DNA from: Planctomycetota bacterium
GTDB lineage: Bacteria; Planctomycetota; PLA2; JAEUHO01
NCBI GenBank assembly: GCA_965222115.1
Contig: CBDCTJ010000007.1
Location: 576,001 to 640,000, forward strand
Direction: 5' to 3'
Length of the DNA stretch: 64,000 nucleotides
The position numbers were made by a program, and so were the translations under genes. The notes under the pieces were generated by a model. It did no database searches, was not told where the DNA came from, and saw only the letters and a list, made by a program, of their open reading frames with translations. Each line of letters begins with the position of its first letter. Within the stretch, counting starts at the first letter, position 1. Positions 1-64,000 of the stretch are shown here, piece after piece.

Positions 1-2
1 TG

Positions 3-3000
3 GAACAAGGTCCGCGCGGACTGACCTTTGTTCTGACCGATGGTGGACTGGCGTGTATGGGCGCCGTACGCGATGGCGGTCGCGGTAGCCCACTCTTTAT
101 GGCACCCGAGCTAACGGTGGAGGGCGAACACGATCACCGGGTAGACCTCTATTCACTCGGTCTCGTCGCGTTCCGCCTTGCAACGGGCGGAAACCCCATC
201 GATGGTGGCGCCGGCGAAGTCTTGGGCGAACGCCGTCGTCGTTCGGCGCCCTCAGCGCGACAGCGACGTCGTGACATCCCCACCGCATTGGATGCGCTTA
301 TCGCGTCGCTCTTGGATCGTGAACCTAATCAGCGACCGGCCGATGCGCGCGCGTTAGCACGCCGCGTAGCCGACATTCGGGGCCGTAGCGGAAGGACGTT
401 TGAGGCTGTGATTGCCCACCAAACGCGAGAAGGTCCGCTTGTTGGACGCGACGACATTGTCGCGACACTCGAACGTTCGCTGGGTCAACTCGCCTCGGCA
501 CCCACAAAACGACGTGGTGTACGTCTGCAGCATGATGCTGTCATGCTCATGCACGGCATCTCGGGCGTTGGCTGCACACGCGTAGCACGTGAGTGCATCG
601 ATCGCGCGCGGCAACGTGAACTCCCGGTCGTCTTGCTCTCGGGCCGGCACTCGGCCCATGGGCACGACGACCCGCTACGGCATGTCATGCGTCAATTGGA
701 CGCGATCCAGGCGGGGGCAGGCGGAACACCGCGGCCACGTCGGGAACGCAAACGCAATCACGACGCCATGGTGGAACAATTGCTTCGCCAGTGGGAACGC
801 GTCGCACGCGACTGCCCGTTCATTATGGTGGTGACGGATTATGGCGAGCTCGCACCCTCCCTTCAGCGCGCGGTGCATGTAATCGCTCGATTCTTGTTTG
901 CGCGTAGTGAACAGTCGCGCATGCGGCCTGCGATCGCATCCATGCTGTTTGTAGACCTTGGCGACGCCAGTCCCGACCCGCTTCTCAATCCCGATGCCGA
1001 AGATCGAGAGGCACCGGTAACCCGCCTCTCGCCGTTGTCGGCGCGGGACGTTGAACGATTGGTCGCAACACGCTTCCCCGGCTTTTCCTTGGAGGCGCGA
1101 GAGCGGTTACTGCTCCACGAACGCAGCGAGGGTCTCCCGCGCGACGTCGTGGCCCTTGTGGGTGAAGCAGGACGGCGCGGTGACTTTCTTCCGGCGGAAG
1201 GCTCATGGACGTGGCGAGTTCATGAGTTGGAGCGCTACCCCACCGTTCGACCGCTTGATCCGGTCTACCTGCAAGCGTGGGATGCACTTCCACGAGACGC
1301 GCGGACTGTGCTGCGCTCGCTCGCGTTGGCACGGGAGCCCGTGCGTTGCGACGTGCTTGAGGCGGCGTTCGCTCATGAACCGGTTACGGTTGCCCGCCAT
1401 TCACCGCTTGCCAACGTCATCGAACGCGATGGCCATGCATCACTCGCACTCGCTTCACGGGGCGTGCACAACCTCGCAGACACTCATACGAGTGACGGCC
1501 CGGAGACGCTTGCCACAGCTCTACTCGATGCCCATCAGCGTCTTGACGTTTCGCTCAGTCCGCTGGCTCGCGCGCGGCTCCTTGCGCATACCGGTAAACT
1601 CAACGAGGCGCTCATGCACCTCGCCTCCGAAACGCGCGATGCGCGTGAACATCTTCGTGCGAAGAACTTTGACTGGGCCCGCGAACAACTCGAACGCCAT
1701 CCCAATCTTCTGGACCATCCGACGCTGCACGCTTCGTGGGTCAATCTCCTAACGCGTTCTCCAGCCGCAATCGACATTGCCATGCGCCTCAGCACGTGCC
1801 TCGATCCTGCCATCGCGGGCTACGACACGGCGCGCGCCCTCGCGAAAATCATGCATCGCGAAAATCGCTACGACGAAGCATTGGCCTTCCTCAATCAACA
1901 CGAAGCTACCTGGCCGACCGACCCCAAATCACGCACGCAGTTCCACCTTGAACGCGCAAAGATTTTCCTCTCCCTACGCCGTATCGACGACGCCAAAACC
2001 ACACTCCGCGACGCTCGCCACGCCCTCCACCAACTCCCCAATCGTGGACGGGGGGAGGGGGAGTTGATGGGTCGGTATCTCAATATACTTGGTAGCTGTC
2101 ACCAGTTTGGCGGGAACCTAGAGAACGCAAAGAGAGTGTGGTCACTAGGGGAGTCTGTAGCCCGCAGCACGAAGAATCTGGCAGTCCTTGCAAGTACGTT
2201 GAACAACATCGGTATTGCCCTTCATAGAAGTGGGAACCGGACCGAATCAGCGGATTACCTTCGACGTTCACTACGATTGTATCGTGGTCTGTACAAGATG
2301 GATCGCGTCGCGCTCGCAGAGTACAATCTAGGCACCATTGAAGTATCAAACGGAAAATTGGCGTCAGGAATTAGGCGCCTAAAGACCTCCGCAAGTATTT
2401 CCATGCGCTACGGGCAACTTCAACGGCTATCGAGCGCACTAGTTTCCCTCGCACATGCGTACGATCAGGAATCGAATCCTTCGCTCGCAAATACGACCCT
2501 TCGCCGCGCACTGCGAGAAGCAATTTCTAGCAAGGCTCACTATCGAATCTCTAGTGTATCTCAGAGACTCGCGCCGTTGTCCGCAGCGTTGGGAGACGCA
2601 CAAGGTTCCAGATCGGCGCTCCAGTGTAGTGCGCGTGCTTCGCGAGCTTCCGAAGACTGCCGATTTGGACACTTCCTTGCATCCGCCCTTTCGAATCTCT
2701 ACCTGGGTAAGCGAGCCGACGCAAGAGTGTCGCTCATGCGTGCGGCGAGACGCGCGCCTAAGCGCCAACTTCGCGAGGCACAAGTAGTCCTGATTCTTAT
2801 AAAACTCCTAGACGCCACCAACTGCCGTTACACAAATACTGTCGACACGACCTCAATCTCTGAGCACCTCACGTGGTGCATAGATTCAGCTACGTGGGAT
2901 ACCAAATATGCTCCACTTGATAAACTTAGTCCTGCATCCACACCTGAAAGCGGTACGCTCCGCAGGCTAAAGGCCGAAGTCGTATTGTGGTCTGCAATCA

Positions 3001-5006
3001 ACCGCTCTCCAGTTGGCGATGTCGTCCAAAAAGACTTAGGTCACATGACGGCTCGCCTTAGGCGCTCAGGGGAAAAGGCAATTCTGGCGCGTGCTCTTTC
3101 ACTTCAATCAATGCTGCAAATCGACGGGATACAGAGTGGAAATGGTGCGCACCTCCTGTCTGATGCACTTCAAGAGTGGCAAAGCAATGCTCAGTCACAC
3201 TCGATTCCTCTCGAATTCGTACTGACGTACAATTGCCATGCGAAGCGACTCGGCTTGGCGCAAACTCACGCGTTAAAACGAGACTTAACTAGAACTGACC
3301 TGGAAGCTCTTGGCTATAGATTCCTCCGTGAGCACTCAAGTAGCAGCCCCGATGACAGCAGGATCTCTCGCGCACTTAAGCGCGTGGTGCAAGCGACTGC
3401 AGATCTCCGCGCCGATCATGACCTGTACCGATTGCTTAGAACCATGACGGAAGCGGTACTTGAAGTTACTGGGGCAGAAAGAGCATGCGTGGTGCGCGTC
3501 ACTGAAGATGGCGGCCAAGAGATTTGTGTCGCGTCAAACTCGATTGGAGACACGGTCCCGCCCCCTTCGGTTGTAAACCTATCTCAAACTGTAATCGACA
3601 GAGTGATGAGATCTCGCTCGCCATTGCTTCTACACGATGTGTTCGATGACGATGAGTTGATGATGCGACCGAGTATTACAAAGCTATCTCTTCGCACACT
3701 GCTTTGTGTGCCAATGGTCCGAAGTGGCCATCTGTATGGTGTTCTCTACGCGGACAGCACATCTACAGCTGCTAGTTTCGACAGCACTGACTTGGAAGTG
3801 TTTACTCTTTTCGCTGATCATGCCGCGGGCGCGCTTGAGTCTCAAAGATTGGTATCAAACCTGAAATTCTCTATGGAAGAGCTTCAGCGCGCTCAGGAGC
3901 AGTTGATACGAGGGGAGAGGCTACGAACGATAGGGGAGATTAGTAGCGGCGTCGCACACGAGTTCAACAATCTGTTAACATCAATTCTTGCTAGAGTCCA
4001 ACTACTTAGTATGACACCTATGGGTGAAGGGGTGGCCAGAGATCTCGAGTTAATCGAGAAGGCATGCATGGATGCGGCGGAAGTAGTGCGAAGGCTTCAG
4101 AGCTTCAGTAGGCGCGAGTGCGAGGCAGGTTTCGTCGAAACTGATCTCTGCCAGATCTGCCGCGATGCCGTGGAGTTCATGAAGCCCCTGTGGACTCATC
4201 GAAATCAGAGTGACGCTAACGCATTGATCGTATCAATCAATGCTCCGACATCACTCATGGTCAACGGATCGCCGACTGAGTTGCGGGAGGTGATTACGAA
4301 TCTCATCAAAAACTCACTAGATGCAACGGGCTATAGTGGATCAATCAAAATTCACGCCATTGAAGTTGGGGCTGAGGCTGTAATAGTAGTTTCAGATAAC
4401 GGACCAGGGGTTCCTGAGAAGTATCGAGACAAGATTTTCGATTCCTTCTTTTCAACGAAAGGAGAAAAAGGAACAGGGCTTGGTCTATGTCTATGTAAAC
4501 AGATCGTTGAGAGGCATGGAGGTAGCATTGAGCTTGCCTGCCCAGAAGTCGGTGGTACAGAAATTACAATAAAGCTTCCGATGCGAGCAGAGGCTCGTCC
4601 GACCAATACGTCTAGCATGCCGGAGAGTCCAGCCAAGGGTGTGCGGGTACTAGTTGTTGATGATGACGAAAACGTCCGTACACCGCTAGCCAAGTTCCTC
4701 TCTAAAGAAGGCTTCGAAGTTTCATCGGCATCGGGGGGCGTTGAGGGGTTAGAGATGATCCCTCGGTCTAATCCACATGTAGTGATTAGCGACCTTAGTA
4801 TGCCAGAGATGGATGGCATCGAATTCTGTCGTCATCTAGCGGCCAGACATCCTCTGACGCCTATTGTCCTCATGACGGGTCGAAGCAATCTCATTAATGC
4901 AGACAGACTGCGATCAACGGGCGCGTCTGCATTGATTGCCAAACCATTCTCTATGCGAAGCGTAACGAGACTGATTCATGATGTGCTGGCAGAGACACAG
5001 CGCTAG
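3..5006 (+). CDS. 5'-truncated multidomain hybrid sensor: Ser/Thr kinase-like C-lobe, degenerate AAA/STAND-like NTPase, TPR repeats, GAF, HisKA/HATPase_c, receiver
   Basis: Frame is open from base 3 (EQGPRGLTFVLTDGGLACM...), so the gene starts upstream of the window. Kinase motifs GSPLFMAPE and DLYSLG; LVGRD followed by GISGVGCT; TPR-like LNNIGIAL and YNLG; GAF LLCVPM...GVLYAD; H-box AHEFNNLL; N/G boxes DNGPGV and GTGLGL; receiver VLVVDDD...SDLSMPEMDG...KP. Confidence 0.9.
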   Translation, partial: EQGPRGLTFVLTDGGLACMGAVRDGGRGSPLFMAPELTVEGEHDHRVDLYSLGLVAFRLATGGNPIDGGAGEVLGERRRRSAPSARQRRRDIPTALDALIASLLDREPNQRPADARALARRVADIRGRSGRTFEAVIAHQTREGPLVGRDDIVATLERSLGQLASAPTKRRGVRLQHDAVMLMHGISGVGCTRVARECIDRARQRELPVVLLSGRHSAHGHDDPLRHVMRQLDAIQAGAGGTPRPRRERKRNHDAMVEQLLRQWERVARDCPFIMVVTDYGELAPSLQRAVHVIARFLFARSEQSRMRPAIASMLFVDLGDASPDPLLNPDAEDREAPVTRLSPLSARDVERLVATRFPGFSLEARERLLLHERSEGLPRDVVALVGEAGRRGDFLPAEGSWTWRVHELERYPTVRPLDPVYLQAWDALPRDARTVLRSLALAREPVRCDVLEAAFAHEPVTVARHSPLANVIERDGHASLALASRGVHNLADTHTSDGPETLATALLDAHQRLDVSLSPLARARLLAHTGKLNEALMHLASETRDAREHLRAKNFDWAREQLERHPNLLDHPTLHASWVNLLTRSPAAIDIAMRLSTCLDPAIAGYDTARALAKIMHRENRYDEALAFLNQHEATWPTDPKSRTQFHLERAKIFLSLRRIDDAKTTLRDARHALHQLPNRGRGEGELMGRYLNILGSCHQFGGNLENAKRVWSLGESVARSTKNLAVLASTLNNIGIALHRSGNRTESADYLRRSLRLYRGLYKMDRVALAEYNLGTIEVSNGKLASGIRRLKTSASISMRYGQLQRLSSALVSLAHAYDQESNPSLANTTLRRALREAISSKAHYRISSVSQRLAPLSAALGDAQGSRSALQCSARASRASEDCRFGHFLASALSNLYLGKRADARVSLMRAARRAPKRQLREAQVVLILIKLLDATNCRYTNTVDTTSISEHLTWCIDSATWDTKYAPLDKLSPASTPESGTLRRLKAEVVLWSAINRSPVGDVVQKDLGHMTARLRRSGEKAILARALSLQSMLQIDGIQSGNGAHLLSDALQEWQSNAQSHSIPLEFVLTYNCHAKRLGLAQTHALKRDLTRTDLEALGYRFLREHSSSSPDDSRISRALKRVVQATADLRADHDLYRLLRTMTEAVLEVTGAERACVVRVTEDGGQEICVASNSIGDTVPPPSVVNLSQTVIDRVMRSRSPLLLHDVFDDDELMMRPSITKLSLRTLLCVPMVRSGHLYGVLYADSTSTAASFDSTDLEVFTLFADHAAGALESQRLVSNLKFSMEELQRAQEQLIRGERLRTIGEISSGVAHEFNNLLTSILARVQLLSMTPMGEGVARDLELIEKACMDAAEVVRRLQSFSRRECEAGFVETDLCQICRDAVEFMKPLWTHRNQSDANALIVSINAPTSLMVNGSPTELREVITNLIKNSLDATGYSGSIKIHAIEVGAEAVIVVSDNGPGVPEKYRDKIFDSFFSTKGEKGTGLGLCLCKQIVERHGGSIELACPEVGGTEITIKLPMRAEARPTNTSSMPESPAKGVRVLVVDDDENVRTPLAKFLSKEGFEVSSASGGVEGLEMIPRSNPHVVISDLSMPEMDGIEFCRHLAARHPLTPIVLMTGRSNLINADRLRSTGASALIAKPFSMRSVTRLIHDVLAETQR

Positions 5007-5053
5007 ATTCCCAAACTAACCATAAGACAGCGGTACTACTTCTCTGCCGTGTA

Positions 5054-5395
5054 TTAGTCGACGAAGTCCGGCTCAAGTTCGGGTTCCAAGAAGGAAAAAC
5101 AAATCGCTCCCTCGCCCAGGAGAACGTCTGCAACGTAACCGCCGTTGGGCAGTGGAATCAAGACTGAGTGCTCCCAGTCATCAGTCACTCCGCCCCCAAC
5201 GGTCAGCCCGATCGAATCGAACACGACGAAGGGCGTTCCCGGCTCACATGCCAAGAACAGTTCAGCCTCGAAACAACTCAAGTCGTAACTCACGGACACG
5301 TGGTCAGTGAAAGTTGTATTCGCACTTGAAGTAGAGGTGAATGAGAGCAACGCAAGAAAGATGGCGGCGACCAAGACATTTAGTTTGCGGGGCAT
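5054..5395 (-). CDS. Small secreted protein of unknown function (113 aa, signal peptide, acidic mature part with 3 Cys)
   Basis: MPRKLNVLVAAIFLALLSFTSTSSA is a Sec-type signal peptide; GGAG lies 7 nt upstream of the ATG at 5395 (the track ORF starts at 5452). Confidence 0.7.
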   Translation of the reverse strand: MPRKLNVLVAAIFLALLSFTSTSSANTTFTDHVSVSYDLSCFEAELFLACEPGTPFVVFDSIGLTVGGGVTDDWEHSVLIPLPNGGYVADVLLGEGAICFSFLEPELEPDFVD

Positions 5396-5567
5396 TTGTA
5401 AGCTCCAAGGCTGCTGAACTGCGTCTACCAAATTAGACATTTGATTCGACAATTCAACGCTCGTCCAAATGGATACACAAACACAATACTAACCTGCGCC
5501 CAAGATTGCAATTTTCAGGCTAAAGCTGCGAACATCTTCCAATGATTCCGCGCACGGCAGCCTTGCG

Positions 5568-8500
5568 ATGACGAGCAGGGCGTTCAGGAAACCAATGCTG
5601 GTACTAGCTGCAGCTCCGGGCTGTAGCAGGAACCGGTGCCTTAAGGGCAGGGGAAGTGTCAGGGTTGGTCAGAGATCGTGGATTCGAATGAATGGCAACG
5701 AACTCGTTGAGCGAGGGCCTGCACTCATACGCTCAATCGTCCACCGCATTTCATGCGTGGCTTGCCAATCACCATTGCCTCGCGTTGTCGTTGTTCGGTT
5801 TGATCCTGGCAGCCCATTACACATGTTGCTGACTGGCTGCCTAATGTCGATCACAGACCCGACTCCGAAATCGATAGACGTCGTTAGGGAAACGATATCT
5901 AGAGAGCCTACCCAACATGCTCGTGAACCTGGAACTACCGCTAGATGGATGTATGAAAATTGCTTGCGCGGTGAGTATTGGGAGAGGCTTCTTAATATCA
6001 TAGAAAGAAGAAGCACAAGGGCTACAGCGCGATTAGTACTTAGTCGTGCGGTTAGGACCCCTACGAGAGATACGGCTCACATAGAGGAGGCGATTTTTCG
6101 CTCCGTCACGATCTTACTTGGAGCAGGAGAAACGAGTACTCGCGCCGCCCAGTACATGGCCTCACTTGCCCGATGCTCGCGGCTCATCAGAAAGCCAAAT
6201 CTCCGCGAGTACGCCTGGCTCCTGCGTAATCTCCCTAAGGACATCATTCCAGTCGCACGCAACTTGGCAAGCAGGGCTTTAAGCAACTACCAAATACGCC
6301 ACAATACTCCCGGCCACCCGAAAGCACTTCCGTCCGTAAAGAGAATGTGTGTGCGGCGACAAGCATTCACAAGATCGAGTAATGTCGGGGGTGTGTATGC
6401 CACGATCTTGAGAGGTTTCTATTGCGTTTCTCAAGATCCCCAAGTCATTTATTCAAAGATTGACTACCAAACTGGAGCAGCACTTCGAGGCTCGCCATAC
6501 GAGATGCTGATCCGCTCCTGCGTAGCTCGAATAGTTTACTCCATATTTGCACGCGGCTTGGCTAGTACACATCATTTACGACTCGCCGCGGCTCTAGTTG
6601 CACATCACTATCAAGAGACTCATATTCACCCAAATCTCGCGCAAGACCTGCTGGCCCCAAACATTTCGAAACGTGCTGCCTTCGGCCCCGTACACAGAAA
6701 GGCAAAGGTGCTCGCCGTCGCGCTCGACTCAAATAGAATGTCACGGCTGAAGCGAGAATCAAACGGCCGCGAAACACTAGAAGTCTCGCACCTATACTCA
6801 ATGGGAATCACCGGGAGTGCTTCAGGTCCCATCACCGTGTTGAACACCCCTACTGCACTCTTGCGCACACTGAGCGGGCTGTGGAATACGCGCTCGCGAG
6901 GGATCACGCCGCAGCGACTTGAGAAGTATCGCCGGCTTCCAGAGCACGCGGCAACCTACTCGACTTTGATACTGTTACAGGCGAATGCGCGAGCGGCAAC
7001 CGCAGCACACGCAATGCACTCGCTGCTTAAGATGGAAACGACGTGGGCGACGCGGTTGTACATGTGCTTGATTCTGAGCCGGTACTACATCCGTATGGGG
7101 CGGGCGCGGGAGGCGGTGCGGACGTTGGCGCAGTGCGTGCAGGCGTATCGGGGGTTGGAGAAGTTTCGGCGAAGCGTGGATGTGGCAACGAAGCCGGAAC
7201 CGATTGAAGCCTTTGAACGCTATTGCAATCAAGCGCTGTCGATGATGAATCCGCCGCGAGCGCCGGGCCGAGATGCTGTGATTGCGGTGGCGCGCGTGGC
7301 GCGGGCCATGCCTCCGTATCGGCGTCCGCGACGACCCATGCGCACGTTGCGCGCGATTGAGTCGCTACTCGCCGCCGGCGATCACTTGGACGATAAGGAG
7401 CGATCTTTACGGGTGGCCGACGAGTTGGCCGCCGTGGCCGATGCCTACGTGCTCTATCACGAACGTCACGGCAAGGTGCTGCGCGAAGTGCCGCAGGTCG
7501 AACACACCTTGGCAACCACCACGCTGCGGGGCCTCAGCAAACTTCCCCATATGTCGGTGCGCTCCATTCGTCCGCGCGCCGAGTTTTGGCGACCACACCA
7601 ACGCCGCCCGCGCGCCGTACTCATCGTGCGCATGGAAAACGAATTCCTTGCACTGGCCAAACGCGTACGCTTTCGAACCAACGAAACCCGCGCGGTCGCC
7701 GCGATGGCTCGAATGGTTCAGTCGCAGGGCCGTTCGCAGGGAGTGGGTAGCGCGACGCCGCGCAGCACGCACACGCGGCGCGAATCCACAAACGCGTTTG
7801 GTATGATCGGCGAGGCCACAGCATGGCAAAATGTAATGCGCTTGGTAGGTCGGTTGGCGACCACCGACACATCGGTCGTTATTCAAGGAGAAACGGGCAC
7901 GGGGAAAGAACTGGTGGCGCGTGCGTTGCACCTCGGTTCCGGTCGCGCACAGGGTCCCTTTGTGGCCGTGGATTGTGGCGCGCTCGCCGGCGATATGATG
8001 CGCGCAGAACTCTTTGGACACGTACGCGGCGCGTTTACCGGCGCCCATACGTCCCGCAAGGGGCTGATTCGCTCCGCGCACCGCGGCACCCTGTTTCTCG
8101 ACGAAATCGGCAATATGCCGCCCGATATGCAACAGACGCTACTGCGCGTGCTGCAGGAGCGCAGTGTTCGCCCCGTGGGTGGCGCCAAACGATTCGATGT
8201 GGACATTCGTTTGGTATGCGCGACACACGTCGAGCTATACAACGCAGTTGAGGCGGGTGTGTTTCGCGAAGACCTGTATCACCGCATCTGCGTTGTCGAG
8301 ATCGACGTGCCGCCGCTCCGCGCACGCAAGGAGGACATCCCGCGCTTTGTCGAGCATTTCTTAGCGGGCGTCGGTTGTGCGCCTCACGTACCCAGTACAT
8401 GCCTGTCATTGCTCTGTGGTTACGAGTGGCCCGGTAACGTTCGTGAACTAAAGAACGTGGTGTGCGCGGCAGGTATGCTCAGCCCCGGCAAGGAACTCGA

Positions 8501-8771
8501 TTACGAAACACTCAAATCGGTGATGGCCACGCGATTGGATCGAGATGTTTCCATCCGCGCGGTACGTGCCGATTTAACGCGGCGCGAACGAGACTTGATT
8601 GCGTTGCTGAAACGACGGTGGATGTCGTCCGCCGAGCTCGCTCAGCGACTGGGGGTCTCCCCGCGCACCATGAATCGCGACCTACAACACCTCGCGGAAC
8701 GCGGTTGGATCGAGCACATCGGCAATACACACATGCGGCGTTACCGAGCCACCAGGCGCACGACGGAGTAG
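5568..8771 (+). CDS. Sigma54-dependent transcriptional activator (bEBP) with a long divergent N-terminus and a C-terminal winged HTH; start uncertain
   Basis: Walker A GETGTGKE, ELFGHVRGAFTGA, Walker B LFLDEIG, FREDLYHR, WPGNVREL; C-terminal SSAELAQRLGVSPRTMNRDL (DeoR/HTH_11-like). Confidence 0.88.
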   Translation: MTSRAFRKPMLVLAAAPGCSRNRCLKGRGSVRVGQRSWIRMNGNELVERGPALIRSIVHRISCVACQSPLPRVVVVRFDPGSPLHMLLTGCLMSITDPTPKSIDVVRETISREPTQHAREPGTTARWMYENCLRGEYWERLLNIIERRSTRATARLVLSRAVRTPTRDTAHIEEAIFRSVTILLGAGETSTRAAQYMASLARCSRLIRKPNLREYAWLLRNLPKDIIPVARNLASRALSNYQIRHNTPGHPKALPSVKRMCVRRQAFTRSSNVGGVYATILRGFYCVSQDPQVIYSKIDYQTGAALRGSPYEMLIRSCVARIVYSIFARGLASTHHLRLAAALVAHHYQETHIHPNLAQDLLAPNISKRAAFGPVHRKAKVLAVALDSNRMSRLKRESNGRETLEVSHLYSMGITGSASGPITVLNTPTALLRTLSGLWNTRSRGITPQRLEKYRRLPEHAATYSTLILLQANARAATAAHAMHSLLKMETTWATRLYMCLILSRYYIRMGRAREAVRTLAQCVQAYRGLEKFRRSVDVATKPEPIEAFERYCNQALSMMNPPRAPGRDAVIAVARVARAMPPYRRPRRPMRTLRAIESLLAAGDHLDDKERSLRVADELAAVADAYVLYHERHGKVLREVPQVEHTLATTTLRGLSKLPHMSVRSIRPRAEFWRPHQRRPRAVLIVRMENEFLALAKRVRFRTNETRAVAAMARMVQSQGRSQGVGSATPRSTHTRRESTNAFGMIGEATAWQNVMRLVGRLATTDTSVVIQGETGTGKELVARALHLGSGRAQGPFVAVDCGALAGDMMRAELFGHVRGAFTGAHTSRKGLIRSAHRGTLFLDEIGNMPPDMQQTLLRVLQERSVRPVGGAKRFDVDIRLVCATHVELYNAVEAGVFREDLYHRICVVEIDVPPLRARKEDIPRFVEHFLAGVGCAPHVPSTCLSLLCGYEWPGNVRELKNVVCAAGMLSPGKELDYETLKSVMATRLDRDVSIRAVRADLTRRERDLIALLKRRWMSSAELAQRLGVSPRTMNRDLQHLAERGWIEHIGNTHMRRYRATRRTTE

Positions 8772-8851
8772 CGCACGGAGAGCCTTCTTCCTTTGGCGAT
8801 CGATGGCGTAAAGCGGCGGCAAGGGGAATCACTTTTCCCAATCGGACAGGG

Positions 8852-8882
8852 CTTTCCACAATGTGGATAACCCTGTGGAATC
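8852..8882. promoter_or_regulatory. DnaA-box cluster
   Basis: Perfect TGTGGATAA (reverse of TTATCCACA) at 8862-8870, flanked by CTTTCCACA at 8852-8860 and TGTGGAATC at 8874-8882, in intergenic DNA. Confidence 0.7.
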
Positions 8883-8934
8883 GCAACCCCTTATTTCGCA
8901 GGGGCTTACCGGATTGTTTCAACACTTCACGTGT

Positions 8935-8949
8935 TGGCACATCGTGTGC
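8935..8949 (+). promoter_or_regulatory. Putative sigma54 (-24/-12) promoter
   Basis: TGGCACATCGTGTGC fits TGGCAC-N5-TTGC with exact GG-N10-GC spacing (one mismatch), 164 bp downstream of the sigma54 activator gene. Confidence 0.5.
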
Positions 8950-9159
8950 GCTGTTCGAACAGCATGAACACACGCCTCCGCGTACCCCTGCGCGTCGTCG
9001 CACTCCAGACACTCGCCATTCTCACCTTTGATGCCTTCGGGTGGGTTGATCGAATCGGCATGTTCTCGACCCCCTTTATCCCCCCAGCCGCTTCGCAATC
9101 CACCCTTCTCCTTAATAAGCACGTTGATGAGCACGCCTTGCCCGTTGCAAGCGAGCGCA

Positions 9160-10239
9160 CTACGAACCCTTTCCCTCCGGCAGGTCGGGGGGTGGGAGGA
9201 AACGATCCTGGGCGTGGCGCGCCGCCTCTTGCTCCGCCTCTTCCCATACAAGCTCCTCGTAGGCGCGCCTCCGTCGAACACGAAGTACGAAAAACCAAAT
9301 GGCCGAGAGGATCGCGAGCAACAGAAAGATCGTTTGCGTCAGGTCCTTGAAGAACAAATGAAACCAAGGGCGCGCCGTCTCTTTGGCATGCTGCTGCCAA
9401 CGCGATTCCCAATCACCCAATCGTTGGCCCGTAACACGGTGAATGGCGCGATCCAACCGTTCGGTGGCCCCGCCTGCGTCGCTATCACGGGACACATGGC
9501 GCAGCACATCGGCAACCTTGTGCCAACCCATGTCGGACGCCATGTATTCAACAAAACTCTTGCCCTGGGCATAAGCGAGCGCCGCGCTGGGTTCATCGCG
9601 TGGCCACGTCAATGCAATCTCCTCGAAGGGAATCAGATTGCTGGCCGCCGCACTGAGTTCCAAACGTGCGCCGCCATCCGCGGACAAGCCTCCGCCGATG
9701 GACTCACACAGCCCCTCTTCAAACCACCGGGGTAGTGCGCCGGATGCGCGCGGCCCCAGCACCCGCGCGGCCATACGATGCCAGGCTAAATGCACCCATT
9801 CATGGCGCAGTAGCGTGTGCAGTGTGCGAAACGGTGCCCCGTCATGGGCACGATCGCTGCGAATTACGACAAGCGAACGCGAGCCCACACAAACGCCACC
9901 CGCCCAAGCCGGAACCCCGGCTCCCACCACGGCTTGCATGCGGTCATGGCTGCCCACGACGTATACATGGGCCGGCCCACCCGCGAACGGCGACATCAGA
10001 CGTCGCTCCACATCGCGCTGGATCGTCGCGAGTGCTGCGACCACACGACGCCCGTCGGCTTTGCAATCGGCGTCGATGTAAACAAAATGGCCCTGGTCGG
10101 TGATGACGGGGCGACTGTGCGCACTGCCGCTCGTCGTCCCTAAGAATACACCCAAGAACACGCCCATCGCTATGACACGGGCGGCCCAACGAAGGCACTC
10201 GTTCGCTATTTGGCGAATGGAACCGTTACCACCGGGCAC
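9160..10239 (-). CDS. Peptidase MA-like zinc metallohydrolase, exported and C-terminally membrane-anchored; true start probably a little downstream
   Basis: LRHEWVH (HExxH) and PRWFEEGLCE (gluzincin third ligand); hydrophobic N- and C-terminal segments. Confidence 0.8.
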   Translation of the reverse strand: MPGGNGSIRQIANECLRWAARVIAMGVFLGVFLGTTSGSAHSRPVITDQGHFVYIDADCKADGRRVVAALATIQRDVERRLMSPFAGGPAHVYVVGSHDRMQAVVGAGVPAWAGGVCVGSRSLVVIRSDRAHDGAPFRTLHTLLRHEWVHLAWHRMAARVLGPRASGALPRWFEEGLCESIGGGLSADGGARLELSAAASNLIPFEEIALTWPRDEPSAALAYAQGKSFVEYMASDMGWHKVADVLRHVSRDSDAGGATERLDRAIHRVTGQRLGDWESRWQQHAKETARPWFHLFFKDLTQTIFLLLAILSAIWFFVLRVRRRRAYEELVWEEAEQEAARHAQDRFLPPPDLPEGKGS

Positions 10240-10643
10240 GTCGCTTTTCGAAGTACGCGTTCGGCCACGCTACCGAGTAACAAATGATCCAGTCGGCCGC
10301 GCCCATGCGTACCCATCACAATCGCGCCGGGTTGAATCTCGGTCAGTGCTTCCAAAATGCACGTAGCGGGACGACCCTCCCGCACGTCGACGCGCAATGC
10401 GGCACCTGAAAAGTCCTTCTTGTGTGCGCGCAACTTTTCTTCTGCCTGGCGCCTGTACTTTTCGATGTCCTTTCGATTGGGGTAGATGCCAAACGTCCCT
10501 TCGGTAACCGGCGACACCCATTCCACAACATGCAGCAAACACACGCTGCCCTCTGGGGCCAACACACGCTGTGCAACCGAAACCACAGCACCCGCAAGTT
10601 CCGAAAAGTCGAGGGGCACAAGGATGGACGAAAACCCCGTCAT
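10206..10643 (-). CDS. Universal stress protein (UspA family)
   Basis: ILVPLDFS, IVMGTHGR, LLGSVAERVLRKATCPV. Confidence 0.95.
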   Translation of the reverse strand: MTGFSSILVPLDFSELAGAVVSVAQRVLAPEGSVCLLHVVEWVSPVTEGTFGIYPNRKDIEKYRRQAEEKLRAHKKDFSGAALRVDVREGRPATCILEALTEIQPGAIVMGTHGRGRLDHLLLGSVAERVLRKATCPVVTVPFAK

Positions 10644-12484
10644 GACGAACGCCTCGAGCCCGCCTTGGAGGGGCGCGGCGTCACGACGGAATCGCCTTGC
10701 ATAACACGCCGTCCGTTTAGAAACGCCGCCACGTTCATGGTGCGACCGCCAGCGGCCTTCAACCGTTCAATACGGATCACGCCCGGCGCGCACGCGACAT
10801 CGATCCCCTGCTTCGAAACGCCAACAACGGTTCCAGGGGCCACGGCATCGCCTAGCGTATCGGATTCGGTGTTCAAAACGGTCGCCTTTACGATCACAAT
10901 CGGCAGGGGTTCGTGTCGCACGCGCGGTTGCCATGCCGATTGCGCACCCGGCCACGCTGTGACGGAACGAATGTGATTCAACACGTCCGTTGCCGGTTGG
11001 TTCCAGTGAACGATACCGTCGCGCTTCTCTAGCTTGGACGCATACGTCGCTTGCGCGTGATCTTGGGGCGTGGGAATCAGTTCGCCGCGCATATAGGGCG
11101 GCACCACATCCACCAATAGGGTGGCACCCACAACGGCGAGACGCTCGCGAACCTCATCCCGCGTTTCATTGCCCTGCAACCGAATACCGCGTATGCCAAG
11201 TACCGGACCGTGGTCCATCTTCTTGTCCATCTGAAAGACGGTCACACCCACGTCAACATCGCCCGCCCGAAGCGCCCCCGCGACGGGACTCGCCCCGCGA
11301 TGCTTCGGAAGCAAACTCGCATGCACATTGATGCACCCGTGCGTGGGCGCCGCCAAAACCGCAGGCAGAAGTTTCTGCCCAAACCCCACCGTGATGATCA
11401 AATCGGCGCGGGCGACTTCGAGTTCGCGCATCGATACACGACCATTGATGTCTGCAGTGCGATGCAGCGGCACCTGCAATTGTTCCGCGGCCACCGCCAG
11501 CGGCACCTGCTGCATGCGCCGACCGCGCCCCGATCGGCGTGGTGGTGGCGTAACGACCAATCGCGGTGTGAGCCCCGCGCCACACAACGCCTGCAAACTG
11601 GGCACCGCAAACGCCGGAGAACCCATCATCACAATGCGAGGGCCGCCATCGGTTTCATCGACCACGGGACGATCAAGGGCCTCAGCAACAGCACGCGCAC
11701 CGTGGGGCGTCGGTCCAGTAGCGGATTCGTTGCCGTCCGCGGTTGCACTCGCTTCTGTGCCGTCGTCAACAGGGGCTAACTCAATGTGGATATCGCCCAG
11801 GCCATCCTGCGTCGCACGAATCCGTCGCAGCTTCATGAGCTCAAGCAGCGCGAGAAACGCGCCAATCACGTACGAGCGATCACGCTCGGCATACAGCAGA
11901 TCGCGGAACCGAATGCGCCCTTGCAACTCGGTGAGCCGGTCAAAGATCTGCCCCACAAAATGCGTAATGGGCAGGCGCTCTTTCGCCATCGCCACGTGCG
12001 CGTCGTCGCCGGTTTCGGCAAGCAAACGTTGAAAGGCGGCCACCAGCCCAAAGAGATCCAATTCGAGTTCGTCGTCGGGTAGCGGAGGCGGTGCGCCCTT
12101 CGCGGGTGTAACGCGTACCGGGTTGCGCCGATGTTGCTCATGGCGCCGTGCATCCAATTCCACCGAAATGGATTTGAAATCGCGGTACTCAAGCAGTTGG
12201 CGGACCAAATCCAGGCGCGGATCAATGTCCTCCAACTCAAGCGTTTCATCGCGCGGCAACAATGCGCGCGACTTGAGCACCATCAGTTGCGAGGCCATCA
12301 CCAAAAACTCGCCCGCCCGGTCCACATCGAGTTGATGCACCTCGCGTTTGCATGCGTCGAGAAATCGATCTGCAATCCGTGCAATGGGGACCTCAAAAAC
12401 GTCTACCTCTTCTTGCTGCACCAAATACAGCAAGAGGTCGAGCGGTCCCTGGAATGCGGCGAGATCGACCCGCAACTCGTCCAT
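10640..12484 (-). CDS. scpA-fmt: Fusion of segregation/condensation protein ScpA (N-terminal) and methionyl-tRNA formyltransferase Fmt (C-terminal)
   Basis: ScpA: FQGPLDLLLYLV, AGEFLVMASQLMVLKSRALLP, FLALLELMK. Fmt: RIVMMGSPAFAVPSL, INVHASLLPKHRGASPV, MDHGPV, ATYASKLEKRDG. One uninterrupted frame. Confidence 0.88.
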   Translation of the reverse strand: MDELRVDLAAFQGPLDLLLYLVQQEEVDVFEVPIARIADRFLDACKREVHQLDVDRAGEFLVMASQLMVLKSRALLPRDETLELEDIDPRLDLVRQLLEYRDFKSISVELDARRHEQHRRNPVRVTPAKGAPPPLPDDELELDLFGLVAAFQRLLAETGDDAHVAMAKERLPITHFVGQIFDRLTELQGRIRFRDLLYAERDRSYVIGAFLALLELMKLRRIRATQDGLGDIHIELAPVDDGTEASATADGNESATGPTPHGARAVAEALDRPVVDETDGGPRIVMMGSPAFAVPSLQALCGAGLTPRLVVTPPPRRSGRGRRMQQVPLAVAAEQLQVPLHRTADINGRVSMRELEVARADLIITVGFGQKLLPAVLAAPTHGCINVHASLLPKHRGASPVAGALRAGDVDVGVTVFQMDKKMDHGPVLGIRGIRLQGNETRDEVRERLAVVGATLLVDVVPPYMRGELIPTPQDHAQATYASKLEKRDGIVHWNQPATDVLNHIRSVTAWPGAQSAWQPRVRHEPLPIVIVKATVLNTESDTLGDAVAPGTVVGVSKQGIDVACAPGVIRIERLKAAGGRTMNVAAFLNGRRVMQGDSVVTPRPSKAGSRRSS

Positions 12485-12669
12485 TGTGGGGCTCCTTCGG
12501 ACGACGGACGCCGTCATCCGGTATGCCCCGCACCTTACTCGGGGCTTTCACTGAACCCGGATCATTCATGAACGGGGTTGCATCGCCCGATTCACACCGG
12601 GTTCGTGCCATGGCGGGCTAGAATCTCGGGTGAACTGGGCGCACCGAACGCGCCACGTGGATACGTCCC

Positions 12670-13257
12670 ATGATGCAGGCCGAACCCGAGTCCAGCGCGA
12701 ATCCGACATCCATGCCTTCGATCCGACTCTTCGTCATGGATGTTGACGGCACATTGACCGACGGGCGCATCCGAATCGGCAACGACGGCTGCGATGAGAA
12801 GGTGTTCCACGCCCACGACGGCGCGGGGATTGCGCTTCTACGCTGCATAGGTATCGAGCCCGCCATTGCAAGCGGGCGTACCAGCAAAGCAGCGACTCGG
12901 CGCGCGCGCGAACTCGGTATCGAACGCGTGGCCCAGGGCGTACGTGACAAGGCGGGCCTCCTTTCACGCTGGTGCGAAGACCTCAAGATCACCACCCGAC
13001 AGGCCGCGTTCATGGGCGATGATCTGGGTGACGCCGCGGCCATGCTACGCGCGGGCTATGGCGCAGCGCCCGCGGGCGCCGTGATGCAAGCCAAGCAGGC
13101 CGCTACGTTCGTGTGCTCCCGAAACGGCGGCGACGGTGCGGTGCGAGAGGCCATCGAGGACCTCATTACACGATTGAATGGTTGGCCCGACGTCTTGCAA
13201 CATTACGGACTCCCCGCAACGCACGTCACGCCATCCCATGAGGCGGTACAAGCATGA
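12670..13257 (+). CDS. kdsC: KDO-8-phosphate phosphatase (HAD family, KdsC/YrbI)
   Basis: MDVDGTLTDG, DGAGI, FMGDDLGD, GGDGAVRE. Confidence 0.88.
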   Translation: MMQAEPESSANPTSMPSIRLFVMDVDGTLTDGRIRIGNDGCDEKVFHAHDGAGIALLRCIGIEPAIASGRTSKAATRRARELGIERVAQGVRDKAGLLSRWCEDLKITTRQAAFMGDDLGDAAAMLRAGYGAAPAGAVMQAKQAATFVCSRNGGDGAVREAIEDLITRLNGWPDVLQHYGLPATHVTPSHEAVQA

Positions 13258-16200
13258 AACGCGTACTCGTCTTTTTGTGCTTGGCCGCGGTGGGAAGCGC
13301 CATCCTGATTCACCGTGCGGGCGGTCTACAACACGACACGCCCATGGAGGATGACGACCCGCGCATTCGAACGCGCTCCGGCGAAGTGCCCGACACGCCC
13401 ATGTCGCTTTCCGATATCGACGGCCCACCGGTCAACTTTGGCCTCACGCGCGGCAGCGTGGTGCTCGCTCCCTCAGAGCGTGTGGCGTGGGTGGATCCGA
13501 TGACCGGCGAGCAAGTCGTGCTCCCCAACTTTTTCAAATGGCGCTTTTCCGCCGATCACGTCGATCAGAGCTCGGTTCGTCCCGTCAACGTCGAACATCA
13601 ATCGGTGGAATGCAGAAATGTCGTGGTGGACCTCTATCGGTTGCCGCGCACGCTGGACGAGGCCAAAGCGTGGCAAGAGCACGGCGACCTCAACGCCCTA
13701 CTCGACAAGCAGATCGTCGCTGCGCGCGCCCACGCGCAAGGGTCCATGGCCACGCAACTGCGCTCGTCGATGCCCAAGTCTGAACGACCGGTACGCGGCG
13801 TGAGTCAGAACACCTCGATTCGGCTCTACGAGAGCGTAGTCATTCATGATCGAACCGAAGGCTTTCAGGTCCAAGGCAAGGAGGTCACGGTGTGGCCAGC
13901 GCAACACCGCCTAACCGGTCGCGGCCGGTTCGTGGTCACGCACCAGTCCTTGCTGCTAACCGGCGACGGCCTTCAGATGGACCGCGACAAGGAGGGGTGG
14001 TGGCGCCTGGAGGTTCGTAAGAACCCGGAGTTCCGCGTCAAAAAGACGTCAGGTGAGTCCAACGCAAAGCTCTTTGGCGGGTTGAGTACCGATTCGCTCG
14101 AACCCAGTCGAGTGCGCTCCGAAGGACCGGTCGTTATTGTTCGCAAAGACGGTCGCCGTGAATCTCGGCTCAAGATCACCTTTCCCGATGTCGTGCACGT
14201 GGAACACGCTGACGGGAAATCACTGCGTGCGGGCGCGCTCAACCTGGTTGCGGTTCGTCCCGCGGACGCTACGGAATCTGCCGAGTGGAACTTGCGCGAT
14301 TTGAAGGCCAGCAAGGGCGTTGACGTCGAGTACCCCGATACCACGCCTAAAGGTGCGCCGTTGTTGGCGTCGGTCAAGGCCGAGTCACTCATTCACCAGA
14401 TTCCTCGCGACGGCTCGCCGAGCCGTACAGAACTTGTGGGCCGGCCATCGTTGGTGATTCGTGGGCAACTGCCGCTGGGCTTTGTGCGCAGCGAACACGA
14501 CCGATTGCACGTCTCGTGTCATGGGCGTGCGTGGATTGACGCCGTGCGTACGGCGCCCGAAGGCGTAGATCTCCCCCTCCAACGCCTGCGAATCATTTCG
14601 CTTCGAGGCGGTGCGCGCCTGGAACGGCATAGCAAATCCGAACGCGCCGGCGTCGCAAAAGCCCTCTTTGCAGAGGACACGATCGATGCCGACGAAATGG
14701 ACCTGTTGGTATTTATCCCAAAGAAACAAGAACGCACGACGTCAACCAACGCCTCGCCCATTCGCGACGTGACCGCCGTGGAGTTTATCGCGCGCGGCAA
14801 TGTTCGGCTCAGCGGAACCCGCGTTGAAGGCGCAACCGATCGCATTGTTGCTAAGCAACTCCATACGCACGCGCCCCATGTGTACGCCCAGGGCAACGGC
14901 GCACATTACTCCTTTCCCGATATTCCCCCCACGCAACGCTTCGCCAAAGGCACGAAGCGCGACGCGCACGCCTCGCCCCCCGCTGATACGCGCGTGGAGC
15001 AAGCCCCAAGGCGTTTGACGTGGTTGTTTCATACGGTGTTGGCCGAGGGCGCCGTCGAAATTCGAACCGAGGGTGCGGGTCCTGCCATTGGGCTTCAAAC
15101 CCATACCCATGCGGGCCGGATCTACCACGATCACTCGCGCGGCGTGACGTCGATTGAAGGCACCTCGGCGCGCCCGGCGGACATCCGCGTGGACTCCACC
15201 ACAGGACGCGAACACCGCCTGCAGGCCCGCCGCATCGTCATGGATCAAGTGGCCGGAACGTGGGTCGCCGACGGAGGCGTTGAAGGTGACCTCTACATGG
15301 CCGAGGGTCGGCCCGGAACGCCCATTCAACCGCGCACGAATGTGGACGACGCACCGCTCACGCTGACCATTCATACAGATGAGCGCATTGACTTGTATCT
15401 CGCGCGCAAGACCGAAACGTGGACACCCGACATGGATGCGCGTCAACGGGTTGTCATCGCCGGCCCGCTGCGCGCAGAACTCACTGGACGCAACCGCGTC
15501 GTGGATCAACTGCGAGCCGATCGCGTGGAACTCACGTTGCGCCCATCCCTTGGTGGGCGTTCAAGAAACGGAGCGCGTTCGCGAAACGCAGGTGCCCGTC
15601 GCCCCGGACGCGGTGTCGCGCGTGCGCGCTCGTCTACGGGCGAGTCTGAGCCTGCGTCCACGTCGTCATCGCGAAACATCACACGCCGAAGTGCTACCAC
15701 AAAGGCGCCCACGCACATTCGCGTAAAGGCGAGGCGATTGACTGCGTATGGCGATGGCGCCGAGATTCGTTCGCTGGAGGCCGAAGAGGCGGTATCGCTG
15801 CGCGGCGACATGGGTCACCTCACAGGACACGCACTGGATGTTGATTTGGTGGGTCGCACCGCACGTCTAACCGGCAAGCCGGCGTCCGTAAGCCCCGCGC
15901 GCGCCTACCTGGGCAAGCGCCAAGAACCCGCCGACATCGCCGCCAAGTCCTTTGCGCTTACATGGTCTCGCGATACACAAAAGCCGACCGGCCTGCGTGC
16001 CACGTCCTATACGACCGGCCCTTCGCGGATACGGTTCTCGCGGCCCGTGAAGAAGGGCGGCGGTCGGGAACGCATTACGATTTTCTATTCTGGCACGATT
16101 GACGCGACCAATACCCACATGCGTTTTGGCAAGGTCAAAGTCATTCGCGAACTCTTGACGGCCACAGGTAGGCGACGCGGTCGTCGTGCGGAGCTGCGTG

Positions 16201-16514
16201 CCCCCACACTCGAAATCGCGGGTACGCAACTGTTGGGGACGAGAAATCGTGAAATCACCACGATTACCGCCGCTGGGGAACCCACGTATTTCACGACGAC
16301 GCTCAAAGCCGGCAAGGCCGACGTGTGGGCGGAACGCGCAGTGTATGACCTTCGCTCCGGAGACGTTCGGTTGGACGCACGAAACGGACGCGACGTGCAA
16401 ATTCGCATCGGCGAATCCACGCGACCGAGCCGCCTTCCCTCGATATCCATCAATCTTATGAACGGTACAACGAGCGCAGAAGGCGGCGCCGACATCGTCA
16501 TTCAGCCGCGATAG
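13254..16514 (+). CDS. Large membrane-anchored periplasmic beta-rich protein, possibly LptC/LptA (OstA)-like repeats
   Basis: N-terminal hydrophobic anchor; recurring beta-jellyroll-like motifs (ARGNVRL, AEGAVEI, ADGGVEG, AEEAVSL, AERAVYD); overlaps kdsC, as lptC/lptA normally follow kdsC. Confidence 0.55.
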   Translation: MKRVLVFLCLAAVGSAILIHRAGGLQHDTPMEDDDPRIRTRSGEVPDTPMSLSDIDGPPVNFGLTRGSVVLAPSERVAWVDPMTGEQVVLPNFFKWRFSADHVDQSSVRPVNVEHQSVECRNVVVDLYRLPRTLDEAKAWQEHGDLNALLDKQIVAARAHAQGSMATQLRSSMPKSERPVRGVSQNTSIRLYESVVIHDRTEGFQVQGKEVTVWPAQHRLTGRGRFVVTHQSLLLTGDGLQMDRDKEGWWRLEVRKNPEFRVKKTSGESNAKLFGGLSTDSLEPSRVRSEGPVVIVRKDGRRESRLKITFPDVVHVEHADGKSLRAGALNLVAVRPADATESAEWNLRDLKASKGVDVEYPDTTPKGAPLLASVKAESLIHQIPRDGSPSRTELVGRPSLVIRGQLPLGFVRSEHDRLHVSCHGRAWIDAVRTAPEGVDLPLQRLRIISLRGGARLERHSKSERAGVAKALFAEDTIDADEMDLLVFIPKKQERTTSTNASPIRDVTAVEFIARGNVRLSGTRVEGATDRIVAKQLHTHAPHVYAQGNGAHYSFPDIPPTQRFAKGTKRDAHASPPADTRVEQAPRRLTWLFHTVLAEGAVEIRTEGAGPAIGLQTHTHAGRIYHDHSRGVTSIEGTSARPADIRVDSTTGREHRLQARRIVMDQVAGTWVADGGVEGDLYMAEGRPGTPIQPRTNVDDAPLTLTIHTDERIDLYLARKTETWTPDMDARQRVVIAGPLRAELTGRNRVVDQLRADRVELTLRPSLGGRSRNGARSRNAGARRPGRGVARARSSTGESEPASTSSSRNITRRSATTKAPTHIRVKARRLTAYGDGAEIRSLEAEEAVSLRGDMGHLTGHALDVDLVGRTARLTGKPASVSPARAYLGKRQEPADIAAKSFALTWSRDTQKPTGLRATSYTTGPSRIRFSRPVKKGGGRERITIFYSGTIDATNTHMRFGKVKVIRELLTATGRRRGRRAELRAPTLEIAGTQLLGTRNREITTITAAGEPTYFTTTLKAGKADVWAERAVYDLRSGDVRLDARNGRDVQIRIGESTRPSRLPSISINLMNGTTSAEGGADIVIQPR

Positions 16515-16524
16515 AAGGACGTTC

Positions 16525-17004
16525 ATGATGGGCCCCGCCTGCAGCGCATTGCTTTGCTTGCCCCCGAGCACGGTTGCATTCATGACGCCGGGCTGGATGG
16601 AGCTGTTGGTCATCGCAACGCTCGCGCTACTAGTATGGGGCGGCGACTTGCCCGATGTCATGCGCAGCCTGGGGCGCGCCTACGGCAAACTACGTGGAAG
16701 CGTGTCCGAGTTTTCACGGCCCGTGCGTGATGAAGTCGAACGTGTCAAACGATCCGCGCGCGATTCGCTCACAACGCGCGTGAATACGACCTCGGGCACG
16801 CCTCCTACGCGATCCACGAACGACGCCGCGGTTGACTCACCGACGACCGCTGATACGCCACGCTACGAGGACGAGGAGGATGCGCTTCTTGACCCCGATG
16901 GGGAATACACGCTCGATGCCTCCCACGACGGACACCCGCAAGACGAAGAACTCGACACTGATTCACGTGAGAACGACTTTGATGACGATCCGCCGTTTGT
17001 TTGA
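16525..17004 (+). CDS. Twin-arginine translocase TatA/TatB-family subunit
   Basis: GWMELLVIATLALLVWGGDLPDVMRSLGRAYGKLR (TM, hinge, amphipathic helix) followed by an acidic tail. Confidence 0.8.
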   Translation: MMGPACSALLCLPPSTVAFMTPGWMELLVIATLALLVWGGDLPDVMRSLGRAYGKLRGSVSEFSRPVRDEVERVKRSARDSLTTRVNTTSGTPPTRSTNDAAVDSPTTADTPRYEDEEDALLDPDGEYTLDASHDGHPQDEELDTDSRENDFDDDPPFV

Positions 17005-17036
17005 CGAGAACCAAACAGCGCTCTCGCACCCCCGCG

Positions 17037-17567
17037 CTATTTCGATTCGCTGATTTCGCGCAAGACGCGTTCGTCGCCGGCCTCAAAGATGTTCTGCCAA
17101 CTGTCGTCCTTCTTTGCGTCTACCAAGCTGACATGGTCACGAATCAGTCGGCCGAGCTCATCGCCCAAGGTGGTAAAGAAGAAAATGGAATCGCCGCAGT
17201 GCCTAACGAGTTCTGCGACACAAGCGCGCGATGGCGGTTCACTGACAACAAATGTCCACGTGGCGCCGAACTTGCCAACAGGAAATACACGATGCTCGTG
17301 AAGAACGGTTCCGGGGACACTGCTCACCAACTCCGCATCGACGTTTAGGTCGATCACGGGAATGACAGGCATTTGATAGTTTGCGGACACCAAGCGCGTG
17401 AGCTCGTAGTGGCTCAAAAATCCGGCATCCACCACGACACCACCAAGGGGTTCGCTGTTTTCTTCGGCCGACGTCGCCAACTCATCGGCCTGCTCGGCCG
17501 TCAAGATGCCTTGCCCGACGAAAACGTCGCGCAAACTGCGTCGGAAATAGCGGTCGTATTTGTCCAT
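17037..17567 (-). CDS. Stand-alone MshEN/T2SSE N-terminal domain protein
   Basis: SLRDVFVGQGILTAEQADE...PLGGVVVDAGFLS resembles the tandem MshEN repeat; HEHRVFPV as in the GspE/PilB N-domain; no ATPase domain. Confidence 0.65.
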   Translation of the reverse strand: MDKYDRYFRRSLRDVFVGQGILTAEQADELATSAEENSEPLGGVVVDAGFLSHYELTRLVSANYQMPVIPVIDLNVDAELVSSVPGTVLHEHRVFPVGKFGATWTFVVSEPPSRACVAELVRHCGDSIFFFTTLGDELGRLIRDHVSLVDAKKDDSWQNIFEAGDERVLREISESK

Positions 17568-17689
17568 CCGGGTCAACTCCAGGCTCCTATCGACCTGTCG
17601 CATGGACGGATGAACGTCAATTCCGAACCTAACTAGACACCATCAATCGATGTCAAGGCCTGGCCATCTTGAATCCTGGGTTACGCCAC

Positions 17690-20173
17690 TTAGATATCGA
17701 GTTCAGTGACTTCCAGCGCGTGGCGTTCGATGAAGGCCCGACGGGGCTCAACGCTCTCGCCCATGAGCAGACTGAAGAGTCGATCGGCCTCCACGGCATC
17801 GGACAGACGGATACGCATGAGCGTGCGGCGATCGGGATCCATGGTGGTTTCCCAAAGTTGATCGGGATTCATCTCGCCCAAGCCCTTGTAACGCGTCACG
17901 TCGATTCCGCGTTGGCCCGATTGGCGAATGGCCTCCAGGACGTCCCGCAAACACTCAAACTCGGCGGGTTCCTGGCCCTCGCGTTGAAGCTGAAAACGCA
18001 ACTCGGGCACACCGCTGCTTGCAAACCAGTGCTTTACGCTTGGCCCAAACCCCTCAATCTCCCTGGCAACGTCTTGAAGGTCGGACGATGCGTAGAGTGG
18101 GGTTAACGTTACGTCGGCCGCTTCACCGCCCACGTCGATGTCGTCGTCGGTGGAGACCACGTGAATGTCCTCGCCCTTTCGAAGCGCGCGTTCCTGTTCC
18201 AAGAATGCGTCCAGTTCTGCCTGACCAAACAAGAGCACATGGTTGTCGGGGTTCAATGAGCTAATCGCAAGCGTGGTGGGGAAACTCCCGTCTTCTCGCA
18301 TGGCCGCAACGTAGTCCTCCGCAGGCACACCGCGCTGGTAGACCGAATGGAGCAACGTTGCGAACCGGCTAAGCGCGGTCACCAAATTCTTAAGACGGAC
18401 ACCCCCTATCGCCGCGTAGCTGCCATGTGAGCCCGGCGTGAGTGCCAACGACTCGGCGCCCAACTCTTCCAACCATCGTTGGAGATCGTCTTCCTCGAAA
18501 ATCCAGCGTTCGGACTTGCCCTTCTTCACGCGGTACAGCGGCGGACACGCCGCGTACACCTTCCCTTCTTCAATCAAGGGGCGCATGTGCCGGAAGAGAA
18601 ACGTGAGCAGCAACGTTCGAATGTGGCTGCCGTCCACATCGGCGTCGGTCATGATGATGACACGTGCGTAGCGGCATCGCGTGGCGTCAAACTCTTCGTT
18701 GCCAATGCCCGTACCCAAAGCCGTAATGAGCGCGCGGATCTCCTCGTGGGCCAACATCTTGTCAATGCGCGCCTTCTCGACATTTAGAATCTTTCCGCGC
18801 AAGGGAAGGATCGCTTGAAAGAACCGGTCGCGCGCCATCTTGGCCGAACCACCTGCCGACTCCCCCTCCACCAACATGATTTCGGTTTGCGCGGCGTCGC
18901 GGCTGGTGCAATCGCTAAGTTTTCCGGGAAGTCCGCCACTACTCAGCGCACTCTTACGCCGAACGAGATCGCGCGCTTTGCGAGCCGCTTCGCGCGCCTG
19001 AAAGGCCTGCAAGACCTTATCGAGGATCGCTCGTGTGGATTTGGGGTTTTCTTCGGCAAAGATCTTGATGCACTCGCCCCACACCTTTTTCACGATGCCT
19101 TCGACTTCGCCGTTTCCAAGTTTGGTCTTGGTCTGACCTTCAAATTGCGGATCGGCGACCTTGACCGATACCACGGCCGTCAATCCCTCACGGTAGTCAT
19201 CACCGCTGGGCTTGCCCGGCCCCTTGAAAATGTTCTCACGCTTCGCATACGTCGAAAGCGCCTGCGTCAACGCGCTCTTAAATCCAGAGACGTGCGTGCC
19301 GCCCTCGCCGGTGCGGATGTTGTTGGCAAAGGAGTGAATGTTTTCCTGATACCCATCATGAAACTGTGCCGCAATCTCGACATTGACGCCTTGTTCGACG
19401 CGGTCCACGTAGATCACGTCTTCATGAAGGACACGTCGCCCCTCATTGAGCATAGTCACAAATTCCTGGATGCCGCCTTCAAAGCGAAACGCGTGCGCGT
19501 GCGCAGGATCCGTCCGCGCATCAGTGAACTCAATCAAGATGCCTTTGTTGAGGAAGGCCAGTTCGCGAAATCGCGGCGCCAGTACATCGGCGTCGAAGCC
19601 GCGGTCGCCAAAGATCTGACGATCGGGTCGAAAGGTCACAATCGTGCCGGTCTTCTGGGTGGACCCGCCCGACGTCATAGGGCCGGTCGCAACGCCACGA
19701 ACGAAGGACTGCGTGTGAATCTGACCGTTTTGATGGACCTCCACATTGCATGATTCGGAAAGCGCGTTGACCACGCTGGCTCCGACTCCGTGGAGACCGC
19801 CTGACACCGCATAGACATCTTTCTTGAATTTCCCACCTGCATGCAACGTCGTATACGCAACAGTAAGGCCCGGCTCACCTTGCTTGGCATTGATGCCGGT
19901 GGGAATTCCACGCCCGTCATCGGTCACGCTGACCGTGTTTTCGGGATCGATTCGAATGTGAATCTCGTTGCAAAACCCAGCCATCGCTTCGTCGATCGCG
20001 TTGTCAACAATCTCGTACACCAAGTGATGCATGCCGCGTTCGCCGGTGTCGCCGATGTACATGCCCGGGCGCAAGCGGACCGCTTCAAGACCTTCAAGTA
20101 CCTGAATGTCGTCAGCCGTGTACTCGCGAGGCGCCGTACCGGGCGCCTCCTGAGGGACATCATCCGAAGCCAT
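17690..20173 (-). CDS. gyrB: DNA gyrase subunit B
   Basis: LEGLEAVRLRPGMYIG, EIVDNAIDE, LHAGGKF, SGGLHGVG, VEGESAGGSAK, PLRGKILNV, MTDADVDGSHI, RYKGLGEMN; AGAAAGG upstream of the ATG at 20173. Confidence 0.97.
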   Translation of the reverse strand: MASDDVPQEAPGTAPREYTADDIQVLEGLEAVRLRPGMYIGDTGERGMHHLVYEIVDNAIDEAMAGFCNEIHIRIDPENTVSVTDDGRGIPTGINAKQGEPGLTVAYTTLHAGGKFKKDVYAVSGGLHGVGASVVNALSESCNVEVHQNGQIHTQSFVRGVATGPMTSGGSTQKTGTIVTFRPDRQIFGDRGFDADVLAPRFRELAFLNKGILIEFTDARTDPAHAHAFRFEGGIQEFVTMLNEGRRVLHEDVIYVDRVEQGVNVEIAAQFHDGYQENIHSFANNIRTGEGGTHVSGFKSALTQALSTYAKRENIFKGPGKPSGDDYREGLTAVVSVKVADPQFEGQTKTKLGNGEVEGIVKKVWGECIKIFAEENPKSTRAILDKVLQAFQAREAARKARDLVRRKSALSSGGLPGKLSDCTSRDAAQTEIMLVEGESAGGSAKMARDRFFQAILPLRGKILNVEKARIDKMLAHEEIRALITALGTGIGNEEFDATRCRYARVIIMTDADVDGSHIRTLLLTFLFRHMRPLIEEGKVYAACPPLYRVKKGKSERWIFEEDDLQRWLEELGAESLALTPGSHGSYAAIGGVRLKNLVTALSRFATLLHSVYQRGVPAEDYVAAMREDGSFPTTLAISSLNPDNHVLLFGQAELDAFLEQERALRKGEDIHVVSTDDDIDVGGEAADVTLTPLYASSDLQDVAREIEGFGPSVKHWFASSGVPELRFQLQREGQEPAEFECLRDVLEAIRQSGQRGIDVTRYKGLGEMNPDQLWETTMDPDRRTLMRIRLSDAVEADRLFSLLMGESVEPRRAFIERHALEVTELDI

Positions 20174-20281
20174 ACGCATTCGCCTTTCTGGGCTCGTTGC
20201 ACCGTCGTCACAGGGCGAGCCGATTCGCTCACCCGGCGTACTCAAGCGCTCGTACCGCGGCCTCAAATCTGAGCCGAAGGG

Positions 20282-20719
20282 CTAATCCCTCGCCGTGCCT
20301 GGAATCCCAAAAAACTGGGCTGGGTCGAGCACAAACCGCAATCCCACCAGGGTAATCGAGGGGGCAGCTTCTCGGAGCATTCGAAGCAATCGATCGCGGT
20401 GGTAGTTGACCAATTCATCGCGCAATGCGCTGGATTGGACGGCGATTTCAAGCACACCTCCTCGAATTCGGCGAAGACGCGTGTGATCACGCCACGCGGG
20501 CGTCGCACACCGCCGCCAAGCCTCGTGGAGTGCCTTCGTCACGTGTGCAGAGGGCACGCCGGCGTCCTCCAATGCCCGACCCAAGACGGCCTCGATGGGC
20601 TCCGGCGGGTGGCTGGATCGCGTGCCTTTCTTTGATCGTCTCAATGAAAAGCGATTGGCATGACGCGGCCCGCGGGGTTTCGCGGGTTGCTTAGAAGGTT
20701 CATGGGGCGGATGGGACAT
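20282..20719 (-). CDS. DUF721/DciA family protein
   Basis: AWRR...HTRLRRIRGGVLEIAVQSSALRDEL; typical position between dnaN and gyrB. Confidence 0.8.
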   Translation of the reverse strand: MSHPPHEPSKQPAKPRGPRHANRFSLRRSKKGTRSSHPPEPIEAVLGRALEDAGVPSAHVTKALHEAWRRCATPAWRDHTRLRRIRGGVLEIAVQSSALRDELVNYHRDRLLRMLREAAPSITLVGLRFVLDPAQFFGIPGTARD

Positions 20720-20801
20720 TGTTCGCTTTACACGGAGGTAGGAGGCGATTCAACGCGAACTACTCGCATCGAGTAACTCGTCATGGACCTACATGTTTTA
20801 A

Positions 20802-21965
20802 TCATTCCAGGTCCACAAGCCCCACGACATACGCGTAGGAATCATTGTCGGACAAGAGGCACGCACGCTTGCCCTTCCCGCATGAAATCGTTACTTCGGC
20901 GCTGGGATCCATGACCTTCAACCCATCCTGCAGCAATACAGGATTGAACCCGAGCCGCTGCGGTGACCCGTCATACGTAGCTGGAATCACGACATTGGCG
21001 TGCCCGATTTCTGTAGCACGCGTTCGAATGGAAATCTCATCTTGATCAATCAAGAACTCGACCGACATGGCATCACGCGTCGTCATGAGTAATGCTTGAC
21101 GAATACCTTGGAGCAACTGGGCAGCAGGGACGCGCACGGTGCAAACCATGTCGGTGGGAATCACGCCGTCGATCGGCGGAAACGCCCCTTCAACCAATCG
21201 CGATACGACCATGCAATCATGAACGCGGAAAAACACTTGACGGTCGGCCACCGCCATGTCCACGCCAGCCGTCGGGCGTGCATTCAACATGCGGTCGACA
21301 AGTGTGAGTGCTTTCGGCATGACGATAAATGCAAGCAGCTTTGCCCCGTCGCTGCTTGCATTGGATTTGACGCCACGCTTACTGTTTTTGTCCTTTGGAG
21401 GCGTTTCGGCTACATGCCGCTCTTCGATGCGCGCCAAACGACGACCATCGGTCGCCACCATTTCGGTGCCCTCCCCCGTCTGCGCATAGCGCACACCGTG
21501 GAGCGCAAAGCGGCCCGGTTCTTTGGCCGTAGCGAACACCGTTCGTCGAATCATGTTCTGGAGCGTAGGTCCCGCTACCGAAACATCGGGCGACTTGGGA
21601 AAAAAAGGAAGTTCAGTAAACTCCTCATACCGCTCCCCGCGTATCTGAAAGTGACTCCGCCCCGTATCCAAAGCTAGGTTGCCACCTTCATCAACCAATG
21701 TGGTTTCGTCTTCGCCGATTTCGCGAACAATGCTGGCTAGCCGTGCAGCAGGCACGACCAGCGTGCCTGCTTCCTCAACCACCGCATCAGAAAAATGAAA
21801 ACGCACGCCTACGTGCATGTCCGCAGCCTCTACACGGGCACCAGTGGTTGGGTCTGCGTGAATCGCAACGCACTCGTGTATCGGTTTGGTACTTTTTTGC
21901 GAGGCCACGGCTGCCCCATACCCCACACCCTCCAACAAAATCTGAGTTGGGATCTTTATTCGCAT
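20802..21965 (-). CDS. dnaN: DNA polymerase III beta sliding clamp
   Basis: MVATDGRRLA, SRLVEGAFP, IRRTVFAT, GFNP; GAGAGGT upstream of the ATG at 21965. The track's 193-aa N-terminal extension runs through oriC and is spurious. Confidence 0.93.
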   Translation of the reverse strand: MRIKIPTQILLEGVGYGAAVASQKSTKPIHECVAIHADPTTGARVEAADMHVGVRFHFSDAVVEEAGTLVVPAARLASIVREIGEDETTLVDEGGNLALDTGRSHFQIRGERYEEFTELPFFPKSPDVSVAGPTLQNMIRRTVFATAKEPGRFALHGVRYAQTGEGTEMVATDGRRLARIEERHVAETPPKDKNSKRGVKSNASSDGAKLLAFIVMPKALTLVDRMLNARPTAGVDMAVADRQVFFRVHDCMVVSRLVEGAFPPIDGVIPTDMVCTVRVPAAQLLQGIRQALLMTTRDAMSVEFLIDQDEISIRTRATEIGHANVVIPATYDGSPQRLGFNPVLLQDGLKVMDPSAEVTISCGKGKRACLLSDNDSYAYVVGLVDLE

Positions 21966-22407
21966 GTCGAAGACCTCTCTCGTGCCGTGCCGCATGCCAT
22001 TGAAATCACACTGGGCATCGTGCCCGTATGGCTTCGCAATAAAACGTTTAATTGAAAATTGGTAGTAGTCATAGGTCCGGTCGGATTGTGGGAAAACGCG
22101 ACAGGACGCGCGTAACTGACTTTGTCCTCGAATGTTATGCGAAGAGGACGACATGTACACAATGGTGAATTGATCCGCACACCGCGGCGAGCCTTGTGCG
22201 CGAATCGTAGCTTCTTGGCGTGGCGGGAGGGCCATTGGGTTATTGCGTACCCAACGGGCACTCGCGACACGCAAGGTTTCCACTTCTCCTGCGCAGGATA
22301 TTCCACGGGCCGCGCACACTCGGTTGTGGGTGATGGCGTCCGACCTGAGAGCATATTGACGCACCCACAGGCTCGGCCAGAAGACATTGGAGACGATCGA
22401 TCTCGGG
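21966..22407. other. Probable replication origin oriC (dnaA-dnaN intergenic region)
   Basis: Minus strand reads TTTCCCACA (DnaA-box-like, 22087-22095), ATCCGACCGGAC, CTA TGA CTA CTA (DnaA-trio-like, 22063-22074), then an AT-rich tract (22038-22060). This is the layout of the known basal unwinding element. Confidence 0.75.
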
Positions 22408-24039
22408 TCATGCCAGCAAGTCTTCGAGACGAGCGAGATCGCTTGCAAACTCGGGGTTCTTATTTCGTTCGCGGTCCACCGTGCGAACGGCGTACAACAC
22501 CGTGCTGTGGTCGCGTCCACCAAAGTGGTCACCAATCTCTTCAAGCGAGAGTCGCGTCAACTTGCGTGCTAAGAACATAATGATCTGTCGCGGGCGTGAA
22601 ATTGAGCGACCGCGACGCTTTGAGCGCAAATCCGATACGCGGACATGGTATTGCTCGCAAATCAACGACGTAATGTCGTCCAACGTGACGCCTTGTCGTG
22701 CATTTCGAAGGGATGTCGAAAGCGCTTTCTTTGCAAGCTCCATCGTGATGCTGCACTGAAGAATGTCGGCGTGGGCGCGAATGGACTGAAGCGCGCCTTC
22801 CAGTTCGCGAATGTTGTTTCGAAAATTGGCCGCAATGAGCTCCTCGACATCAGGAGGCACGTCAATGCCGTATAGCGACGCCTTCCGCCGAACAATGGCC
22901 ATGCGGGTCTCGGTTTCGGGACGCTCCAATTTGGTGACCAAGCCCCATTGAAAACGCGACATGAGCCGATCCTCGAGATCGGGAATCTCGCGTGGGGCCG
23001 CATCGCTGGAGAGCACGATTTGGCGCTTGAGTTTGTAGAGGTGATTAAACGTGTGGAAGAACTCTTCTTGTGTGCGCTCCTTGCCCTGCAAAAAGTGGAT
23101 ATCGTCAATAACCAAGAGGTGTACGTTGCGGAATCGATCGCGGAACCGTTCGTGATCGTTGCGCTGCACACTTCGTACAAACTCATTGGTCAGCTCTTCG
23201 CACGACATCATGCATATGCGTTCTCCTGGCCGACGCACAACAAACTCGTTGCAAATGGCATGCAGTAGGTGTGTCTTTCCCAGACCTACGGAACTGTGAA
23301 GAAAAAGCGGATTGTACGCTCGGCCCGGATTGTCGGCGACTGCCTTGGCGCTTGCGTACGCCATGTTGTTTGACGGGCCCACCACGAAGTTTTCAAACGA
23401 GTAGCGCTTGTCCAGGGACGCGGTGCCGGCTTCGTAGGGGCTGTCGCTAAACGGGCGCGGAACGTAGCTATCATCGCGGGCTTGCCTCGCCGTGAGGCCA
23501 CTTTCGCCGGGCAGCGAAATGGTGCGCCGCGCGGTGACGCCACCGGCATCTTCGACCGACAAGCTGCCCTTCTCCTGAGCAACGCCCTCGCCTGCGGCCC
23601 TATTATTTTGGGCCGCGGAATCGTGGCTTTCTGGGGTTTGGGGCTCCGAGGGACTCGCCTCCGAGACGGCATTCGAGTCCGCTGACGCTGCGTGGTCCCC
23701 CGAGGGCGTGCTTGAACTCGCTTCCGCCGTGTCATTCGTCACGATTTGGGCATCCGGTACGATTTGGAAGGTGACCCGCACGGCGCCGCCGGTGAGTTGG
23801 GCGGCCTGTTCCGCAATCAAGGTCTGATAGTGCGCCATGTGCCATTCGTAGTAGAAGCGATTGGGTACGCCAATCACCAAGTGTCCCTGAATCCACGTCA
23901 CCACATGCAGTCGGCGAATCCACACGTCGTATTTGGCGGGCGGCACAAGTGAGCGCAAGGTGTCTTTGAGCATGGGGAACAAATGGTCTTGCTGCATGGC
24001 CGTTGATGATCGGCCCGATTCAGACGAGTAGTTGGTCAC
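22408..24039 (-). CDS. dnaA: Chromosomal replication initiator DnaA
   Basis: FENFVVGPSN, YNPLFL, GLGKTHL, IDDIHFL, QEEFFHTFN, NIRELEGAL, FGGRDHSTV; start GTG at 24039 (GGGGAGGG upstream) or ATG at 23997. Confidence 0.97.
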   Translation of the reverse strand: MTNYSSESGRSSTAMQQDHLFPMLKDTLRSLVPPAKYDVWIRRLHVVTWIQGHLVIGVPNRFYYEWHMAHYQTLIAEQAAQLTGGAVRVTFQIVPDAQIVTNDTAEASSSTPSGDHAASADSNAVSEASPSEPQTPESHDSAAQNNRAAGEGVAQEKGSLSVEDAGGVTARRTISLPGESGLTARQARDDSYVPRPFSDSPYEAGTASLDKRYSFENFVVGPSNNMAYASAKAVADNPGRAYNPLFLHSSVGLGKTHLLHAICNEFVVRRPGERICMMSCEELTNEFVRSVQRNDHERFRDRFRNVHLLVIDDIHFLQGKERTQEEFFHTFNHLYKLKRQIVLSSDAAPREIPDLEDRLMSRFQWGLVTKLERPETETRMAIVRRKASLYGIDVPPDVEELIAANFRNNIRELEGALQSIRAHADILQCSITMELAKKALSTSLRNARQGVTLDDITSLICEQYHVRVSDLRSKRRGRSISRPRQIIMFLARKLTRLSLEEIGDHFGGRDHSTVLYAVRTVDRERNKNPEFASDLARLEDLLA

Positions 24040-24371
24040 GTGAATGGATCCCTCCCCAGACCACGGCACCGCATACGGTGTACCATCGTCTGCCGTTGTA
24101 CTTCCTGCCGATTGGTATTCCCTGCCGAATGATCGCCTGTTTGGCTTAATGCCGAAACAAGACCGTGCACGCCAGAAGAAGCATCGCCGTGTTGCAACCG
24201 TGTGGGGCGCCGCTGGCAAGGGCGGGCCCAATGCACTCGTGGCATGCATTCCATGTCGTGAGGTGAGCCAAAACTAGTGCCCTCGTTGCGGGCCGTCAAC
24301 ATCGCAGACAGCAACCGCGTCGGCCCGGACCCGAACAATGTGTAGCCACTAAACGCGATACAATAGGATTA

Positions 24372-25556
24372 TCAGGAGCGGTAATGAGCTTTGGGCCCCC
24401 AAGATCGTATTCGTGAAACACCCTGGAATAGAGTTGACGTCACGCGTGATAGGTCCTTGCGGGTGAGCGTTGTTCCCATGGAAATTCGTATCGTTTGCAA
24501 GGCGGCGTCGTTTGCAAGTCCCATGGCCAACAATGTCGGACTGACATCGTTGCCGCCGAGTGCACACCGACTTCCGGTTGACATGGCGATGCCGGCAAGA
24601 TCCATATGCATCAACAACGATTCGCCCAAGCATCCTGGGATGTGAAACGTGCCAACACCAACACCGCGCGTGAGCGCATCACCGAGTAGCGTTGCGCCAC
24701 AACCTTCTTGCAGGGTCTGTGTCAGCTCGCGAAACTGTTGATCGATGCGATGTCGCTCCTCATGCGGTCGATACACGGCCACCGGAAGTGCGGCTGCGAA
24801 GGAAGCCAAGGCGACAACGCCATAGGAACCGGGTCGCAACCCTTCTTCCTGTACACCACTACGCGCGACCGGCTTCATGGCCACATCACCGTCAAGAATC
24901 ATGGCGCCCGAACCGGGCAGAGCCCCCACCTTCGCGCCGCTCAGCAATGTGACACCATAGGCGGATCGGCGCGGCAATTCACCGCAACGGCCGGGGGCCA
25001 ACGCCGCATCGCAAAGATGCGCGATGCCCCGAGATGCCAATTGTTCAGCCACCAACGAGTCGCCGTAAATCACTCCAGTATCGTGGTTTACAAGCGTAAC
25101 GGCGGCGAAGGCAAGATCGTCGCCCAGCATGGCGTCGAACCGTTCCCTATCGAGCGCGCCCTGCGCATCCAGAGGAATTTCCTCGACGGCGTAACCCCGA
25201 TCGCGCAGCGCGTCTACCGGTCCCGCCACGGCCGGGTGTTCGACAGGTGAGCGCAGAACACGCCGCTGCTTCGGCCCGGCACCGGCCACGAGAGAATTTA
25301 TCGCGAGCCGGGCAGCCTCAGTCGCGCCCGAGGTAAACACCACGCGCCGCGCCCGACACTCAAGACTTGCGGCGATCGCATCACGCGCATCTTCCACAAA
25401 CGCTCGAACGCGCCGGCCTTCCTCATGGGGCGAACTCGGATGTCCGGGCAATATAGATAGGGCACCTTCGGCTGCACGCCGCGCTTCAGGCGTTAGCGGT
25501 GTAGCGGCGACATGGTCGAGGTAGATTCTTGGAGCTGTGGGAGGATGAACATTCAC
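24372..25556 (-). CDS. Cysteine desulfurase-family PLP enzyme (IscS/NifS-like)
   Basis: IYLDHVAATP, VEHPAV, NHDTG, SGAKVG (PLP Lys), STGSRC (catalytic Cys); probable GTG start at 25556. Confidence 0.82.
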   Translation of the reverse strand: MNVHPPTAPRIYLDHVAATPLTPEARRAAEGALSILPGHPSSPHEEGRRVRAFVEDARDAIAASLECRARRVVFTSGATEAARLAINSLVAGAGPKQRRVLRSPVEHPAVAGPVDALRDRGYAVEEIPLDAQGALDRERFDAMLGDDLAFAAVTLVNHDTGVIYGDSLVAEQLASRGIAHLCDAALAPGRCGELPRRSAYGVTLLSGAKVGALPGSGAMILDGDVAMKPVARSGVQEEGLRPGSYGVVALASFAAALPVAVYRPHEERHRIDQQFRELTQTLQEGCGATLLGDALTRGVGVGTFHIPGCLGESLLMHMDLAGIAMSTGSRCALGGNDVSPTLLAMGLANDAALQTIRISMGTTLTRKDLSRVTSTLFQGVSRIRSWGPKAHYRS

Positions 25557-25619
25557 ACCACATACGATTCGACCACAACGCGACCTGCGCGCCGTGTTTT
25601 TGGCCACTGCGGAACCTGA

Positions 25620-26279
25620 ATGCCCAATTCGCGCTCGACCCCGCCCTCCCGGCACAGCCCGCCTCCGTGGGCAGACGCCGTTTTGTTGGTGGATAATTAC
25701 GACTCGTTCTCCTACAACGCGCGCGATCTACTTGAGCAACTGGGCGCACGTGTCGTTGTACGTCGAAACGATCAGCTCGCGGTGCGCGACGTCAAAGCGC
25801 ATCCACCGCGCGCCATCGTGCTTTCTCCAGGACCCGGTCGTCCACGAAGCGCGGGCGTGTGCATTGCACTTGTACGTGCGTTGGGCCCCGCGTGTCCGAT
25901 CCTAGGCATTTGCCTAGGCCACCAAGCCATCGCGGAAGCGTTTGGCGGTCGCACGATCCGCGCGGCCCATCCCATGCACGGGCAGGCGAGCGAGATCACG
26001 AGCCTTTCGCGTGGGCTCTTTCGGGATGGGCCCAAACGATTTTTGGCCGCCCGCTATCACAGCCTTGTGGTCGCGCCACATGCAGCGGGGCGCGATTTAC
26101 GTGTGACGTGTCGCAGCAAGGACGGTGAGATCATGGGTCTCGTCCACCGTCGTTACCCCGTTGAAGGTGTGCAATTCCATCCCGAGAGCTACATGACGCC
26201 TTGTGGCCCCGAACTCTTCGAGCGCTTTCTTGTGCGTGCCGGGTTTGACCGCGTTTCAGTTCGCCGCGTCGTCAGGTAA
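25620..26279 (+). CDS. Anthranilate/aminodeoxychorismate synthase component II (TrpG/PabA)
   Basis: DNYDSFSYN, LSPGPG, LGICLGHQ, RYHSL, GVQFHPES. Confidence 0.93.
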   Translation: MPNSRSTPPSRHSPPPWADAVLLVDNYDSFSYNARDLLEQLGARVVVRRNDQLAVRDVKAHPPRAIVLSPGPGRPRSAGVCIALVRALGPACPILGICLGHQAIAEAFGGRTIRAAHPMHGQASEITSLSRGLFRDGPKRFLAARYHSLVVAPHAAGRDLRVTCRSKDGEIMGLVHRRYPVEGVQFHPESYMTPCGPELFERFLVRAGFDRVSVRRVVR

Positions 26280-26290
26280 CGTGGCCGTCT

Positions 26291-27211
26291 ATGATGACCC
26301 CAACACCGTTTTTCGACATTGTGGAAGCTCGCCGCGCCGCCTTGGAAACTACGCTGTGCGTGGGCATTGATCCACGGCCCGAGCGCATGCCTGAGCGTAT
26401 CGTGAAGGAAGCGGGGCCCCACCTTGAAGACATCCTTACACGCTTTGGTATTGAAGTCATCGACCTGACGGATGACCAAGCGGCTTGCTTTAAACCCCAG
26501 ATTGCCTTCTTTGAGCGTCACGGTCTGCCGGGCCTGCGTGCCTTTGCGCGCATCCTTCACTATGCACGCGAACGCGAACTGCCCGTCATTGCCGACGTGA
26601 AGCGTGGCGACATTGGAAGCACGGCCGAAGCGTATGCCGAAGCGTTTCTTGTGCCGGGTGGCGACTTTGAGGTGGGCGCAATCACATTGAATCCCTACCT
26701 CGGTGGCGACTCGTTGGAGCCCTTTGTGAACGCCGCAGCGGTACACAGCAAAGGTCTGTATGTGTTGCTGCGCACGAGCAATCCCGGCGCCAAAGATCTC
26801 CAAGAGTTGGACCTCAAATCGGATGATGGCAAACCTAACGACAAGGGCGGCGAGCGCGTACTTGATCGTGTCGCGACCATGATTGGTCGTTTGGGGCAAT
26901 CGTTCGTGAGTGATAAGACGGGTCTGAGTCATGTGGGGGCGGTTGTCGGGGCTACGGCGCCGGCCGCCTTGACGTCTCTTCGCGCCGCCTTGCCCTCCAC
27001 CCCACTGTTGGTACCCGGGTACGGAGCACAGGGCGCCACGGCTACGGATGTAGCCGCGGCCACACGCGCCGATGGTAGCGGCGCTGTAGTGAACTCTTCA
27101 CGCGGCATCATTCATCCCCAACAACGCGATGGCCAAACCTGGCGTGACGCCGTACGCGCGGCGGCCATGCACGCGCGCGCCGAGTTGTACGAAGCCCAAG
27201 TCACGGTGTAG
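26291..27211 (+). CDS. pyrF: Orotidine-5'-phosphate decarboxylase (type 2)
   Basis: LCVGIDP, FKPQIAFFE, DVKRGDIGST, RTSNPG, GAVVGAT, LVPGYGAQG, NSSRGI. Confidence 0.95.
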   Translation: MMTPTPFFDIVEARRAALETTLCVGIDPRPERMPERIVKEAGPHLEDILTRFGIEVIDLTDDQAACFKPQIAFFERHGLPGLRAFARILHYARERELPVIADVKRGDIGSTAEAYAEAFLVPGGDFEVGAITLNPYLGGDSLEPFVNAAAVHSKGLYVLLRTSNPGAKDLQELDLKSDDGKPNDKGGERVLDRVATMIGRLGQSFVSDKTGLSHVGAVVGATAPAALTSLRAALPSTPLLVPGYGAQGATATDVAAATRADGSGAVVNSSRGIIHPQQRDGQTWRDAVRAAAMHARAELYEAQVTV

Positions 27212-27216
27212 CTCGC

Positions 27217-27996
27217 ATGAACATTCAAGTGACATCCTCTGCGTGGTTTGAACGCACCTTTGATCGCGCCTGGCTGGACGTCTACGCCCATCGCAATGAC
27301 CACGAGGCGGTTGAACGCACACCACACATTCAATCGTTACTATCCCTCCGGGCAGGTCAATCCGTTTTGGATGTGGGATGCGGCGCGGGTCGTTACGCTC
27401 GCGCGTTCGCCGCCCGCGGGTTTCGCGTAACGGGCATCGACCTGTCGCGCGACATGATTGAGGAAGCACGTCGCCAGAGCCCCCTACTTCCCGGCGCGCC
27501 GAGTTACATGGTGTGCGATGCACGCCGACTGCCATTTTATGGTCAGTTTGATGCCGCGATTTCCATGTTTACCTCATTTGGGTACTTTGATGCACGCGCC
27601 GATGATCGCGCCATGCTTTCGGGCATCCACCGCGCACTTCGAACCGGTGGCCGTTTGCTGTTGGACTATTTGAATACGCCACAGGTTCGTGCATCGCTGG
27701 TCGCCACGTCGCACGAGGTGACGCCAACATCCGAAACGTGGATCGAGCGGCACATTGACGAGACGTTTCACGATGGTCCGGTTGTGCGTAAGTCGGTTCG
27801 TGTCGTGGATCGCGCCACCGGGCGCGACGCAGTTCATTTCGAAGAACGCGTACGACTCTATACACGCGGCGAACTCGACCGCCTGCTAACCGACGCTGGG
27901 TTTTCGCTGGTGGGAGAACCTCTCGGCGACACCGACGGTCGTGCATGGAATGAACAGGCGCCGCGCTTTGTGCGGGTGGCGATGCGCACCTCGTGA
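27217..27996 (+). CDS. Class I SAM-dependent methyltransferase, candidate bacillithiol N-methyltransferase (NmbA-like)
   Basis: VLDVGCGAGR, GIDLS, FTSFGYF; overlaps bshC (GTGA). Confidence 0.85.
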   Translation: MNIQVTSSAWFERTFDRAWLDVYAHRNDHEAVERTPHIQSLLSLRAGQSVLDVGCGAGRYARAFAARGFRVTGIDLSRDMIEEARRQSPLLPGAPSYMVCDARRLPFYGQFDAAISMFTSFGYFDARADDRAMLSGIHRALRTGGRLLLDYLNTPQVRASLVATSHEVTPTSETWIERHIDETFHDGPVVRKSVRVVDRATGRDAVHFEERVRLYTRGELDRLLTDAGFSLVGEPLGDTDGRAWNEQAPRFVRVAMRTS

Positions 27997-29648
27997 ATCA
28001 GCCCGCCATACGACGACACGTATTGGCACCTCATGTGGGACCTGCGCCGGGGACCTTTGTTGACGCCTGGTGGAATCGTCATCCGGTGGCCACACGCTGG
28101 CTTACGCCGAGTCCACAAACACCCGAAGCGTGGCGCACCGTGACGAGCAACGCGGTTTCGCGTCCCCTACCTGCCGCACTCGCGGACCAATTGTCTGAGC
28201 GGCAGCGTGCGATGGACACGGGGCCGATCGCCATCAGAAACGCCAGACGACTTGCTGAGCCGCGCACTCGCGTTGTTGTTACGGGTCAACAGCCTAGCCC
28301 GTACGGCGGTGCGCTGCTCGTACTTCATAAAGCGGCGACGGCCGTTTCGCTGGCGAAACACCTCGCGTCCGTACAACCGGATCTTGTCTTCGTACCCTGC
28401 TTTTGGCTCGCCGATGACGATCACGATGTGGACGAGGCGGCGAGTGTAACGGTGCGCAACACGCACGGACAATCCCAACGCGTGCGCATACCGTTCCCGC
28501 GCGATCGCCGCAGCCTTCGGCATCAACCGTTTACGGCCGATCTCGCCGGCACGGTGCATGAAAACGTGCACCAGCTCTTGCCGGCGACGGTGCGTTCACA
28601 TGACGTTCTCACGGCGCTGGCGCCGCGATCCGATGAACCGTATGCCGCGTGGGTAGGGCGTTGCCTTGCAACCTACATGGGCGATAGCGGCCTCGTGGTG
28701 CTTGAGCCCGAGCTACTCGAACCCGAGATCGCTACGCACTATTCGTGGCTACGCGAGTCGTCGCCCGTCATTACAAATGCGATTCGCGATGCGGGTAACG
28801 TGTTTGACCAAGCGGGACTTCCGCAGCCCCTTTCGCCCTCGCAGGCCACGATGCCCTTTTTCATTCGAGACGTCGAGCGCGGTCCTCGGGTACGTCCTCC
28901 ATCTGAGGATGCGTTGCCTACGGCACAAGCGGTTGGGCGTGAACCCTGGCGCTTGAGCGTGGACGTGGTCAGTCGCGTTTTGATGCAAAACAAGACACTG
29001 CCTGTTGTCGCGCATGTTGTGGGGCCCACCGAAATGGCCTATGTGGCGCAAATCGCGGCGGCCGCCGAAGCAACAAACCAGACGCAGCCGCTGGTGTGGC
29101 CACGTATTCATGCGTCTTGGATGGATGCAAAGACCAACGCGCGCATGGAGCAAAGCAACCTGTCGTGGGATTCGTTGTTTCACCCGCCCACCCCACGCGC
29201 GGAGACAGCTCCGGGGTATCAAGCATCCGCTCGTCTAGCAAAGGACGGCGAACCAAAGGACAATGGTGAAGCGGCATCGCGATTGGCATCACAATTAGCG
29301 ACACATCTAGATGAATATTGGCACCGCTTCTTGCTTGAGGTGGATCAAGCGCTGAACGCAAGTCAGCACGCAAAACCTCGGTCCTTGTGGCAAACCCAAC
29401 GCGACGTACTCCACAAGCGTTGGCTCCGAATTCGTAAGATGCTTGAACGCGCGGCGCAGCAAAGTGAGCAATCCGGTGCACGCACCCGCACGCGCGTCAT
29501 GGAGGTCTTGCGCCCGAGAGGTCGCCCGCAAGAACGTGTGGTTTGTCCTTTGTCCCTAGCAGCTCGCCATGGTCTCGAGGTCATTGAAGCGGGGTTGCAG
29601 GCGCTTGACCCCTTGGAACGAAACCACCAAGTGCTGGGCTTCGATTAG
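27993..29648 (+). CDS. bshC: Bacillithiol biosynthesis cysteine-adding enzyme
   Basis: VVTGQQ, HKA, FWLADDDHDVDE, GPTEMAY, WPR, PQERV. Confidence 0.88.
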   Translation: MNQPAIRRHVLAPHVGPAPGTFVDAWWNRHPVATRWLTPSPQTPEAWRTVTSNAVSRPLPAALADQLSERQRAMDTGPIAIRNARRLAEPRTRVVVTGQQPSPYGGALLVLHKAATAVSLAKHLASVQPDLVFVPCFWLADDDHDVDEAASVTVRNTHGQSQRVRIPFPRDRRSLRHQPFTADLAGTVHENVHQLLPATVRSHDVLTALAPRSDEPYAAWVGRCLATYMGDSGLVVLEPELLEPEIATHYSWLRESSPVITNAIRDAGNVFDQAGLPQPLSPSQATMPFFIRDVERGPRVRPPSEDALPTAQAVGREPWRLSVDVVSRVLMQNKTLPVVAHVVGPTEMAYVAQIAAAAEATNQTQPLVWPRIHASWMDAKTNARMEQSNLSWDSLFHPPTPRAETAPGYQASARLAKDGEPKDNGEAASRLASQLATHLDEYWHRFLLEVDQALNASQHAKPRSLWQTQRDVLHKRWLRIRKMLERAAQQSEQSGARTRTRVMEVLRPRGRPQERVVCPLSLAARHGLEVIEAGLQALDPLERNHQVLGFD

Positions 29649-29709
29649 CATGACGCGCCCCTAGCTCGGACTACCTTCTAGGGCTACGTACAAAGACCCT
29701 GAGGCCTCC

Positions 29710-30459
29710 ATGAGCGTTGAGCTCCCCGACCCCGTTGACATTCTCGCCTTTGGTCCGCATCCCGATGATGTCGAGCTTTGTGCCGGCGGGTTGTTGCTGC
29801 GCGCCACAAAGGCTGGGTATCGCTGCGCCATTGTCGATGCCACCCGCGGTGAAGCGGGAACACGCGGTACACCAGAACGGCGCGCCGATGAAGCGCGGGC
29901 AGCCGCGCAGGTGATGGGTGTAGTGGCACGCGAACAACTCGGCCTTCCGGATGGTCGCGTGAGTATTTCGCTCGAACACGAAGCACCGTTCGTGGAGGCG
30001 ATCCGACGTTGGCGTCCGCGCATTGTTTTGGGTCCCTGTACGCAAGACCGACACCCCGATCACATTGCGGTGGCCGAGTTGTTGCGTCGTGCGTATTACG
30101 GCGCCACGATCGCCAAACGACATCCCGGGGGCCCCCCACCACACCGCAGCGACGCACTGGTCAGTTATTTTGGCCATCTGGAGCCCACTCCCTCATTTGT
30201 GGTGGACGTGTCAGATGTATGGGATGAGAAGCTTAAAGCTGCCAAGTGCTACGCATCGCAGTTTGGCAATGGGAATGCGTCCGAGGGCGTAACCACCAAC
30301 ATCTCGGCCCCCGACTTCTTTCGCCGGTTTGAAGCGCGGTTTGCCTACTGGGGGACGCGCATCGGTGCGGACTATGGCGAGCCATTCTGGATTGATCGCA
30401 TTGTGCCGGTGGATGATGTCGTGACGGCGTTTACCAAACGTGGATGGGCCGTGCTCTGA
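29710..30459 (+). CDS. bshB1: Bacillithiol biosynthesis deacetylase (PIG-L family)
   Basis: HPDDVEL, TRGEAGTRG, DRHPDH; lies between bshC and bshA. Confidence 0.9.
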   Translation: MSVELPDPVDILAFGPHPDDVELCAGGLLLRATKAGYRCAIVDATRGEAGTRGTPERRADEARAAAQVMGVVAREQLGLPDGRVSISLEHEAPFVEAIRRWRPRIVLGPCTQDRHPDHIAVAELLRRAYYGATIAKRHPGGPPPHRSDALVSYFGHLEPTPSFVVDVSDVWDEKLKAAKCYASQFGNGNASEGVTTNISAPDFFRRFEARFAYWGTRIGADYGEPFWIDRIVPVDDVVTAFTKRGWAVL

Positions 30460-31586
30460 TGCGCATTGGGGTGCTGTGCTATCCCACGTTTGGCGGATCG
30501 GGCGTGGTGGCGACCGAACTCGGGCAAGGCTTGGCCGCCCGCGGTCATGAGATTCATCTCTTCTCCTATGCCTCCCCCGCGCGATTGGGGGGCTTTGATG
30601 AACGCGTGCACTTGCACGAGATTGAAGTCTCCTCGTACCCGCTCTTTCGTTATCCCCCCTACAACGTTGCTCTGACTTCACGATTGGCCGAAGTTGCCGA
30701 AGAAGCCGAACTCGACCTCGTGCACGCCCATTACGCCATTCCGCATTCGATTGCCGCGCTCATGGTGAAGGCGATTCTTCTCCCGCGCCGACTGCCCGTC
30801 GTGACGACGTTGCATGGAACGGATATCACGGTGGTGGGCCAGGAACCTTCTTACGCACGCATTACACGCTACGCATTGCGTGAGAGCGATGCCGTTACCG
30901 CGGTGTCGGACTATCTGAAACAGCAAACGCTGCAGCAGTTTGACGGGCGTGTCGCGATTGACGTGATTCACAATTTCGTGGACGCCGAACGCTTTGCGCC
31001 TGCGCGAGACGAGCGAATTCGCAAGTGTTTTTCGCCCGATGGCGCGCCGGTGCTGATGCACATCAGCAATTTTCGCCCGGTCAAACGCGCTGCGGCGGCC
31101 GTAGATGCATTCGCAGCCGTCCATCGCGAGATCCCGGCCACGCTTGTGATGGTGGGCGATGGGCCGGATCGCGGCGCGTGCGAAGCACGTGCACAGGCCC
31201 TGCGCGTCCGTGACCGCGTGCGATTTTTGGGCGCCCAAACCGAAGTCGAACACCTATTGCCCGCGGCCGACATTTTCCTGCTACCGAGCGAGTACGAGTC
31301 GTTTGGACTTGCCGCCTTGGAAGCGATGTCCTGTGGTGTGGTCCCAATTGCCGCAGCGAGTGGTGGGCTGCCGGAAGTGATCGCCGATGGCGAAACGGGC
31401 TGCTTGGTTCAACCCGACCGACCCGGCGACATGGCGCACGACGCGCTGGCCTTGCTGCGTGCGCCCAAACGTTTGGCTGCCATGAAACGCGCCGCCCGCG
31501 AAGTAGCGATTTCCCGATTCGCGCGCCACACGATTCTGGATCGATACGAACAGCTCTACCAGCGCGTGCTGGACGGTACGTCCTAA
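30459..31586 (+). CDS. bshA: N-acetyl-alpha-D-glucosaminyl L-malate synthase (GT4)
   Basis: CYPTFGGSGVVATELG, HAHYAIPH, TTLHGTDIT, HISNFRPVKR, ESFGLAALEAM; ATG overlaps the bshB1 stop. Confidence 0.96.
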   Translation: MRIGVLCYPTFGGSGVVATELGQGLAARGHEIHLFSYASPARLGGFDERVHLHEIEVSSYPLFRYPPYNVALTSRLAEVAEEAELDLVHAHYAIPHSIAALMVKAILLPRRLPVVTTLHGTDITVVGQEPSYARITRYALRESDAVTAVSDYLKQQTLQQFDGRVAIDVIHNFVDAERFAPARDERIRKCFSPDGAPVLMHISNFRPVKRAAAAVDAFAAVHREIPATLVMVGDGPDRGACEARAQALRVRDRVRFLGAQTEVEHLLPAADIFLLPSEYESFGLAALEAMSCGVVPIAAASGGLPEVIADGETGCLVQPDRPGDMAHDALALLRAPKRLAAMKRAAREVAISRFARHTILDRYEQLYQRVLDGTS

Positions 31587-31703
31587 CTTTGACTACCTAA
31601 AAATCGGCGTATGTGTCCGAATTTCAGGGAAATGCACCCATCGGCGTATAACCCGCATACGATTGGCACCCCTCCCATGGCGATTTGAGGTGATCCCCTC
31701 AGT

Positions 31704-32558
31704 ATGAACGCGCCCGATCACGCATTTCGCACCTACCTCAAAGAGATACAGCGCCACGATCTCCTAACGCCCGAAGAAGAACAGGCCCTGGGCAGACGTA
31801 TTCAACGCCAACACGTAGACCACATTGACGCCATGGAAGCGCGCCACGAGATGATTCTCGCCAACCTTCGGTTGGTGGTCTCGATTGCCAAGCGCTACGT
31901 GGGCCGCGGCATGGCCCTGTCAGACCTCGTCGAAGAGGGCAACGTGGGGCTCGTGCACGCGGTCGAGAAGTTTGATCCCGAAATGGAGGTGCGCTTTTCG
32001 ACCTATGCCACGTGGTGGATCAAACAGGCGGTGCGCCGCGCGCTCATGAACAAGGTGAAAACGGTGCGCATCCCCTCCTACATGGCGGAGGAGATCAATC
32101 GCTGGCGACTGTTCGCTGCCCAGTTTGAGAAGGCCAACTCGCGCGAACCCACCCACCAAGAACTCTTGGATGAGATGAATCCGTTGCCCGGGCGGCGAAA
32201 GCTCCTGTTGCGGCTCTATGACCACGCACGTAGCGGCCAGGCATCGGTGTCGCTCGATGTGCTGTTTGAGAGTGTCGATGCCGTCGTGGATCCGCGCGCG
32301 GAACGTCCCGATTTGATCGATTTCACCTCGTGGGAGCGCGACCACCTGCTCAGCACGCTGGACGCGTTGCCGCCGCGCGAGTCGCAGATTCTTCGGATGC
32401 GTTTCGGCCTCCGGGAAGTGGAGCGACCGATGACGCTGCGCGAAATCGCCAAGGTCATTGGCATTTCTCGCGAGCGCGTGCGACAGCTCGAGCACGCAGC
32501 CATTCGCAAACTTCGCCGCAACCTCGGTGCCGACGATGCCAAACGAGCCTCAAGTTGA
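31704..32558 (+). CDS. Sigma70-family RNA polymerase sigma factor (RpoD/RpoS-like, no region 1.1)
   Basis: YLKEI, ANLRLVVSIAKRY, DLVEEGNVGL, RFSTYATWWIKQ, TLREIA...SRERVRQLE. Confidence 0.93.
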   Translation: MNAPDHAFRTYLKEIQRHDLLTPEEEQALGRRIQRQHVDHIDAMEARHEMILANLRLVVSIAKRYVGRGMALSDLVEEGNVGLVHAVEKFDPEMEVRFSTYATWWIKQAVRRALMNKVKTVRIPSYMAEEINRWRLFAAQFEKANSREPTHQELLDEMNPLPGRRKLLLRLYDHARSGQASVSLDVLFESVDAVVDPRAERPDLIDFTSWERDHLLSTLDALPPRESQILRMRFGLREVERPMTLREIAKVIGISRERVRQLEHAAIRKLRRNLGADDAKRASS

Positions 32559-33799
32559 TGCGACGTGAGTCCGCGGCCACGGGGATGCGCCAGCGTGGGA
32601 CGCATGCGGGGTGCGAGCCCGCCTCAAACGACTGGTGGAATGGGCGTGCCGAGGTCCCCAGCGCCCCGGTCGCCTCGCTCTACGTTCACATTCCGTTTTG
32701 CGCCACCAAGTGTCCCTATTGCGATTTCAACTCCCATGCCGGTCGCGAATCGGAGATCCCGTCCTATGCCGAGGCGCTGGAGTTCGAACTTCGGCGATGG
32801 GCCCCTAACTTGGCGTGCGATACAATCTTCGTAGGTGGCGGAACGCCTACGCACGGTACGTCTGACCAGCTCCGGCTCTATTTAGATGCAATGTGCAAAC
32901 ATATTCCGCTTGTAGATGACTACGAGTGGACCATCGAGATCAATCCCGGTTCGCTTACGCGGGAGAAGGCGCTCGATCTGCGCCGCGCGGGGGTCAATCG
33001 CGTAAGTATTGGTGCCCAGAGCTTCTCGGCGAAGCATCTCAAGACCCTGGGCCGCGGGCACTCGGTTCAAGATACAGCGGAGGCGATGGCGATTTGCCGC
33101 GAAGCCGGATTCGAGTCGCTCTCGCTCGATCTCATTCTGGCGATTCCGGACCAGACCCTCCGGGAGCAACGTGAGGACCTCGAAGCAGCGCTTTCACTTG
33201 GCCCCGATCACGTGAGTACCTACGTTCTTACGTACGAACCGGGCACCCGCTTCACCCAGTGGGCCCAGGAAGGTCGTTTGCCTGGCCCAAACAGCGATCG
33301 CGAACTCGCGCACCTGACTCTCGCCTGCCACGAGTTGGGTCGCGAGGGCTTTGTTCGCTACGAGATCAGTAATTTCGCTCGTGACGGCGCCGTGTGCCGC
33401 CACAACCTTGCCTACTGGCGGATGGAAAACTGGATCGGCGTGGGTGCCGGCGCCCATAGCCACATCGGCGGGCGCCGATGGAAGTTGGTGGACGACCCGG
33501 CGAGCTATGCGCAGCCCATTGTCAACGGCGAACTACCACTCGCATTCGAAGAACAGTCAACAGCCTCTCAGCGCTTGGTCGAACGGTTCATGATGGGGCT
33601 GCGGTTGGAAGAAGGTGTTGACTTGCGTCGTGCCACGCACGAGTTGGGCGATGCGGTCGTGGCGCGCAGTCAAGCGGCGCGCTTGCGCCTTGAGTCGTTC
33701 GGTATGCTGACGATGCATGACGCTCAATTGCGCGCTACGCCAAAGGGGTTGGATGTGCTCAATGAGGTCGTGCTTCAACTCATCGCAGACATCAACTAG
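32558..33799 (+). CDS. hemW: Radical SAM heme chaperone HemW (HemN-like)
   Basis: LYVHIPFCATKCPYCDF (CxxxCxxC), GGGTP, YEISNF, HNLAYW; start uncertain. Confidence 0.88.
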   Translation: MRRESAATGMRQRGTHAGCEPASNDWWNGRAEVPSAPVASLYVHIPFCATKCPYCDFNSHAGRESEIPSYAEALEFELRRWAPNLACDTIFVGGGTPTHGTSDQLRLYLDAMCKHIPLVDDYEWTIEINPGSLTREKALDLRRAGVNRVSIGAQSFSAKHLKTLGRGHSVQDTAEAMAICREAGFESLSLDLILAIPDQTLREQREDLEAALSLGPDHVSTYVLTYEPGTRFTQWAQEGRLPGPNSDRELAHLTLACHELGREGFVRYEISNFARDGAVCRHNLAYWRMENWIGVGAGAHSHIGGRRWKLVDDPASYAQPIVNGELPLAFEEQSTASQRLVERFMMGLRLEEGVDLRRATHELGDAVVARSQAARLRLESFGMLTMHDAQLRATPKGLDVLNEVVLQLIADIN

Positions 33800-33859
33800 G
33801 GGACTTCATTCCTTGTCGAACGAGTGTCTCGTTCACACCCGACCGCAAAGCGTGCTTTG

Positions 33860-34408
33860 CTAGGCGGGCTGGAAGCGACCCTTGGCGTAGTCGCGGCCCT
33901 TGGAGGAGAGTTGGTAGAGGCCACGGCGGCTGCCCTCTTGGAGGTGCTCGAGCTTGCGCTTGAGTATTCCCAGGGCGTTGTGGAGGTTCTTTGGGCGTTC
34001 CCACCCTGCGCGCTCAAAGCACCACAGGACATCGTCGCCCGATATCTCGCCGCGACCCTTTACATGCTGTAAGTAATGAAATGACAGGATGATACGATCT
34101 TGGATGGCCCCTCGGCCAGCGCGAATCGGGCGCCTGGCTGCAAAGTCGGCAAAGCTTGAGGCGCTCTCTCCGGTGGCGGGAGACTGTTCAGGGGATCGAG
34201 GGATGCCCACGGCGCTCTCGAGGAAGCGACGAAAGCGTAGAACCTGCTTTTCGACGAACTTCTCAGAGCCGGCAAACTCCAAATTTACACCGTCGGCCGT
34301 GAAGTGAAATACGGTTTCGCTCGCCGCCGCGGCGTCCATTGCCTGGCCGTTGTTGCCGGCGTCATGAATACGCCCGTTCTGTTGATGGGATCCTGGACCG
34401 TTGGTCAT
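33860..34408 (-). CDS. Hypothetical protein with a probable C-terminal winged helix
   Basis: Coherent ORF; C-terminal PKNLHNALGILK...RGLYQLSSKG is wHTH-like. Confidence 0.6.
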   Translation of the reverse strand: MTNGPGSHQQNGRIHDAGNNGQAMDAAAASETVFHFTADGVNLEFAGSEKFVEKQVLRFRRFLESAVGIPRSPEQSPATGESASSFADFAARRPIRAGRGAIQDRIILSFHYLQHVKGRGEISGDDVLWCFERAGWERPKNLHNALGILKRKLEHLQEGSRRGLYQLSSKGRDYAKGRFQPA

Positions 34409-35096
34409 GCGAACGCCTCCACGCACATGTGGTCTGAAGCGCTACCTCGAACCACCGTCCCCACTCGCTGTGTAGCGCGCACGATCCAACGTCCGCTTCG
34501 TTGAGCGCGTGACGTCCGCGCGCGTCGAGCAAAACCTATCGATCGTTTGCGACGACCTATTGTGAACGACGCCAATACCACAGCTTGATTCATGTCGATT
34601 GCGAACTTGTATGCCCCACTTACATCCATGCGCACACCAACACAACCGCTCGTATAGCGTTGCGTTGGATTGTCGCAGTTAGGGCGTGATTGAAGAGTCA
34701 TGCGTTCCTGATCGACGCCCGCATCCAGCGCGCAAGGAATGAATCGACGGACAGCAGGCCCAACGACAACCAAACTCCGCGCGCGCAGTCATGCGGTTAC
34801 CCCTATTGTATGGGCTTTCACGCGAATCTGCCGGATTCACACCAGTCATCAATCGCAATTTTGTGACTTGCAGTGTCGATGCGTGACTTGGTCACACAGC
34901 CAGCGTGCGTGTTGCACTACGTTTCGCGCATCTGTGCGCCAAGGTGAAACTACGCACCACTCGCCTCGCGCCATGCTGTGTTTGTTGAGTTGTCGAGTGG
35001 AAAGCTCAATCCTTGAAGGCGCCTCAAAATTCCGCCGTCCGAATCATGTCGAGTCCAAAGCGCCTACATTCTAGGTTGTGAGGCGAAGACGGCGGA

Positions 35097-35816
35097 TTAT
35101 CGTCCCAAGTGGAGTCGGTCGGCAAGAACCTCGGGTAGGCCCGCAGACACAATGGCATTGGCCGCCGCATCCACGTCATAGGCAACGCGCTTGAAGTCAA
35201 TCGTACGTGTCTCGTCGTCATACATTGCATACGCGGCATTCGGGTTCTCGTCGCGCGGCTGGCCCACGCTCCCAGGATTCGCAATACAGGCCTCGTCCTT
35301 CACCACGACGCGCTCCTCGAGCGAGTAGGTGATGGGGACGCCATGCGTAAACGCAACCGGCACATGGCTGTGCCCGACGAAACCCACCGGGGTACCTAGC
35401 ACGGCGAACGACAGGTACGCGTCGTAGGAGGTCTGCATGTAGTCAAAGACGTGCGGGTCGTGAATCGTCCCGTGGGCAATCGTAATATCGCCCGTAACTT
35501 CGAGTAGAGGTAGTCCTCGAAGCCAAGCGACATCAGCCTTCGATAGCGTGCGACGTGTCCATTGAATCGCCTTTCGGGCGTACTCATTGAAGTACTCGTC
35601 AGACAGCTGCCCCGTGATGGCGTAGTCGTGGTTGCCTGCCACTGTCAGCGCATCCAGCTCGCGTACGCGCGCGATACAGCCCCCCGGGTCGGCGCCGTAG
35701 CCAACCACATCCCCTAGGCACAGATACCGCTTGGCGCCGTGCTTCTCAGCATCGCCAATGACCGCGTCCAGCGCCTCCAGGTTGCCGTGGATGTCGCCCA
35801 AGACGCAGTAGCGCAC
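35097..35816 (-). CDS. Metallophosphoesterase (calcineurin-like, YfcE-type)
   Basis: GDIHGN, GDVVGYG, GNHD, HG, GHSH, NPGSVGQPRD; AAGGAG upstream of the GTG. Confidence 0.92.
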   Translation of the reverse strand: MRYCVLGDIHGNLEALDAVIGDAEKHGAKRYLCLGDVVGYGADPGGCIARVRELDALTVAGNHDYAITGQLSDEYFNEYARKAIQWTRRTLSKADVAWLRGLPLLEVTGDITIAHGTIHDPHVFDYMQTSYDAYLSFAVLGTPVGFVGHSHVPVAFTHGVPITYSLEERVVVKDEACIANPGSVGQPRDENPNAAYAMYDDETRTIDFKRVAYDVDAAANAIVSAGLPEVLADRLHLGR

Positions 35817-35977
35817 GGTATTGCTCCTTGATAAGCCGTGAGCCGCCTCATCGATGGCAGCGTGCGTCCGAGGGAGACCGGGGAGTCTAACAGACGCGAA
35901 GAACAGCCCGCGTCAACAACTATCCTCGGACCAAAGCTCTGCCAATCTGAGGACTTATCTGTTGATCTCCCCGTCCG

Positions 35978-36706
35978 TTACGACCGTGTGGGAGCGGCCA
36001 ACGCCAAGCACAAGACGCCGGCAATTGCCGCACATGAACCCAGCAACATGGGAAGCAACACCCCTGCGTGCAGCGTCGCCGATGGAAACAAGCAGCGCAT
36101 GAACGAGCCTGGTGCTCCGCCCAATACCGCTACGGATTCCCACGGCACGTGCGAGGCCATCCAGGCCGCTGCGCCGCCCACCAATGCAACTGTGGGGTGC
36201 GTCCAGCGAGCAAAGAAGACTGCCCAAGCGCCACAGCTTGCCACCAATATGATTGAAGCCATAAGCTGCCCAGAACCTCTCACCCAACTATATGTATTAT
36301 GCAATGAAATAGATGGAGTGCTCTTGAGACTCGCTGATTTAGTGGTCAGGCCGAGGGACAAAATCGAAAATACAAGTCCCGCAGACAGGATGGCGACTAG
36401 CAGCGCGCCCGCCCACCGGCCAAGTACGCGCCCATGGCTTCCTGGCGCAGCTTGGTCGGCCGCCAAGCGAAACTGACTTCCACGGTCGTCTTCAAGGCTT
36501 CGTGCCACGAACCACGCAATCGTGAAGACCCCGCACATCAGGGCCGAACTCAAAAAGAGTGCGGGCATGGTTTCATTCGGATTGTCTAGAGCGAGAATCG
36601 AATAGGCGCCGCCAAACCACCCGAGAAATAGCCCCGTCCCTGCGATAATGTAGGTTGAGGGCCGTCGGAGACTTGAGCGTGCGGTACTCAGCGCATAGTG
36701 CCACAT
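35978..36706 (-). CDS. Multi-pass membrane protein, ABC-2 permease-like
   Basis: About six hydrophobic segments; RSLEDDRG and VLGRWAG resemble ABC-2 permease motifs. Confidence 0.55.
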   Translation of the reverse strand: MWHYALSTARSSLRRPSTYIIAGTGLFLGWFGGAYSILALDNPNETMPALFLSSALMCGVFTIAWFVARSLEDDRGSQFRLAADQAAPGSHGRVLGRWAGALLVAILSAGLVFSILSLGLTTKSASLKSTPSISLHNTYSWVRGSGQLMASIILVASCGAWAVFFARWTHPTVALVGGAAAWMASHVPWESVAVLGGAPGSFMRCLFPSATLHAGVLLPMLLGSCAAIAGVLCLALAAPTRS

Positions 36707-36781
36707 GCCGAAATCTTCGCATGGGGCCTCCTCCTCGCCAAGTGTTGAGGGCCGTACGAATCGCCACACGTTTCAGGCGAG

Positions 36782-36797
36782 TGTTTCACGTGAAACA
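36782..36797. promoter_or_regulatory. parS centromere-like site
   Basis: Exact consensus palindrome TGTTTCACGTGAAACA, 50 bp upstream of parB. Confidence 0.95.
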
Positions 36798-36846
36798 TTC
36801 GCTCTGCCAGTTATCTAACCAGTTCATGTGCTTGAGGAGTCCGAGA

Positions 36847-37851
36847 ATGAAGGAGCGTAGACTTGGGCGAGGGCTTAGCGGGCTAATCCATCGAACCGAC
36901 CGCAAGGGCGCCGTCGATGCGCAGGAATCCACCGCGCCAGCACGGCGTGAAATCCCTGAAATCAAAGGGGAGCAGAAGACAGGGCCCAAGCCGAAGGCTC
37001 AAATTGACTCGGAGAACGGGGCCAGCCGTAGCTCGGCGACTCACAGGGCGCCCGCAGCTCGATTCGCGGCTATCGAGGACATCCGCCCCAATCCCTATCA
37101 ACCACGAGCCAGCATGGATGATGATGAACTCTCGGAGCTAAAGCACTCCATAGTGACTCATGGAGTCCTACAGCCCCTCCTCGTGCGAACGATCGAATCT
37201 GGGTACGAATTGATAGCTGGGGAGCGCCGATTGCGTGCAGCGACCGCGGCGGGCTTGAAAGAAGTGCCCGTTGTGGTGAAGGCGGCGAGCGAAGAGGATA
37301 TGCAGACCCTAGCGCTGGTCGAGAACATTCAGCGCGTGGACCTGAACGCGATTGAAAAGGCCGTCGCCCTTCGAACCATGATGTCGAATCTGGGGATCAC
37401 GCAGGGGAATGTCGCCAAGCGAGTGGGTAAGGCCCGAAGCACTATAGCCAATCTCCTACGTTTGCTGGACTTGCCCACTCCGGTGCTCGATCTCGTTCGT
37501 TCTGATGAGTTGTCCGAGGGCCATGCCCGCGCCTTGCTTCGCGTAAACGGCGATGCGAATAGGATTGCCGCTGCCGATAGAGCGGTGAGGGAGGGGCTCT
37601 CGGTTCGTGCCTTGGAGCAAATCGTAGGGGGCTCCGCAACCGGGAAGAAGGGGGCATCGACCAGGCGTGGTCCAGCCGGGTCGCAGGAAGGAGAGTCGAC
37701 AGACGTCTATATGGAGGACATTCGGATTCGGCTAGAGCGTGCACTGGGAACAGCGGTTCGCGTGCGTCGGAAGGGAATCGGCGGTGAGATCAAGATTGGA
37801 TTCCACGATGCCGACGATCTCGATCGGCTGCTTACGTTATTCGGAGCCTAG
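36847..37851 (+). CDS. parB: Chromosome partitioning protein ParB/Spo0J
   Basis: [43 protein letters not shown]; GAGGAG RBS. Confidence 0.96.
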
Positions 37852-37938
37852 AACATAACAAAATACTAACAGTAATGAGAACCGGCGTGGTGGTCTTCTC
37901 TTTGGATGAGTGTCCGAAGGGGTCGCTGCGTGCGCTGT

Positions 37939-39345
37939 CTAATTTCCGTCGGTCGGAGACCCGCTTTCGTCCTTTGGTGACTCCACCGCTCCTGCTTCAG
38001 CGTCGTCATTGTCTTCGTCGCCCTTTTCAGGGGCGGGTGTGGGCTTTTCGGGTGGATCTACCTTGTAGGCGTCTTGCTTGACAGTCTTCAATGACTTTTC
38101 GGTAGCCGTGGGGGGCGTGGTGCCACCATCGGACGACGTTGATGCGACAAGTGCATCGCCATCGTAGGCCAGCACCTTCACGATGCGCACAGGCACCTGC
38201 AGTGTGGTGCTTAGCTGCGTGTAGTTATCGTCGGTCTTCGCATCTTCGTCGTCGGCCCAGGTATCGGACTTGAAAATGCGATCCAAGGTTGCGAGCGATG
38301 CATCGTCAAGCAACTTGCCAATCGGTGTGAAGTTGTGATCCAGCGCCGGGCTGCGCTTCGCAACGAATACAAGTTGGCTGGGTTCGTCATACGGTGAAAG
38401 CGGGCCGTGCCATGCCATGACGGTGCCACGTTCTGCAATAATTTGGTGGCGCGCCTTAGCCGGCAACAACTGCACCAAGGGCTCTGCTTCCGTCACGTCC
38501 TTGTGGGTATCGCGTTCATAGGGTTTGGCGTCCTTGGAAGCGGCGTTCCCCGTGTGAATCGTGGAGCGATAGGGGTCATCGTCCGGGCCATCGACTTGCT
38601 TGGTCACGATGGCGCGCCCATCAAACGTGCCACGATTCACTTCGTTTACCACCGCATCCACCAAGGTCTTTGTGCTTTCGCCGTAGCAGCGAATGCGCAT
38701 ATCTCCGCGATTTGTGCGCACCAGCAAGGTGTACGCTCCGTCTGGCGCCATCGATCGCGCGCGGTACTTGGTTTCCCAGCCCCGGTTGGCTTCAAGCCAC
38801 TGCAGCAGTTGACGGGTGAGCGTGGGAGCGCCATCGGGATCGGTGCGGCACTGTTCCCAATTCAATGGGAAGTCTTTGAACGAGTCGCGAATGACTTCCA
38901 GATGTTGTTGCGCACGGTCAAAATACTTTTGGCGTTCTTCGGGGGAATCGATCTTCTCACCGGCAATAAGTTGATCGACGGCCGCCTTGGCAATGCGCCA
39001 GCGCACGTGAGGCTCAATGGCGCCGTCCCATCCCCCCGGCTTTTTCTCAAGGAATGACTCCAACGCAAGTTGATAGGAGTCGCGATCTTCGGTGGCCTTC
39101 GCGCTGGGTTCCCAGTCGCTACCAATACGGCGTGCGTCGTACCGTCCGCGCAGTGCGCCAAAGTAATTCCACGCTTCGGTATCTTTTTCACTCTTCTGAT
39201 TAAGCCAAAATGCGACGCCCGCACCGACCAGCACCAAGAGACCCGTCACGATCAATGCGAGCTTCAGGATGCGGGTCAACCGATCGGGATCGCTTAACGC
39301 GAATTCGCGATCGATCTCGGCATTCTCAGAGGGGTCCCTATCCAT
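37939..39345 (-). CDS. Membrane-anchored periplasmic protein with a degenerate cyclophilin-like C-terminal domain
   Basis: One TM helix; LVRTNRGDMRIRCY...GTFDG, RGTVMA, SQLVFV, LDHNFTPIGK match the cyclophilin scaffold. Confidence 0.6.
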   Translation of the reverse strand: MDRDPSENAEIDREFALSDPDRLTRILKLALIVTGLLVLVGAGVAFWLNQKSEKDTEAWNYFGALRGRYDARRIGSDWEPSAKATEDRDSYQLALESFLEKKPGGWDGAIEPHVRWRIAKAAVDQLIAGEKIDSPEERQKYFDRAQQHLEVIRDSFKDFPLNWEQCRTDPDGAPTLTRQLLQWLEANRGWETKYRARSMAPDGAYTLLVRTNRGDMRIRCYGESTKTLVDAVVNEVNRGTFDGRAIVTKQVDGPDDDPYRSTIHTGNAASKDAKPYERDTHKDVTEAEPLVQLLPAKARHQIIAERGTVMAWHGPLSPYDEPSQLVFVAKRSPALDHNFTPIGKLLDDASLATLDRIFKSDTWADDEDAKTDDNYTQLSTTLQVPVRIVKVLAYDGDALVASTSSDGGTTPPTATEKSLKTVKQDAYKVDPPEKPTPAPEKGDEDNDDAEAGAVESPKDESGSPTDGN

Positions 39346-39515
39346 GGCGATTCGTTCCTTTGGTGCATCGAGCCTTTGGTGGTTCGGGTCTTTCGCGCCC
39401 CATGTTCTAAAGCCCGCGGCGTGATTCGGGGGCATCCTACATGGGCGTTGCTTGGCAACGACGGGTACCTCTGACGTCACGCGTTCGTGGCGCGCGGTAC
39501 CCCCTGGACCTAGCC

Positions 39516-40814
39516 CTACGGCTCGGGTGACTTGGCTTGAGACACACTTTGTTTGGCAACGGTATTGGCCTGGTCGGCAAGCGTATTGGGGTGATCAGGG
39601 AGTGGGAGAAACGCTTCAAGATGCGAAAGATTTCCCGCCTCTTTGATCAAGTTACGTGCCACGACCAGGCGTTGGACTTGGTTGGTGCCTTCATAGATCT
39701 GCGTGATCTTGGCGTCGCGCATGTACTTCTCGATGGGGTAGTCGCGCATGTATCCGTACCCGCCGAATATCTGCACCGCGTCGGTCGTGACTTTCATCGC
39801 CGCGTCGGTAGCAAAGAGCTTCGCCATGGCCGCCATTTTGGTTAGCGATTTGACGCCCGCATCGCAGGCCCTCGCCGAGGCGTAAATCAACTGACGACTT
39901 GCTTCCACATGGGCCGCCATATCAGCCAGGAGCGCTTGCACCATCTGAAAGCTCGAAATCGGCTGGCCGAATTGAATACGATTGGTGGCATAGACCGTGG
40001 CGTAGTCCAAAGCCCCCCGCGCAAGACCGGCGGCCTGCGCCGCCACGCCCGGACGCGCCCTATCCAACGTCATCATTGCGTGCTTGAAGCCCATGCCTTC
40101 GCGACCACCCAGGAGGCGGTCCTTCGGAATGCGGCAGCCGTCAAAGTGACACTCGACGACTGGAACGCAGCGAATACCCATCTTGTCTTCCGCGCGTCCA
40201 ATACGAAAGCCAGGGTCTCCCTTTTCAACAAGGAACGCACTCATGCGTCGCGAACGTGAGTTTGGATCGGTGACCGCAAAGATGCTGTAGATGTCGGCGG
40301 CACCGCCGTTCGTGGTCCACTTCTTGGCACCATCAATGACATAGTGATCGCCGTCTTTGGCGGCGCGCGTGCTTACACCCCCGGCGTCACTTCCTGCGTT
40401 GCGCTCGGAGAGGCCGAACGCAATAAGTCGCTTGCCCGCGGCGATATCCGGTAGGTACTTCTTCTTCTGCTCATCGGTGCCGGCCAGAAGAATCGGAAAG
40501 CTCCCCAGGGCATTGACGGCAAAGAGCACGCCAACGCCACCACAGGCGCGGGAAAGTTCTTCGACGACCAGGCATAGGTCCAAGACGCCACCGCCATGGC
40601 CGCCATAGGCTTTAGGAATCCACACGCCAAACAGGCCGGCTTCCGCCAGGGCGTCCCGAATTTCCCATGGGTATTCCTGCACGCGATCAAAGTGAGCGGC
40701 ACGCGGGCGAATTACGGACTCCGCAAGTTCACGGGCCGTGTCGCGCCAGCGACGGTTTTCCGCAGTTAGTAGCTCGTCCAGGGTGCACCTCCGCGGTGAC
40801 GCCCTGAGCCCCAT
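39516..40814 (-). CDS. Acyl-CoA dehydrogenase
   Basis: FGLSERNAGSD, GAKKWTTNG, KMGIR, LDRARPG, QIFGGYGYMRDYPIEKYMRDAKITQIYEGTNQ; start is ATG 40814 or CTG 40781. Confidence 0.95.
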   Translation of the reverse strand: MGLRASPRRCTLDELLTAENRRWRDTARELAESVIRPRAAHFDRVQEYPWEIRDALAEAGLFGVWIPKAYGGHGGGVLDLCLVVEELSRACGGVGVLFAVNALGSFPILLAGTDEQKKKYLPDIAAGKRLIAFGLSERNAGSDAGGVSTRAAKDGDHYVIDGAKKWTTNGGAADIYSIFAVTDPNSRSRRMSAFLVEKGDPGFRIGRAEDKMGIRCVPVVECHFDGCRIPKDRLLGGREGMGFKHAMMTLDRARPGVAAQAAGLARGALDYATVYATNRIQFGQPISSFQMVQALLADMAAHVEASRQLIYASARACDAGVKSLTKMAAMAKLFATDAAMKVTTDAVQIFGGYGYMRDYPIEKYMRDAKITQIYEGTNQVQRLVVARNLIKEAGNLSHLEAFLPLPDHPNTLADQANTVAKQSVSQAKSPEP

Positions 40815-40967
40815 GCTCAGCAGCGAACCGCGGAGTATAGATCCCTCGCGCACGTCGTCCCAACCGAGCCCGGGGTCAATCTGGGGGCAGACGCGGCAAG
40901 TCGAAGAAGGGCGATTGGTGACTTGGCGACCCACGTGAGTACGAGGGACGCCAAGTGCTAGTGACTC

Positions 40968-41025
40968 GTGCGAGGCGCCACTCGCCAATGGCCAGCGGCT
41001 AGTGCGAGGCGCCACTCGCCAATGG
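40968..41025. repeat. 24-bp direct repeat (period 34)
   Basis: GTGCGAGGCGCCACTCGCCAATGG at 40968-40991 and 41002-41025. Confidence 0.9.
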
Positions 41026-41430
41026 AAGGAGTCGCCGATCGCTAAGGCCGTCTTCGAGCCGGTGCCAGTACTGGACGTGGTCTTCGCCGCGCTGCCAGCT
41101 CAGGTAAACAATCTCACCGTCTACGTCACCATAGAAGTCGATTGCACCACTCTCGTAGTCCTTCACTGTGCCGCCGAGGCTTTCGATTTCCTCAATTAGC
41201 GACTGAAAGCGATCTAGCTCGCGCGCAACGCGCTCATCGGCCCGACGGAGCTCCTGATCCGCGCGAATCGACTCGGCACCTTCGGCTTCGTCCGCGCGCG
41301 TCTTGGCGGTCTCAAAGGCCTGCAACGCAGCATTGACGTTGCGGTAGGCCACAACGATGTCGTCTGCGATGCGACGAACCAGCGGAATCATCCGGCTGGC
41401 TTCTTCAGGGGTGAAAATTTTGCCTTTCAT
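40999..41430 (-). CDS. DUF2203 family protein
   Basis: FTPEEASRMIPLV, VKDYESGAIDF, VYLSWQRGE...YWH; AGGAG RBS. Confidence 0.85.
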   Translation of the reverse strand: MKGKIFTPEEASRMIPLVRRIADDIVVAYRNVNAALQAFETAKTRADEAEGAESIRADQELRRADERVARELDRFQSLIEEIESLGGTVKDYESGAIDFYGDVDGEIVYLSWQRGEDHVQYWHRLEDGLSDRRLLPLASGASH

Positions 41431-41893
41431 GACCGTTGCTCCTAAACGGGGAACGGGAAGCCAAATGCAACTTCCGCGCCGAACCCCGGAAAGACCGATT
41501 GGCGCCAGCCGTTGGCCGGGCACAGGCCGCCAAATGGCCTCTCCATCTATCTAGACGGCTTTTCGGCCTCGAAAGTCGGTGAAAAAAATGTCAGATCGCC
41601 GTCCAGGGGTCGAAATTTCGGTGTGTGGGAGGGACGCGGGTGTCCCCGTTTGGGGAACGACAATGTGAGGGCCTTCAGGGTGTCCCCTGGGCGTAACGCA
41701 TGCGAACTATAGGCTATCAGGCGACCGGACCTAGCTGTCGAGCGGAGCACGGGGTTTCGATATCGCGCGCAGAACGTGGGGCTGGCACCGTGGTTCAGGC
41801 TAGCCGACCTCGGGGCCTACCCTATCGTGTGCGGTCCGCCCTCGTGTCTGAAGGGCGCCGCCCCGGTCTAGTCGGAGCCCTTTCGGAGCACTC

Positions 41894-42904
41894 GTGGACG
41901 AGCAGATTCGCACCATTCAAGAATATGTCTACTCGAAGTACATCGACGGTATGCGCGTGGATCCGATCGACGAAGAGGCTGCGTGCGAGCGGTTGCAAAC
42001 CTACTTCCTTCGGCCGGATAAGAACGAAGACCCCGAATGTGTCTACGTGGGCGTCTTGTGTTTCGAACTGGGTTATGAAGTCGAAGCCAAGCAAGTTGAT
42101 TATTTTCAACGCGCGCACTTTTGGTTGACGCGCCATCGCGGGTTGACCGGTGAGGCGTGGGACGCGGTGGACGACCGCTTGCTCGACTTACAAGAGTTCT
42201 TTGATCAGAAGGAAATCGAAGTTGACGAGTCGCCCTTCTCCGCCGAGGCCGAGGCCGAGGCGGCGCTGGCGCCCGTTGAGATTCGCGAGATTGAAGATCA
42301 CGGTCGCATGATGTTGATACCTGGCGGCGGATTCCTGTTCGGTGCCAACAAGGAACATCGTTCGATCCCAGGGTTCTACATCGATAAGTGCCCGGTAACG
42401 AATCGCCAATACGAGGCGTTTTGCCGCGCCACCGGATACCGTTTTCCGCGCCACTTCAACGACAAGCGTTTTAGTCACCCCGATGCACCCGTTGTCGGCG
42501 TGAGTGTCAACGACGCACTGAAGTACAGCCGTTGGGTTGGCAAAGTCCTGCCCACCGAGGAACAGTGGGAGAAGGCCTGCCGCGGCGTGGATGGACGTCC
42601 CATGCCCTGGGGCGACGACGGCGTAGACGAAACGCGCGCGTGTTTTGGCAAAGATCCCCAGGAGGGGGGCACCGAGTCAGTCAAGGTGCGCCCCAAGTCG
42701 GAGAGTCCCTACGGCGTGTGGGACATGATTGGCAACGTGTGGGAGTGGACGTCGAGCGTGGAACAAGATCCCGATACCGTGCATGCCATTCGCGGCGGGT
42801 GCTACAACGACGTCAGCGACTTTCTGAGTGCCACATGTCGCTTGGTCGCTGCGCCCAAAGACAAGTTTGAAGCCATCGGCTTTCGGTGTGCCAAGCCTAC
42901 GTAA
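41894..42904 (+). CDS. SUMF1/FGE-sulfatase domain protein with an N-terminal extension
   Basis: IPGGGFLFG, PVTNRQY, LPTEEQWEKACRG, SPYGVWDMIGNVWEW, RGG, IGFRC. Confidence 0.88.
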   Translation: MDEQIRTIQEYVYSKYIDGMRVDPIDEEAACERLQTYFLRPDKNEDPECVYVGVLCFELGYEVEAKQVDYFQRAHFWLTRHRGLTGEAWDAVDDRLLDLQEFFDQKEIEVDESPFSAEAEAEAALAPVEIREIEDHGRMMLIPGGGFLFGANKEHRSIPGFYIDKCPVTNRQYEAFCRATGYRFPRHFNDKRFSHPDAPVVGVSVNDALKYSRWVGKVLPTEEQWEKACRGVDGRPMPWGDDGVDETRACFGKDPQEGGTESVKVRPKSESPYGVWDMIGNVWEWTSSVEQDPDTVHAIRGGCYNDVSDFLSATCRLVAAPKDKFEAIGFRCAKPT

Positions 42905-42946
42905 CGTTGTTGTGCCGCGCCGCGCCGGTCAAGGACCGCGCACGCT

Positions 42947-43876
42947 GTGACCGATTCAACGTCTAACTCGAACACACGTTCGCCCGTGACGCTACGCACG
43001 CACATTGCGCTTCTGCGTCCATTCACTTTGTTGGCACCGGTTGTCGGTGTGCTTGCGGGTGTGACCACGGCCTACGGCGCCATGGGCGGGGCGGTGTCGT
43101 GGCCCATGGCGTCGGTCGTCTACGCGTGTCTATCGGCCGCGCTTGCAACCGGTGCGAGCAACGTGTGGAATCAGGTCTTTGACGCGCCGATCGATTCCGT
43201 CAATAAGCCAACGCGCATGATTCCCGCGGGCCGCATTGACGCGGCGCGCGCAACGTCGTTTGGGGCGTGGTTGGCGGCGGGGACGTTGGTCTTCGGCTGG
43301 CTCGCAGGCCCCGCGTTTGCTGTGTTTGTCTCGCTTGGGTTGTTGTTGACGTGGATGTATAGCGCCCCGCCGCTGCGTTTGAAAGCGCATCCGATCGGTG
43401 CCAATGGGGCCATTGCGATTGCGCGTGGGTTGCTGGTGCCGGTGGCGGGTTGGTCGCTGCTCGCACCCGCATGGGCATCCGATCCGTGGGTGCTCGGTGC
43501 TTGTGCGTGTGTCTTTTTGTTGGGCGCCGCGAGCACCAAGGACTTTACCGATGTAGACGGTGATCGTGCGTATGGGTGTCGCACATGGCCCATCCTTTAC
43601 GGGACGCGCGGCGCGGCGCGGCGCATGACGCCGTTCGTCGTTGGAGCGTTTGGGTTGCTGCCTGCAGCGGCATATCTAGGCGGCTTGTCAATCCCTGTAC
43701 CTCATGCCGCCGTGCTCGCCGTGGTGCTTATGCTTTTGGGCGTGCGCGCGTCGTGGTTGTTGCTACACGACCCGAACGCCGTATCGAATCGTTCGGGCAA
43801 TCACCCCGCGTGGCGCTGGATGTATATCACGCTCTTGGTGTTCTTCGTTGGTGCCGCCGCGGTGTACAACCTGTGA
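42947..43876 (+). CDS. UbiA-superfamily prenyltransferase
   Basis: LLRPFT, NQVFDAPIDSVNKPTRMIPAG, KDFTDVDGD; multiple TM helices. Confidence 0.88.
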   Translation: MTDSTSNSNTRSPVTLRTHIALLRPFTLLAPVVGVLAGVTTAYGAMGGAVSWPMASVVYACLSAALATGASNVWNQVFDAPIDSVNKPTRMIPAGRIDAARATSFGAWLAAGTLVFGWLAGPAFAVFVSLGLLLTWMYSAPPLRLKAHPIGANGAIAIARGLLVPVAGWSLLAPAWASDPWVLGACACVFLLGAASTKDFTDVDGDRAYGCRTWPILYGTRGAARRMTPFVVGAFGLLPAAAYLGGLSIPVPHAAVLAVVLMLLGVRASWLLLHDPNAVSNRSGNHPAWRWMYITLLVFFVGAAAVYNL

Positions 43877-43901
43877 TATGTTGATGGACGCACGCCATTC
43901 A

Positions 43902-45782
43902 CTACTTGTGGCGCGCCATACGCATCAAGACGAAGTTGAGTGCCAAACGGTGAGAAGCAATCGTTCCCGCCAAGTTGCCCTTCTTCTGATAGTAGTGGCC
44001 AATGGCGTGGAGCACGCGTCCGCGACCGTAGGGAAACGTTGCCGCTACCACCGAGCTCGTGCCATGAATTTCACGCAGTTCGGGGGCTTCAATCAACACT
44101 TCGACTTTGGATTTGTTGCCGGGACGCACATCGTAGGACTTGCGCTCCAGCCACCACTTACCCTGCGTCTTGGGCAAGAACACACCATTTAGAAGCGGGT
44201 GATTCTTACGCCCACGCGCCGGTTCGATGTCGACCACCATTTCGGCCAGTTCATTGCGATCGCCGCGCGTGCGCAAGAATCCGGGAAACGTTCGAGTGAC
44301 GACGGTGGCGATCCCCCAGTCGGTCGTAAACAAGTACCCGCCGTCCCGCACAAAGCGCTCCACTTTGCTCAAGATGCGTCGTCGGTTGTGGGGCAGGAGT
44401 GCTTCGCCGCAATTCCAAAACACGACTTTGTAGTCTTTTAGCGAAACAGCGTTTCGACCCACCAAGTTGTAGGGCGAGGAAAATGTGTATGGAATGCGTA
44501 GGGCATCAAGCACACGTTCGATGCTGTCAAATCCACCTTCCACCACCAAGACGTCTTCGCGCCGAAGGCGATCCAGCGCTGCGCCCGCGCCTGTTTTGCT
44601 GCCGCCGATCGCATCGAGCACAAGTTTGGCCGACGCACGATTGACGTCGAGCGCGCGTCCGGTGGAAAACGCTTGATTGAGTTTACCAGCGGCCACGTTT
44701 GGCGGCGTCGTGACTTGAGGTTTCTTGCGCCGCAATCGCTTGGTCGGACGAAATAGCGTGGCGGTATTGGGATGCAATCCAACCTGTGCCGGCGGGGGAT
44801 CGATCATGTCCTCTTCGGGCAGCGGCAACTCCTCACGCGGATCGGGCGGTGGGGGGGCAGAGGATGCAGGCTCAATCACATCGAGCGACTCCAACAAATC
44901 CTCTGGTTCGTGATGGATCGGCTCTTCAAATACTTCTAAGGGATCGGGTTCGTTGCCGCCCTCCAATTCGTCGGCCACGTCCATAGCACCTTTCACCGTG
45001 CCGAGCGCGGATGTGGGCACATCGGCTTCCTGTTCCATGAACAGGGCAAGCGCAAAGAACAACGCAGCGTGCGCAAGTGCCGACGCGATGAAGAAAGGCG
45101 ACTTCTTTAGTTGTTCCACGAGTTCGCGTTGAAACTCGCGCGTACCAAATCGCTGATCTATGTCTTTGGGACCCGCTTGGTGGCGCTCCGCTACCGTTGT
45201 TGTCGCCGTAGCACGCGACGCAGTGCGCTTGTCGTTCACGTCCGTTGCACGACGATTCGTCGCATGTTGAGTAGCGGGCGTCGCCGCCGCCTTGGTTTGA
45301 GGATGCGGTCGCTGCGCGTGTGAGATTCGTTTCGCATCATCGGCGCGCGGCAGGGCCTGCGACGTCGTGGGGTGCCTGTTTGTTGGCGTTGTGTGGGCTT
45401 CGCGTGGATTGGACGGCTGCGAAGTGCCAACGCCAGGGTCATCGGCCAGCTGAAACGTGCTCTCTGCGATGGAGGACGCCGCCGCGGGCGCTTCGTCGTA
45501 GTGGCCAAATGCGAATGCCGCGTGCGCGCCACGCGCGGCGGTGATTTCAACATCGCCGACAAAGAACGATTGGCCCCAGATGATGGGAATCGGGGTGAGA
45601 GGTCGCTTGGTCGTTCGAAAACACAAGCCGTCGGCGTCGGGTTCGATTACACCCTCAATATCCGCCCAGCCCACATGGCTCAACGACACGCCTGCGACGG
45701 GCGAGGACCCTACCGTGCATGGCAACTCCGAAATGGGTACCGTGCGCATCCAGGTGTCGGCCTTTAGCGTGAGGTTGAACAC
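43902..45782 (-). CDS. Hypothetical bitopic protein (FHA-like N-terminus, TM, Pro-rich linker, class I GATase-like C-terminus)
   Basis: SALAHAALFFAL TM; VVFWNC, FVRDGGYLFTTDW, FPYGRGRV. Confidence 0.6.
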   Translation of the reverse strand: MFNLTLKADTWMRTVPISELPCTVGSSPVAGVSLSHVGWADIEGVIEPDADGLCFRTTKRPLTPIPIIWGQSFFVGDVEITAARGAHAAFAFGHYDEAPAAASSIAESTFQLADDPGVGTSQPSNPREAHTTPTNRHPTTSQALPRADDAKRISHAQRPHPQTKAAATPATQHATNRRATDVNDKRTASRATATTTVAERHQAGPKDIDQRFGTREFQRELVEQLKKSPFFIASALAHAALFFALALFMEQEADVPTSALGTVKGAMDVADELEGGNEPDPLEVFEEPIHHEPEDLLESLDVIEPASSAPPPPDPREELPLPEEDMIDPPPAQVGLHPNTATLFRPTKRLRRKKPQVTTPPNVAAGKLNQAFSTGRALDVNRASAKLVLDAIGGSKTGAGAALDRLRREDVLVVEGGFDSIERVLDALRIPYTFSSPYNLVGRNAVSLKDYKVVFWNCGEALLPHNRRRILSKVERFVRDGGYLFTTDWGIATVVTRTFPGFLRTRGDRNELAEMVVDIEPARGRKNHPLLNGVFLPKTQGKWWLERKSYDVRPGNKSKVEVLIEAPELREIHGTSSVVAATFPYGRGRVLHAIGHYYQKKGNLAGTIASHRLALNFVLMRMARHK

Positions 45783-45853
45783 GGCGCGGGGAGTCCTCGG
45801 CGAATCGTCGCTGGCCCCCTCGATTTCACGGGGTGCCTATGCCTTCCAACGTA

Positions 45854-47017
45854 TCAGGCGGTCAACGGACGCGATCGATCATGCGATTTCAGCTGTTCTC
45901 GCGTCGAGCTACCTACGTCGCGGGCTCTCCTCCGGGCTAACAGCATGACGGCAGCCGCGATTCCAGGCACAAATGGAACGCCTCCCAGTCGCCACTGCTC
46001 GCCGAGTTGTTGGAGACCGTGCTCCATGGCGGTAAGTGAGATAGCGCCCTTCGTGACGGGTTGGTAATGAACGCAGAAGTACGTGGCCGCGGTCACGACG
46101 ACCAGTGCAATGAGCATCAAGCTGGCAAGTATACGGGAGGCACGGCCCTCGAGACCCACGAACGCACCGAGTAGTAGCACGACCAAGCACACGGCGATGT
46201 AGATCGGTGCGAGGACGCCAACACGAGAGATCAGCGGCGAATCGGTGGGGCGTGTCTCTGGAATCTCGTTGCTTGGTAGTTCTGTGAAGTCTCGGGTTGC
46301 CGCCACAGCACTTGTCAGGTTGCTGTGATACCCAAACATGTAATTCTTATGGAGCCGTGACTGGCCAATTGGAAATGCCAAGTACGAAACGAGGAGCGCG
46401 AATCCTGTAATCAGGACCAACCAACCCGTACGCGATCGTTCTCGTCGCGGAACCAGGAGCCCGCCGACGACAAGCCCGACACCAAGCGCGAAGTCCAGCA
46501 GTTGTGAATCCCCGGGTCGGCCGATAAACATCGTCAAACCCGTCGCGGCAATCAGCAGCCGCCCACGCCACGCGCCGCCCTTCGTCGTGGTCACGATCAG
46601 GTAGAGCAGCGCTGCGATGACCAACACGCAGGCCAGCATCGGCGCGTAATGCCAATTCCACACCCACGATCCGTGTTCATCTCGAAACAACTCGACCAAG
46701 GTCTTCCCCAGATAGGGACGGCCCAACATCGTGGACCCCATGGTCCGGTGAAACGTCGTAAAGATGATGAGACAGGTGGCGATGAAGCCAATAGCTGCAT
46801 AGATACGTGGATTTTGCATCCAACCGAAGAGCAGCGAAGTTCGAGAGCGCGGCCCAAGCTCGTCGGTTGAACGTTCCATTACAGGGCGGCGGACGACACG
46901 CTGCGCGGCGTCTTCCTTGCCACGTCGCGTACGGGCACGCGCTCGCGGCAAACGCGCGTTCTCGTTGTCGCCCAACGCAAACGTCCGCTTACGTGAGGGG
47001 CGCGGCGCGTCAGGCAT
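45854..47017 (-). CDS. Hypothetical multi-pass membrane protein
   Basis: Basic N-terminal tail followed by many hydrophobic helices; start overlaps the upstream stop. Confidence 0.65.
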   Translation of the reverse strand: MPDAPRPSRKRTFALGDNENARLPRARARTRRGKEDAAQRVVRRPVMERSTDELGPRSRTSLLFGWMQNPRIYAAIGFIATCLIIFTTFHRTMGSTMLGRPYLGKTLVELFRDEHGSWVWNWHYAPMLACVLVIAALLYLIVTTTKGGAWRGRLLIAATGLTMFIGRPGDSQLLDFALGVGLVVGGLLVPRRERSRTGWLVLITGFALLVSYLAFPIGQSRLHKNYMFGYHSNLTSAVAATRDFTELPSNEIPETRPTDSPLISRVGVLAPIYIAVCLVVLLLGAFVGLEGRASRILASLMLIALVVVTAATYFCVHYQPVTKGAISLTAMEHGLQQLGEQWRLGGVPFVPGIAAAVMLLARRRARDVGSSTREQLKSHDRSRPLTA

Positions 47018-47954
47018 GTCGCACCTCGCGTTCTTCGAGCTTCTGCGCGCGCGCGACCTCTCCAAAGGCGAAGACTGCGATCATGAGTGGCGCAAGTGCA
47101 TCGGGAACAAGCATGTTGTATAACTGTGTTGAAATGGATCCCGCTGTGCCGGGCTCTTCGCCGCCTGTGCTTCCAGCAAGGGTCATGTAGGCATGCCGGG
47201 TGATCGAGGGGAGTAACAAGAGCGCAATGCCGCACCAAAGCCACCACCGCCATCGTATCCCAAACAACGTGGTAATCGCGATCACACAGGTCAGCAAGAT
47301 CATGGCCATCGGAATGAGATTGAACATCGTTTCGTCACGTTGCGATGTTTGAGGAGTTATGGGCTCACCACTAAACAGCCCCCGTTCCCATGCTCCGGGC
47401 AAGTCGCGAAGATAGTGCGTGAGTTTGGTGTCGGCATACGACATTGTTGGACTGATGAGCAGGTGCGCGAGCAGGCACGCGGCGGCGCCTGCCGCAATCC
47501 ATGCCCCGGTGCGCGTGGATGTTCGTTGGAGCGAGTACGCCAGCCCGCCACCCATGAGTGTCATGAGAACCAATTCGCTCGTGTCGTAGCGAGAAACTGC
47601 CATGGTCATGCTGACGGAATTCGCGGCGGATGGATCGCACAGAATAAAGATCAGGGGAGCGACCAACGCGAAAAGTACCGTTACACGTAAGCGCGCCGCG
47701 CGCGTAAATGCCATGAACAGGGCCCATAGCCCGGTAACGCTCCACAGCACGGCAGTTGCCGTAGTGCGAGGGTCTTCGATTCGCGCGAAGTGTTCCCACG
47801 GCCACGAATCGATAATGCCAAAGAGTGGATTGGCATACAGGAACAACGACAACACCATGAGGAATCCCGCTACGGCGAGCGAAGGTGACGTCGCCGAGAC
47901 GGCCGGCGCGATCGATGCAGGAGGTCGTTGGCGTCGGGTTCGTCGGGAACGCAT
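47010..47954 (-). CDS. Hypothetical multi-pass membrane protein
   Basis: Many hydrophobic helices; translationally coupled to the next gene. Confidence 0.65.
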   Translation of the reverse strand: MRSRRTRRQRPPASIAPAVSATSPSLAVAGFLMVLSLFLYANPLFGIIDSWPWEHFARIEDPRTTATAVLWSVTGLWALFMAFTRAARLRVTVLFALVAPLIFILCDPSAANSVSMTMAVSRYDTSELVLMTLMGGGLAYSLQRTSTRTGAWIAAGAAACLLAHLLISPTMSYADTKLTHYLRDLPGAWERGLFSGEPITPQTSQRDETMFNLIPMAMILLTCVIAITTLFGIRWRWWLWCGIALLLLPSITRHAYMTLAGSTGGEEPGTAGSISTQLYNMLVPDALAPLMIAVFAFGEVARAQKLEEREVRHA

Positions 47955-48036
47955 AGGTGTTCCATGAGAGCAGAAGGAGGGCGAGGCGACAAATCAGGTC
48001 TGTCACGCGAGGTGCAAATCGTACAAAGGAGGCGAT

Positions 48037-48633
48037 TTACTCGGAGGGCGGGGCGGTCCGAAGAATCAGATCGTAGGCCTCGCGCAACTTGAGGAATCGC
48101 TTGCTTGCAAAGGCTTGAATGGCGGGATCCAAATGAGCGACTTTGTCGGGATGGCTCGCTTGCGCGTGACGGCGGAAGGCCTCATCGATTTCGTCGGCTG
48201 TCGAGTTTGACGTGAGCCCCATGAGATCCAATGCGGACTCGCGCGTCATGAGGCCCGGTTGCGGGTCGATGTGTACTTGATCAACGTCGCTCGCCGCGTT
48301 GGATCGGTGTGGGGCGTTGCGTTCGCTCGCCGGCCCGTGCTTGGACTCACTTTCGTCCCGCGAAACCGATCGATGTTTGGCGTGATCTTGCCAGGGAATC
48401 GAGACGTTGGGGTTCTGTTCGTCGTCGAACGTGGTGGCATGCGATGGCTCGCCTGGGCGGGTATAGCGGTGCCGACCGTGAGGCACGAGCTCGATTTCGT
48501 TGCTGCATTTTGGGCATCGATAGCGCACGCGTGGGCCGCCGCGAGCGGCTGTTCGGGCTTTGAGGATGCCGTATGCCGCTACGTCGTCCCGCGTAAAGGG
48601 CGTCTGGCACCGGTCACACTCGCCGAGTTGCAT
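48037..48633 (-). CDS. J-domain protein with an N-terminal CxxC...CxxC zinc ribbon
   Basis: CDRC and CPKC; C-terminal J-domain HPDKV...LREAYD. Confidence 0.85.
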   Translation of the reverse strand: MQLGECDRCQTPFTRDDVAAYGILKARTAARGGPRVRYRCPKCSNEIELVPHGRHRYTRPGEPSHATTFDDEQNPNVSIPWQDHAKHRSVSRDESESKHGPASERNAPHRSNAASDVDQVHIDPQPGLMTRESALDLMGLTSNSTADEIDEAFRRHAQASHPDKVAHLDPAIQAFASKRFLKLREAYDLILRTAPPSE

Positions 48634-48754
48634 GGGCGTATTCTACGAGATCCCTCATCGGTGTGGAAACGAGACTTGACCTCCGGCGGCCCTGCGTAAC
48701 GATGACCCGCTTGGCAATGCAATTCGCCGAGATGCAGTTCGCCGAGGAGGCGCG

Positions 48755-48880
48755 ATGAAGCTCAAGATTCGAAACTCCACCCGCAAGCGCCGCAAGGTGG
48801 GCTTCCGCGCGCGTATGCGTACCAAGGCGGGCCGTAAGATTGTCAACCGGCGTCGTCGTTTGCGCGGTACGTTTCCTTAA
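48755..48880 (+). CDS. rpmH: 50S ribosomal protein L34 (not in the ORF track)
   Basis: MKLKIRNSTRKRRKVGFRARMRTKAGRKIVNRRRRLRGTFP, with the GFRARMxTxxGR signature; GAGGAGG RBS. Confidence 0.93.
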   Translation: MKLKIRNSTRKRRKVGFRARMRTKAGRKIVNRRRRLRGTFP

Positions 48881-48904
48881 CCCATTAATGTCCCTAACCC
48901 ACTG

Positions 48905-49981
48905 ATGCCTCCGCAACCGCAGCGCCCCGACGAGCGCGAATCCCCCGCGCGCGGTTCATCTCAAGACAAGGTCCGATCGAAAGACCACGTCCGATCGAAA
49001 GGCAAGGCCCGATCGATGAGGAACGTGTCGTCGAAGGCCGTGCTGTCTCGTCGACATGTCCTGCGCGGCGCAAGTGCGGCCGCGGTTATGGGGCTCACGC
49101 CCGGTGTGGCGTTTTCCAAAGACAAACCCGTAGTCATGCCCACACGCGCCCTCGGGAAAACGGGTGTAAACGTGTCGCTCTTTGGCCTTGGGTGTTTTCC
49201 GCTGGGCAAGATGGCTCGCGTGGAGGACGCCATCAATGTGGTCCACGCGTCCGTTCGCGCCGGGTGTACCTATTTTGACACCGCGCCCAGTTACTCACGC
49301 GGCGTCAGTGAAGAACGTTTGGGTCGCGCATTGAAGGCGCTCGGTAAAGACGCCGCGCGCCTGTTTGTTGCCACCAAGACCAACACACGTACCGCGGACG
49401 ATGCCCAGCGTGATTTAGATCAGAGCTTACGACGTCTTGGTCGTACCGCCATCGACATGGTTCAGATTCATGCCATCAAGTCAAAGGATGACATGGCCTT
49501 GGCGCTCGATCCGAAGCGCGGACCGCTCAAGACGTTGTTGCGTGCGCAAGAACAAAAGGTCATTCGTTTTATTGGTGTGACGGGTCACGCCGATCCGCGC
49601 GTGATGAGCGAGACGATTTCGCGCTACGGATTTGACGCCGTGCTGTTTCCACTCAATTGCGTTGATCCACACCACATGCCATTCCAGACGTCTACGTTGC
49701 CCACCGCCATCAAGCGGGGGATGGGTCGCGTGGCGATGAAGGTCTTTGCATCGGGCCGGCTCCCCAAGCGCGGGAAGATCGACCCACGCGCGTGCTTGCG
49801 CTACACCTACGGACTCGACATCTCCACTGCCATCGTGGGGTGTTCCACGGTGGGCGAAGTCGCGTTGGCGGCTTCCGTCGCGCGCGAGAACAAACCCCTC
49901 ACCAAGCGCGAACAAGCGGCGCTTCTGGCAAAAACGGCCCCACTCAAGGGCAAGAAGACCGAGTGGTACAAGCGCGCGTAG
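48905..49981 (+). CDS. Aldo/keto reductase with a Tat signal peptide; start probably near 49025
   Basis: SRRHVLRG Tat motif; LGKTG, YFDTAPSY, ATK, SLRRL, IGVTGH, AMK. Confidence 0.9.
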   Translation: MPPQPQRPDERESPARGSSQDKVRSKDHVRSKGKARSMRNVSSKAVLSRRHVLRGASAAAVMGLTPGVAFSKDKPVVMPTRALGKTGVNVSLFGLGCFPLGKMARVEDAINVVHASVRAGCTYFDTAPSYSRGVSEERLGRALKALGKDAARLFVATKTNTRTADDAQRDLDQSLRRLGRTAIDMVQIHAIKSKDDMALALDPKRGPLKTLLRAQEQKVIRFIGVTGHADPRVMSETISRYGFDAVLFPLNCVDPHHMPFQTSTLPTAIKRGMGRVAMKVFASGRLPKRGKIDPRACLRYTYGLDISTAIVGCSTVGEVALAASVARENKPLTKREQAALLAKTAPLKGKKTEWYKRA

Positions 49982-50087
49982 TGCAGGCGATTGCCTAATC
50001 GTCCCGTATCTATCGACGCCACACCTCACGCGATGCATCACCGTCGGTAGGATACGAGTTCGTTTCGTTACGTATCGGAGCCATCCC

Positions 50088-51149
50088 ATGAGAACCGTTT
50101 TGCTCCTGCTTGCATTGGTGGGTGGCCTCGTTGCACTCATGGTGGCCACGGGCTTATGGGATTCGTTGATTTCGTCATCCGACACACCATCAAGCACGGA
50201 ACCCACGGCGCACGGCACCACGGACCCAGAGAATGGTGAAAACACGACGTTGCGAGGAACCGACACGATCCGTGGCCCGTTGGAAGAGCCTACGCTCCGC
50301 CAACTGGAACAAGAACATCGCGCGTTGCTCATTTCACGTGGCCCCTTTCCCTGGATCAAAGTGGTTGAGACTCAGCTCGGCGCCCATAAAAACTTGGCGT
50401 ATCAAACGTGGTATACCGACACGACGAACGCGCTCGATCTCGACGCGGGCCCCGGATCGGGGCCGGGGCGTGACTTGCCGGACTTGACGGACACGCCCGA
50501 CGCATCGTTCTTAGAGAACAACAACATCGACCTCTTGCTGCTCGACGAGATTGACCCGCATGCGATTCCGGATCAGTTTTGGGAGGCGGTGCGCACGCGT
50601 GTGAACAACGGCACGATGGGGCTTTGGGTTCATCCGGGCATTCCGTATGCCACCACGAAAGGCGACAAAGCGCCCGCGGTCCATCCCATGCTGGAGCACG
50701 ACCTGTTGAAGGGATTGCTGCCGGTTACCGACGCGTTGGAAATCAAAGGCACCCCCGTGCCCGGCGTGGTGGCCGACAGCAGCAAGGAACCTCGGCCCTT
50801 CATACTGACGGAGAAGGGAAAAAAGCACGTAGCCGTACAGTTTTACGACGATCCACGAAAGACGGAGCGACTTTGGCAACAGGTGACGGCAGGCAAGTAC
50901 GGGTGGCGCGTGCGCTTCTGTTATCCCGTTACGAAGTTGGCGGAGGGCGCAACGACGTTGGTTGAAGTCGACACCGGCAAGCTCGACAACCTTCCGGCCA
51001 TCGTGGTGTCGGATGCGTCAAACGGTCGCGTATTTTGGCTCGGTACCGATTCGATGGGCTGGGACGCCCTCTATCAATCCACGTCCACTGGACGCATGCA
51101 CAAGCTCATGTCCAACTGGCTTGGGTGGTTGGTGGGGGAAACGGAATAG
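50088..51149 (+). CDS. Hypothetical exported or membrane-anchored protein (GATase1-like fold possible)
   Basis: MRTVLLLLALVGGLVALM hydrophobic N-terminus; GGAG RBS; GRVFWLGTDS. Confidence 0.65.
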   Translation: MRTVLLLLALVGGLVALMVATGLWDSLISSSDTPSSTEPTAHGTTDPENGENTTLRGTDTIRGPLEEPTLRQLEQEHRALLISRGPFPWIKVVETQLGAHKNLAYQTWYTDTTNALDLDAGPGSGPGRDLPDLTDTPDASFLENNNIDLLLLDEIDPHAIPDQFWEAVRTRVNNGTMGLWVHPGIPYATTKGDKAPAVHPMLEHDLLKGLLPVTDALEIKGTPVPGVVADSSKEPRPFILTEKGKKHVAVQFYDDPRKTERLWQQVTAGKYGWRVRFCYPVTKLAEGATTLVEVDTGKLDNLPAIVVSDASNGRVFWLGTDSMGWDALYQSTSTGRMHKLMSNWLGWLVGETE

Positions 51150-51172
51150 ATCCAAGCGGCAAGGCCTCGGCG

Positions 51173-54100
51173 CTACTCTTCCGGAGCATTGCGTTCACGG
51201 TCGGCGCGGGCCGCTTCTTTCTTGATGTAATCCTTTTCGCGAAGCGGCTCGAGTTCTTTGCACGCGTTGGCACGGGTGATGAGTGTTCGATCGCGAATAA
51301 GTGCGTTGCGCAGGGCGACGCGGGCCGCGCGCACATTGCCGGTGGCGGCATACAGGCGCGCGAGCAAGAAGTGATATCCGCCGCTGCGTAGATCGTGAGC
51401 CCGGGGGACGCGTTCTTGAATCAGAAGAAGCCCTTCCTTGGGGCGTCCTTGTTCCAAGAGCACCGTGGCCCATGTGTCGGCGGTGTTCAGCGTGATGCGA
51501 CCGGTTGAACGTTGTTCAAGGGTGGCGGCGTAGGCGGCACGCTTCTCAGCCGTGGGGAGTTCAAACCGCGCAAGTGCTTGATACCACGACACGGTATTCC
51601 AGGTGGATGCCGCGTGACGATGGCGAGCGATGGCGCGTTCAAAGGTCGTTCGTGCCGCGTCCGCGTCGCCCGCCTGTGCGTGGGCGGCAGCCCGAAGTGC
51701 CAATGCCGTGGTTTCCGCTTCCGCCAATACGTTGCGCTCGGCCATGCTCAGTTCGCGCTGCCGGATGAGTGCGGCGGCGCGCGACTGCTCACGCGCGGCT
51801 TGCTCAAATGTCCCCGTGTTTCCGTGATCGGATGCGTTTTCAATCCGCACCAAGTAGTCAAGTGCGCTATCAACCGGAAGCGTATGCGCCATGTAAGATC
51901 CCACCACGTTCGCCGCCTTGGTCTTACGCCCCGTCCGTCGATCTCGAAGCGCCGTGCGCACGCAACTGAGGTACACATCGGGAAGATTTGCTAGGCGCCC
52001 CGTAGCCTGCAGCTGGGCAAGTGTATCCTCAAGTAGCGATGCAAGCTTTTCGTCCTTAAGCACTTTGATCTGGCTTGCGAGTTCGAACGCGTCGCGGGGA
52101 AAGACATCACCTGTGGTTGCCGCACCGGCAGCGCGGTACATCAGCACGCCGAGAGGCGAGGCCTCGCGCCCAGAGAACGCCGGCCCTCGTTGAATCACGC
52201 CGCGCGCCACGCGCCGTTGGCACGTGCGACAAAACAGAAGAAAGCGGTCGTCAAAGATCATGCGTACGAGTTCGGCGACCACCGGTAAGTAACGCGTTTC
52301 GGCGACGCTTCGCGCCAAGGCACGCACACGACCCTCGTAGTGGGCATCACGCACACCCTGAATCCCAAACGCCTGCAAATGATCGCGACGTTCTTGCGTA
52401 TGAAACGCTTCGATCTCGAGCTTGAGGGTTGCCAGCAGCCGGCGCGCCAGTGTGTCACTCGCCTTGAGGCCCAACACTTGTCCAACGGCCCACTGCATAC
52501 TCGCGTCGTCGCTGCGGCCGGGCGGTGGGGGTGTGGGCAAGGGCGCAGCCACGGACGGAACGACCCCGAGCCAGGTTGCCATACGCGCGCGGTCCTCGTT
52601 GGTCACGTTGCCGTGCAAGGCATTTACCGCGATGTGACGCAGGGATTCGGTTTGCATCGGGTCCAGCAGGACGTCCATAAAAATGTGATGGACACGTGCA
52701 TCGGGGCACAACGTCAGTGCCGTGAGGATGTCTTCGCCCACCGCGAGGTAGATGTCGTCGCGCTCGCTGGCATCGTCGCCTTTCCGCCAGGCGTCAAAGT
52801 GAGGCACCAAGATCTCGCTAAAGTCCGGTACGGTTCCCCCGTCGCGCACCGGCGTGCCCAAGTCACGAATCACTTCGTCCAGGTCGAGCAGCGAAGAGGT
52901 AAACAGACGTCGCCAAAGCGCTGCCACGTCTTTGCTTCGGTAGGCCCAATAGCCCTTGACCACATCCAATGCGTGGCGCAACAAGCGCGCGCGTTCCTCT
53001 TTGGGGTGGGCGATCGCAAGTGCGAAGTCAATGGCCGCATGGCGAGCAGCTTTGCCTCGGACTTCACCCAACTGCCGGAGTGATGTTGCACGTATGCGAT
53101 CGGTAGGGAAGGTATCAAACCCGTCCCGAACATACGTGACTGCCGCCATCGGATGCACTTGCAGCAAGGCATAGATGTAGAACTGAATCTCGGTTGCCGA
53201 CGTGGGTGGGTGTGGAATCGTCTCCACGACCGCGCGCACCTTCTCGCTGCGCAACACGGGACGATTGCGACCGAACAACTCAAGTGCCTGCAAGCGAACG
53301 TGGCGCCGTTCATCGGCAAAGGCGTCTTTCAACACGGCAATGTGTTTGTCCTCGCCCTCACGAACCAACGCCCACAAACGCTGTTCACCGTGTTCTTCAG
53401 GGCGCTTGAAATACTGCGCGCGGAGGATGTCGAATGCGCGCGATTCGCTGCGCTTTTCCAAGACTTCGCGCGCTTCACGGCGCAGCCCGGCGTCCTCGTG
53501 GTCGCACGCTGCTTCCAAGATGTCGAGTGCCCACGCCGCGGGTTCGACGGCCAAGGTGCGAATGGCGTCGGTGCGAACGCTTCGGTCCGTTTCGTCAAGG
53601 ACCAGTGCTCGCGCGGTGGCTTCATCGCCGATTTGACCCACTTCGCGCAGTGCGCTAGCGGCCGCGACGCGGGTGAAACGATGGTAAGGATCGTTCGATG
53701 TACTTGATTGCGTAACGAGGTTGCGAAGGTGGGGCAAAGCGATGGCTGGCGCCAACGCGCGAATGAGCATGACACCTTCGCGCGGATCGGCATACCGTTG
53801 TCGGTCGAGTGCGTCCAACACCGGCTCCACAATGCGTTGCCCCTCTTCGGGCAGGCGTTGGCGTAAACGATGTTCGGGAATCGGTCGTTTGTCGAACGGA
53901 TTCATGTCGATGGGGGCCGCGGCCCACGCAATGGCTTTGGCAATCAGCGCCGTTCGCGTCGCTTCATCGAGGTCATCTCGGTCGAGCAGGGTTGTCACAC
54001 CATCCATCAGGGCTTGGCGCCATGCCACCGACGCGCGCGCTTGAGCGGAAGATTTGGCGGCCGACAACGTGGTGGGCATGGGCGCCTTGGCCGCGGTCTC

Positions 54101-54922
54101 TCCGCGCGCTTCAATCGTCGTGAGCGCGTGATGCAACGTCGCGGTGTCTACGTTGGACGTGTGCGCAACGATGTACGTAGCGCCGCCAAGAGCCAAATCG
54201 TCATCTTGTTCGTTGGCCAGTGCGCGTAGTGCCATGGATTGAAGGCGTGGGCTCTGGTCTTGACGACTTGCGTGCAGTCGTAGCCGCATGGCAACCACAT
54301 CGGGTTCGGCATCATCCGGTAGCGCAAGGCGAAGTTCACGCGCCACAGACGTGGTGTGGGCGAACAAGCCTCGCAGTGCCGCCAATCGAACACCCGCTAT
54401 GGGGTCGTTCGCGAGCGTTGCCAACGCCTCTGCGGCATCCGTTGTGTCGTGACGCATGAGCCCCGACGCCGCGATCATGCGCAACGATGGCCGTGTTTCG
54501 CCCAATGCATGAATAAGTCGCGCACGACTAACGGGATCACGGCTTGAAGCCAGGACTTGCAACAGACTCGCGCGCACTTCCACGGGTGCGTCACGCCTAG
54601 AAGCGAGGCACTCTGCCGCGTGCAACATGCCCGCGCGACCCAATGAAACCAACAGCGACACACCATGCGCCTGGCGATGGGCGTCTTGGCTATAAATCGC
54701 TTGGTCGGCGCGGGATAGCAGGGTGTGTTCGCGAGTCATGCCGTCGTAGGTGGCTTGGTCGGCGTCGCTTAGTGGGGGGTAGCCAAGTGGGGGGGATTTG
54801 GTGGCGTGTTCGCCCGCATGCGCGTGCCACGCGGTGGTAAGCAGTAGCACCATCGACACGGCGATCCACCCGATTCGCCTTGTTCTCGTCGTTCTTCTTA
54901 GGTGCTCCATCATCTTTCGCAT
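51173..54922 (-). CDS. Large exported HEAT-repeat protein with a C-terminal TPR
   Basis: Signal peptide ending AWHAHA; HEAT-like repeats (DPIAGVRLAAL, TRVAAASAL, VRTDAIRTL, VRLQALE); TPR-like C-terminus. The track's extension to 55501 overlaps nnrD. Confidence 0.75.
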   Translation of the reverse strand: MRKMMEHLRRTTRTRRIGWIAVSMVLLLTTAWHAHAGEHATKSPPLGYPPLSDADQATYDGMTREHTLLSRADQAIYSQDAHRQAHGVSLLVSLGRAGMLHAAECLASRRDAPVEVRASLLQVLASSRDPVSRARLIHALGETRPSLRMIAASGLMRHDTTDAAEALATLANDPIAGVRLAALRGLFAHTTSVARELRLALPDDAEPDVVAMRLRLHASRQDQSPRLQSMALRALANEQDDDLALGGATYIVAHTSNVDTATLHHALTTIEARGETAAKAPMPTTLSAAKSSAQARASVAWRQALMDGVTTLLDRDDLDEATRTALIAKAIAWAAAPIDMNPFDKRPIPEHRLRQRLPEEGQRIVEPVLDALDRQRYADPREGVMLIRALAPAIALPHLRNLVTQSSTSNDPYHRFTRVAAASALREVGQIGDEATARALVLDETDRSVRTDAIRTLAVEPAAWALDILEAACDHEDAGLRREAREVLEKRSESRAFDILRAQYFKRPEEHGEQRLWALVREGEDKHIAVLKDAFADERRHVRLQALELFGRNRPVLRSEKVRAVVETIPHPPTSATEIQFYIYALLQVHPMAAVTYVRDGFDTFPTDRIRATSLRQLGEVRGKAARHAAIDFALAIAHPKEERARLLRHALDVVKGYWAYRSKDVAALWRRLFTSSLLDLDEVIRDLGTPVRDGGTVPDFSEILVPHFDAWRKGDDASERDDIYLAVGEDILTALTLCPDARVHHIFMDVLLDPMQTESLRHIAVNALHGNVTNEDRARMATWLGVVPSVAAPLPTPPPPGRSDDASMQWAVGQVLGLKASDTLARRLLATLKLEIEAFHTQERRDHLQAFGIQGVRDAHYEGRVRALARSVAETRYLPVVAELVRMIFDDRFLLFCRTCQRRVARGVIQRGPAFSGREASPLGVLMYRAAGAATTGDVFPRDAFELASQIKVLKDEKLASLLEDTLAQLQATGRLANLPDVYLSCVRTALRDRRTGRKTKAANVVGSYMAHTLPVDSALDYLVRIENASDHGNTGTFEQAAREQSRAAALIRQRELSMAERNVLAEAETTALALRAAAHAQAGDADAARTTFERAIARHRHAASTWNTVSWYQALARFELPTAEKRAAYAATLEQRSTGRITLNTADTWATVLLEQGRPKEGLLLIQERVPRAHDLRSGGYHFLLARLYAATGNVRAARVALRNALIRDRTLITRANACKELEPLREKDYIKKEAARADRERNAPEE

Positions 54923-54986
54923 GTGCGCGCAAGAAGAACGGGTAGATGGCATCGGTACGCGTGGATGAGGCATGATCAACGGCGTT

Positions 54987-55904
54987 TCACTCGTCGTGAA
55001 GCGTGCCAGCTTCTTCGAGCAGTTGCGACAGCGCTTCGGGCACGCCGTCTGCGATTTCGGAGGAAAGAACGCCGCGGTCCACCGGCTCGCCGTTCGCGCC
55101 ACGACCCGACACGCGCGCGGCAGCGACAGCCCCCGCAACGCCGTGCACAAAGACGGCGGCGCACACGCCGTTAAAAGGCTGTTCCGGCTCCTCGGCAGCC
55201 AAAAACGCCGCCACGACGCCTGCCAGGACGTCGCCCGAGCCGGCACACGCCAATACCGGGCCTCCGCTCCCATTGCGGTACATCCGTCGCCCGTCGGTAA
55301 CCAGTGTGCCGGGGCCTTTGAGCACCGCCAGCGTGCCCGACCCCGTTGCCAGAGCCAGCGCAGCACCTGTACGATCGGTTTCAACATCACGCGCATGTCG
55401 TTGCAGGAGGCGTGCCGCTTCGCCTTCGTGTGGCGTGAGGACCAAGGTTTTCGCTGGCGACTTGAGCGTGGCAAGTTGACCGGCCCAGGCGTTGAGCCCA
55501 TCGGCGTCGAGCACGACGGACGAGGGACACGTGTTTACGATTTCGCGCAAGAGCTCAAACGTTTGTTCGTCTTGTGCGCATCCTGGACCAACCACCACGG
55601 CATCGGCCCACGCAAGGGGGTCGCGAAGTGTTTCCATCGCCGACGGCGCTAAGCCACCCGACGTAGTCTCGCGCAGCGCCATCGTCATCACCTCGGGCAT
55701 CATGCTGGCAGCGATGGTGTGAATCGATTGCGGGACGGCCACGCGAACGAGTCCCGCGCCCGCACGCAGCGCACCCCGGGCCGCAAGTACCGGGGCGCCC
55801 GACATGAAGCGCGAGCCACCGATGACCAACACACGTCCCGCACGTCCCTTGTGCACATTGGATGGCCGGCGGCGAATGCGTGGTGGGGTTGTGACGATTT
55901 CCAT
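54987..55904 (-). CDS. nnrD: ADP-dependent NAD(P)H-hydrate dehydratase (YjeF C-terminal)
   Basis: HKGRAGRVLVIGGS, GAGLV, VVGPG, VLDADGLN, LTPHEGE, LKG, AGSGDVLAG. Confidence 0.92.
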   Translation of the reverse strand: MEIVTTPPRIRRRPSNVHKGRAGRVLVIGGSRFMSGAPVLAARGALRAGAGLVRVAVPQSIHTIAASMMPEVMTMALRETTSGGLAPSAMETLRDPLAWADAVVVGPGCAQDEQTFELLREIVNTCPSSVVLDADGLNAWAGQLATLKSPAKTLVLTPHEGEAARLLQRHARDVETDRTGAALALATGSGTLAVLKGPGTLVTDGRRMYRNGSGGPVLACAGSGDVLAGVVAAFLAAEEPEQPFNGVCAAVFVHGVAGAVAAARVSGRGANGEPVDRGVLSSEIADGVPEALSQLLEEAGTLHDE

Positions 55905-55969
55905 GCGCGGTAGAGCCTACCTTCTATCGCTGGGGACGCGTCCCAAACCGTCAGCGGGCGCGTATTTGG

Positions 55970-57016
55970 CTACAAACGAATACCCAGCACCATTTCACCG
56001 ATCGCTTGGCCTGCGTGGTTGGTAAGGATCTGCGGTGCGTAGCGTTTGGCCAGCAAATCGAATTTCGGCGCTGGGAGCACGTCGAGGTGACGCAAAATCT
56101 CCAGGACCAAGCGATGAAATCCGCGGTCTTGACCATCGTCCACTTTGACAGCAAGTCCCAGTCCATGCTCGAGGATGGACACGCCATACACACCCTCCGC
56201 GCCCACCTTTGCTACGACGCGTCCCTCGGTTGCTTCCATCAACGCCGTATCAAAGCGGTGTTTGCCTGCAACGAGGTACGGGTGCGCAGTCATCGCACGC
56301 TGCACGCGTGCCAAACCGTCGGCCAACTGGGTGGGTGCGTGATCCTGATCTGCAAGTCTCGATAGTGCGTGTGCCAAACCGTGTAACGACACGCGATGCA
56401 CCGGCGCACCACAGCCATCGATGCCGAGATCGATTTCGTTATGTGCGAGGCCCGTGCATGCGGCAATGTGACGCAGCACGAGTTGTTGCACGTCATGGGA
56501 TGGCGCGAGGTAGTCGTCAAGGGGGGCATCCATGGCGTGTGCCGCGGCCAACATCATGGCGTGTTTGCCCGAGCAGTTGGACACAATCGGAGGAAATCCG
56601 CCATCGGGCTTTTCTTGCGTGCGCGCCACCGACCGAGCGATGGACCAATGGCCGCCACACCGAAGCGCCGTCTTTGGAATGTTGGCTCGTTTCAGGAGTG
56701 AAGCCACCGCGTCCAGATGTTGCGATTCTGCGTTGTGGCTCGCGGACGCAATGGCGAGATCTTCTTCGGTCAGCGCAAAGCGATCCCATGCGCCCGACGT
56801 GTAGCCCGCGAGCGCCTGAAAGGGTTTGAGTGTGGAGCGCGCGTAGACACGACGTGCGGCATCGCCCGCCGACGCCACAATATGGGCGCCGCGGCTGAGA
56901 ACGAACGCGCCGCGATGCAGGCTTTCCACACGTTCACCACGCGTTAAATAGACCAACACGACGCTCGATGGCGCCTCGCGAACCGGCGGTGGGCGGAAGT
57001 CCTTGGGCTCGTTCAC
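55970..57016 (-). CDS. Rhizobium etli-type (class 3) L-asparaginase
   Basis: ESLHRG, RSTLKPFQA, SHNAE, NCSGKH, DGCGAP, KVGAEG, KVDDG. Confidence 0.88.
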   Translation of the reverse strand: MNEPKDFRPPPVREAPSSVVLVYLTRGERVESLHRGAFVLSRGAHIVASAGDAARRVYARSTLKPFQALAGYTSGAWDRFALTEEDLAIASASHNAESQHLDAVASLLKRANIPKTALRCGGHWSIARSVARTQEKPDGGFPPIVSNCSGKHAMMLAAAHAMDAPLDDYLAPSHDVQQLVLRHIAACTGLAHNEIDLGIDGCGAPVHRVSLHGLAHALSRLADQDHAPTQLADGLARVQRAMTAHPYLVAGKHRFDTALMEATEGRVVAKVGAEGVYGVSILEHGLGLAVKVDDGQDRGFHRLVLEILRHLDVLPAPKFDLLAKRYAPQILTNHAGQAIGEMVLGIRL

Positions 57017-57132
57017 GGCTCGGTGTTGAACCACACCCGACCACGCCCTGGTAGCATTGCGTCGACAGCCATGCATACGAACGTGCGAACGCCACGGGGT
57101 GGTGCGATCGCGTTCGGCGGGAGTCTCGTTTC

Positions 57133-57537
57133 ATGATCAAGATGCAAGTCAAGAGCATCAAGATCAATGACATCGGCGATCGGCAGTTCATTGTGCTTAC
57201 GGAAGTGGACGGCCCGCGCTCGTTGACGATCGTGATTGGCTACGGCGAAGCGCGCGCGATCGATCGATTCTTGGAAGAGCGTCGCTTGCCGCGGCCCATG
57301 ACGCACGACCTTGTGGCGGCCATCATCGAGGCGGCGCAATGCTCGGTGGAGCATGTACACGTCACCGAACTCAAGGATGGCACGTTCTTCGCGTTGATTC
57401 GATTGCAACTGATGGATGGCTCGATTGCTGAGGTGGATGCGCGCCCCAGCGACGCCATTGCGTTGGCTACATCGGTCAAAGCACCCATCTATGTGGCCGA
57501 AGACGTCTTGATGGAATCGATGACGCTTGAATTTTGA
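57133..57537 (+). CDS. Bifunctional nuclease family protein (DUF151)
   Basis: IVIGYGEA, RPMTHDL, GTFFA, DARPSDAIALA. Confidence 0.92.
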   Translation: MIKMQVKSIKINDIGDRQFIVLTEVDGPRSLTIVIGYGEARAIDRFLEERRLPRPMTHDLVAAIIEAAQCSVEHVHVTELKDGTFFALIRLQLMDGSIAEVDARPSDAIALATSVKAPIYVAEDVLMESMTLEF

Positions 57538-57570
57538 GCGTTGAAATATATTCACGGCAAAGGAAGAACC

Positions 57571-58497
57571 ATGAACAGTGCAACACTTCGACGAAACGCC
57601 GTACGCGCGTTTCTCTTGGCCACGGCGGTGGGGACGCTCGCGTTCATGACCACGCGCGTGGATGCCGCCTCGCCCGAAGGCTGGCATCAGTCACTCAAAG
57701 ACGGGTTGGAAGCCTCCGCCAAGAGCGGCAAGCCCCTCTTGCTTGTCACGCTCTGGAAGGAAAAGGTGTGAGCACCGTGTGATAACTGGCGTGCCCAGGT
57801 TCAAACTCACGACAAGTTCACCCCATTTCTTAGCCGTGTCGAGCCCGTCGAGTGGCGCTACGACGGCCTTGGCGGCAGCATCATCAAGTGGACGATGGCG
57901 CAAGGCAGCAAGAGTGACCATCCAAGCGTGTTGATGTTTTTGGTCGGCACCAACGGCAAGGCTACGTCACTGCTTGACAAGGGCGGCCAGTACAATCCCG
58001 GCTCGGCATCCAAGTGGTTGAAGGAAGAACTCACCGCGTATGAACGCGCCCATCCGCGCACACGCGTACCGCTCACGCGTAGCGAGATCGAAATGACGGG
58101 CGAAGGCGACGGCGCCACGTACACGTGCAAGGCATTTGACCAAGCGCGAAAGGACGACGCACCTACCGTCGTTTATTTCGGCCGCGATTCCTTTCAAAAG
58201 GGCGATAAGGCGGGCAAGAAGCAGAACAAGCGCTGTCGGTCCTTTGAAAAATCAGCGCTCGGAAGCAAAAAGGCGGCGAAAGAAGCTGAGGGCTGGACCT
58301 TGTTGCGTGTGGATCTCGCCGATCCTGTGCATACGGGCTGGGCCAAAGCCCATGGCGTAACCGAGGCACCGGCCATGTTGTTGTGGCCCAAAGGTGCAAC
58401 CGAGGCGATTCCCGTGAAACGCAATACCACCGGTGGCAGCTTGGCGTTTCTTCTCAAGAAACACAAGTTGGCGCCGGAGCCGGTGGAGGCCAAGTAA
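57571..58497 (+). CDS. Putative secreted thioredoxin-like selenoprotein (Sec at TGA 57769-57771, UxxC motif), 308 aa
   Basis: Signal peptide, then WHQSLKDGLEASAKSGKPLLLVTLWKEKV-TGA-APCDNW. The frame stays open after the TGA and joins track ORF 57895..58497; a hairpin follows the TGA. Confidence 0.85.
57778..57810 (+). promoter_or_regulatory. Candidate bacterial SECIS element
   Basis: GTGA-T-AAC-TGG-[CGTGC loop]-CCA-G-GTT-CAAAC-TCAC stem-loop; the loop starts about 18 nt after the UGA and has G in its second position. Confidence 0.55.
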
Positions 58498-58507
58498 GGC
58501 GTCTGCG

Positions 58508-59065
58508 TTAGTCGCGTCGAAACACCCAAGGAAACGGCTCAATCTTGGGCATGACCAAAAGCGCCCGATCCCAATGCAAGCCCAAGGGCTCGGGTGCGAC
58601 AAGTTTGCCATTCTTCGACGTTGTTGTCGTGACGAGCTTCGTGCCCTCAAAATGCCATGTGCCTCGGTTCGTCTTGAGATTCTTCTCGTAGGGCGGTAAA
58701 TCGTAGACACGCATTTCAAAGCGACCGTTATCCAAGAACTCAACTTCTGCTTTTTGTCGGTCCGCCATTTCGTGCGAGCGCGTGATCAAGTCGTTCTGAT
58801 CCTTTTCTGACATCTTGAGATAGTCCTGCGCACTTTCGACGGTATAGGTTGTGAGCCGATCGCGAAAGTCCTCTGCATCTCGATGCCACACGCCCACGAT
58901 GGCTTTGCTGAGCAGCGATTCCTCCTTCTTTAGCGCCGCCTTATTCTCCGCGTCCGCGTCGACGCTTGCGGGTGCATCCGACAAAGGCTCGCCGCACGCT
59001 GCCAAGAGAAGCGGGAGAAGGGCGGCGGTTAGTAAAGCGCCTCGATGAAACGCGGTGTGAATCAT
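58508..59065 (-). CDS. Putative lipoprotein
   Basis: Lipobox LLAAC; IVGVW and GTW motifs are lipocalin-like. Confidence 0.7.
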   Translation of the reverse strand: MIHTAFHRGALLTAALLPLLLAACGEPLSDAPASVDADAENKAALKKEESLLSKAIVGVWHRDAEDFRDRLTTYTVESAQDYLKMSEKDQNDLITRSHEMADRQKAEVEFLDNGRFEMRVYDLPPYEKNLKTNRGTWHFEGTKLVTTTTSKNGKLVAPEPLGLHWDRALLVMPKIEPFPWVFRRD

Positions 59066-59202
59066 CTACGTATCGTCTCACAAATCTATGCCAATCTAAG
59101 CGGCAACTCGCCGCGTCGTATCCCGTAGAATGACTCTTGCACGGGCGCATCGCGCTGCTCTGTGCGTGGTGAAATCGACGACGGCATAGAGTTGATGAGG
59201 AC

Positions 59203-59928
59203 ATGGCGTTGACGTCTACACATGCGAATCGGTGCGTCGTAATTACCGGCGCAAACCGCGGTCTGGGACTGGAACTCGCTCGGCAGCTCACTGAGCGCGG
59301 TGAGCAGGTGATCGGCACCGCGCGCGACCCGGCGACAGCCGAGGCGCTTGCAGCGCTACGCCCCCACGCCCTACTTCGGCTCGACGTCGGTGACACACCA
59401 AGCGTCCGGGCGTTTCAAAGCGAACTGAACGCCCTCGATGTGAGCGTGGACCTGTTGATCAACAATGCCGGTCTCAATGTGACGGCCTTTGGTGGTGAGC
59501 GTGAGTCCAGTCATGTCCTCAGTGCCGATCCTGATCACGTGGCAGGAGAGCTGCGAGTAAACGCGATTGGTCCCATGCTCGTTGCACGCGCCGTCGCTCC
59601 TCATATGCGAGATGGCGGCGTCATCGTGAACGTATCGTCGCAGCTTGGATCAATGGAGGTCGCCCGCATTCACCTCAATGACATTGGCTACAATATGTCC
59701 AAAGCTGCACTCAACATGGTCACGGTTGCCTTGGCGGGCAAACTTGGCCCGCGCGGCATAACAACCGTTTCCATCCATCCCGGTTGGGTCAGTACGGACA
59801 TGGGCGGCTCCGAGGCCCCACTTACCCCCAAAGCGTCGGTAACGGCTATGCTAGGAACGATCGACAAGCTCACGGCGGCCGACAACGGCACGTTCCTCAA
59901 CTGGAATGGGACGAAACACCCTTGGTGA
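59203..59928 (+). CDS. SDR oxidoreductase (CsgA/C-factor-like)
   Basis: ITGANRGLG, LINNAG, YNMSKAALN, HPGWVSTDMGG. Confidence 0.92.
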   Translation: MALTSTHANRCVVITGANRGLGLELARQLTERGEQVIGTARDPATAEALAALRPHALLRLDVGDTPSVRAFQSELNALDVSVDLLINNAGLNVTAFGGERESSHVLSADPDHVAGELRVNAIGPMLVARAVAPHMRDGGVIVNVSSQLGSMEVARIHLNDIGYNMSKAALNMVTVALAGKLGPRGITTVSIHPGWVSTDMGGSEAPLTPKASVTAMLGTIDKLTAADNGTFLNWNGTKHPW

Positions 59929-60586
59929 GCATGGGGCAATCCAAGTCATTGTTGTCAAGCACGATGTGGGCACGTGATTTGGGGTGGCACGTGCTCAAGT
60001 ACAGCTTTTGCCCCGGCATGTAACGACGATCAAAGTGTTCCCGCACCATCTCGCGCTCTTCTGCGCCATGTTCACGACGGTAGCGCTCCCAGTTTCGCTG
60101 CCACGAAGCCTCAAAGGTCACATCCACAAAGATGACAACGTCCCAATGCGATCGCAGGTCGTCGCGCTGAAGAAATATGCCATCGAGTAGCAGGATGGCG
60201 TTTTCGGGCGCGTGTTGCTCCGGCCGATGTACACGCCGATCGGTTCGCCAGTCGAATACGGCGTTTGTGTAGCGCCCATCACCATCGGGCCCAAGCGGTT
60301 CCAGCAACTTGGCTGTGAGCGCATCGCGGTCGTAGGAATCGTGAAAGAACCCCTCGGGCGAGAGCCGCCCACGCCGATAGCGAATGGCCTGCGGGTGATG
60401 GAATCCGTCCACCGACGCACGGATCACAGGCCTGCCCATGTTCACCAACAGCGGCGTCAGCTCGTCGGCGAGCGTAGTCTTGCCTGCACCATCTACTCCG
60501 TCGATGGCGACGCGGACGGTGTGACTCCGGTTCACTTGAGCAATCGCGGAGGCAATGCGCGAAAGTTGCTCAGGACGTGTACGCAT
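59897..60586 (-). CDS. Uridine kinase-like P-loop protein
   Basis: VAIDGVDGAGKTTLAD, SVDGFH, LLLDGIFL. Confidence 0.85.
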   Translation of the reverse strand: MRTRPEQLSRIASAIAQVNRSHTVRVAIDGVDGAGKTTLADELTPLLVNMGRPVIRASVDGFHHPQAIRYRRGRLSPEGFFHDSYDRDALTAKLLEPLGPDGDGRYTNAVFDWRTDRRVHRPEQHAPENAILLLDGIFLQRDDLRSHWDVVIFVDVTFEASWQRNWERYRREHGAEEREMVREHFDRRYMPGQKLYLSTCHPKSRAHIVLDNNDLDCPMLTKGVSSHSS

Positions 60587-60644
60587 GGCTCCAGTATAGA
60601 TTGTATTCGACTCGATCGTGTCGTTGGAGGCACGCTGTTTGCCA

Positions 60645-61283
60645 GTGACAACGAACGACACCACGAAACACGGCGGACGAAGAACCACGCTCGCACTCAC
60701 GGTCTTGGTAGCGCTCTTTGCGCTCATTGGCACGCCGCCATTGATTCATGGCATTTTGCGCTTGTTGCCAACGACCGATACGGATGCCACGCTTGAGAGT
60801 AGGGAACGTGAACCTACTTCCGGCTTGAGTATGCATCGTTTGGCGCATGCGGGGGGCTGGGTGCATTACGTGACATTGGGCATGCATGACGGCACGACGA
60901 AGCGTGTGCGTGTTCCCGAGCGCGTGTATGACCGCTTTCCTGGTTTTCTTGCTTCCGGCTGCACCGTTAAGCTTCGTAGCACAACCCTTGGCAACAAACC
61001 GGTTGCGTTGCTTGTCTCCAAACGGTTGCTATATAAGCCCGGGTCGATTCTCGAACGTGCCATTCGCGGCAAGAATGCGCCCGCAAGCGCGCCGCCCACC
61101 GACGTTTACGATTTGCTTGTGCCCCTTACGGGCATGATCGTGGCCGCCCTGTTCTTCTGGGCGATGGTCTTGTATCTCTTTTTCAAGCTTCCCAAAACAA
61201 TGCGGCATCACCGGCGATGGATGGTGATTGGCGTGCTCATGGCTGTGGGGCTCGGTGCTTGGTGGGCGCTTGCCACGCTTTAG
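60645..61283 (+). CDS. Hypothetical membrane protein
   Basis: Three hydrophobic segments; start uncertain (60618 or 60645). Confidence 0.55.
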   Translation: MTTNDTTKHGGRRTTLALTVLVALFALIGTPPLIHGILRLLPTTDTDATLESREREPTSGLSMHRLAHAGGWVHYVTLGMHDGTTKRVRVPERVYDRFPGFLASGCTVKLRSTTLGNKPVALLVSKRLLYKPGSILERAIRGKNAPASAPPTDVYDLLVPLTGMIVAALFFWAMVLYLFFKLPKTMRHHRRWMVIGVLMAVGLGAWWALATL

Positions 61284-61313
61284 CTTGCATGACCTTCAAC
61301 TGAACGGGTGTCG

Positions 61314-61730
61314 TCAATCTTCGCTATCTGCATTGACCTTCGCGATCCGCGTTGCGAAGTACCACGTCACGTCTTGTGTGTCGATAACGGCAGCAGTGCG
61401 ATCGCCGTAGGGTTGATCGGTCGGGACTTCGAAAGACGTCGCACCTGCCTTGAGCGCCGCGGCGTAGGTCGCGTCCACGTCTTTCACATACATATAGAGC
61501 ATTGATTTGCCCACATCGTGCCCGTCCGGTGGCGTCCCAGTCATGATCAGCGAGTCGTCCACCCGTACTTCGGCATGTTGCACGCGACCATCGTCGCGAT
61601 GGCCGCACACCACGCTTGTCGCACCGAGCACCGTTTCACAAAACGTGATCAGCACCCCCGCGTCTTTCACAACCAAATAGGGCGTGATGGCGTGGTAGCC
61701 CTCGGGGAGGTAAGGCGGACGATTCGACAT
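61314..61730 (-). CDS. VOC/glyoxalase family protein (PhnB-like)
   Basis: ITPYLVV, HAEVRV, YVKDVDATYAAAL, DQPYGDR; GAGGAG RBS. Confidence 0.9.
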   Translation of the reverse strand: MSNRPPYLPEGYHAITPYLVVKDAGVLITFCETVLGATSVVCGHRDDGRVQHAEVRVDDSLIMTGTPPDGHDVGKSMLYMYVKDVDATYAAALKAGATSFEVPTDQPYGDRTAAVIDTQDVTWYFATRIAKVNADSED

Positions 61731-61874
61731 GGCGATGGCTCCTCAACCGGACATCCTATGTGACCGCCGATTGCCGCCCGCTTCGAGCGCTCAATTTGCC
61801 ACAGACCCGCTCTGCCCAACTCGTGCCTACGCTCCCCGCCCCGCTACCATGCCGCCCGCGACACATAATCCCAC

Positions 61875-61964
61875 GGAGGGATAGCCAAGCGGTCGACGGC
61901 ACCGGTTTTGAAAACCGGCGTAGGGTCACACCTACCGGGGGTTCGAATCCCTCTCCCTCCGCCA
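61875..61964 (+). tRNA. tRNA-Ser(TGA)
   Basis: GGAGGGA/TCCCTCC acceptor stem, discriminator G and CCA; anticodon arm CCGGT-TTTGAAA-ACCGG; long variable arm; GTTCGAATC T-loop. Confidence 0.96.
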
Positions 61965-62047
61965 CATTTCGTCTCTCAAGGTCGAGGCTCGCGATACGGC
62001 GCAAGCGCGGTTTCCACCAGTTTGCTTACTACATGTCGCGGGTTCGG

Positions 62048-62434
62048 CTATGGCTCCGCGATGAACCGCGCGACTTCCTCCGAGATTTCCTCGGGGACCT
62101 CATCGAGCGACCGCACTACGGAGATCAAGCGCCTACACCAAACTGTGTGCCGTATCCAGAACGACCGGTCGATACGAAGCAGACTCCGCAAGAGGTCCCC
62201 TGGGTAGAAGTCCCCTTCGGCGAGAGGATCGGCTTCGACAGCTACTAGGCCTAGCGGCACGAGCCACAAGAGCCCGATCTGCTGGCCGATCATAATGCGG
62301 AGGTCCTCGATGGAGAACTCTCCGATCGGTACCGTCCTTAGGCGATGACACGTGGTGACGAGGTGCGAGTTGTATTCTGGCTCGCCCCAGGTCACCACGC
62401 CCTCTAGCTCGTTCAACGTCTTGTTCAAATCCAT
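62048..62434 (-). CDS. CdiI-type immunity protein (CdiI_3-like), orphan
   Basis: TLNELEG..WGEP..SHLVTTCHRLR.VPIGEFSIEDLRIMIGQ..GL..LVP...DPLAEGDFYPGDLL pattern recognised as this family. Confidence 0.78.
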   Translation of the reverse strand: MDLNKTLNELEGVVTWGEPEYNSHLVTTCHRLRTVPIGEFSIEDLRIMIGQQIGLLWLVPLGLVAVEADPLAEGDFYPGDLLRSLLRIDRSFWIRHTVWCRRLISVVRSLDEVPEEISEEVARFIAEP

Positions 62435-62644
62435 GCGTCAGATCCACAATCAAGTTCTTGAGTCTAACTCCGTGTGGCGGCGGCCAAAGCCCAAGCACCG
62501 ATAGCGATCAAAGGGCATGGTATGATCGTCTGCTCCTGCTTCGTTCATTGCTTTCAATACATCGTAAGTTCAGGAATCCTCGCGCTCCAGGGTCTTCAAG
62601 CTCTAAACGGCGAGGCTAGGGAACAGGTAGGCGGTAGTAGGACG

Positions 62645-63100
62645 ATGAGCGCGGAAGCTGTGATTCTCGTGGGTATCCAGGCGACGGGGAAGTCCACCTT
62701 TTATCGGGACCAATTCTTCCGCACTCACGTACGCATCAACCTCGACATGCTCAAGACCCGCAACCGCGAGCACACGCTCCTCGAAGCGTGCCTCAAGACC
62801 GGGCAGTCGTTCGTTGTGGACAACACCAACGCCACGTCCGACGAGCGCGCCCGGTATATCCAGATGGCGCGGCAGGCCGACTTCAAGGTCGTGGGCTACT
62901 ACTTTCAGTCGGCGATCCAGGGAGCACTGGACCGCAATGAGACTCGACCCATCGATGACAGGGTGCCCAAGGCTGGGGTGTTGGGAACGCACGGCAGGCT
63001 CGAAGTACCCTCCCCCGAGGAGGGGTTCGACGAACTTTGGTACGTGAGGATTGGGAACCAGGAGGCGTTCGTTGTGGAGGCGTGGTCCGGTGAAGTTTGA
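62645..63100 (+). CDS. P-loop polynucleotide-kinase-like ATPase (AAA_33)
   Basis: LVGIQATGKSTF, VVDNTN, RN..R, P..EEGFD. Confidence 0.85.
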   Translation: MSAEAVILVGIQATGKSTFYRDQFFRTHVRINLDMLKTRNREHTLLEACLKTGQSFVVDNTNATSDERARYIQMARQADFKVVGYYFQSAIQGALDRNETRPIDDRVPKAGVLGTHGRLEVPSPEEGFDELWYVRIGNQEAFVVEAWSGEV

Positions 63101-63857
63101 AAAACTCGACGACCGGATGCGGGTCTTTGAAACGGCCCACGATCACTGCGTTCTTCCGGGGGTGTTTATGGTCGCGCGACTGGACGGCCGAAGCTTCACG
63201 CGGCTGACGAAAGAAGTTCACAAGTTTGAGGCTCCGTTCGATGAACAGTTTCGGGACCTCATGGTTGCTACGACAGAGCACGTCATGGACTGCGGGTTCA
63301 GGGTCATCTATGGATACACGCAGAGTGATGAGATCTCGCTCCTCTTCCACCGGGATGAGGAAGCCTTCGGTCGCAAGGTTCGAAAGATCAATTCGATCCT
63401 ATCCGGTGAGGCAAGTGCCAAGTTCTCGCTGCTGCTCGGCGACGTGGCTGCGTTCGACTCACGCATCTCGCAGTTGCCTTCACTGTCGCAGGTGGTGGAT
63501 TACTTTAGTTGGCGCAGCGAGGACGCGCATCGCAATGCGCTCAATGCCCATTGCTACTGGACACTTCGACGCGAGGGCCAGGACGCGAGGAAGGCGACGC
63601 ATACCTTGTCAGGCATGAGCATCGACGAGAAGAACGAGCTGTTGTTCCAAAGAGCAGGCATCAACTTCAACGACTTGCCTCAGTGGCAGAAGCGAGGGAC
63701 CGGCATCTACTGGGAGTCCTACGAGACCGAAGGACTCAACCCGGTAACCGAGGAAGTAGCGATAACGACTCGACGGCGGCTCAAGCGGGACTTCACACTG
63801 CCCATGAAGGAGCAGTACAGGACATTCGTTCAAGCCCTTGTTGTGGATTGCGGCTAG
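63090..63857 (+). CDS. Thg1-like protein (tRNA-His guanylyltransferase family, 3'-5' polymerase)
   Basis: RLDGRSF, PFD, YTQSDEISL, FDSR, DAHRN, KNELLF, WQKRG; GTG start overlaps the kinase gene. Confidence 0.92.
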   Translation: MKFEKLDDRMRVFETAHDHCVLPGVFMVARLDGRSFTRLTKEVHKFEAPFDEQFRDLMVATTEHVMDCGFRVIYGYTQSDEISLLFHRDEEAFGRKVRKINSILSGEASAKFSLLLGDVAAFDSRISQLPSLSQVVDYFSWRSEDAHRNALNAHCYWTLRREGQDARKATHTLSGMSIDEKNELLFQRAGINFNDLPQWQKRGTGIYWESYETEGLNPVTEEVAITTRRRLKRDFTLPMKEQYRTFVQALVVDCG

Positions 63858-63936
63858 CTTCAACTGGCACACCATCAAACGTTTTCTACGTGTTGGCAGG
63901 ATCCCACGCGACGTTACGTAGGGAGGCAACAACCAC

Positions 63937-64000
63937 ATGAGTTGGGCACGCCACGCGAAGGAGGTCCTCGGTCGTGGCGAAACGGCCCACGTCCGTCCCC
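63937..64000 (+). CDS. 3'-truncated ORF, possibly a small S24/S26 peptidase-like protein
   Basis: GGGAGG RBS then MSWARHAKEVLGRGETAHVRP running off the window; only 21 codons are visible. Confidence 0.4.
   Translation, partial: MSWARHAKEVLGRGETAHVRP

Follow-up and report, generated by a model that had tools for sequence, protein, structure and literature searches.

A low-GC stretch running from mid-gene to mid-gene in a kinase-activator module, conserved in position among related Planctomycetota

In the stretch of planctomycetotal DNA analyzed here (64,000 nt, hereafter the window), a low-GC zone begins in the middle of one gene, covers a second and ends in the middle of a third. The zone is real, related Planctomycetota have inherited it at the corresponding position, and it marks a long-lived site of fast sequence change, not imported DNA. 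Its best reading is a locus-bound, long-lived regime in which the GC-favouring force is weaker, AT-biased mutation runs at a higher rate, or both apply. We give an even chance to the more specific account, an old, vertically inherited composition trough and divergence peak in a conserved three-gene module, where the GC-favouring force is weaker and a recombination cold spot is the likeliest cause.

Results

Extent of the zone and its rank in the genome

Sliding GC content dropped from 0.61-0.65 outside to 0.44-0.57 at about 2100-6900 of the window. A three-segment least-squares fit (GC 0.62/0.52/0.62) placed the edges at the positions given in Table 1, and background GC was fully regained by about 6950 on the right side, in good agreement with the original prediction, made from the letters alone, of a change of style at about 2050-6900. 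The five hand counts behind that prediction were all exact (39/60 GC at 241-300, 25/60 each at 2881-2940 and 4381-4440, and the base counts of both flanks). Apart from the zone, all 1-kb bins of the window had a GC content of at least 0.555. In genome-wide GC ranks, which cover the 4.55-Mb genome except for an odd 39.7%-GC contig (C6), the 5-kb window at C7:577501 was the fourth lowest, the zone was among 26 low-GC domains measuring 2.5 kb or more, and its edges ranked 3 (+0.108) and 8 (-0.091) among 44,841 GC change-point positions. In its dinucleotide signature the zone stood out (delta* 111, 99.0th percentile of 946 windows). The genome's other low-GC islands, putatively imported, are likewise atypical in dinucleotides, and they carry genes that we named Rhs-like, polysaccharide and IS110-like from a reading of their N-termini, with no family search.

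Table 1 Features of the locus (window coordinates unless residues are given)
Feature	Position	Strand	Basis or remark
Low-GC, rare-codon-rich, fast-diverging zone	2051..6801	.	Three-segment fit, ~4.8 kb
C-rich left flank, GC still high	1350..2040	+	300-nt GC skew -0.14 to -0.25
G-rich right flank, activator codons 441-600	6888..7367	+	G at 70 of 120 third positions
Ser/Thr-kinase / NTPase-like / TPR / GAF / HisKA / HATPase_c / receiver protein	1..5006	+	ORF, Pfam
First recognisable kinase TPR unit, just inside the left edge	2079..2285	+	Pfam TPR_12, P0001 residues 675-743 (full-length 877-945)
GAF	3417-3839	+	Pfam, full-length residues 1323-1463
HisKA	3936-4118	+	Pfam, full-length residues 1496-1556
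HATPase_c	4269-4586	+	Pfam, full-length residues 1607-1712
Receiver (Response_reg)	4647-4970	+	Pfam, full-length residues 1733-1840
Small secreted protein, 113 aa, signal-peptide-like N-terminus and small beta domain	5054..5395	-	ORF
Sigma-54 activator, 1067 aa	5568..8771	+	Pfam, PDB profile matches, AF2
Activator, small N-terminal alpha/beta unit	residues ~10-111	+	Predicted
Activator, long all-helical repeat region	residues 124-623	+	Predicted
Activator, alpha/beta GAF-like unit	residues 627-722	+	Predicted; label inferred from secondary-structure pattern, no fold search
Activator, AAA+ sigma-54 domain, then lid	residues 746-912, nt 7803-8303	+	Pfam
Activator, winged-helix HTH	residues 1002-1063, nt 8571-8756	+	Pfam

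Zone borders and assembly

Both edges lie mid-gene and the reading frames continue across them; as predicted, there is no frame break and, beyond the three genes, no integrase- or IS-like ORF. No tRNA was found at the zone, and no meaningful direct or inverted repeat at the zone or its edges. The region of 1-10 kb holds no reverse transcriptase, template repeat, simple-sequence tract or invertible segment, and no promoter, terminator or RNA family stood out at the locus. A chimeric assembly join is contradicted by Logan contigs crossing both edges: one contig of 17,204 nt spans window 999-9500 with 0 differences, and contigs of a second sample cross 1967-2230 and 6806-7383, also with 0 differences (these matches come from four runs, all of one study, and the source sample may be among them).

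The three-gene module

The zone comprises the TPR-GAF-HisKA-HATPase-REC half of the kinase gene, an antisense gene for a small secreted protein and the first ~450 codons of the activator gene. What it takes in of the two giant regulators are their sensor-input halves. The full kinase gene (C7:575451-581006, 1851 aa), a Ser/Thr-kinase/histidine-kinase fusion, starts 549 nt upstream of the window and includes a Pkinase domain at residues 57-301. GAF, HisKA, HATPase_c and the receiver all lie above Pfam cut-offs and are intact inside the zone, the last three as predicted, and mean pairwise identity across the family is 53-71% over most of the GAF-to-receiver block (3417-4970).

The predicted small secreted protein exists and is conserved, but it is encoded on the minus strand, convergent with the kinase gene and divergent from the activator gene. 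A homolog in the same place and orientation was found in 12/12 relatives in which the kinase-activator gap was read. Twelve database proteins, its own record included, matched at E<=0.001, and every name given was a Planctomycetota "hypothetical protein". The AF2 model (pLDDT 69.1) has six strands, and the Kyte-Doolittle maximum is 1.91 at residue 7. Neither large protein has a segment over the Kyte-Doolittle threshold of 1.6, so both look cytoplasmic.

For the activator (AF2 pLDDT 72.8), PDB profile matches were confined to positions ~720-1035, and the best PDB sequence matches were ZraR (1ojl), a Nif-specific regulatory protein (9qq6) and FleQ. No Pfam receiver domain was found in it and no Pfam family before residue ~740 of the first member; among the 25 Pfam families most widely matched across 13 members, none is an input-domain family. 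The apparently cytoplasmic location of both large proteins and this missing receiver give no support to the ligand-receptor-activator, or kin-recognition, system that had been proposed. The genome encodes rpoN, and no target promoter was found for the activator. Both large genes point to the skew minimum at window 36,539 and thus meet the replication fork head-on.

Codon usage and GC3

The expected rise in rare codons was borne out. AGA occurs in 0/679 and 0/622 codons outside the zone versus 18/988 and 12/445 inside, and ATA 0 and 1 times outside versus 8 and 8 times inside; overall, AGR, ATA, CTA and TTA are 5-9 times commoner inside. Codon usage is relaxed, with GC3 about 10-28 points lower. 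In the genome studied here (G000), the first 300 codons of the activator contain 32 rare codons, the second highest count of 2968 ORFs. In relatives, AGR made up 2.0-3.1% of Arg codons outside versus 14.1%, 6.0% and 18.4% inside, and ATA 0-0.6% versus 3.2-5.8%. The positions of rare codons are scattered and not conserved (permutation P = 0.18, 0.20 and 0.73), a pattern in keeping with a neutral-like process acting regionally.

Measured against the flanks of the same genome, GC3 was offset by -11 to -28 at the activator N-terminus in 12/12 relatives (G000, -13) and by -3 to -22 in the kinase TPR region in 13/13 (G000, -10). In the GAF-HK-REC part, the offset was -10 to -27 in 8/13 and +3 to +8 in 5/13 (G000, -16). 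Poorly conserved kinase columns 701-800 hold GC3 values of 92-100 in L014, L016 and L023, and the well-conserved HK block has low GC3 in 8/13 relatives, indicating that the trough is not a function of protein conservation. Across relatives with a flank GC3 anywhere between 81 and 97%, in-zone GC3 is nearly constant at 64-74%.

Skewed flanks

The mirror-image skews noted originally are real, and the right one is extreme. At 1921-2040 there are 55 C and 17 G (120-nt skew -0.53, 0.013% tail of 75,020 windows) and at 7081-7200 there are 55 G and 24 C (+0.39, 0.15% tail). In frame, the third positions of the left flank deviate only mildly (skew3 -0.34 to -0.40, 1.3-2.9th percentile), whereas activator codons 441-600 have 70 G versus 19 C at third positions (skew3 +0.54 to +0.57, 99.97-99.98th percentile of 25,953 windows), the fourth highest G skew by gene of 2968 ORFs. 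Conservation is partial: the G-rich right flank is kept at aligned columns in 4/12 relatives (L014, L016, L017 and L024) and the C-rich left flank in 7/13. The G-rich strand faces outward on both sides, and the RNA strand that enters the zone is rich in C and poor in G at either side. The skewed flanks, the G-rich one above all, are real, and a weaker GC-favouring force does not account for them.

Conservation and trees

The kinase ortholog is single-copy in 24/29 genomes of an uncultured Planctomycetota family (E<=1e-30), and the matching records are Planctomycetota MAGs. G000 holds one module match and no silent copies. Kinase-activator order is kept in 7 of the first 9 loci. The module sits in the core region, and dnaA lies 15-16 kb downstream of it in G000, G013, G008 and G009, and gene order relative to dnaA is identical in the last three. 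Every one of the 15 loci examined in relatives has the GC3 dip at aligned positions. Trough and rare-codon enrichment persist across 8 other genera (9 in all), and the three-segment fit gave a zone of 4.3-6.25 kb in 10/11 loci.

Trees were built from five partitions (kinase N-terminus, TPR, GAF-HK-REC, activator N-terminus and activator C-terminus). The starred clades agreed among all five, also inside genera g5, g7 and g16. (L017,L024)+L026, (L016,L023)+L015, (L013,L021) and (L020,L022) were starred in the kinN, kinC and TPR trees, and the activator trees recovered (L017,L024), (L016,L023), (L020,L022) and (L018,L025), with (L018,L025) carrying a star in actC alone. The zone has thus evolved along the same tree as its flanks.

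Divergence inside and outside the zone

High identity outside and collapse inside had been proposed as a check, and this pattern was seen in two within-genus pairs (75-93% outside versus 56-84% inside, and 83-93% versus 63-81%). Synonymous divergence was several-fold higher inside, also at spots with 90-98% protein identity. Nei-Gojobori/Jukes-Cantor dS values, from our own script and uncorrected for the strong GC3 contrast between zone and flanks, ranged in G015/G033 from 0.35 to 1.5 over the N-terminal part of the kinase and from 0.58 to 1.6 over the C-terminal part of the activator versus ~1-3 or saturation inside, including HK windows at 89-98% amino acid identity; for G006/G035 they were 0.13-0.60 outside versus 0.96 to above 3 inside. 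The fourfold-site difference was higher inside in 6/6 pairs tested. G<->C differences at these sites were also higher inside (0.271 outside versus 0.425 inside, and 0.32-0.39 versus 0.45-0.52). Paths via A/T states could have added to this G<->C excess, and so could flanks whose codons prefer G to C or C to G.

At the protein level, the ratio of HK-REC to N-terminal-domain branch length, by our own calculation from the trees, was ~1.2-3.7 in low-GC3 lineages versus 0.57-0.96. The fastest-evolving parts are the sensor-input regions and the secreted protein. The ligand-receptor-activator reading gained no support from window dN/dS either, which was below 1 in every window with an estimable dS, except in columns 1-60 of the activator alignment (0.94). 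In-zone divergence grows with flank divergence across pairs, and L017 and L024 differ by ~500 nt of insertion/deletion between the kinase and the small gene. Sequence comparison shows a zone that diverges faster than its flanks at both synonymous and non-synonymous sites.

Discussion

A weaker GC-favouring force

In the account we prefer, the force that keeps G or C at third positions, whether biased gene conversion, codon-usage selection or both, would be persistently weaker in the zone. Most probably, the very divergent helical-repeat segments flanking the short conserved HK-REC block would create a homologous-recombination cold spot; AT-biased mutation would then lower the composition, and synonymous sites would turn over freely. 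According to PMC4450053, gene GC content goes up with recombination in most bacteria. PMC11879095 reports that r/m and GC correlate positively in 82% of species, that orthologs share conserved recombination landscapes, and that coldspots exist. It also places recombination peaks near the origin in most species, a trend that a cold spot at 15 kb from dnaA would contradict. Several further observations fit poorly. The G<->C transversion excess is unexpected from a weaker GC-favouring force alone and points to a higher mutation rate or deeper coalescence, and the longer HK-REC protein branches in low-GC3 lineages are not predicted by a relaxed synonymous force alone. Moreover, the near-constant in-zone GC3 means that the offset is not constant, which counts against this explanation, as does the dinucleotide signature shared with putative imported islands.

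Alternative explanations

A locally raised AT-biased mutation rate between the skewed flanks would bring A/T drift with higher synonymous and protein divergence, and would mimic a weaker force. This explanation is unlikely on balance but serious: given the faster-changing zone, the localized mutagenesis of the original prediction stays open. The two independent within-genus pairs, the fourfold-site G<->C differences and the HK-REC branches all agree with it, as do the strand-asymmetric flanks with their outward G-rich strand. Candidate causes are head-on encounters of replication with transcription close to the origin, convergent transcription of the kinase and small genes, and R-loops at the G-rich flanks; both large genes are head-on to the fork, and the order relative to dnaA is kept in three relatives. 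However, head-on orientation holds for whole genes, not for a sub-genic stretch, and the sequence shows no mechanism, lacking repeats, a retroelement and a template copy. Most of the dS excess can come from looser constraint on codons ending in G or C, the flank skews are common to only a minority of relatives on the right and about half on the left, and the normal or high mid-zone GC3 of HK-REC in 5/13 relatives is fitted better by two separate troughs than by a single mutagenic domain.

It is improbable that selection keeps the low GC content or the rare codons. Such a domain might act as a translation throttle on the activator and the kinase output half, as a nucleoid-protein platform silencing the divergent small-gene and activator promoters, or through Rho loading sites with the C-rich flanks, which might stop transcripts from entering the zone. 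The persistence of trough and rare codons in 8 other genera, the narrow in-zone GC3 range against variable flanks, the activator's rank in rare codons and the C-rich, G-poor RNA strand entering from both sides would suit these roles, and conserved rare-codon clusters have precedent (PMC5438181). Yet the rare codons are not positionally conserved, and the mid-gene limits and included intergenic DNA are not predicted by gene-level translational tuning. Faster protein evolution and saturated dS indicate less constraint, not more, and no promoter, terminator or RNA family stands out.

Allelic cassette exchange, in which long-lived allele classes within species are swapped via recombination in conserved arms, had been the other proposal and is quite improbable. 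It would explain the identity collapse in two within-genus pairs, the ~500 nt of indels and the rapid evolution of the sensor-input regions and secreted protein. At the resolution available, it is opposed by the starred clades shared by all five partitions, even within genera, and by the dip in all 15 relatives' loci; in addition, the module is single-copy with no silent copies, the edges have no repeats, divergence inside scales with that of the flanks, and exchange alone leaves low GC3 and rare codons unexplained. Recent import or a chimeric join is very improbable and already contradicted: low GC and an island-like dinucleotide signature would suit it, but all 15 loci of relatives have the trough in the same position, zone and flank trees are congruent, mobility genes, tRNA and border repeats are absent from the zone, frames run through both edges, and Logan contigs bridge them. 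By the same evidence, the zone is not a cassette passed between genera.

Comparison with known systems

The local GC3 drop with unchanged ancestry resembles recombination-linked GC heterogeneity (biased gene conversion, hot and cold spots). Published work on that proceeds gene by gene, whereas this zone is sub-genic, consisting of two half-genes and one whole gene; it also holds its position across 9 genera, has skewed edges and lies near the origin, and the cold spot here is one we infer. Like horizontally acquired low-GC islands, the zone has low GC, many rare codons and atypical dinucleotides; unlike them, it has no mobility genes, tRNA or border repeats, its edges lie in intact genes, and relatives share its site and tree.

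Rare-codon control of regulators is known from the bldA/TTA system of Streptomyces. As in that system and in rare-codon clusters, a regulator gene is enriched in the rarest codons of the genome and orthologs keep the enrichment, but here the codons are not positionally kept, the enrichment crosses gene borders and everything evolves faster. Variation concentrated in sensor- and ligand-type domains within sharp limits recalls diversity-generating retroelements and contingency loci; the zone differs in having no reverse transcriptase, template or tract, and in divergence spread over 4.8 kb, not a short variable region. Finally, the activator resembles GAF-containing sigma-54 activators such as NifA in its AAA+ domain with a GAFTGA loop and an input region with no Pfam receiver. 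It departs from them in ~620 extra, family-less N-terminal residues predicted to form a helical-repeat solenoid, and in an HTH of winged-helix (MarR/ArsR-like) and not of the usual Fis type.

Composition of the zone and its flanks

The genome assembly (4.55 Mb, 7 contigs, 58.7% GC) carries three genes in the first 8.8 kb of the window. The GC content is 0.61-0.65 on either side of a low-GC zone and 0.44-0.57 between approximately 2100 and 6900. A three-segment fit placed the zone edges at 2051 and 6801, which rank 3rd and 8th among 44,841 change-point positions genome-wide. This low-GC zone had been noted in the original prediction, whose hand counts were all exact on recount; the observation is confirmed here and extended to relatives. 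Within the zone, in-frame GC3 drops from approximately 0.60-0.72 to 0.32-0.55, GC1 also drops, and the codons AGA, AGG and ATA, nearly missing outside, become common. The first 300 codons of the activator gene formed the second-richest rare-codon window among 2968 ORFs, a set of custom greedy ORF calls. The composition of the zone is atypical (GC 0.52 vs. 0.59; delta* at the 99.0th percentile), and, counting this zone, the genome has 26 low-GC domains 2.5 kb or longer.

Specifically, the right flank (activator codons 441-600) is rich in G at third positions (G3 70 vs. C3 19 over 120 codons), placing it at the 99.97-99.98th percentile of 25,953 windows. In the C-rich left flank, the third-position skew was a mild outlier (1.3-2.9th percentile) and the all-position skew over 120 nt lay in the 0.013% tail. 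The G-rich strand faces outward at both flanks, and RNA entering the zone is therefore C-rich; Rho loading or R-loops at the flanks are speculative possibilities. The negative-left/positive-right polarity was found in 0 of 25 other low-GC domains.

Several candidate features of the edges were rejected. A search for inverted repeats at the termini, or for an invertible segment joining the flanks, yielded just chance-level arms (16-28 nt at 71-88%), and a left-edge hairpin (2027-2039/2058-2070; -25.7 kcal/mol, z = 0.23) was equalled in stability by 110 of 200 shuffles. G/C runs that might form G-quadruplexes were no more frequent in the flanks than the overall skew gives, and the Chi-/KOPS-like polar motifs of the genome were not concentrated there. 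A 162-aa minus-strand ORF under the right flank (7027-7515) is a shadow frame of low complexity (Ala/Pro/Arg/Thr/Ser), open automatically because of G at sense third positions. Additionally, no RNA family was detected in 1-10 kb at E<=1 and no sigma-70-like promoter in 4800-5900, and two terminator-like sites on the minus strand at 5105-5126 are at chance level.

The other large low-GC domains (C7:907001-914250, C7:1381501-1387750 and C7:361501-365750 on the contig holding the window, and others) span whole genes. Judging by N-terminal sequence, these include a Rhs-like 1583-aa protein, sulfate-activation and polysaccharide genes, and an IS110-like transposase, and the domains look like accessory islands. 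For rRNA as a source of these domains, one 16S primer pattern gave no genome match, a result that cannot show rRNA to be absent. Contig C6 (48,116 nt; 39.7% GC vs. 58.7% elsewhere) deviates most in its dinucleotide signature (delta* 190.8) and probably represents a plasmid, a phage or a binning error.

In the window, dnaA lies at 22,933-23,415 on the minus strand (PF00308, 220.5 bits). The cumulative G-C curve of contig C7 has its minimum at C7:612,539 (window 36,539) and its maximum at C7:2,775,735, likely the replication origin and the terminus, respectively. From the positions of the skew minimum and dnaA, the locus is therefore origin-proximal, with both large genes head-on to the fork. 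On this contig, the 8-mer GGTGGGGG is strand-polar (217 leading vs. 3 lagging), as are GTGGGGG (464 leading vs. 46 lagging) and the GTGGACG family; these motifs resemble an orienting sequence of the KOPS or Chi type for the lineage.

Genes of the locus

Coordinates, strands and product lengths of the three genes at the locus
Gene	Position in the window	Strand	Product
Kinase fusion	549 nt before the window start to 5006	+	1851 aa
Small secreted protein	5054-5395	-	113 aa
Sigma-54 activator	5568-8771	+	1067 aa

Pfam matches give the domain order of the kinase fusion as Pkinase, a long middle with TPR units, GAF, HisKA, HATPase_c and receiver. The matches to PF00512 (27.6 bits, cut-off 26.9), PF02518 (91.4) and PF00072 (89.8) identify a hybrid histidine kinase, and the H-box 'AHEFNN', with the HisKA phospho-acceptor His, is present in the translation. 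The Ser/Thr kinase domain matched PF00069 at 70.1 bits. K87, D176, N181, D197 and A218-P219-E220 are invariant across 14 kinase sequences, and so are the HYD and DGG loops at residues ~174-200. The canonical Ser/Thr kinase loops are HRD and DFG. The domain could be either an active kinase of unusual type or a pseudokinase. No membrane-like segment was found in the kinase fusion or the activator on the Kyte-Doolittle scale.

Known-family matches in the activator are confined to its final ~320 residues, comprising the AAA+ sigma-54 domain, its lid and a winged-helix HTH. The AAA+ domain (PF00158, residues 746-912) scored 213.9 bits (cut-off 20.2) and matched 13 of 13 orthologs, and the best PDB profile match of the activator was ZraR (1.2e-108). 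The translation contains the sigma-54-contacting loop as 'HVRGAFTGA', in which G821, G825 and A826 are invariant and A822 and F823 nearly so in the activator alignment A3. An rpoN gene was found in the same genome (PF04552, 207.9 bits; C7:1924571-1925047). Its domain, its GAFTGA loop and the rpoN gene of the genome make the protein, at the level of sequence, a true sigma-54 activator. An AlphaFold2 model (pLDDT 72.8, pTM 0.43) runs from a small alpha/beta unit through ~500 residues of helical repeats to a second alpha/beta unit, which we infer to be GAF-like, and then the AAA+ domain. For residues 1-625, the best Protein Atlas score was 0.76 to a TPR cluster, which is under the 0.9 line and serves as a lead only.

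A search for the -24/-12 consensus (TGGCAC-N4-6-TTGC) found no site in 5000-5600. Two matches occurred in the whole window, at 9512-9525 (-) and 29319-29334 (+), which is chance level, as 19 of 100 shuffles gave at least two; the former sits within a long minus-strand ORF (9160-10239). Across 13 loci, no GG/GC site reached 8 of 11 matches in the divergent intergenic region. The target of the activator may lie elsewhere.

The small protein, found in 12 of 12 relatives with a readable kinase-activator gap, begins with a signal-peptide-like stretch (Kyte-Doolittle maximum 1.91), so its export is a prediction, and AlphaFold2 predicted a six-strand beta domain (pLDDT 69.1). Searches against PDB sequences returned nothing below E = 0.19, and a Foldseek search with the model returned nothing at E<=0.001, the top match being an Ig-like SiiE domain (E = 0.03, TMq 0.36). 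Because no PDB or Foldseek match passes, we label the protein simply a small beta domain. The predicted topology, with the small protein exported and the large proteins cytoplasmic, argues against binding between them, and the ligand-receptor system first proposed for this locus is unsupported. G015 (L017:11177-12175) has ~500 nt more between the kinase and the small gene than its genus-mate G033 (L024:6466-6957, oriented coordinates), an indel within the zone.

Conservation of the locus and the trough in relatives

Whole-genome searches identified a full-length kinase ortholog, one per genome, in 24 of 29 same-family genomes, and no kinase of the same architecture in the sister family. Single-protein scans of metagenome and genome contigs found no close relatives, and a profile scan of metagenome contigs recovered only generic Ser/Thr kinases with 26-34% identity over the kinase domain (L054-L133, unused). 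From 17 fetched loci of relatives, codon alignments were built for 14 kinases and 13 activators; the locus of G008 (L019) and two kinase genes (L018, L025) were excluded for fragmented frames, and L027 was used pairwise only.

Gene order and orientation are kept: an XdhC-like protein, a ~420-aa secreted protein of no known family, the kinase, the antisense small protein and the activator. The upstream neighbours in the present genome lie at C7:573080-574612 and C7:571390-572319 (L053:5080-6612 and 3390-4319). The XdhC-like protein matched PF13478 and PF02625; the other, of 412-510 aa, has a signal-like N-terminus in relatives, and the copy in the present genome has a sub-threshold TPR_19 match only. 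In the present genome and three relatives (G013, G008 and G009), dnaA is located 15-16 kb past the activator.

In the codon alignments, a GC3 dip was found at the aligned place in every relative.

GC3 of zone partitions relative to the flanks in the same genome
Partition	Relatives	Present genome
Activator N-terminus	-11 to -28 in 12/12	-13
Kinase TPR	-3 to -22 in 13/13	-10
GAF-HK-REC	-10 to -27 in 8/13, +3 to +8 in 5/13	-16

From these values, the general form is therefore two troughs over two helical-repeat regions, which fuse across the conserved output block in most lineages. Enrichment in rare codons was likewise conserved, the AGR share of Arg codons in relatives being 2.0-3.1% outside and 14.1%, 6.0% and 18.4% inside. 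The trough is not a mere consequence of low protein conservation; kinase columns 701-800 are poorly conserved yet exceed 90 in GC3 in L014, L016 and L023, and the well-conserved HK block is low in GC3 in 8 of 13. With codons permuted within amino-acid classes and one genome per genus, rare codons at the same aligned positions gave 20, 23 and 28 shared pairs against permuted means of 16.0, 18.9 and 31.1, and position-specific rare-codon conservation was not found (P = 0.18, 0.20 and 0.73).

The mirror-skewed flanks of the original prediction recurred in part. A G3-rich right flank of at least +40 was present in 4 of 12 relatives (L014, L016, L017 and L024), and a C3-rich window of -40 or lower was present on the left in 7 of 13, with equally low 50-codon windows elsewhere in the same genes.

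Rate of change inside the zone

Between G015 and G033, nucleotide identity was 75-93% outside and 56-84% inside the zone, and between G006 and G035 it was 83-93% and 63-81%. As simple Nei-Gojobori estimates, uncorrected for the very different GC3 of the compartments, dS values in the first pair were 0.35-1.5 (kinase N-terminus) and 0.58-1.6 (activator C-terminus) outside and approximately 1-3 or saturated inside, even with an HK block 89-98% identical in protein; those in the second pair were 0.13-0.60 outside and 0.96 to >3 inside. Much of this dS excess is expected from relaxed constraint on G/C-ending codons. The difference at fourfold sites was greater inside the zone in 6 of 6 pairs, and among the fourfold sites occupied by G or C in both genomes, G<->C differences were 0.271±0.023 outside and 0.425±0.037 inside. 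Protein branches of the TPR region and the activator N-terminus were ~4-7 times longer than flank branches. dN/dS was below 1 wherever estimable, with 0.94 over activator alignment columns 1-60 in G015/G033 as the exception. The zone evolves fast, and its dN/dS values do not show positive selection. A zone of faster change is thus the part of the original interpretation that stood, with identity falling and dS rising inside in both pairs; cassette exchange was not seen and the ligand-receptor system is not supported.

Possible mechanisms

Bacterial mutation is AT-biased, and high GC3 needs a counter-force. Two reports tie the GC-favouring force to recombination and/or selection (PMC4450053; PMC11879095). 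On the simplest and likeliest reading, this force would be persistently weak in the zone. Homologous pairing would be difficult across the two highly divergent repeat regions, and the short conserved block between them would seldom lie inside a conversion tract, which fits its variable GC3 state among lineages. The scatter of rare codons without positional conservation fits a regional, neutral-like process. Against a weak counter-force stand the G<->C excess in the zone, the longer HK-REC protein branches in low-GC3 lineages, the near-constant in-zone GC3 of 64-74% while flanks range over 81-97%, and the closeness of the zone to the origin. A locally raised mutation rate accounts for these four points at least as well, and the head-on orientation of both large genes to the replication fork also favours it. 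The mechanism may be either a weak GC-favouring force or raised mutation.

If the faster change proved mutational, it would represent a new kind of bacterial site-specific variation. We consider it improbable that the zone is a self-maintaining mutation hot zone bounded by the outward G-rich flanks, persisting since the ancestor of the family and focusing change on the input domains of two cytoplasmic master regulators and on the small secreted protein between them; were this true, it would constitute a built-in, locus-specific variation generator without a retroelement, repeats or an invertase.

Next to a weak GC-favouring force or raised mutation, selection for an AT-rich or rare-codon domain is possible at lower odds, and the rare codons are unconserved by position, which speaks against a selected rare-codon domain. 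Within-species allele exchange is likewise possible at lower odds.

Descent of the zone

Maximum-likelihood trees of the kinase N-terminus, the GAF-HK-REC block and the TPR region star identical clades, namely (L017,L024)+L026, (L016,L023)+L015, (L013,L021) and (L020,L022). Both activator trees recovered the pairs they can contain, and (L018,L025) was starred in the C-terminal tree only. The locus lacks a tRNA, mobility genes and repeats, whether tandem or at the borders, and 1-10 kb contained no reverse transcriptase ORF and no repeat longer than 28 nt. One Logan contig of 17,204 nt spans 999-9500 with 0 differences, and contigs from a second sample bridge both zone edges; these contigs come from 4 runs of one study, possibly including the source sample, and show no variants at the contig level. 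Uncovered stretches in X3 and X4 carry no meaning, and a depth peak at 7609-8559 reflects AAA+ domains of other organisms at the 85% threshold, not variation of the zone. An imported island, a chimera and an inter-genus swap are ruled out by the congruent starred clades, the lack of mobility features and the bridging contigs; cassette exchange, one of two possibilities in the original prediction, was not seen, the five partitions giving congruent starred clades.

Low-GC stretches of high-GC genomes are routinely taken as imported DNA. Every composition test would class this zone as imported, yet its age, vertical descent and fixed position are demonstrable, and its edges lie inside intact core genes; it is therefore a warning against composition-based island calling. 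In many genera the two regimes lie next to each other in the same genes, which also makes the zone a clean natural system for disentangling the forces behind bacterial GC content.

Comparison with known systems

The module of a kinase fusion, a small secreted protein and an unusual sigma-54 activator is without a described counterpart; none of the papers listed in a literature search deals with it or with a conserved sub-genic GC trough. Compared with Hanks-type kinases, the fusion retains the catalytic Lys, Asp, Asn and APE, but has HYD for HRD and DGG for DFG. The activator departs from the usual sigma-54 type in its large input region of no known family (~620 residues), in a winged-helix HTH where the usual one is of the Fis type, and in having no -24/-12 promoter nearby.

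The zone shares its atypical composition with horizontally acquired islands, but it has no mobility genes, tRNA or border repeats and is neither patchy nor tree-discordant. Unlike the targets of diversity-generating retroelements, it has no reverse transcriptase or template repeat, and unlike position-specific rare-codon clusters, its rare codons do not recur at aligned positions. Features of the recombination landscape and of GC heterogeneity behave similarly, with lower GC3 than neighbours of the same ancestry, whereas this zone is sub-genic, gene-crossing and deeply conserved in position.
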